Source of the DNA: Methanotrichaceae archaeon
Lineage (GTDB): Archaea; Halobacteriota; Methanosarcinia; Methanotrichales; Methanotrichaceae
Assembly: GCA_963754945.1 (NCBI GenBank)
Contig: CAVWIG010000052.1
Span: 1 to 28,677, forward strand
Length of the DNA: 28,677 nt
Reading direction: 5' to 3'
Both the position numbers and the translations under genes were made by a program. The notes under the pieces were generated by a model that was not told where the DNA came from, did not search any database, and saw nothing but the letters and a program-made list of their open reading frames with translations. Below, in pieces: positions 1 through 28,677 of this stretch (positions are counted from its first letter, which is position 1; the number at the start of each line of letters is the position of its first letter).

Positions 1-1402
1 TTAGCTCCCCTAGATAATCAGATCAGCCAAGACCTGTTTGATCGGAAAAATTATATAATATCACATTGATACCTTTTCTGAAGGAGGATGCAAGACGAAA
101 CAACCATCAAGCAACTTCAAGACTCGATCGATGGATTAAAGGAAGAGAATAGTTCAGGCTCGCATAAAGGAACTCGAGGCCCGATTAGCCAATATGAGAA
201 TGCTCATACCCCGCCAAACTTAAGACTGGCAGGAATCGTAAAAAAGAACAGAATGGAGGAGAGAGGGGAAAACCTGACAAAAAATCGGGCATAAAGGCAT
301 AACAAGACCGAATGCCAAGCCCGATAAACAAGTGGAAGTCACATAAGATCGATGTCCAGATTGCGGAACAAAGCTAGGTAATCCAATCAGAATAGAGTCA
401 AAGATCATCGAGGAAACTCCTGAGTCACAGCCTATCATCGTCATCGAATACAAAATTGCGCATTACAGATGTCCATGCTGTCATAGAGAGTCGCTGCAAA
501 CGATGCAAATTCGCCAAATAAAGGCATATTCGGAAACAACACAATCCCACAGACGACACGACAAAAATATCAGGATAGGCTGCCCTCTTAGGAAGATCCA
601 AAACGCACATAAGCGACTATATCGGCTGAACATGAGTCCTGCTACAATCCTCGATTGACTCGTCGTGCCGCAGATGCGGTTCAATCGGGAGACGAAGCAG
701 TTCTGACCAGGATTCGTGCTGCACAGACTCTGTATATTGATGAAACGTCAATCGATGTCCAGGGAGAGATGCATTGGATCTGGGCATTCACTACACCATC
801 TGAAACTTTTGTCGTGATTCGGAAGGTCGAGGTATGAAAGTCTTGATGGAGGTTTCAACGAGGAGGTTCACGGGCATAATCGTATGTGACGGCTGGAAAC
901 CGTATGCCAGATTCACAAAACACTTACAGCGATGCTGGGCACATCTGCTTCGAGAATCGTTGGATCTCGCCGAGAAGATTGAGGAAGCGGTTCCTTTGCA
1001 TAAGGCCCTCAAGGAACTCTACGAAGAACTGAACGACGCGCTTGAAAACGATCCTCCGCCAGAAGTTCGAAGGGAACTATGGCACATGGCACGAGCAACG
1101 CTCCAACAATGGATCATGAAAGAATACGTCAGTGAGAAAGTCAGAAAGCTCATTGGCAAGATTAGTAACGGCTTCGAGTACTGGTTCACGTTTGTCATTC
1201 ATCCCGGTATAGAGCCGACCAACAATAGAGCCGAAAGGGCACTACGCGAGCATGTCGTCTTGAGGAAGATCTTGGGCACGTTGCGCAATGACAAAGGGAC
1301 TTCGATTCATGAACGTATCATGACAATGCTGGCGACATGGGGGCAAATGGGACTCGATAGTCTCCAGATGTTGAGAGCAAGCCTGTCCACCTAAACACAT
1401 AC
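1..1402 (+). mobile_element. IS66-family insertion sequence (single-ORF, ISBst12-like), left end cut by the window start
   Basis: Transposase fragments at 88-1394. The right end CTAAACACATAC (1391-1402) reads GTATGTGTTTAG on the minus strand, an IS66-type GTA... terminus. The window starts with TTAG, compatible with the tail of the matching left repeat. The element abuts a truncated gvpL/F gene. Confidence 0.8.
88..1394 (+). pseudogene. IS66 transposase, frameshifted and with an internal stop
   Basis: GGAGG RBS before ATG 88. Pieces in different frames give YENAHTPP, GHKGITRP, the zinc finger CPDCG...CPCC, YIDET, VCDGWKPY, QRCWAHLLR and IEPTNNRAERALR. There are several frameshifts in the 5' half and an in-frame TAA near 344. 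Confidence 0.9.
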
Positions 1403-2220
1403 ATGTATGCAAGTCCCGGCGGCTTCGACACGATCTCCTCCTTCATCCTTTTCACCTCTTCGCTTTCTTTTTCAATTTTCTCGCCGAACGCCGAAGGATT
1501 ATAAAATATCTGGATTCCATACTCCTTTTTACCCTTTATTTTATCCATTTTCCTCAGTATTTCCTCATGCTCATCCGATAACCATCTCATCAATGCATCC
1601 TTTGCAGTTGCATTATCTTTGGGCGATATTATTGTATCAAAGCTGAAGGGCATTATGTTGCCAAATCTTTCTGCAGCAACATCCATGACCCTTTGATGCA
1701 CTTTAACCCATATCTTCACAGTTTCATCGTCATTGCTTTTGTAAGGCTCCAATGGAGAATTATGAACTATTGCGGATATCCCATCATATGGAATTGTATA
1801 TACCTCACATTCGTCAATCCCTATTTTTCCCAACCTCGCAGATACGCTTGTATCAATCAATCCGTAAATGTATAAGCCTTGATCATAACCGGCATCTGAT
1901 GCCTCCTCAACCTCTTCCGCCGTTGCCTTTTGAGGAGGTAACTCTCCTGAAGAAACTGCTGTCTCAATCTCCTCTTTGCTTCTCCTCTCAAATATGGCAT
2001 GCTCATCAGACGCTGCACATCCTTCAGAAGCAGATTGTCCGCCTGATGCAGCACAACCCAGCTCTTTTGCTATCGATTCTCTTATTGCGGCCCTAAGTCC
2101 TGGTATGAGTTCTGCGCTTACAATCTCTGCTATTATATTCTTTGTCTCCTGCGCGATCACCTTAATCTCTTCTCTCACTATCCTTGCAATTAGCTCTCTA
2201 AACTCATCTTTCTCGATCAT
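1403..2220 (-). pseudogene. gvpL: GvpL/GvpF family gas vesicle protein, 3'-truncated by IS66
   Basis: GLYIYG, VHQRVMD, IMPFSFDTI and GKKEYGIQIFY motifs. The protein stops resembling GvpL after PPGLAYM, at the IS terminus, and lacks the C-terminal GPWPPY-type motif. ATG 2220 overlaps the gvpK stop (ATGA). Confidence 0.85.
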
Positions 2221-2537
2221 TTTTTCCCCTCTACCTCGTCCCTCCATCTCTCCGGATTTATTATCCTGTCAAGCACGTCATCGACAACCTCGTCCAGCCC
2301 ATTGCGAACACCCTTTACAGATTCCGTTATCCCTTGCTCCTCTTTTATCTCTTCTATAGCAATACCGAGTTCCATAAGAGCTTCACCAAGCCGGTTCATC
2401 TCTTCTTCGTTTAGAATTCCGGATTCCATACGTTTAAAGGCCTGTATTCGAAGGGCATCCCTTATCACCTCGACAAGTGCCATAACGAGCCCAAGGACGC
2501 CATGCTTCAGGTTATCCTCATCGATATCGATCACCAT
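2217..2537 (-). CDS. gvpK: Gas vesicle protein GvpK
   Basis: GVLGLVMALVEVIRDALRIQAFKRMESG.L.EEEMNRLGEALMEL matches the GvpK pattern; operon context agrees. Confidence 0.9.
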   Translation of the reverse strand: MVIDIDEDNLKHGVLGLVMALVEVIRDALRIQAFKRMESGILNEEEMNRLGEALMELGIAIEEIKEEQGITESVKGVRNGLDEVVDDVLDRIINPERWRDEVEGKK

Positions 2538-2559
2538 GCTTCAACACACGTCCAAACAA

Positions 2560-3249
2560 TTATTTTTTGATGGCAACCTCTAATACGCCATTTTTGAATC
2601 TGGCTGACACATCAATCTGATCTGGAAGCTTCACGTCCGGCAAACCTGCAATTATGAGGATCCTCTCCCCCTCATGGAACAACTCCACGTTATTGCTTAA
2701 CACAGGCCTTTCATCTGCTATCCACCAGGAGAAACAGACCTTTTTGCCGCTCACTATATCCATCTTAGATTGTTCAAATTTCACTATCGTATGGCCCAGT
2801 ATCCTCCTTGACTCAGGTATTATAACCTCTTCTAGCCTGCTCAGCACCTCATAGTGAGAGGCACAAACGGCTTCGCTCAGCTCCACTATGTTCGCGTGCC
2901 TTCTTTGATAAAGGTGCCAGAGGATTGCTTTGCTTTTATCGTCCCACCCCTCCATCAGGTCTTTTTGCCTCGGTGCTGATATGCCGAGCCCCCTAAGGAC
3001 ATAGCCGAACTCAGCGTAGCCCCTCCATATCAGATTTCTCAGCTCTTCATTCCCAGAATAAATCGAGAGCAGCTCGGAGAAAGTCTCATCAGATCCTTGT
3101 TTCAATTCCGAGATTTTGAAACCCATCCGCTCCTCGAGCTCACTCTCTCCATAGCAGCTCGTCAGCAGGTCTATGATCTTCTCTTTTAAATCTTTACACA
3201 TATATTTAGATAAATTGTTCATAAATTTATTATTTTTTATTGCATCCAC
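2560..3249 (-). CDS. Winged-HTH protein with a short Hsp20/GvpH-like C-terminus
   Basis: Central DKSKAILWHLYQRRHANIVELSEAV...EVLSRL resembles a wHTH. The C-terminus ILIIAGLP...ARFKNGVLEVAIKK carries alpha-crystallin motifs. Lies within the gvp operon. Confidence 0.65.
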   Translation of the reverse strand: MDAIKNNKFMNNLSKYMCKDLKEKIIDLLTSCYGESELEERMGFKISELKQGSDETFSELLSIYSGNEELRNLIWRGYAEFGYVLRGLGISAPRQKDLMEGWDDKSKAILWHLYQRRHANIVELSEAVCASHYEVLSRLEEVIIPESRRILGHTIVKFEQSKMDIVSGKKVCFSWWIADERPVLSNNVELFHEGERILIIAGLPDVKLPDQIDVSARFKNGVLEVAIKK

Positions 3250-3601
3250 AAATATAGCAGCCCCTCACCCTGAACTCTTCCGTTATCAGGGAAGCGCCGC
3301 AGATCGGGCATCTCGTCTTGTAGCCTTCACATCCTTTGTCCAAGCCCATCGAGATGCTGAAGCACCTCCTGGCCTTTGCCAATTCCACCTCTTCTGCGCC
3401 ACCCTTCCACCCACAGATGAAGCAACTGCTCTCGAGAAGATTGCTCTTAAGTTGCCTTTTTCCACAAGAGGGACAGACAGCATGGTAATTGCTTTTATCC
3501 AGGCGCTCCTTTTCTCCTTCGGCATAATCCAATATCTTATCGCCAATTCCAAGCGTCGGGTCAATCCCCAAGAAGTTGAAGCCTCTATTTTTCTTCTCCA
3601 A
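3230..3601 (-). CDS. Hypothetical double zinc-ribbon protein
   Basis: Two CPxCG...CxxCG modules; TTG start; overlaps the downstream gene as in an operon. Confidence 0.75.
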   Translation of the reverse strand: MEKKNRGFNFLGIDPTLGIGDKILDYAEGEKERLDKSNYHAVCPSCGKRQLKSNLLESSCFICGWKGGAEEVELAKARRCFSISMGLDKGCEGYKTRCPICGASLITEEFRVRGCYICGCNKK

Positions 3602-3729
3602 TATCTCACTACCCTATTTATCGCAATTAGTTCCATTGCCCGCTACTCAACTAAAGCGATCCTTGCTCCATCTAAAGGCGGTAAAGCTGCTTGATTCGCC
3701 GAGCTTTCCTGAAAATTTCCGATGGACGT

Positions 3730-4809
3730 TCACGCAACAAGCTTTCTCACTCTTGGACTGATCCATCCACATGCCACGCAACCTTTGGTTAGCAGCTCCT
3801 GGACAGGCGCTTCAGTTCCGCATGATGGACATGTCTCGGTCTCTTCGCCTTCAATCGCCTTTGATCCTAACACCTCAACTATTTTTTCCATCGAATCGAC
3901 GTCACCCGAAAAGCATGCATCTCCTCCTCCATGAGAGATAATGATAGCAGGCCTTGTACTTGCTAAGCCTCCAAGGTCCTTTGTCTCAATGCCCACAGCC
4001 CCTATATCTCCCAGAGATAAATCAAAAGCAATACGCTCATCAAAGTCATGCCACCAGCATACTCTCTCAGATGTGATATACAGCCTGCCAGCCTTCCACG
4101 TCCCTCTGGATATGCCACTTGGTGCAGAAGTCTCCAGAAGATGCCACATCTTCTCGCAATGTACGAGCCCCTCGCCTTTCTTTAAGAATTCGTCCGCATT
4201 TCCGTCCATCACTGGAGTAGACATTTCCTTGCAGGAAAATCCAAGCCAGTTCATCTCATCAACGACAGCATCTTTTACGGCATAGGCATCTGTGGGATGG
4301 AACCTTGCGATGGCACCATTTTTGAGCATGATACATAGATAATCGGTCTCCTTCTTTGCGATGTTCACCTTTCTCTCCATCGCGTAGCCCATTATATCTT
4401 CGTAATATGCTGTGAATAAAATTTCTGCCGGTTCCTTTCTGTATGAAAATATGCGCCCGTTCGTGACATAGATATACCCTGGCCTCCAGCTATGGTATAT
4501 TCCATTGGAGTACCAATGAGTTCCGAAGGTCCTCAAGAGTATCTCCTCGCCTTCCTCCAAGGGCAGCTTGTCAAGCTCCTTTCTTCTTCGCTCTTCTGTT
4601 GCCCATGCCCTTTGGGCTGCATCCCAATCCTCCCATATGCCATACTTGAGCATGGTATCCATTCCAGCGAGGGCTGCTTTGAGATTCAAGCCAAGCAGAG
4701 GTATCCCTGCGACTGAGATGAGCACATCTGCATTTAGCACAAGCCCTTTATCCAGTACCCTATCCAAGAGGTCTACAAGTCCGGCATTTGTGTTCCTTTT
4801 AGGTTCCAT
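3730..4809 (-). CDS. GvpA/J/M-family domain fused to two GRAM/PH-like domains and a zinc ribbon
   Basis: N-terminal LVDLLDRVLDKGLVLNADVLISVAGIPLLGL...YG is the GvpA/J core. It is followed by two repeats with GYIYVTNGR and GRLYITSER, then CPSCG...CVACGW. Confidence 0.85.
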   Translation of the reverse strand: MEPKRNTNAGLVDLLDRVLDKGLVLNADVLISVAGIPLLGLNLKAALAGMDTMLKYGIWEDWDAAQRAWATEERRRKELDKLPLEEGEEILLRTFGTHWYSNGIYHSWRPGYIYVTNGRIFSYRKEPAEILFTAYYEDIMGYAMERKVNIAKKETDYLCIMLKNGAIARFHPTDAYAVKDAVVDEMNWLGFSCKEMSTPVMDGNADEFLKKGEGLVHCEKMWHLLETSAPSGISRGTWKAGRLYITSERVCWWHDFDERIAFDLSLGDIGAVGIETKDLGGLASTRPAIIISHGGGDACFSGDVDSMEKIVEVLGSKAIEGEETETCPSCGTEAPVQELLTKGCVACGWISPRVRKLVA

Positions 4810-5185
4810 AGTTATTCTTTATAACCATAGGCATCTCATCAGCTCGCTCCCTCTTCCTTGCCAATGCACTAGTCCACCCACACCACGGGCAGCACTCGTT
4901 CATCAGCTCTTCTGCCGGCACTTTTTTGCCACACTGCGGACATTCCTCCTTTGCAATCATCGTCTCTTTCCACGCAGCAGTTTTATAATTGGTCCCAGAC
5001 GGGAACTCTAGGCCGTATTTTGCAGCGGTTTCAAAGGATGCAAGCGCTGCTCTAACCTTGATGCCCAGCAGCTCAACTCCTGCAACCGAAACAGTAATAT
5101 CTGCATTGATCACCAGTCCCTTGTCTAATATTCTGTCTATTGCACCAGCCAGCCCGTTGTCTGAATCTTTCTCAAGCTGTACCAT
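4799..5185 (-). CDS. gvpJ: Gas vesicle protein GvpJ (GvpA/J family) with C-terminal zinc ribbon
   Basis: IDRILDKGLVINADITVSVAGVELLGIKVRAALASFETAAKYGLEFPSGT is the GvpJ signature; CPQCG...CPWCGW tail; GGAGG RBS. Confidence 0.88.
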   Translation of the reverse strand: MVQLEKDSDNGLAGAIDRILDKGLVINADITVSVAGVELLGIKVRAALASFETAAKYGLEFPSGTNYKTAAWKETMIAKEECPQCGKKVPAEELMNECCPWCGWTSALARKRERADEMPMVIKNNYGT

Positions 5186-5391
5186 TCATATTTCCTCCGC
5201 TAACCATCTTCTCGGGTACGTCTCTGGTCCACCTGAAAGGCTTGTTCCTCGGGGAGTCCTATTCTGACAACACCACTTACAGGCAGCCCCGGAAAACATG
5301 CCTTTCCCGAGCCTGGAAGGGCCACTCCTTACCTCTCCATACCCTCCTTCCGGAATCTGCAAGAGCTTGGTTATCTATCCGATTCGACCAT
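5186..5391 (-). pseudogene. Possible small (~68 aa) frameshifted gene between gvpG and gvpJ
   Basis: ATG lies 2 nt after the gvpG stop and a TGA abuts the gvpJ ATG. The span is 206 nt, one base short of an intact ORF. Confidence 0.35.
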
Positions 5392-5393
5392 TC

Positions 5394-5645
5394 CTATCTT
5401 AAGACCTCCTCTGCCACCTTGAGATTATGCATCAGCTCTGCATTCGTTCGCTCGTAATCCTCACGCTCCAACTCTCCGAATTCGTAGAGCAGCCTGTTCT
5501 CCTTGATCTGGCTCTTGATTTTTTCGGGATTATACATCTCCTTATTAGCTTGCTTCTGTATTTGCTCTATGGTTCCGATCATGTCCAGCCCAGGGGGCAT
5601 TGATATCCCAAGAGACCTGAGCATGAGATCGTCTATTAGGAACAT
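5394..5645 (-). CDS. gvpG: Gas vesicle protein GvpG
   Basis: MFLIDDL...KEMYNPEKIKSQIKENRLLYEFGELEREDYE fits GvpG; strong AGGAGGTG RBS. Confidence 0.88.
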   Translation of the reverse strand: MFLIDDLMLRSLGISMPPGLDMIGTIEQIQKQANKEMYNPEKIKSQIKENRLLYEFGELEREDYERTNAELMHNLKVAEEVLR

Positions 5646-6071
5646 CCAACTTCACCTCCTGCTCTTTCTAGGATGCTGATGTCTGTGTCTCTGCGAGCCT
5701 GCCAGGATCATATTTGAATGGCCCAACTACCCAATTCACATGGACTGATAAAGCAATTTGACGCCTGTACAAACTCTTTAATAATTCTCATTATCTCTTG
5801 GATATATAGATATGCAAGTTTCGAAAAAAAGAATGGAAATTCTAACAAAAATGCTTGATATCAGCTAAATGTTTCTCTGTATTTCCTAAAAGCATAAACT
5901 ATACTCCACAGCCGCCCAGTTTGATGGTTTAGTGATCATTCAGGTTAAGTCCATCACAATAAGCTATCTTTTGAACCTACCCAAAACCCTCCTCAGCCTA
6001 GGTGGAATCTCTGGATGGCCGGGAACGCCGATCATCTGCACAATTACATATATATATTTCATAACATCTCC

Positions 6072-6101
6072 TATATCATCAAGATATATATCATCAAGAT
6101 A
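6072..6101. repeat. Perfect 15-bp tandem duplication (TATATCATCAAGATA x2)
   Basis: Directly visible at 6072-6086 and 6087-6101. Confidence 0.9.
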
Positions 6102-6154
6102 TGATTCCATGCAGATGTTCTTAAACAGCAGGCTAGAACTCTTCCGGCAGTAAA

Positions 6155-6374
6155 TCTTAGGGTCTCTATGAGACCCAAGAGTAGGTTGGAAACATCCCGA
6201 ATCTGCCTGATGTGATTCGAACCTATGTATTGTGGCAACACAATGTAAGTTTAGGCAAATGGAGCAGGGACCGGAAATTCCGCGAAACGCAACTCCCGAG
6301 CAGAGGCTTTAAGGACGCAAAAAATATGAAGTACGAGTCGGATGCCTCGCCATTTAAGGCGCTGAGGAGTTCAC
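6155..6374 (+). mobile_element. IS200/IS605 (tnpB-type) right-end relic, omegaRNA-like, with no transposase
   Basis: Terminal GATGCCTCGCCATTTAAGGCGCTGAGGAGTTCAC is a subterminal hairpin followed by a TCAC end. It is preceded by stems at 6155-6180 and 6181-6206 and a GCAA-tetraloop hairpin at 6226-6247. The left boundary is uncertain. Confidence 0.65.
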
Positions 6375-6389
6375 TCATGACAACCAATC

Positions 6390-6890
6390 TTGAAAGGGGA
6401 TACTGCACTGAGCAATGAAGTCGAGCTGGATGAGATCGATGCAAAGATTATAAAGGCGCTGCTAAAGGATGCGCGCACAAGTCTGAAAGACATTGCTGAG
6501 GATTGTGGCCTATCATCCAATGCGATACATAAGCGAATTCATAATTTGAAATCGCGCGGAGTAATCGCAGGAGCAACGACGCTATTCAATCCGCGAATAT
6601 TAGGTGATAGATTTACAGTCTGTATGGAAATCACCGTCGATAACACCAAGAAGAATGATATCGTCGAGTTTGTCCGACAGCATCCGGATGTTTTAATGTG
6701 CATCGAAGGTATTGGGGTTTGCGACATATTCGCCATTATGACAGTTTCGAGCGTTAATGAACTAGACCGCGCAAAAGAGACAATAAGGAGGCAGTCGGGG
6801 GTAAGAAAGGTGGCAACTATCATCATGATCGATGATATTCAATTCCTTTTTGAAAACCTTGACCTCTCAGGAGATAATAGAATTGAATGA
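6390..6890 (+). CDS. Lrp/AsnC family transcriptional regulator
   Basis: LDEIDAKIIKALLKDARTSLKDIAEDCGLSSNAIHKRIHNLKSRGVI HTH plus a RAM domain (IGVCDIFA). Start codon uncertain. Confidence 0.93.
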   Translation: MKGDTALSNEVELDEIDAKIIKALLKDARTSLKDIAEDCGLSSNAIHKRIHNLKSRGVIAGATTLFNPRILGDRFTVCMEITVDNTKKNDIVEFVRQHPDVLMCIEGIGVCDIFAIMTVSSVNELDRAKETIRRQSGVRKVATIIMIDDIQFLFENLDLSGDNRIE

Positions 6891-7368
6891 AATCGATCGC
6901 ATTATAATGCATGAGCTGATTAATGATGCTCAAATCCCCTTCAGAAGAATCGCATTAAAGATTGGCATCTCCCCAGAGACAGTCCGGAAAAGATACGAGA
7001 AAATGAAAACTGAGGGGATGATCAATCAATCGATGATATCCGTCAATCTAGAGAAGATCGGGTACAGTGGTCTCACTTTTTTAATGATCGCCAGCAAAGA
7101 CATAGCCGGAACCATCGCCCATCTAAAGAAAATGCGGAACATAATATGTGTAGCCAAGACGACTGGTGATTCCGATATCCTAGTTATGGCCGCATCAAAA
7201 GATATTGCTGACCTTCTCAGTTTAGTTGAAAGAGTAAAGATGCTGCCGAATGTGGATAGAGTGGAGATTTTCTTGAGAACATTAGATGCGCCTTTTCCAG
7301 CAAGCATGATAACCCCTGGAATGGCGTTCCTTCTGAGGAAAAAGGATGTGAAGGGCGTCTTAGGCTAA
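6883..7368 (+). CDS. Lrp/AsnC family transcriptional regulator
   Basis: NEIDRIIMHELINDAQIPFRRIALKIGISPETVRKRYEKMKTEG and TTGDSDILV. TTG 6883 follows GGAGA and overlaps the upstream stop. Confidence 0.92.
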   Translation: MNEIDRIIMHELINDAQIPFRRIALKIGISPETVRKRYEKMKTEGMINQSMISVNLEKIGYSGLTFLMIASKDIAGTIAHLKKMRNIICVAKTTGDSDILVMAASKDIADLLSLVERVKMLPNVDRVEIFLRTLDAPFPASMITPGMAFLLRKKDVKGVLG

Positions 7369-7652
7369 GTTTGATTTACAAACACAAGGGATTGTATCCT
7401 ACTTCTCCTTTGCCAGCTCGTGCACCTCCTTAGACTGCTACTTTATCAACTCTACCAGTAATATGAAAACTGCCTCATACAATGAATCATCCAACGCGTA
7501 CTTCGCCCTCTTGAAATATGCTAACGTCAATTACCTACACGCAAAAACGGCATAAGGACTGAACGATGCCAGGTATAAGGGGCCTTTCGCCATCCATCTG
7601 ATCTACCTCGCTTGATTAAGGAAACTTGACTTTTTAATTACATATTTATATT

Positions 7653-8201
7653 TTATCTATTGCATGATTCTACAAAATTCAATTTTTTGCTCTCTAAAAG
7701 CTCAATAAGCTCTTTCGTAGTATACTTGTTCATAAGCTCCAAGATTTTGTCCATCTCTTCATAAAATCGTCTCGTTTTAGCCAATATTGCGCTCATTTTC
7801 TCAGCTTCCTCACTGTGGCCCTCAAGATTTTTTTCGATTTGATTGAGTGCCTGTAAGACCAAATGAGTCTCATCCTTCGCGGCAGATAAGATCGCGGGCT
7901 TCATCTCTTCAGGGTCAGTCACCAAAACATAGCGATGCAGCTTATAGCGATGCTCTTTACCTACCTGACCCACTACGCGAATGGCCATGCCGAGGTTTTC
8001 GAGGTAATTCATGTTAGACCGTACTGTGGTTTTGCTGTAGCCGGTCTTCTCGGCCAGCATATCAAGGGACATGGGTTCGCTTTCCAGAAAGAGCGTCCCT
8101 CTGAGAATTCCCATTGCATCACTCCACCCATTTTTTTTGGCGGATTTGATGCAAGCATCGATAATTGGCCTCTTTAAGGCCAGTAATTCTTCATCGTTCA
8201 C
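7653..8201 (-). CDS. GbsR/MarR-like (COG1510) transcriptional regulator
   Basis: GILRGTLFLESEPMSLDMLAEKTGYSKTTVRSNMNYLENLG wHTH plus a helical C-terminus; divergent from the RND operon. Confidence 0.85.
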   Translation of the reverse strand: MNDEELLALKRPIIDACIKSAKKNGWSDAMGILRGTLFLESEPMSLDMLAEKTGYSKTTVRSNMNYLENLGMAIRVVGQVGKEHRYKLHRYVLVTDPEEMKPAILSAAKDETHLVLQALNQIEKNLEGHSEEAEKMSAILAKTRRFYEEMDKILELMNKYTTKELIELLESKKLNFVESCNR

Positions 8202-8216
8202 AATACTGACATCAAA

Positions 8217-8268
8217 CGCAAAGTTTAAGTATTTTGCGCTTATTTGGTTCGTTCGAAAAAATCCGAAT
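8217..8268. promoter_or_regulatory. Divergent promoter with candidate operators
   Basis: TTTAAGTA TATA-like box bracketed by the inverted repeat CGCAAA/TTTGCG (8217-8238), then TTCG-N8-CGAA (8252-8267). Confidence 0.45.
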
Positions 8269-8284
8269 TGAAGGTTTAATTCGC

Positions 8285-10605
8285 ATGATTGGCTCGGAAA
8301 GACTCGGGGTGTGGATCACCAAAAATCCTGTGATAATCATAGCCGTAGCAGTTCTCTTGACACTGGTCTCTATTCACTATGCCCAGCAGGTCGAGAGCCA
8401 GGGCATGACTACGGAGAGCTTTGTGTCAAAAGATTCTGCCCTCTATCAATTATATGATCACCTGTACCAGGAAAACTTCGGCATAGATGCCAATGTAATC
8501 CTGATAGAAGGCGACGACGTCGCCAAAGAAGAGGTCCTGAAAGCGGCCTTGCGTTTATCCGATCACATGAAGCAGGTTCATAACGTTGTGAGTGTCCAGA
8601 GTATAGCCGACATCGTGGCCGATGCCGAATATCAAAGCAGCGGCATCCGTCGTATCCCCTCTCAGGAGAGGATAGACGAGATCCTGGCGGGCGCGGGCCC
8701 CACTGTTCAAAGCCTCATGCCAGATAGCGGTCATTCCAGGATGATCGTAACGATGCCTGCCTCCTTGCAAGATTCCCAACGCAAAGAGCTTCTTTCAGAA
8801 ATAAATAGCGCAGTCGATTTTGCAGAATTTCCTGCAGGCTACGGGGTAACCGTCACAGGCGATCGTTCTTTCCAGGAAGCAATTGTGGGTCTGATGAACA
8901 GTAGCAACAGCTCGATCCTTGCACTATGCGGGGTGCTGATGGTAGTAGCCCTGCTTCTGGTCTTCAGGCATGTCAGATGGCCTCTCCTTCCTATACCCGT
9001 GGTCTTACTGGGCATAGTCTGGACCTTCGGAGCCATGGGGTTCTTCCATATACCCATGAGCATGGTCTCATTTGCCGCTTTTCCCATCATGATAGGAATC
9101 GGCATAGACTATGCCATCCAGTTCCACAACCGGATAGACGAGGAGTTGGTCAAAGGCAAACCGTTATGGAAGCTGCCGTCAGCACGATAAACCATGTGGC
9201 CATTCCTGTGATCATCGCCTTGACTGTAACCGAGGCAGGCTTCGTCTCACTTCTAAGCTCCACCGTCCCCTCGATCAACGATTTCGGAAAGGTCTGCATC
9301 ATCGGTCTGGTCATGTGCTACCTCTCCGCCCTCTTCGTTGGCGTAACTGTCCTTTATCTTTCTGAACAAAAAGCGCCCCGAGAAAAGAAGGCTGATGGCC
9401 ATTCGACCGATGGTTCGGGAATTGGCGCTTTTATAGCGAAGCTCGCATATTTCTGTGTCCAAAGGTCGAACGCCATACTGGGCGTGGCTCTGATCCTAGC
9501 CCTGGCAGGAAATTATGTTGACTCCCTGGTCCCTATTGAAACGAATACCCAGAACTACATCCCCCAGGACCTATCTCCTTTGATCGACTTAAATCATATG
9601 AAGACGATCTTCGGAGGAACGGGTTCAGTTCAGTTCCTAGTTCAGGCTGACGACGTTACCGACCCAAAGAATCTCAAGTGGATGGACGATTTCAGCAACT
9701 ACCTGCTCACCTCAAGATCAGATAGGACGGAGGGCGTCACAAGCATAGCCACCTATATCAAACAGTCCAATGGTGGAGAGTTACCCGATGATAAAACGAA
9801 AATACGGGAAATAATTGCCTCCCTGCCACAGGTCGCGCGAGATGCATACCTGAGCGGCCATAACCTTGCAGTCGTAGATGTGAATATAGGCAATGCCCAG
9901 ACCAATCTAGGAACTGAAGGGATGTCCCGGCTCATCAAGTCGTACGAAGATGACCTGGCCTGGATGACTCCACCTCCAGGAGTCTCAGTTAGGATAACTG
10001 GTCAGCAGGTGCTTATGACAACGGTCATGGATGCCCTGACATCAGGTAGGATCGAGATGTCGCTGCTCGGCCTGGTGCTGATCTTCGTCCTGCTCTTGTT
10101 GATCTACAGAGACCTCATCAAGGCTCTGCTGCCGGTGCTGCCTATGATGGTAGTGATAGGATGGATGGGCTTGGTTATGTACTATGGTGGATTGAAGTAC
10201 ACTCCCCTCACGGCCACTCTGGGAGCGCTGGTCCTGGGAGTAGGCTCGGAGTATGCCATCCTGATGATGGAGCGCTTCTATGAGGAGCTGCATAACGTTG
10301 GCGATCCTTATGAGGCCCTGGCGATCACAGCCAACCGCATAGGTTCGGCTCTGATGGCATCGGGAATGACTGTGGTCTTCGGATTTGCAGCACTTATTGC
10401 ATCGCCCTTCAACATAATCAGCAACTTCGGGCTGGTGACGGTTCTGTCGGTTGTCTTCGCCCTCATCACTACATTCACAGTGTTCGTGGTCCTGATGATT
10501 CGCATGGAAATTCAGCGTGAGGTTCTGGAGAACGCTAAACAGGAACTAAAGAAAGCAATGGCGCTAATCAATAATCAATCATGGAGAAAGATGAATGGAA
10601 GTTAA
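8285..10605 (+). pseudogene. RND/MMPL-family (archaeal HAE3-type) transporter with one frameshift near 9160
   Basis: Two overlapping ORFs give consecutive parts: IGIGIDYAIQFHNR in the first, LGVGSEYAILMMERFYEE in the second. Adding one base in GGCAAACCGTTATG restores a ~773-aa protein. This could be a sequencing error. Confidence 0.85.
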
Positions 10606-11665
10606 GTTCGCTTTATGTCTAGCCTTAGCCTGCACGCTGGCCTTACTGGCTGCTGCTCAGGCCAACGACACGTACATCCCTACCTATACAGGTGGGGATA
10701 ACTACTACAACTTCTTCGGTGGTCCAAGCCTCTCAGCGAGCGTGAGCGGCACAGACGAGTTTGATCGTGGAGATACCGTCACTCTCTACGTAGATCTAAC
10801 AAACTACGGCAGAATAACGGGCTTCAAGCAGGACAAGGTCCCGAACACGGCTACAGAGTACGCCCTGGCCAATGCAGAGCAGCAGGAGGAGGCCAAAATA
10901 ACGACCGCCCTTGGGGTCAAGACAACTCTCATATCCAACACCTCCCAGATAGAAGTAAAATCCGGTGACCAGGTTGTACAATCCCTGAAAACTGGAGAAA
11001 AGACCACCAGCCCGATGAAGTTCACAATCAAGCTCGCAGAACATGCACCGGCAGGGGTTTATCCCTTGACCTTAAAGACACAGTACGACTACCAGTCGAA
11101 TGTCTTGGTCTATGCCTCAAACCTTGAGAATATTCCGAACGTCAACCTTCCACCCACGTTCGTGAATGCTGCATGGTCCTACTTCTACGGTCATACGATT
11201 CAAACCCTCACTATACCAGTCGTAATCAAGAAAAAAGCAGATTTCGAGCTGGTTGTAGCCAACGGCACTCTAGCCGCCGGCAAGAAGAAGGGAGAGCTGA
11301 AAGCAACTTACAAGAACATCGGCGATGAGCCGGTCAAAGATGCGATAGCAAGGCTCAGCATATTCAAGCCCTTCTCCTCGACGGATGATCAGGCATACAT
11401 CGGAACCCTCGATCCCCAAGAAGCAAAGCCTGTGATATTCAGGATCGATGTCGACTCGGACGCAACACCAAAGGAGTACGGCATCAACAGCGAGATCAAG
11501 TACACTGACGTTAACGGCGACACTGTCATCTCGGAGAGCATGAAAATACCTGTGGTGGTGAAGGCCGCATCCTCATCCCTGCTTCTGCCGGCGGCGATCG
11601 TTCTCATTATCATAATTGCAGCAGGTGGATACATGTACCGTAGGAAGCAAAAGAAGGCCGCTTGA
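10595..11665 (+). CDS. COG1361 S-layer-domain family surface protein
   Basis: Signal peptide, APAGVYPL, YKNIGDE...AIARLS..KPFSSTDDQAYIGTL and KEYGINSEIKY motifs, and a C-terminal TM helix with a basic tail; usual partner of HAE3 RND genes. Confidence 0.85.
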   Translation: MEVKFALCLALACTLALLAAAQANDTYIPTYTGGDNYYNFFGGPSLSASVSGTDEFDRGDTVTLYVDLTNYGRITGFKQDKVPNTATEYALANAEQQEEAKITTALGVKTTLISNTSQIEVKSGDQVVQSLKTGEKTTSPMKFTIKLAEHAPAGVYPLTLKTQYDYQSNVLVYASNLENIPNVNLPPTFVNAAWSYFYGHTIQTLTIPVVIKKKADFELVVANGTLAAGKKKGELKATYKNIGDEPVKDAIARLSIFKPFSSTDDQAYIGTLDPQEAKPVIFRIDVDSDATPKEYGINSEIKYTDVNGDTVISESMKIPVVVKAASSSLLLPAAIVLIIIIAAGGYMYRRKQKKAA

Positions 11666-11683
11666 GCAGGTCCTTCCCTCCGA

Positions 11684-11690
11684 TTTTTTT
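11684..11690 (+). terminator. Possible archaeal oligo-T terminator
   Basis: T7 run 18 nt after the stop codon. Confidence 0.35.
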
Positions 11691-11801
11691 AGGAGCTAAC
11701 AAACAATAACACCTGAGAACAGCAAGGAGAAAAAACGGGCACAATATCGTGGATATCTGGGTGCAAATGAGCCGAAATTTGTTGTCTCAAACGGGGTTCT
11801 T

Positions 11802-12197
11802 ATGGATGAGATAGTATTGTCAAATTGGGAAAATCGTTTTTGGGCCTGGCTGATGGATGTTCTCCTTATGAGCCTCCTATGGCGCGGGGTCCTAACCTTT
11901 CTGGAGATAGATGCTTATGGCCTTAGAGGGGTATTGCTGCTGGCGTCGTTGTTATTCATTTATTGGACCGCACTGGAAGGTTACAGAGGTCAGTCATTGG
12001 GAAAGATGCTCCTCAATATAGCTGTAACCGGCCCACTTGGGGAGAGTATAAGGTTCAGGGACGCGGCTGTGGAGAGCTTTGGAAAAGCATTTCTGCTTCC
12101 CTTCGACTGCCTCATATGCTGGTTCGTCTTCCGGGAGAGCAGGCAGCGTCTATTCAATAGAATATCTAATACCATTGTCATCAAACAAATGGAGTAG
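11802..12197 (+). CDS. RDD family membrane protein
   Basis: RFWAWLMD, EGYRGQSLGKMLLNIAV and RQRLFNRISNTIVI motifs. Confidence 0.9.
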   Translation: MDEIVLSNWENRFWAWLMDVLLMSLLWRGVLTFLEIDAYGLRGVLLLASLLFIYWTALEGYRGQSLGKMLLNIAVTGPLGESIRFRDAAVESFGKAFLLPFDCLICWFVFRESRQRLFNRISNTIVIKQME

Positions 12198-12223
12198 AAA
12201 AGAAAGAATTGTATTGGATATAT

Positions 12224-12724
12224 ATGTGTGACGAAAATGCTAAAGGATATTCTTTGTTACAGGATATAACAAAGCATATTATCGATGCCTGTATCCAGTG
12301 GGCCAGGATTAAGGGATATCGTAACTCAACAGGAATTCTCAGGGGTTTGACGGTTGTTGCTAAAGAACCAATATCTTTGGATGAACTGGTCCTGGAGACT
12401 GGCTACAGCAAGTCAACCGTAAGTTCGAACATGAAACTATTAGAGAACCTGAGATTGGTCAGGCGTATTGTGATACCAGGAGATAAAAGGCATCTATATG
12501 CACCCATCACAGATCCCGAAATAATTAGGACGAACATGCTGGACGCAATCGATAAGGAGATACAGCTCTTCATTGTGGCTCTGAATCGAACTGAAAATGC
12601 CATGTTATCTGGCGGAGCTGAAGCGAGGTTTCTGTTGGAGCGAATTGCTTCTCTCAAGCAGTCTTATGAGCAAGTTAAGAAAACAATCGACTTCTTGAGA
12701 AAGCAATCTTTGAATCAGATATAG
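12224..12724 (+). CDS. GbsR/MarR-like (COG1510) transcriptional regulator
   Basis: GILRGL...EPISLDELVLETGYSKSTVSSNMKLLENL...GDKRHLY; clear paralogue of 7653-8201. Alternative start at 12209. Confidence 0.85.
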   Translation: MCDENAKGYSLLQDITKHIIDACIQWARIKGYRNSTGILRGLTVVAKEPISLDELVLETGYSKSTVSSNMKLLENLRLVRRIVIPGDKRHLYAPITDPEIIRTNMLDAIDKEIQLFIVALNRTENAMLSGGAEARFLLERIASLKQSYEQVKKTIDFLRKQSLNQI

Positions 12725-12916
12725 AAATATTTGAAATGATATAATTTATATAAACTAAATTAGTTGGCGCGACGCTTCTGGTTTGTACTATGTATTTTAG
12801 TACTTGAAGATCAGAGCGAAGCTGGTGGTTGCATCGATCTAATCGATATCGAATGCAATTGAGTGGCAGCTTGTGGGCAGCTCAAAAGACAGAGCCTTTC
12901 ATGGGGAAGGTTCTCT

Positions 12917-13171
12917 TTATCTCTTTTCCTTCAAAGCTCTCCGTCCAAGATCTGTGAGCTTAATTTTTGCAATAAAATTTGGAAGTGTCATACTTGACAC
13001 AAAATCCCTGGTTATGACGTCTACGTGTCCTGATTTTTTCATCAGCGTCAAACGCTCCCCCAGCTCCATTTTATCCAGCTTGACTATCTCATTAACCTCG
13101 ATGGGGCTAACAAAAGACATCGGAGAAATAGCATTCATCGCTCCAAGGATCTTTAGATCTTGATCATCCAT
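12917..13171 (-). CDS. Small winged-helix-like hypothetical protein
   Basis: DLKILGAM...ELGERLTLMKKSGHV...IKLTDLGRRAL; GAGG-type RBS. Confidence 0.75.
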   Translation of the reverse strand: MDDQDLKILGAMNAISPMSFVSPIEVNEIVKLDKMELGERLTLMKKSGHVDVITRDFVSSMTLPNFIAKIKLTDLGRRALKEKR

Positions 13172-14416
13172 CCATCTCGCCCTCGATTGATCGACATGAT
13201 TAGCAAGGCCAGAAGCGTCTTATTTCGATCCAGTGATGTACACAAACCTGCATAGACAAAATTGCCTATTTTCATGCTTCATGTAGAGACAATCTTCTGA
13301 TCTGGCTCTATCGTGTTTATCATCTATAACTATTTAGAATTGGTGGTCTTATCTCGCACAATCAACTCAATCAGCTCAATTCATATTTCATCACAAACGC
13401 TATGCAAGCTTCTGATTTATTCACTTTTAGTCTCAAATAATTCAATATAGAGCCGACGTCTAGGAAACTGTTGAGGTGATCTAAAAGGAACTCAAGGATG
13501 GTGAAGCCGGGCAGATTGTGGCTTCTGCTCTTGTACCGTCGCAAAGCAACAATGAGTGTCGTTGATCTCTTGGCAAATGAAGAGTGGGCCGGATAACTCT
13601 TTGTGGGATTGTAGCTCTTCGAATCTGGAGTTCGGTTCGGATGCCCCACAGGCGCGTATCTGACCCATCATAATTCAAAAAGTGGTCGTGAGAACAAATG
13701 ATCATGGAAATATTCGATAGACTAACTGGGGTTATTAGGTGTATTGGCTGCACCTCCTCGGGTACTCTTTGTAGATATTGTCCGGTGAAGAGGAAGGAAC
13801 TTCATTGGCCGGGATAACTTGTGTCAGGAATCCTGGCGAATCTCCGCTTCTGCACTCATTCATTCGAACTTGTGAACACGACTCGTGGATAAGAGAGGGT
13901 GTTGAATAATGGATAAGACCAAATGGATAAGGTTGATCCAATGGAAATTTGGCGGATGTAGGGGTTATGAGAGCGTTCCGCTCGCAGGTAGAATCAATGA
14001 CGATTATGTCGGTCTTCTCCCTGAGAAGCTGTCAAGAGCAACCACTGAAAGAGCATATAGAGAAAATCTATAGAGGGTTAACGGGGTGTTCGTGTTCGCC
14101 GTGTTTCGGCCAGTTCGAAAGTCCAAATCTCAAAAAACATCCGAAGATATAATGCGACCGACACTCGGGAACGACTACGAAATATCATCGCTTCAGAGAC
14201 CAGAATACACAAGAACACTAATGTCGGGCACGATGTCATGAACATCCAGTTGAAGCATATCGATAGCCTTCAAACTCAAAAAATCTTATCTGCTATGGAT
14301 CCGGTAGTGTAACGTTTTTCTCCAAGGTAGCAAGCCTCGGCGCGTTGTCCGGCAGTGGCCCGCACAGTAATCTTCAGGAAAAAGGTTTCTATATATTGCT
14401 GTTATTCTTGAATCGA

Positions 14417-15058
14417 ATGATAAGCTTAGTCGAATCCATAAGCAATTTTATTGTGAGCCTCGTAAGCTCCTTCGGCTACACTGGTATCTTCTTTGCCATG
14501 GCCCTGGAGAGCGCGTGTATTCCATTCCCCAGCGAAATCATCATGCCTTTTAGTGGCTTCGTGGTGTCTGAAGGAAAGCTTGGCCTGCTGGAGATTACTC
14601 TGTCAGGCGCTCTGGGAAACCTCTTCGGATCGATTATTGCTTATCAGGTAGGCTTAAGAGGAGGGAGGCCGTTTCTGGAAAAATACGGAAAATATGTTCT
14701 CTTGAGCCGTAAAAAGCTTGACCTGGCAGACGATTGGTTCAGGAAGTACGGGGATCGAGCGGTCCTGATAAGCAGGGTCTTGCCGGTCATAAGGACTTAC
14801 ATCTCCCTGCCTGCCGGAATAGCAGGAATGGACTTCAAGAAGTTCTCTTTCTATACTTTCGCGGGATCGCTGCCCTGGTGCCTGACCCTGGGCTACGTGG
14901 GCGTCCTCCTGGGACCAAAGTGGGATTCCTTGAAGGGATGGTTTCATATTTTCGATGCAATTATTATAATATCGATTATGATCGTGTTGATATTTTTTAT
15001 AATTAAGTACAGAAAGAATAGCGACTCGATTACTCATGATAATCGATCAAATATTTGA
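14417..15058 (+). CDS. dedA: DedA family membrane protein
   Basis: LESACIPFPSEIIMPFSGF, WFRKYGDRAVLISRVLPVIRTYISLPAGIAGM; start placed at ATG 14417. Confidence 0.93.
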   Translation: MISLVESISNFIVSLVSSFGYTGIFFAMALESACIPFPSEIIMPFSGFVVSEGKLGLLEITLSGALGNLFGSIIAYQVGLRGGRPFLEKYGKYVLLSRKKLDLADDWFRKYGDRAVLISRVLPVIRTYISLPAGIAGMDFKKFSFYTFAGSLPWCLTLGYVGVLLGPKWDSLKGWFHIFDAIIIISIMIVLIFFIIKYRKNSDSITHDNRSNI

Positions 15059-15347
15059 ATGATATTGAGGATTGGATATGCTCTCTTCCAGGGGGCAACA
15101 ATCCAGATGGCATTATTTTAGCTCTTTGACGTTAGATTTGTGATTAACTCGCCGAGAATGGTACTGATCGATTTTCCGAGTTGATTTTCTTATAGTAACT
15201 ACGCATTCTGACTGATCTTTTGCGATCATATCAATTGAAAGTCGCCTGTATCGGTTCTTATAAACAAGTCACATGGACTTTTTGGCTTTTCTAGCGAGAA
15301 ACGTTTTTATCGCTTTGAAGTGTATCGGATCAAAGGTGGAGTGTCAA

Positions 15348-15908
15348 ATGGGTTACAGATTCATAGTAACGATGGTATTAGTATTGGGTATTTTATTGAC
15401 CACCTGTCAGGCCCAGACAACTGGTAACTTCCAGAGCGTCGGTGGCGATTTTGGCCGGACCTGGCTCAAGGACTTTCAAGCCCAAAGTCCTACAAAACAA
15501 CCCCAGTCTCAGAACTCTACATCCCTCTGGAGCTGGGGTGGGGCTCCCAAGGGGAGATTGGTTCAGAACGGATCATTGGTGACGGATCCATACTACATAT
15601 GGAAGTCGCTTAACTTGACAAGTGGTTGGATGGGACAGGCTTATGTAGATCCCAAAACAGGATACCCTGTCTATGAGTTCGTAGATCCCTACACAGGAAA
15701 TCCGGACTATTTCTACGTAGACCCCAAGACCGGAAAGCCGGTTTACATTAATTCAGGTACGACAACAGGAACACCAACCTATAGCAGTGTTCCACCCTAT
15801 TCGCCTTATACCGGGACGCCGCCAACATCATCCAATTATCCGTGGCTTGGCGACACATCCGGTTCGCCATTTCCCTCGGGTGACGTTGGAGGCACGGGGA
15901 TGGCCTAG
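15348..15908 (+). CDS. Secreted hypothetical protein with [YF]VDPxTG repeats and a P/S/T-rich tail
   Basis: Signal peptide after ATG 15348 (AGGTGGAG RBS); GDFGRTWL and LWSWGGAPKG segments. Confidence 0.8.
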   Translation: MGYRFIVTMVLVLGILLTTCQAQTTGNFQSVGGDFGRTWLKDFQAQSPTKQPQSQNSTSLWSWGGAPKGRLVQNGSLVTDPYYIWKSLNLTSGWMGQAYVDPKTGYPVYEFVDPYTGNPDYFYVDPKTGKPVYINSGTTTGTPTYSSVPPYSPYTGTPPTSSNYPWLGDTSGSPFPSGDVGGTGMA

Positions 15909-16012
15909 GTGAGCAACGCCTTGGCGGAGCGTGGTTCCGAAGCATCTCCCTGGGAATCTTCAGGGGATCAGATTTATATTGAATGTAGCCCACTAGTAGC
16001 TCAAGTGAGGAG

Positions 16013-16645
16013 ATGCTGAAGATGAGAATACTGCTGGTTCTTGTGTTTTTGCTTTTCATGGTATGTTTTTCTATTAGCATTCCATCTTCAGCTTTTGGCT
16101 CCGCCGCCAAGAACCTGACGGAGAGATCTCAGATCGACTTATGGGGTTACATGGACGAGACCCAGATCTTCCAGACCGATACTGGTTTCGCAGGGACAAA
16201 GCTGTCTTCGAGAGCTAGCGGAAGCGGTCACATCTCTAGAACCCAGTATTCTGATGTCTTTGCCGGACCGAGCTACGATGAGACTATATATACAGAAGAT
16301 GTGAATGCTGATTACAGTCCCTACATACCACCTCCGACTCAGAGTGACCTCAAGAACGCCTTGTGCGCCAAGAACTACGAGGTGGGCTCAGCATTCTCCG
16401 AGAGCTACTCGAACATCCAATCGCTGATAAAAGACACCAGCATCTACCAGGATAAGAACGAATCCATCTACCAGATAGGGTCCTATGTCGACGGCACAAC
16501 CAAGATCGGCACAACAGTCCGGAAGAACGCCAACACAGTCCCGGCTTTGACCATGGGCGGGACCTACATCGGAAACCTAAACATACATATGGAGATCGAG
16601 ACTTTTACTGGAAACTCCTCAGTGCTTACATTGCCGTGTCCGTAG
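16013..16645 (+). CDS. Secreted hypothetical protein
   Basis: GAGGAG RBS, hydrophobic signal peptide, coding-like codon usage; no family recognised. Confidence 0.8.
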   Translation: MLKMRILLVLVFLLFMVCFSISIPSSAFGSAAKNLTERSQIDLWGYMDETQIFQTDTGFAGTKLSSRASGSGHISRTQYSDVFAGPSYDETIYTEDVNADYSPYIPPPTQSDLKNALCAKNYEVGSAFSESYSNIQSLIKDTSIYQDKNESIYQIGSYVDGTTKIGTTVRKNANTVPALTMGGTYIGNLNIHMEIETFTGNSSVLTLPCP

Positions 16646-16810
16646 ACATTCGGAGATTTTTGTATTTTGAATATCCACCAGATCTTCTAACCCCTAGTGA
16701 ATCTAGCTCTACATTTTTGGCAGCATCGAAGACAGCGTCGATTGCAGATGCTCACAAATGAATGAAGCATTCTTATTGAAGGCCCGGTTATCCCACCTTA
16801 GAGTGCTCAA

Positions 16811-16826
16811 CCGAAAATTATTTATG
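16811..16826 (+). promoter_or_regulatory. BRE/TATA promoter upstream of the candidate ncRNA
   Basis: CCGAAAAT followed by TATTTAT, ending about 25 nt before 16851. Confidence 0.55.
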
Positions 16827-16850
16827 TTTTGAAGTTAGAATAATTAACTT

Positions 16851-17124
16851 GCCGCGTCATGTGTTAGCGAGCCATGGATTGAGACGCACCGACAAGAGCT
16901 CGATGGCCGAAATGTGCTCCGTCTGTTGAGCACAATTCGCGGATGTAATCGACGTCCTGCGAACGAAGGCCTATGGGGTGTCGTTCAAATATGTACGACA
17001 TTTCGGTGGCGTACCGGTCAGCTGAAAATCCGTCTGCGGTCAAAAAAGATGCATGCCGTCACGGGCATAGCATGCCGCCCTTCAGCTTTTTGGACCGGGG
17101 ATTCAATGGCAGGCGTGACGCGGC
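16851..17124 (+). ncRNA. Candidate 274-nt multi-stem structured ncRNA of unrecognised family
   Basis: The 5' and 3' ends pair over 12 bp, with about 10 nested helices found by eye. Wobbles are G-U on the + strand. An upstream promoter is present and there is no credible ORF. Confidence 0.7.
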
Positions 17125-17210
17125 CCAAGTACTTTGGGTTCGGTACTTTAACTATCTAATATTGCGGATAATCCCTTTTGGTCTTCGGGGCTTCATCGAT
17201 ATGCTATCGC

Positions 17211-17657
17211 TTATTTACCGAGCTTCCCTCCGGGCACCAGCATTATCGGGACCTTCGAGTGCTGGACAACCTTCTCGGCCACACTCCCGAGCAGGAACCT
17301 GTCTAGCCCTCCCCGACCTACACTACCCATGACCAGAAGATCGACACCTGATTCTTTGGACATCCTTAACAGCTCGTCGCTTGGTCTACCCTCCAGTATG
17401 ACTTTATCGCAGACAACTCCTGCCTGCTTGGCAAGCTCTTCAACGCTATCAGTTGCGTCTTTGCCCTCTTTGAGCATCAGCTCCCTGACCATGCCCGAAT
17501 ACTGGATATAGTCCGACAAGTAGCCCAGCCTGGACGTATCCGCCACATAAACCGCGGTGACCTTTGCACCATGCATTTGAGCAAGCTCAACTCCCATCTT
17601 CGCCGCCTTCTGGCTAGTCTCAGATCCATCTGTTGCAATCAGTATGTTTTTGAACAT
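17211..17657 (-). CDS. uspA: Universal stress protein (UspA family)
   Basis: FKNILIATDGS...DLLVMGSVGRGGLDRFLLGSVAEKVVQHSKVPIMLV. Confidence 0.95.
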   Translation of the reverse strand: MFKNILIATDGSETSQKAAKMGVELAQMHGAKVTAVYVADTSRLGYLSDYIQYSGMVRELMLKEGKDATDSVEELAKQAGVVCDKVILEGRPSDELLRMSKESGVDLLVMGSVGRGGLDRFLLGSVAEKVVQHSKVPIMLVPGGKLGK

Positions 17658-17764
17658 AATATCTAATGAGCACTTTTTGGCTTAAATCTTTATGTCAACT
17701 AAAATGATTCATTACAAGGAAAACTTATTAATACATAAAATCATTATTCTCAAGGGGTAGCTTC

Positions 17765-18313
17765 GTGGAACCAAACGACCAAGAATTTCTCAGAGCTCTT
17801 CACGAGGAGAAGATCAGGACCCAGACCGAGCGGGCAGATTACATCACAAAGAAGCTTGCTTTTGTTACTGTGCTATTCGGGCTCAGTTCTTTCAACTTGG
17901 GCATCACTATTGCAGAGATTTATTGGCTTCTCTATTTCATACCACTGGTGGCGATCTGTTATGATCTCTACATAATGTCCGCAGATTCAAGGATCAAGAG
18001 GATTGGGACATTTCTGGGCAGGCACCCCTGCTCCCTGGCAGGAGAGGCAGAAAAGCAGTGGGAGAAGTTCTGCATATACTACAGGGATGGCCTTGCCCCA
18101 TCTGCCAACATGTTCTTTTCTATAGTAGTCACAATAGCAGCGGCGGTGTTCATAAGCACTCAGCAATCGTCGGGAGACCATGGATTCAAGGTTTTTTTTG
18201 CCGTATGGTTGGTGATCTCCATACTTACGATTGTAGCACTCTGGATCAGACATAGAAATCTAATCCGGAATATAGGCGAATATGGATCAAAAGATTGGGC
18301 AGTACGCCAATAG
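17765..18313 (+). CDS. Hypothetical 4-TM membrane protein
   Basis: GTG start after AGGGGT; four hydrophobic segments. Confidence 0.75.
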   Translation: MEPNDQEFLRALHEEKIRTQTERADYITKKLAFVTVLFGLSSFNLGITIAEIYWLLYFIPLVAICYDLYIMSADSRIKRIGTFLGRHPCSLAGEAEKQWEKFCIYYRDGLAPSANMFFSIVVTIAAAVFISTQQSSGDHGFKVFFAVWLVISILTIVALWIRHRNLIRNIGEYGSKDWAVRQ

Positions 18314-18415
18314 CTTCTTCTGCCATCCAGGATTTTATCAAATATTCATGAATAAGAAACCTTAATTAGAGCGTAAGTCCTATCTCAGCGGATGCGATCC
18401 ACATCCGCGAAGTCA

Positions 18416-18437
18416 ATATTCAAGATTAAACGAATAT
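18416..18437. promoter_or_regulatory. Candidate ArsR/SmtB-type operator upstream of arsM
   Basis: Inverted repeat ATATTC-N10-GAATAT ending 13 nt before the start codon. Confidence 0.5.
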
Positions 18438-18450
18438 CGGGGCGTTCAAA

Positions 18451-19275
18451 TTGAAGGATAGAGAAATTAAGCGGGCAGTACGGGAGGGCTATGCCCGCAT
18501 TGCCAAGCAGGCAACGTCTTACTACGCTTCCCGCAGATGCTGTGGAACTGACGTTCACGATGATCTGGGCAAGAGGATCGGGTACACCGACGAGGAGCTT
18601 ATGGCAGCCCCTCCAGAGTCCAACCTGGGTTTAGGCTGCGGAAATCCTGTTGCTTTGGCGTCGATAAAAGAGGGCGAAACGGTCCTAGACCTGGGATCAG
18701 GGGCGGGTTTTGACTGCTTCTTGGCATCTCACAGGGTTGGCCCTAAGGGCAATGTAATAGGTGTGGACATGACCTCGGAGATGGTGGAAAAGGCCAGGGC
18801 CAATGCCAGGAAGGGCAACTATACTAATATTGACTTCCGGCAGGGCGAGCTCGAGAACATGCCCGTTGCAGACAACTATATCGACGTGGTCATCTCAAAC
18901 TGCGTCATAAACCTGGTCCCTGAAAAAAGACGGGTATTCAAGGAGGCTTTCAGGGTTCTGAAGCCCGGAGGCAGGCTCGCCGTCTCAGACATAGTGCTGC
19001 TGAAAGAGCTTCCCGATTTCGTGAAAACGTCGACAGAGGCGTACATCGGCTGCCTGGCGGGAGCCATAATGAAGGACAGCTACATCGAGGCTATTAGATC
19101 CGCCGGGTTCCAGAATATTCTGATGGCAGATGAATCGTCTTTCCCGATAGAGTGCCTGATCTTCGATGGAGTCGGACCAGGATTCATCGATATGCCCAAG
19201 ACGTCTCCCGAGCAGCTTAAAGAGGTTGAAGAATCCATCGCAAGCATAAAAGTGGTGGCCGTAAAGCCATCGTGA
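18451..19275 (+). CDS. arsM: Arsenite S-adenosylmethionine methyltransferase
   Basis: N-terminal CC pair, NLGLGCGNP, VLDLGSGAGFDCF, ISNCVINL and IGCLAGA (the conserved ArsM cysteines); TTG start. Confidence 0.93.
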   Translation: MKDREIKRAVREGYARIAKQATSYYASRRCCGTDVHDDLGKRIGYTDEELMAAPPESNLGLGCGNPVALASIKEGETVLDLGSGAGFDCFLASHRVGPKGNVIGVDMTSEMVEKARANARKGNYTNIDFRQGELENMPVADNYIDVVISNCVINLVPEKRRVFKEAFRVLKPGGRLAVSDIVLLKELPDFVKTSTEAYIGCLAGAIMKDSYIEAIRSAGFQNILMADESSFPIECLIFDGVGPGFIDMPKTSPEQLKEVEESIASIKVVAVKPS

Positions 19276-19614
19276 GCAGATCCCCAATAGTTCAGATTTC
19301 ATTAGGAAATATGGAGTAGTTCTGTCTTTTGATTCTGCGAAGTGTGACACTGACAGTCTAGGTCAAGGTTCATCCAGGTACTCACTAGGATTATCCTATT
19401 TTGTTTCTCCATGTTCTCTTTTAATCTTCCAAATATTTCTTAACGAAGAAGCTCATCATGCTTCACGACCAGAGTTGATTTTCATGGAACATGTCTAGAA
19501 AAATTCAAATAGTAATCGAACACTAAACTGATTGGAAAGAATTAGTCTCTTGTCCGATCGTTAAATGAGCAAAGGCGTTTGAAACCATTTGATTATACTA
19601 TTTGGAGGGAGAAA

Positions 19615-19725
19615 ATGGCTGGATCTGACCAATCGGAAGTTATGAAGAATCCCGGAGCGATGGAGTATCACGAGACGTGGTTGGGGCTATCCACAATCGA
19701 TCTTAGCAGAGGGCATGAATTATGA
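19615..19725 (+). CDS. 36-aa ORF duplicating the N-terminus of the downstream RDD protein
   Basis: MAGSDQSEVMKNPGAMEYHETWLGLSTIDLSRGHEL; GGAGGGA RBS; ATGA overlap with 19722. Confidence 0.55.
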   Translation: MAGSDQSEVMKNPGAMEYHETWLGLSTIDLSRGHEL

Positions 19726-20165
19726 CCGAGGCCGATCAATCAGAAATAATTAACGCAGCAGTCAATATGCAGTATCAAGGTATCTGGATAAGGTTTATTT
19801 CATTCCTGATAGATACCATAGTTCTGGGAGTATTGATAGGTGTCGTTGGCTCCATATTGGGTTTTAGCGTTGTCTCTCGAACGGCTGGTTGGGGCTTTGG
19901 CCTGTTATCTTTTATCATATTTCTGGCTTATTTTACTTATTTGGAGGGATCAAAAGGTCAGACTATCGGCAAGATGGTAACCAAGATTAAAGTGGTCGGG
20001 GAGGATGGTGAAATGATCAATATGAACCAGGCTTTCACGCGTAACATACTCCGCGTAATCGATGGCCTATTAGCTTATTTAATAGGTGCTATCTTAATCT
20101 GGAGATCCGATAAGAAACAGCGCCTCGGTGATCGAATTGCCAAGACGGTAGTTATAAAGGCATGA
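19722..20165 (+). CDS. RDD family membrane protein
   Basis: WIRFISFLID, EGSKGQTIGKMVTKIKVV, RNILRVID and KQRLGDRIAKTVV motifs. Confidence 0.93.
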   Translation: MTEADQSEIINAAVNMQYQGIWIRFISFLIDTIVLGVLIGVVGSILGFSVVSRTAGWGFGLLSFIIFLAYFTYLEGSKGQTIGKMVTKIKVVGEDGEMINMNQAFTRNILRVIDGLLAYLIGAILIWRSDKKQRLGDRIAKTVVIKA

Positions 20166-20223
20166 TCCTCAATTTGTTCGAATTTCTGGAAATTGATTTG
20201 GTTCAACATGATTGCCTTTGTCC

Positions 20224-20360
20224 AGAAGAGCTGCCCTTTTCATCCTCCAGGGATTTGATCTCAGAAGCGTTCAAGACATACTACGCCATCGCGACCTCCA
20301 TACGACCCTTCGATATACCTGTAACAAGAGAGAAAGCATAACCAATATCTTACACTCTAG
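20224..20360 (+). pseudogene. C-terminal fragment of a tyrosine recombinase/integrase
   Basis: Translates to RRAALFILQGFDLRSVQDILRHRDLHTTLRYT (box II region with catalytic His and Tyr), then KHNQYLTL-stop in a shifted frame. Not in the ORF track. Confidence 0.8.
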
Positions 20361-20435
20361 CTTTTTATTCATTTCCAATCCCATCGTCTGAGTTAGACAG
20401 ATTATTTAAGATATGAGAATAAAAAACTTAAAACC

Positions 20436-21281
20436 ATGGGAAAAACGATTGAGAACGACACCTCTAGGGAAATAGAAGAACTTGTAGCTTCAATGAAGAG
20501 TTTAGGGGGCATAGAAGATGCATCTAATTGGTTTTTAAATCTAATTCCAGATGAGATCTCATCAATACCTTCTTTTATTGATCCCAGCGGTACAATATCT
20601 ATGGTATTGTCCGTCTTAAATGCTGTAAAATTGAAAAGAGAACTTAATAATATCAAATATGCGGTAGCATATGCGATAGTTCACATCCGAAAATGTAATA
20701 AAGTACTTGATCCTCGCAATGAAGAGGAACTAACACTCTCAAATATGTATTTTGAACGCTGCAAGGAAACATATCAAATCAATAAGATAAAAGTCTACAG
20801 CAACGTCTGGATAAATGGGCTATTGGAAGAGAATCTTAATCTAGACGAAGCTGCTTACGTATTCGATTTGATCGCAACGCTGACATGGGAACAGCTACTC
20901 GTGCTCAAAGTGATCTACGATCGGGATACTGCTTCTCGAAACTCTACAATAAATAGTGAAGTCAAGAAAACCGACATGGTGGATTATGTTGCTAAGGAAT
21001 TAAATATTGAAAGCTCGTTTGCACAACAATTATGCATCAGCCTAGAAGGTAAAGGGTTACTAGCAGATGCCGGTATTGGTGCATTTGACTATCCCGGGCC
21101 TGTTAATTTTTACATAGGTTCTCTATTTTCATTCTCCACTATTATCTTCCTCATACTTCTTGCCTGTCTCCTTCTCAACTATCTTCCTCATAGATGGGGC
21201 CATAACCAAGAGTTGATCCAGAGTTATCTCCTCCCTGGTCAGGGAAACAGCGTAAGCTCGCGCAGGCTCCACTATCAATAA
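20436..21281 (+). CDS. AT-rich hypothetical protein, probably truncated near 21120 with read-through
   Basis: Markedly AT-rich. The last ~50 codons lie antisense to the gene at 21129-21428. The C-terminal region is wHTH-like (CISLEGKGLL). Confidence 0.65.
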   Translation: MGKTIENDTSREIEELVASMKSLGGIEDASNWFLNLIPDEISSIPSFIDPSGTISMVLSVLNAVKLKRELNNIKYAVAYAIVHIRKCNKVLDPRNEEELTLSNMYFERCKETYQINKIKVYSNVWINGLLEENLNLDEAAYVFDLIATLTWEQLLVLKVIYDRDTASRNSTINSEVKKTDMVDYVAKELNIESSFAQQLCISLEGKGLLADAGIGAFDYPGPVNFYIGSLFSFSTIIFLILLACLLLNYLPHRWGHNQELIQSYLLPGQGNSVSSRRLHYQ

Positions 21282-21428
21282 GGCCTCTGGAGATACCGAG
21301 CATCCCATGATGCATCCGCACCCTTTCAAGGCCGATATCTTGGCTACTGGGTAGATGTCTCTTTGATCTATCTCGATAGGATCTCCGACCGAGATCCAGG
21401 CGATTTTGGAGCTAAACCCCGTTTCCAT
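21129..21428 (-). CDS. YtfJ/GerW-like small protein
   Basis: VGDPIEIDQRDIYPVAKIS...SVSPEALLIV resembles the YtfJ pattern; same operon as the ytfJ gene. Confidence 0.65.
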   Translation of the reverse strand: METGFSSKIAWISVGDPIEIDQRDIYPVAKISALKGCGCIMGCSVSPEALLIVEPARAYAVSLTREEITLDQLLVMAPSMRKIVEKETGKKYEEDNSGE

Positions 21429-22131
21429 TGCCTTTTCCCTTGGGACTCCAGAGATGCCACCTCATTTGTGGTTTATTTCCTAAACCCCTAAATCCCTTCC
21501 AATTCATTTCTTTCAACAGCCTTCTAATTGGTTTTTCTCTCAGGGCGCCGATGAAGGCCACAAATACCCAAAAGAGCCTGCCCCAGATCTCTACATTCAC
21601 AGATCCATTAAACCTATCTCCTCCAAAATACGGATCGATGCGGATAGTGGCTGGTGCCGAGACAAAAGAAGCCATTGACCAAAGATAGCCACAAAGCACC
21701 GCAGTGTTCGCAGGATCGTCTAACCCTACGGTGATATCGAGCAAGAGACGTTCGATGTGGATGGTTCTCATCAAACCCTTTAAGACACGGATAAAAGAAG
21801 GCAGAGCATCTAAGAACATGCGCGGATCCTTGAGGAACCGACGATCCAAGTTCGATTTCTTTGCTGCAATGTCGTTTTCTTTGCCATCTTTTCCCCCAGA
21901 TTCCCTTCCACCCCTCCTCTCCTTTTTATCTACCAATATCTTTCTACCTTCATCCTCTCCCGGCCCGGCCAGCTCTACTCTCCGTAATGTCAATCCAAAC
22001 CATTTAATTTTGTAGAAACCTGTGACTGAAAAACCATCTATTTTGAGATCTGAACATAGATGGAAAGGCACAAGAATGAAGGCCGCAATTGCAAGCAAAA
22101 ATATGAGCGGTACCAGGAGAAGATACATCAT
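21412..22131 (-). CDS. DUF2953 (YtfI-like) membrane-anchored protein
   Basis: N-terminal TM helix; VGLDDPANTAVLCGYLW...IDPYF motif. Confidence 0.82.
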   Translation of the reverse strand: MMYLLLVPLIFLLAIAAFILVPFHLCSDLKIDGFSVTGFYKIKWFGLTLRRVELAGPGEDEGRKILVDKKERRGGRESGGKDGKENDIAAKKSNLDRRFLKDPRMFLDALPSFIRVLKGLMRTIHIERLLLDITVGLDDPANTAVLCGYLWSMASFVSAPATIRIDPYFGGDRFNGSVNVEIWGRLFWVFVAFIGALREKPIRRLLKEMNWKGFRGLGNKPQMRWHLWSPKGKGNGNGV

Positions 22132-22139
22132 GGCATGTC

Positions 22140-22553
22140 CTACTTCACTTCAACCGCTGTTGCTTGTGGGTTATCGTGCTTCTTTTCGCTGGACTCCTTC
22201 TTCGCGCTGAACCATTCAATGATCGCTGACGCTACCTCGCCGAGGGATTCCGACATGACACTGGGTGTTCCCAGAGGTACTACTTTGACGCCTTCGGGAC
22301 CCGAAACACCCTTGAAGACTATTACAACAGCTACAGGAAAAACGCCTATACCTCCTCCTGCACCACCGGATGTCCCTTCTGCATTCTTGTTGTTCCCACA
22401 CTGGCTCGATCCGGTTCCAAATCCCATGCCCATCTTTGTTATTGGAAGGACTATCTTGTCCTCCATCTCAATGGGCTCTCCTGTTATGTTTTTTGCCGAC
22501 AGAACCTTCTGAAGTTCGTCGATAGTTGTCTTGATAGTGTCTTCAACAGCCAT
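22140..22553 (-). CDS. ytfJ: YtfJ/GerW family protein
   Basis: ITGEPIEMEDKIVLPITKMGMGFGTG...GGAGGGIGVFPVAVVIV; ATG 22553 after AAGGAG. Confidence 0.87.
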   Translation of the reverse strand: MAVEDTIKTTIDELQKVLSAKNITGEPIEMEDKIVLPITKMGMGFGTGSSQCGNNKNAEGTSGGAGGGIGVFPVAVVIVFKGVSGPEGVKVVPLGTPSVMSESLGEVASAIIEWFSAKKESSEKKHDNPQATAVEVK

Positions 22554-22712
22554 AAATATCTCCTTGAATAAGTATATGCCCAATTGTATTTACACCTTTC
22601 TACTTCGCTAGTACAAATTAAATATAGAGATTAAGCCAAAATAAAATCCCAAAAATATGGCAACCGGGACCACCGACAAAAAGTAATACTTTACTGCACA
22701 TCTATTGGTGGA

Positions 22713-23900
22713 ATGCTTAATAATGATCCTGCCCAAAAGACAGAGGACAGCTCAAAGTCCAATATACAACTCTTGGGGCTGGTGAGCCTCCTTAACGACA
22801 TCAGCAGCGAGATCATTCAGCCTATCCTGCCCCTCTTTATCATTTACCTGGGCGGCGGAGGAGTAGCTATAGGCCTCATCGGAGGTTTGAGCGACGGTAT
22901 TCCAAGCATCCTTCAAGTATTCTCCGGCTACTGGGCTGACAGGCTGGGGAGACGCAAACCTCTGGTAATGGCAGGCTATGGCCTGTCTGCGCTCTCGAAG
23001 CTGTTCTTCCCTCTGTCCGCCATCTGGCAGCACGTATTCATCCTGAGGATCTTCGAGCGCAGCGGCAAAGGCATCAGGTCAGCTCCCAGGGATGCAATAA
23101 TCGCCGATTCTGCCACTCTGGAGAATCGAGGACGAGGGTTCGGGATTCTAAGGGCAATGGACACGACCGGGGCAGTGATCGGGTCGACTCTGGCATACCT
23201 TCTGTGGAAAGCGGGCCTTGACTTCAGAATGATATTAGTGATCGCGGCACTGGTAGCCGTGTTGTCTTTTGTACCTCTTATCAGGGTGAAGGACGTTGTA
23301 AGGGCTCCCAATGATCATAATAAGCTGAGGCTTTCGTCTCTATCGCCGGACCTCAACAGATTTATGATAATAGCTTCGCTTTTCGCCCTGGCCAACTTCA
23401 GCTACATGTTCTTCATCCTGAGGGCACAGCAGTTCTTCAGCGGTACACTGGCGATCGGTGCGCCTCTGCTGCTCTACATACTTTTCAACATAGTCTACGC
23501 TGGCTTGGCCATCCCCAGTGGAGTTATCTCCGACCGAATAGGCAGGAAGAACGTGCTGACCTTGGGCTATGCGCTCTTTGCTCTTGTGGCTCTGGGCTTT
23601 GCTTATGTCTCATCGACTGCAGGCCTGGTCATTCTCTTCATGCTTTACGGATCGGTTTTTGCCATAGTGGATGGAGCCCAGAGCGCCTTTGTCTCCGACC
23701 TCAGCCATTCTCAGTCGCGGAGCACATCTCTCGGGCTCTACTACGGTTCTGTCGGAATTGCATCCATAATTTCAGGTGCTATAGCCGGGGAGCTGTGGCA
23801 GAGCAGTGGTGCTGAGGCGACCTTCCTCTTCGGTGCCGTTGGGGCAGCGATAGCTGCTCTTGCGCTACTAAGGATGAGGAAGATCGAAGCGATAGCATGA
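22713..23900 (+). CDS. Major facilitator superfamily transporter
   Basis: SLLNDISSE, GYWADRLGRRKP, GKGIRSAPRDAIIAD and SDRIGRK motifs; about 12 TM segments. Confidence 0.93.
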   Translation: MLNNDPAQKTEDSSKSNIQLLGLVSLLNDISSEIIQPILPLFIIYLGGGGVAIGLIGGLSDGIPSILQVFSGYWADRLGRRKPLVMAGYGLSALSKLFFPLSAIWQHVFILRIFERSGKGIRSAPRDAIIADSATLENRGRGFGILRAMDTTGAVIGSTLAYLLWKAGLDFRMILVIAALVAVLSFVPLIRVKDVVRAPNDHNKLRLSSLSPDLNRFMIIASLFALANFSYMFFILRAQQFFSGTLAIGAPLLLYILFNIVYAGLAIPSGVISDRIGRKNVLTLGYALFALVALGFAYVSSTAGLVILFMLYGSVFAIVDGAQSAFVSDLSHSQSRSTSLGLYYGSVGIASIISGAIAGELWQSSGAEATFLFGAVGAAIAALALLRMRKIEAIA

Positions 23901-23919
23901 TTTGTAGGAACAAATATCG

Positions 23920-24240
23920 ATGGCTAACGGAGTCCAAATGATCTGCCAAAGATGCGGTTGCTGCTGTGTTTACCTGGACGTGGCCATCGTTAATCCAGCA
24001 CCCATCCGGCGGGATGGAACTGTTGATCCGGAAGACAGCAATTCGGTCATGTTCAAGCTAAAAGGCCAGCCTTGCCCGTATCTGATCTACCTGGAAGGCA
24101 AGGCCGTGTGCAAAATTCATGAACTTCCCATATACCGAGGAACTCCATGCGAGCAGTTTGAGCAACTGGGAAGAGAAGACGACGTCTGCATGATGAGCTC
24201 TTATTTTCAATTAGTCCAGGGGCATCCTTCTCCCAAATAG
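23920..24240 (+). CDS. YkgJ-like CxxCxxCC cysteine-cluster protein
   Basis: CQRCGCCC...CPYL...CKIHE...PC. Confidence 0.8.
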   Translation: MANGVQMICQRCGCCCVYLDVAIVNPAPIRRDGTVDPEDSNSVMFKLKGQPCPYLIYLEGKAVCKIHELPIYRGTPCEQFEQLGREDDVCMMSSYFQLVQGHPSPK

Positions 24241-24318
24241 TTCCCAATAAAACCACATTAGCTACCGGTGGCTCTCATTACAGTCGAAGTACAAAGAGAT
24301 ACCAAAGCTAGTTAAAAC

Positions 24319-25302
24319 ATGAGGCTTCCTCTCGAAATAATGGCTGACCTTTCAAAGCCCAAATACCTCATCTTCGGCGCTGGCGCTCTGGGCAGCGTCT
24401 TCGGGGGCCTCCTCCAGGAGAGCGGCTGCGACGTGACTTACGTAGGCCGAGGCGAGCACTTCAAGGCCGTCCAGGAGAAGGGGCTAAAGATAAAGGGCAT
24501 CTGGGGAGAGCATTACGTTCCCGCATCCGAGATAAATGGGTTCTCAGATCCCACCAAGATCGGAGGAAAGTTCTCAGTAATTCTGCTGTGCGTTAAATCT
24601 ATGCAAACTGATGATGCGGCCGGTCAGGCCGCACAACTATTGGAAGACAATGGAATCATGGTTTCTATCCAGAACGGGCTCAACAACTGGGAGACAATAG
24701 CAAATCACGTCGGCGAGAACAGGACTGTGGGGGCGCGCGTGATATTCGGGGCAGAGATCCCTGAGCCGGGCGTGGCCAAGGTTACGGTTATAGCTGACAA
24801 AGTGCTGCTGGGAGAAGCGTTTGGACCTGTGAATAGATCGCTGTTGGAAGCCGTGAACAGGGACCTCAACAGGGCAGGCATTCCAACTGGGGTCGTGTCT
24901 TCTAAGGAGATACGATCAGCATTATGGGCGAAGGTGCTGTACAACTGCGCCCTTAATCCACTGAGCGCTATCCTTGAGGTACCGTATGGAGAATTGGGCC
25001 AGAGTCCGGAAACGCGGGAGATCATGAGTAAAGTGCTCGGAGAGATCTTCCAGGTGATGGAGATGAAAGAGGTCGGAGTCCCCTTCAAGGACTCCGCTGA
25101 TTACTACCGTTTCTTCATGGAGAAGCAGCTTCCACCTACGTCCGACCACCATTCGAGTATGCTACAGGATATCTCAAGAAGAAGGCAGACGGAGATAGAT
25201 GCCCTGAACGGAGCCATATTGCAGTACGCCAAGGAGCTTGGCATAGAGACTCCCTACAACGACTTTCTTACAGCGCTGATCAGATTCAAGCAGCAGCGCT
25301 GA
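24319..25302 (+). CDS. panE: 2-dehydropantoate 2-reductase (ketopantoate reductase)
   Basis: GAGALG, CVKS, SIQNG, WAKVLYNCALNPLSA and SSMLQD...TEIDALNG motifs; alternative start at 24340. Confidence 0.93.
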   Translation: MRLPLEIMADLSKPKYLIFGAGALGSVFGGLLQESGCDVTYVGRGEHFKAVQEKGLKIKGIWGEHYVPASEINGFSDPTKIGGKFSVILLCVKSMQTDDAAGQAAQLLEDNGIMVSIQNGLNNWETIANHVGENRTVGARVIFGAEIPEPGVAKVTVIADKVLLGEAFGPVNRSLLEAVNRDLNRAGIPTGVVSSKEIRSALWAKVLYNCALNPLSAILEVPYGELGQSPETREIMSKVLGEIFQVMEMKEVGVPFKDSADYYRFFMEKQLPPTSDHHSSMLQDISRRRQTEIDALNGAILQYAKELGIETPYNDFLTALIRFKQQR

Positions 25303-25579
25303 TCTTGAACTAAGTTCCGCGGACAATTGCGCTCTTTGTTAAATCTAGGCAGTCTTAGCAGTCTAGGCGGGCAGCTTCTGAACATTTGGCTTTTCAAATC
25401 AAAGCGAGATTGTAGGGTTCTGATTCGAATTTTGGCCCCTGATATCGCATTGGTCGATCCTTGCCTGGCTGAACTGGCCACAAAAACTACAAAAAAAAAT
25501 CGATTTGACGAACCCACATCAACTAACAGATGAAGAAAATAGTTATAGCCGATGGAGTACAAGATCTAAATGAGGCAAA

Positions 25580-26191
25580 TTGATGCTTAAAATTACCCCG
25601 TATCTCGGGATAATAGTGATAATTATCTCCCTTGGAGGAATATTCTACCCAAAGCTAGGGTACTTCTTGCTGCTGGTCTTTGCGAGCCTGATGATCATTT
25701 CTCCCTTCAGAGGCAGGTGGTTTTGCGGCAACCTCTGCCCTCGGGGAAGCTTTGTCGACTTCTGGCTCGGCCCGATAAGCCGTAAGGTCAGAATTCCATC
25801 GATCTTAAGAAGCATGTGGATCAGGGTACCAATCTTCATCGGCCTGATGGGATTCATGATCTTTCGGATCATCGGCACAAGCGGAATTGTGGATAAGGTC
25901 GGGATGGTCTTTGTGACCATCTGCATACTTACGACCTCGGTTGCGATTCTCTTCGGCGTAGCTATAGCTCCTCGTGCCTGGTGCTCCTTCTGCCCCATGG
26001 GCACTCTTCAGAGAACTCTTGGAGGAAAAAAGTTCCAGCTTAAAGTTGACAGGGAAAAGTGCATAGATTGCGGTAAATGCCAGAAGGTCTGCCCCATGCA
26101 GCTTCCTGTAAACGAGATCCTGGAGAAGCCAGATTGTATAAAATGCGCCCGATGCGTTGAGGCATGTCCAAAGGAGGCGCTTAGCTTCTGA
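25580..26191 (+). CDS. Membrane 4Fe-4S binding protein (NapH/MauN-like)
   Basis: Two CxxxCP motifs next to TM helices and two CxxCxxCxxxCP motifs. Confidence 0.9.
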   Translation: MMLKITPYLGIIVIIISLGGIFYPKLGYFLLLVFASLMIISPFRGRWFCGNLCPRGSFVDFWLGPISRKVRIPSILRSMWIRVPIFIGLMGFMIFRIIGTSGIVDKVGMVFVTICILTTSVAILFGVAIAPRAWCSFCPMGTLQRTLGGKKFQLKVDREKCIDCGKCQKVCPMQLPVNEILEKPDCIKCARCVEACPKEALSF

Positions 26192-26211
26192 GCGCCGACA
26201 TTCAATGCCGT

Positions 26212-27171
26212 CTAACTCTTTGATCCTGCCAGAACAAGGTATGCCAGGAGGGCCTCCAACTGAATCCTCTCGTTGGCACCCTCCGTCATCCTGAAGTCTA
26301 TCTCTCCTATCCTATCAATGAGCCTGACCTTATCGACATTGGAGATGTCCATGATGAGCATCGCCCGGTGAAGCTGGACCACCACGTCCTGGCCTGACAG
26401 GCCTTTGGAAAGAAGGAGGTCGTCAAGCTTTCCCCTGGCAGCCACGAAATCCCCGCATATGGCGGTCTTTATCAGCTCCTTAATCTCTTCGGGCTTAGCC
26501 GTTGAGGTTATCAGGTAGATTGTGTCCTCATCCACCTTGTCGCCCAGGAGCGCAGCTGCCTGCAAAGCATTTATGGCCTTGCGCATGTCGCCGCTTGCCA
26601 CGTACTCTATTGCATCCATTCCCTCTTTGGTGACTTCCAGCTTCTCCATCTCTGCAATGTGACCGATTCTCTTGGTTACAGCTTCCTTGGATAGCGGCTT
26701 GAACCGGTAGACGGCGCAGCGGGACTGGATCGGCTCGATTATCTTGGAGGAGTAGTTGCAGGAGAGAATGAACCTGGTGGTGGCGCTGTACCGTTCCATA
26801 GTCCTGCGGAGAGCTGACTGGGCATCGTTGGTCAGGGCATCGGCCTCGTCCAGGAATATGACCTTAAAATCTGCCACACCAAGTGGAGCCATTCGGGCGA
26901 AGTCCTTGACCTTGTGCCTGATAATATCTATTCCGCGCTCGTCGGAAGCGTTCAGCTCAATGAAATTGTTCCTCCAGGTCTCGCCGTAGATCTCCTTGAC
27001 GATGGATATGGCCGCGGCTGTCTTGCCAACGCCGGGCGGCCCTGAGAAGAGCAGATGAGGCAGGTTCTTGGTCTTGACGTAGGAATTAAGGCGCTTGATT
27101 ATATCGTCCTGGCCGACGATGTCGTCTAGCTTCTCAGGCCGGTACTTCTCAATCCAGATCTCCTCTTTGAT
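26212..27171 (-). CDS. rfcS: Replication factor C small subunit, apparent ATC start
   Basis: The frame is open for 93 codons upstream of the track ORF: [12 protein letters not shown]...[15 protein letters not shown]...[13 protein letters not shown] and IQSRC motifs follow. No intein. Confidence 0.95.
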
Positions 27172-27413
27172 GGTCGACTCCTCCTTCTGTGCTTCGAGCT
27201 GTCAATATATCAACATTTCCCGATTTGCTCCTTCATGTTTCCGCTCTCGCGTTCCTTTTGAGGAATCGGGGGATGAAGATGATGATTGGTTATCTTTCGT
27301 CTTTGCTGCTATAGGTTTTAGTGGCTATTTTTGATGTGCTCCGGTAAGGAGCATTCCGCTGAAGATTTCTCCCAATGATCGGGCTCCTGTTCATGCTCTT
27401 ATTATTCAGGCTC

Positions 27414-28154
27414 CTATATTTCCAGCACCACGTCGTCACAGCCGACGACCACGTTGCTGAAATTCGTGATGTTCTTCACAGCGTCCAGCCGTTCCTGAAT
27501 GGTCGTGTACCTTCCGGCATCGAAGTGAGTCAGTGCCAGCCTCTTCGCCTTTGCCCGCCTGGCAATCTCCGCAGCGTCCTGTGGGTTCAGGTGGGGCCAC
27601 TCCGGGCTCTGCTCGCCCGGCTTGTGGGAGCACTCGGTTATGAGAAGATCGGCGTCCTCAGCCAGCAGCACGGCGTTCTCGCAGATCCCCGTATCGGGGC
27701 AGTAGGTCACTACTTTGCCGTCCAGATCGAAGCGGTAGCCCATGCATGGCGATGCGTGGACCAGGAACCGGCACTCCAATGGGAATGGAAGCTTGTAGGG
27801 CCCTTCGGAAAGCTCGCGGACCTCGACGCCGAAGGGCAGCTTGCTCAAAGGAACAGTGAAGGGCTCGTTTACGATTGTCTCCAGAACCTGTCTGGTGCCT
27901 TTCTGGCCGAAGATGCGTAGATCCTGCGAAAAGCGGAACTTGTTCAGGACGTGAAGGCCTTCAATGTGGTCCAGGTGGAAGTGAGAGAGGAAGAGATAGA
28001 CGGGCAAGTCGTCACGAATGTAGCGGTCGGCCTTGTAGATGCCGTTGCCAGCGTCGAGGATGATGTGGTACTTTTCGGAGTTGATGAGGGTGCAGATGGT
28101 GTTGCCTGTGTCGGTGTCATACCAGCCGTTGGTGCCAAGGAAGATGACTTTCAA
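27414..28154 (-). CDS. MBL-fold metallo-hydrolase, RNase Z/BN-like
   Basis: FLGTNG, LDAG, SHFHLDH, PDT, ITEC and LTHF motifs. Confidence 0.9.
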   Translation of the reverse strand: MKVIFLGTNGWYDTDTGNTICTLINSEKYHIILDAGNGIYKADRYIRDDLPVYLFLSHFHLDHIEGLHVLNKFRFSQDLRIFGQKGTRQVLETIVNEPFTVPLSKLPFGVEVRELSEGPYKLPFPLECRFLVHASPCMGYRFDLDGKVVTYCPDTGICENAVLLAEDADLLITECSHKPGEQSPEWPHLNPQDAAEIARRAKAKRLALTHFDAGRYTTIQERLDAVKNITNFSNVVVGCDDVVLEI

Positions 28155-28155
28155 G

Positions 28156-28677
28156 TTAATTCTCCAAAGGGCCGGAGCCCTGCCACTCTGCCAGCTTCTG
28201 CCTTACTTTCTCAACATGAGGACTTTCGATCTGCTCGAAGATATTGAGCGCTTGTTTTGCATGATCGATCGCGTTCTGCCACTGGCCGAGATCGCTCAAA
28301 ACCAAGCTTATGCCCCATAAAGCTTTTCCTTCACCTAGGCGGTATCTAATATTCCGAGCAATCTTTAAAGACTGACCATAAAATCCTATCGCCTGGCTTT
28401 TATCTCCCATGGCAGCATATGTAGAGCCTAGATTGCCCAAATCGATACTTTCTGCTCGACTATCTCCTATTTCTTGACTAATCTTCAATGCATGTTTATG
28501 AAACTCTAAGGCTCGATTATGATTATCAAGCAGTTCATAGGCATTGCCAAGGTTGCCAAATATATTTCCCTCACCTCGCCTGTCCCCAATCTTTCTTGCA
28601 ATTTCCAATTGTTGTTCATAAAAATGGATGGCTCGTTGAATTTCTCCAAGATTCTTGTAAGCGATTCCCATATTGCC
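28156..28677 (-). CDS. Tetratricopeptide repeat protein, 5'-partial
   Basis: 40-residue TPR units (GNLG.AY...A..FY...L.IAR.IGDRRGEG); the frame is open to the window edge. Confidence 0.92.
   Translation of the reverse strand, partial: GNMGIAYKNLGEIQRAIHFYEQQLEIARKIGDRRGEGNIFGNLGNAYELLDNHNRALEFHKHALKISQEIGDSRAESIDLGNLGSTYAAMGDKSQAIGFYGQSLKIARNIRYRLGEGKALWGISLVLSDLGQWQNAIDHAKQALNIFEQIESPHVEKVRQKLAEWQGSGPLEN

Follow-up and report, generated by a model that had tools for sequence, protein, structure and literature searches.

Several large non-coding RNAs of bacteria, among them OLE, ROOL, GOLLD and raiA, are long, conserved by covariation and restricted to particular lineages, and each forms a transcription unit of its own without an assigned biochemical function. 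To our knowledge, archaea possess very few large structured RNA classes beyond rRNA, tRNA, SRP RNA, RNase P RNA and guide sRNAs. The Methanotrichaceae, the Methanothrix family, are the main acetate-using methane producers and contribute a large share of the biogenic methane from wetlands, rice fields and digesters. In a 28,677-nt stretch of DNA from a member of this family, referred to here as the window, positions 16851-17124 of the + strand are a stand-alone gene for a stable structured ncRNA of 274 nt, which is the short, domain-1-only form of a multi-copy Methanotrichaceae family. Bacterial large ncRNAs of the OLE, ROOL, GOLLD and raiA type are the closest to it in kind. The original prediction had described an independently transcribed RNA that it could not assign to a family; the gene was borne out, but it is one of four diverged paralogs in its genome, and a short form, rather than a single gene. 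We consider it very probable that a real and new family of RNA genes is present here.

Fold, promoter and covariation of the RNA

The MFE of 16851-17124 (+) is -116.9 kcal/mol, compared with a mean of -94.99 (sd 5.42) for 200 dinucleotide shuffles; the check by folding z-score that had been called for thus gives z = -4.04, with 0 of 200 shuffles as stable. All of the predicted helices (closing stem, second stem, arms A and B) are present in the MFE structure and in the RNAalifold consensus of three congeners, and the reported minimum of six G-U wobbles agrees with the window row of the alignment, in which 84 pairs comprise 73 Watson-Crick pairs, 8 G-U pairs and 3 non-pairs. Two further elements fared less well. 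The small hairpin proposed at 17124-17138 folds with z = -1.14, is matched in stability by 27 of 200 shuffles and is not kept in two congeners, which form another hairpin, AAGUAC...GUAYUU, in its place. What had been called a sharp GC-rich island is a genuine rise in G+C, but a modest one, from 0.35-0.42 just upstream of the RNA to 0.52-0.58 within it. The parts of the RNA and of its flanks are as follows.

Promoter, 16811..16825, + strand: BRE-like CCGAAAA (16811-16817) and TATA-like TTATTTAT (16818-16825).
Structured RNA, domain 1 (the family's short form), 16851..17124, 274 nt, + strand: fold z -4.04, R1 score of 320 bits (by construction, see below), covariation, RNA-library contigs.
P1 terminal stem, 16851..16862 / 17113..17124, + strand: MFE structure; helix 1 of the family alignment.
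P2, 16871..16880 / 17100..17110, + strand: MFE structure; helices 3-4 of the family alignment.
Arm A, 16884..17012, + strand: helices 5-12 of the family alignment.
Arm B, 17014..17098, + strand: stems 17014-19/17093-98, 17020-26/17081-87 and 17036-40/17074-78; helices 13-17.
Near-invariant hairpin, 17048..17072, 25 nt, + strand: GAUGCAYGCC-GUNAYG-GGCRU-A-GCA; one A is bulged and the core of the loop is U-N-A.
3' tail, 17125..17152, + strand: CCAAG linker (family consensus after P1: NCAAR) and U-tracts at 17134-36 and 17147-49; likely the termination zone, with the putative 3' end.

The RNA has its own promoter, as originally claimed, and this promoter is conserved across the paralogs. The end of the TATA-like TTATTTAT precedes the initial G of the RNA by 26 nt, and the whole BRE/TATA element (16811-16825) is invariant in three congeners. 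In 39 copies the promoter is on the + strand, with a constant spacing to the RNA; their upstream consensus reads AcCgaAAAcTAcaAatAt-(24 nt)-GCCGC, with a BRE-like word at -44..-33 in 33 of them. The window copy shows the arrangement that defines the family, a BRE/TATA that precedes the 5' GYCGC by about 26-40 nt. At the other end, oligo-T runs occur at the matching position in other short forms, as seen when the flanks of 38 copies were compared.

The modules of the fold differ in how strictly they are kept. P1 consists of 12 pairs, 8 of which show changes on both sides, and 94.7% of its cells are paired; in P2 all 8 pairs show two-sided changes, with 80-91% of cells paired. Arm A begins with the stem 16884-92/17003-12, followed by GCUC/GGGG and GGCC/GGCC stems with an internal loop, and carries two variable hairpins within 16913-16963 and then a conserved hairpin (16979-17000) followed by GCAUUUCGG. 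Because the hairpins at 16913-34 and 16936-63 can be aligned in only 7-9 of 38 sequences, we regard this part as a variable region. Arm B is the most conserved module and includes, besides its stems, an A-rich bulge and the apical hairpin. In this near-invariant hairpin (helix 17) 95.9% of cells are paired and U-A to C-G swaps occur in the stem, while the loop and bulge positions are invariant; the window copy carries the family-wide pattern GNUGCRYGCC-RUNAYN-NGCRY-A-GCA.

Covariation, which the original prediction had proposed as a check, was analysed in 40 matches of a covariance model built on the locus (R1, described below), 38 of them distinct, aligned to that model. Of 2572 pair cells, 90.1% are paired, compared with 33-40% when the 3' partners are slid by 1-3 columns, although the observed value is inflated because the alignment was fitted to the R1 structure. 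Changes on both sides are found in 73 of the 85 pairs among the 38 distinct homologs, and the covariation score is 0.379 versus 0.04-0.06 in the slid controls. None of 500 shuffles attained the observed values, a significance that is overstated since the sequences are related. The caveat of an alignment fitted to structure does not apply to homologs folded individually, and all ten diverged homologs treated in this alignment-free way form the terminal stem and the apical hairpin.

Strand cannot be read from the fold alone, as the minus strand of 16851-17124 is also stable (MFE -102.1 kcal/mol, z -4.19). G-U combinations make up 293 pair cells of the family alignment, and the share of paired cells drops from 90.1% on the + strand to 82.2% when the alignment is read on the opposite strand. 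This asymmetry, together with the promoter on the + strand and the oligo-T runs, places the RNA on the + strand with a start at or next to 16851. The compensatory and G-U changes and the strand asymmetry also uphold the earlier suggestion that selection acts on an RNA rather than on DNA repeats.

Comparison with known RNA classes gave no assignment. A cmscan of the whole window against Rfam 15 matched 0 of 4227 families at gathering score, in line with the predicted novelty. In E-value mode, only four hits fell on 16600-17350 (mir-1662 on both strands, snoR66 and snoU13), all at chance level, with E-values of 0.85-3.5 and 14-19 bits against gathering scores of 43-85. Long-form paralogs searched against Rfam returned only a tRNA elsewhere in one locus and one chance-level hit. 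The hallmarks of SRP and RNase P RNA had been reported as absent, and neither model matches at the locus; the genome's own archaeal SRP RNA (RF01857) is found at C18:123506-123821 (180.7 bits) and its archaeal RNase P RNA (RF00373) at C10:32077-32378 (208.6 bits). Transfer RNA and tmRNA were rejected, with no such gene in the window according to ARAGORN, as were guide sRNAs of the box C/D or H/ACA type, for which the snoR66 and snoU13 models reach only 13.9-15.7 bits (E about 3). By eye, the tandem G-A pairs of a K-turn do not flank the conserved hairpin. After P1, many paralogs have an ACA, but the window has CCA and others have UCA or GCA, which speaks against an H/ACA box; an encoded CCA end occurs in only 3 of the copies inspected, and the hammerhead motif CUGAUGA in a few paralogs only. 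A sigma-70 and terminator scan was set aside as not relevant to archaea. A full-text literature search returned no account of the RNA family, and a term look-up in two motif-discovery papers (PMC5737381 and PMC2864571), whose supplementary motif lists lay outside its scope, found no mention of it.

Distribution, modular forms and RNA-library coverage

The reach of BLAST corresponds to the genus. A search with the 350-nt locus returned only the self-match in its own genome and matched 4 of 41 genomes, with two congeners at 94% and 89% identity and a 29-nt match in another genus. This short match led to the 25-nt hairpin at 17048-17072, the pattern of which occurs in 9 of 105 family genomes; each occurrence sits within a 236-287-nt RNA that has an AT-rich promoter, begins with GYCGC and is closed by a terminal stem that pairs despite its different sequence. 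MAFFT applied to the diverged homologs recovered only P1 and the apical hairpin, so that covariance models were needed. R1 was built from three congeners (275 positions, 85 pairs), aligns end to end with the RNAs found by pattern, and matches in 58 of 105 Methanotrichaceae genomes and 11 of 16 genera, mostly at full length and often two to four times per genome. R2, a covariance model of arm B (84 positions, 25 diverse sequences), matches in 85 of the 105 genomes and in 13 of the 16 genera (none in g5, g10 and g12), with about 160 matches and one to four per genome. The window itself scores 320 bits with R1 and, at 17014-17098, 70.7 bits with R2, where independent members reach 30-79 bits; both of its matches are so by construction, since the window was among the sequences used to build the two models.

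Among the genomes searched, the RNA family is confined to the Methanotrichaceae. Outside the Methanotrichaceae, no match was obtained with R1 in 76 genomes of the class or with R2 in 146 genomes from 25 families of the phylum; for the family f3, these searches comprised 67 genomes with R1 and 14 with R2, again without a match. The hairpin pattern on its own is less specific: in a contig collection it matched 39 times, 16 times in contigs titled Methanotrichaceae, Methanothrix or Methanosarcinales MAGs and 23 times in bacterial ones, the latter being close to a chance number by our own rough estimate (about 17 expected). R2 matched 14 of 14 archaeal pattern loci and 2 of 8 bacterial ones, the latter weakly (26-27.7 bits) and in one case over the hairpin only. 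The family is missing from 20 of the 105 Methanotrichaceae genomes by R2, complete genomes among them, and is therefore not essential to the lineage; several other complete or near-complete genomes do carry copies, for example G022, G058 and G079.

The window's own genome holds four copies, namely the window copy (R1, 320 bits), C17:245638-245918 (32.9 bits), C29:41385-41668 (28.4 bits) and C29:289-549 (24.9 bits), and the last three were detected by covariance model alone. Downstream of most copies, the conserved sequence extends into domain 2, which is about 205-220 nt long, contains several hairpins and ends in ...CCCGCCUGAGACUCGAUU followed by a U-rich stretch; the RNAalifold consensus of 26 such sequences has 25 pairs, of which 10 show compensatory changes. 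According to nhmmer, domain 2 directly follows domain 1 in 28 of 40 copies, for a total length of 387-500 nt, and is absent from 12, including the window, its two congeners and five syntenic short forms of the largest genus. Its two sites in the own genome lie right behind the domain 1 copies on C17 and C29. None lies in the window, which therefore carries a modular RNA in its short form. One genus has a minimal version, about 155 nt long, in which the promoter, a terminal stem of 14 bp and arm B are retained. Some paralogs carry a second hairpin in arm A that resembles the near-invariant hairpin of arm B.

RNA libraries are supportive. Twenty-four metatranscriptome runs contain part of the stretch, of which four, X1-X4, were compared with it (three from peat and one from soil, from four studies); the other 20 carry peat, bioreactor, freshwater, sediment and soil labels, have shares of 0.06-0.14 and do not enter the results. 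In all four runs compared, contigs cover 16868-17133. The RNA contigs have depths of 45-846, versus 2-38 for contigs of flanking genes in runs X2 and X4, figures that are not true levels. Such contigs carry no information on strand, ends or level, and DNA carry-over is possible; their presence on 16868-17133 favours expression, and is consistent with the independently promoted structured RNA of the original prediction, but is not proof. The uncovered segments 16654-16869 (X2-X4) and 17140-17190 are not readable as transcript ends, because the contigs show no ends, and adapter-like loose ends at 16874, 17095 and 17107 are fragment ends only. In run X1, one contig (record 1, a relative with 24 differences) spans the promoter and joins the upstream gene to the RNA, a pattern compatible with read-through transcription or with DNA.

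Genomic context varies from copy to copy. The neighbours, named by Pfam, are listed below.

Window copy: usp (convergent) and unknown ORFs.
Other copies of the same genome: CysRS, Ku, a GvpD/KaiC-like ATPase and Trm5.
Syntenic short forms of another genus: an EamA transporter.

Clustering of ORFs around 36 loci yielded no shared protein gene, only spurious ORFs over the RNA and local synteny. The link to uspA that had been drawn for the window copy was not sustained, as other paralogs adjoin CysRS, Ku, GvpD/KaiC-like ATPase, Trm5 or EamA transporter genes; with neighbours this variable, we consider the uspA neighbour incidental.

Candidate role and alternative explanations

The absence of a conserved neighbour gene is as expected for a trans-acting housekeeping RNA, and a protein-binding role is favoured by a hairpin that combines a covarying stem with invariant bases in its loop and bulge. 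In our reading, the canonical BRE/TATA directs initiation at the G of GCCGC or right beside it, and the 12-bp stem formed by the 5' and 3' ends closes a two-armed fold in which arm B presents the near-invariant hairpin. On this basis we propose a hypothetical scenario in which (i) the RNA, abundant and acting in trans, would be a candidate scaffold or decoy, with the invariant hairpin and the conserved unpaired bases as its contacts to a protein; and (ii) the paralogs and the extra modules (arm A inserts, domain 2) would tune or extend this binding role. The second arm A hairpin of some paralogs would suit a dimeric binder. The scaffold or decoy mechanism is drawn by analogy from the Y RNAs, 6S, 7SK and CsrB/RsmZ-type RNAs, which sequester or scaffold proteins, and it is put forward tentatively. 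The statement as a whole, of a new RNA gene family present here in its short form and acting in trans as a protein scaffold or decoy, would in our judgement fall just short of probable.

Action through RNA-RNA contacts, as a partner, sponge or co-regulator of small RNAs with an anti-Shine-Dalgarno (anti-SD, CCUCC) motif encoded downstream, or of mRNAs, is unlikely but has a genomic basis. The signature of these sRNAs, a GGCAAAAGUCGA stem with a CCUCC-type motif, is found downstream of the RNA in 17 of 40 loci, with constant spacing and orientation matching that of the RNA, and upstream of it in 0 of 40; it belongs to a gene for a small hairpin RNA with its own promoter and CCUCC motifs, and two of the six signature sites in the own genome follow the C17 and C29 copies. 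Domain 1 also contains a conserved SD-like GAGAGGUG/GGGGUG segment. This segment, however, is paired in the consensus structure (helix 7), no anti-SD sRNA is found near the window copy or its two congeners, no complementarity to the sRNA is conserved across the paralogs as judged by eye, and the tandem layout may merely mean that adjacent RNA genes were duplicated together. A broader reading, in which domain 1 would be the core of a lineage-specific class of abundant RNPs or ribozymes and would make up, with the anti-SD sRNAs encoded in tandem, a system for the control of translation or of RNA that only the Methanothrix family has, seems to us similarly unlikely.

A catalytic or ligand-sensing RNA would account for the complex multi-helix architecture with its conserved unpaired bases. 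In such an RNA, the GNRA-like GUNAYG loop of arm B could, for instance, dock into the internal loop of arm A, where many copies have UAA/UGAG and the congeners of the window have CCUAAG/GAUGG, both of which we take to resemble known loop-receptor motifs; the minimal form of one genus would fit as well, retaining P1 and arm B in about 155 nt. Yet the type of arm B loop does not evidently co-vary with the type of arm A internal loop, no ribozyme or riboswitch model of Rfam matches, no regulated gene follows the RNA (its neighbour in the window is convergent), and several paralogs per genome would be unusual for a ribozyme with a single task. We therefore regard this explanation as rather improbable.

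The dispersal of copies in unrelated contexts and their ends, which form a 12-bp inverted repeat, raise the question of a mobile element, either one bearing a regulatory or defence RNA or an old MITE- or SINE-like repeat that has spread to multiple copies. On one IMG/VR contig, a full copy that scores 58.7 bits with R1 is flanked by genes for a ParA-like ATPase and a phage integrase, and the genome G019 has two copies 1 kb apart. Adjacency to an integrase is nevertheless limited to 1 of about 40 loci inspected, none of the 14 integrase matches in the own genome is near any of the four copies, and the window copy is syntenic in three species. A target-site duplication was sought, and no direct repeat abuts 16851 or 17124; a 13-nt flanking direct repeat at 16795 and 17251 (one mismatch; 17251 lies inside usp) is about at chance level by a rough estimate of our own. 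A MITE with near-identical copies was rejected, as BLAST finds a single copy in the own genome and the paralogs are seen by covariance model only. The original prediction had named dispersed copies with target duplications as the mark of a MITE: the dispersed copies exist, whereas the duplications were not found, and the copies are too diverged for BLAST, with their pairs kept by compensatory and G-U changes that differ between the strands. On this evidence, an element-borne RNA or repeat is improbable.

That there is no RNA gene, but a spacer that folds by chance, an ORF (16914-17159 or 16973-17332) or the 3' UTR of the gene at 16013-16645, is highly improbable and already largely refuted: ORFs of 81 and 119 aa do overlap the region and the X1 contig does bridge the upstream gene and the RNA, but the frames are broken by indels of 1-2 bases among three congeners, neither ORF has a Pfam match, 73 pairs covary, the promoter is the RNA's own and conserved, and different genes lie upstream of other paralogs.

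If the RNA is a protein scaffold or decoy, as we tentatively favour, the 25-nt invariant hairpin offers a defined target for the search for its partner. A lineage-specific conserved RNA in the Methanotrichaceae points to biology that is invisible to protein annotation.

Comparison with known systems

The RNA family represents a new class in the sense, and only in the sense, that it is without a relative in Rfam or in the searched literature. With MITE-like repeats it shares dispersed copies and an inverted repeat at both ends, but it differs from them in its high divergence, its compensation at the RNA level, a promoter outside the repeat and the lack of a target-site duplication. Like sRNA41, sRNA154 and sRNA162 of Methanosarcina mazei, it is a promoter-driven non-coding RNA of the Methanosarcinia; the M. 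mazei RNAs, in contrast, are shorter base-pairing sRNAs. Closer in build are the archaeal SRP and RNase P RNAs, which are likewise of about 300 nt, with ends paired in a terminal helix and a strong stand-alone promoter of the housekeeping type, although their models do not match and the family described here is limited to the Methanotrichaceae.

With the Y, 6S, 7SK and CsrB/RsmZ-type RNAs, the family has in common a terminal stem and several paralogs in which a small element is conserved and the remainder has drifted; this element binds protein in those systems and may, by analogy, do so here, but there is no homology. In summary, our analysis reveals a family that corresponds most closely to OLE, ROOL, GOLLD and raiA in being long (387-500 nt in its long form), folded, covarying, restricted to a lineage and transcribed as its own unit, and that differs from them in matching no Rfam model and in being archaeal, with one to four diverged paralogs and a short form of 155-290 nt.

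Elements downstream of domain 1

In 28 of the 40 aligned copies of domain 1, namely the two G000 loci listed here (L047 and L048, from the window's own genome) and 26 others, a second RNA domain, domain 2, follows directly on the 3' side; it is conserved and about 210 nt long. Domain 2 contains a pair of similar GCGCUGUG...YGCUG hairpins, and this resemblance suggests an internal duplication. No stand-alone domain 2 lacking domain 1 was found in G000. A small hairpin RNA that has its own promoter and carries CCUCC (anti-Shine-Dalgarno) motifs follows the large RNA at 17 of the 40 loci, at a fixed distance and in the same orientation; the linkage of the two RNAs is far from random.

Downstream elements in G000
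L047:4791-5000 = G000:C17:245428-245637, L047 strand (-): domain 2, directly after domain 1
L048:5286-5492 = G000:C29:41670-41876, L048 strand (+): domain 2, directly after domain 1
G000:C17 ~245337 (-): CCUCC small hairpin RNA, downstream of the large RNA
G000:C29 ~41969 (+): CCUCC small hairpin RNA, downstream of the large RNA

Genomic settings of individual copies

The window RNA and its convergent neighbour usp are flanked by two ORFs, for neither of which a Pfam family was found. A 13-nt direct repeat lies on either side of the promoter and RNA, at 16795-16807 (ACCTTAGAGTGCT) and, within the 3' end of usp, at 17251-17263 (ACCTTCGAGTGCT); the repeat is probably due to chance, although the two congeners also have it in diverged form.

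16013-16645 (+): ORF, 210 aa
17765-18313 (+): ORF, 182 aa

In another family genome, two diverged long-form copies stand in tandem, 1 kb apart (G019:C1:287110-288397).

L030:1501-1755 (-): first long-form copy
L030:2509-2788 (-): second long-form copy

A full copy on an IMG/VR contig (L097:6132-6383, (-)) is flanked by two genes. An integrative element may carry this copy; alternatively, the contig could be chromosomal and misfiled.

L097:4806-5561 (-): ParA-like ATPase gene, one side
L097:6917-7501 (+): phage-integrase-family gene, other side

The arm B model also has a weak though full-length match in a bacterial genome, a Gemmatimonadetes MAG (L068:3237-3311, (-); 27.7 bits, GC 0.71), most likely a by-product of picking this locus via the hairpin pattern.

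The minimal form

A minimal family member, from genus g6, spans about 155 nt (L091:1481-1635, (-)). Its parts are the promoter, a terminal stem of 14 bp, GCAUGCAUCCGG and arm B; the arm A inserts are absent. This minimal form likely marks the functional core of the RNA family.
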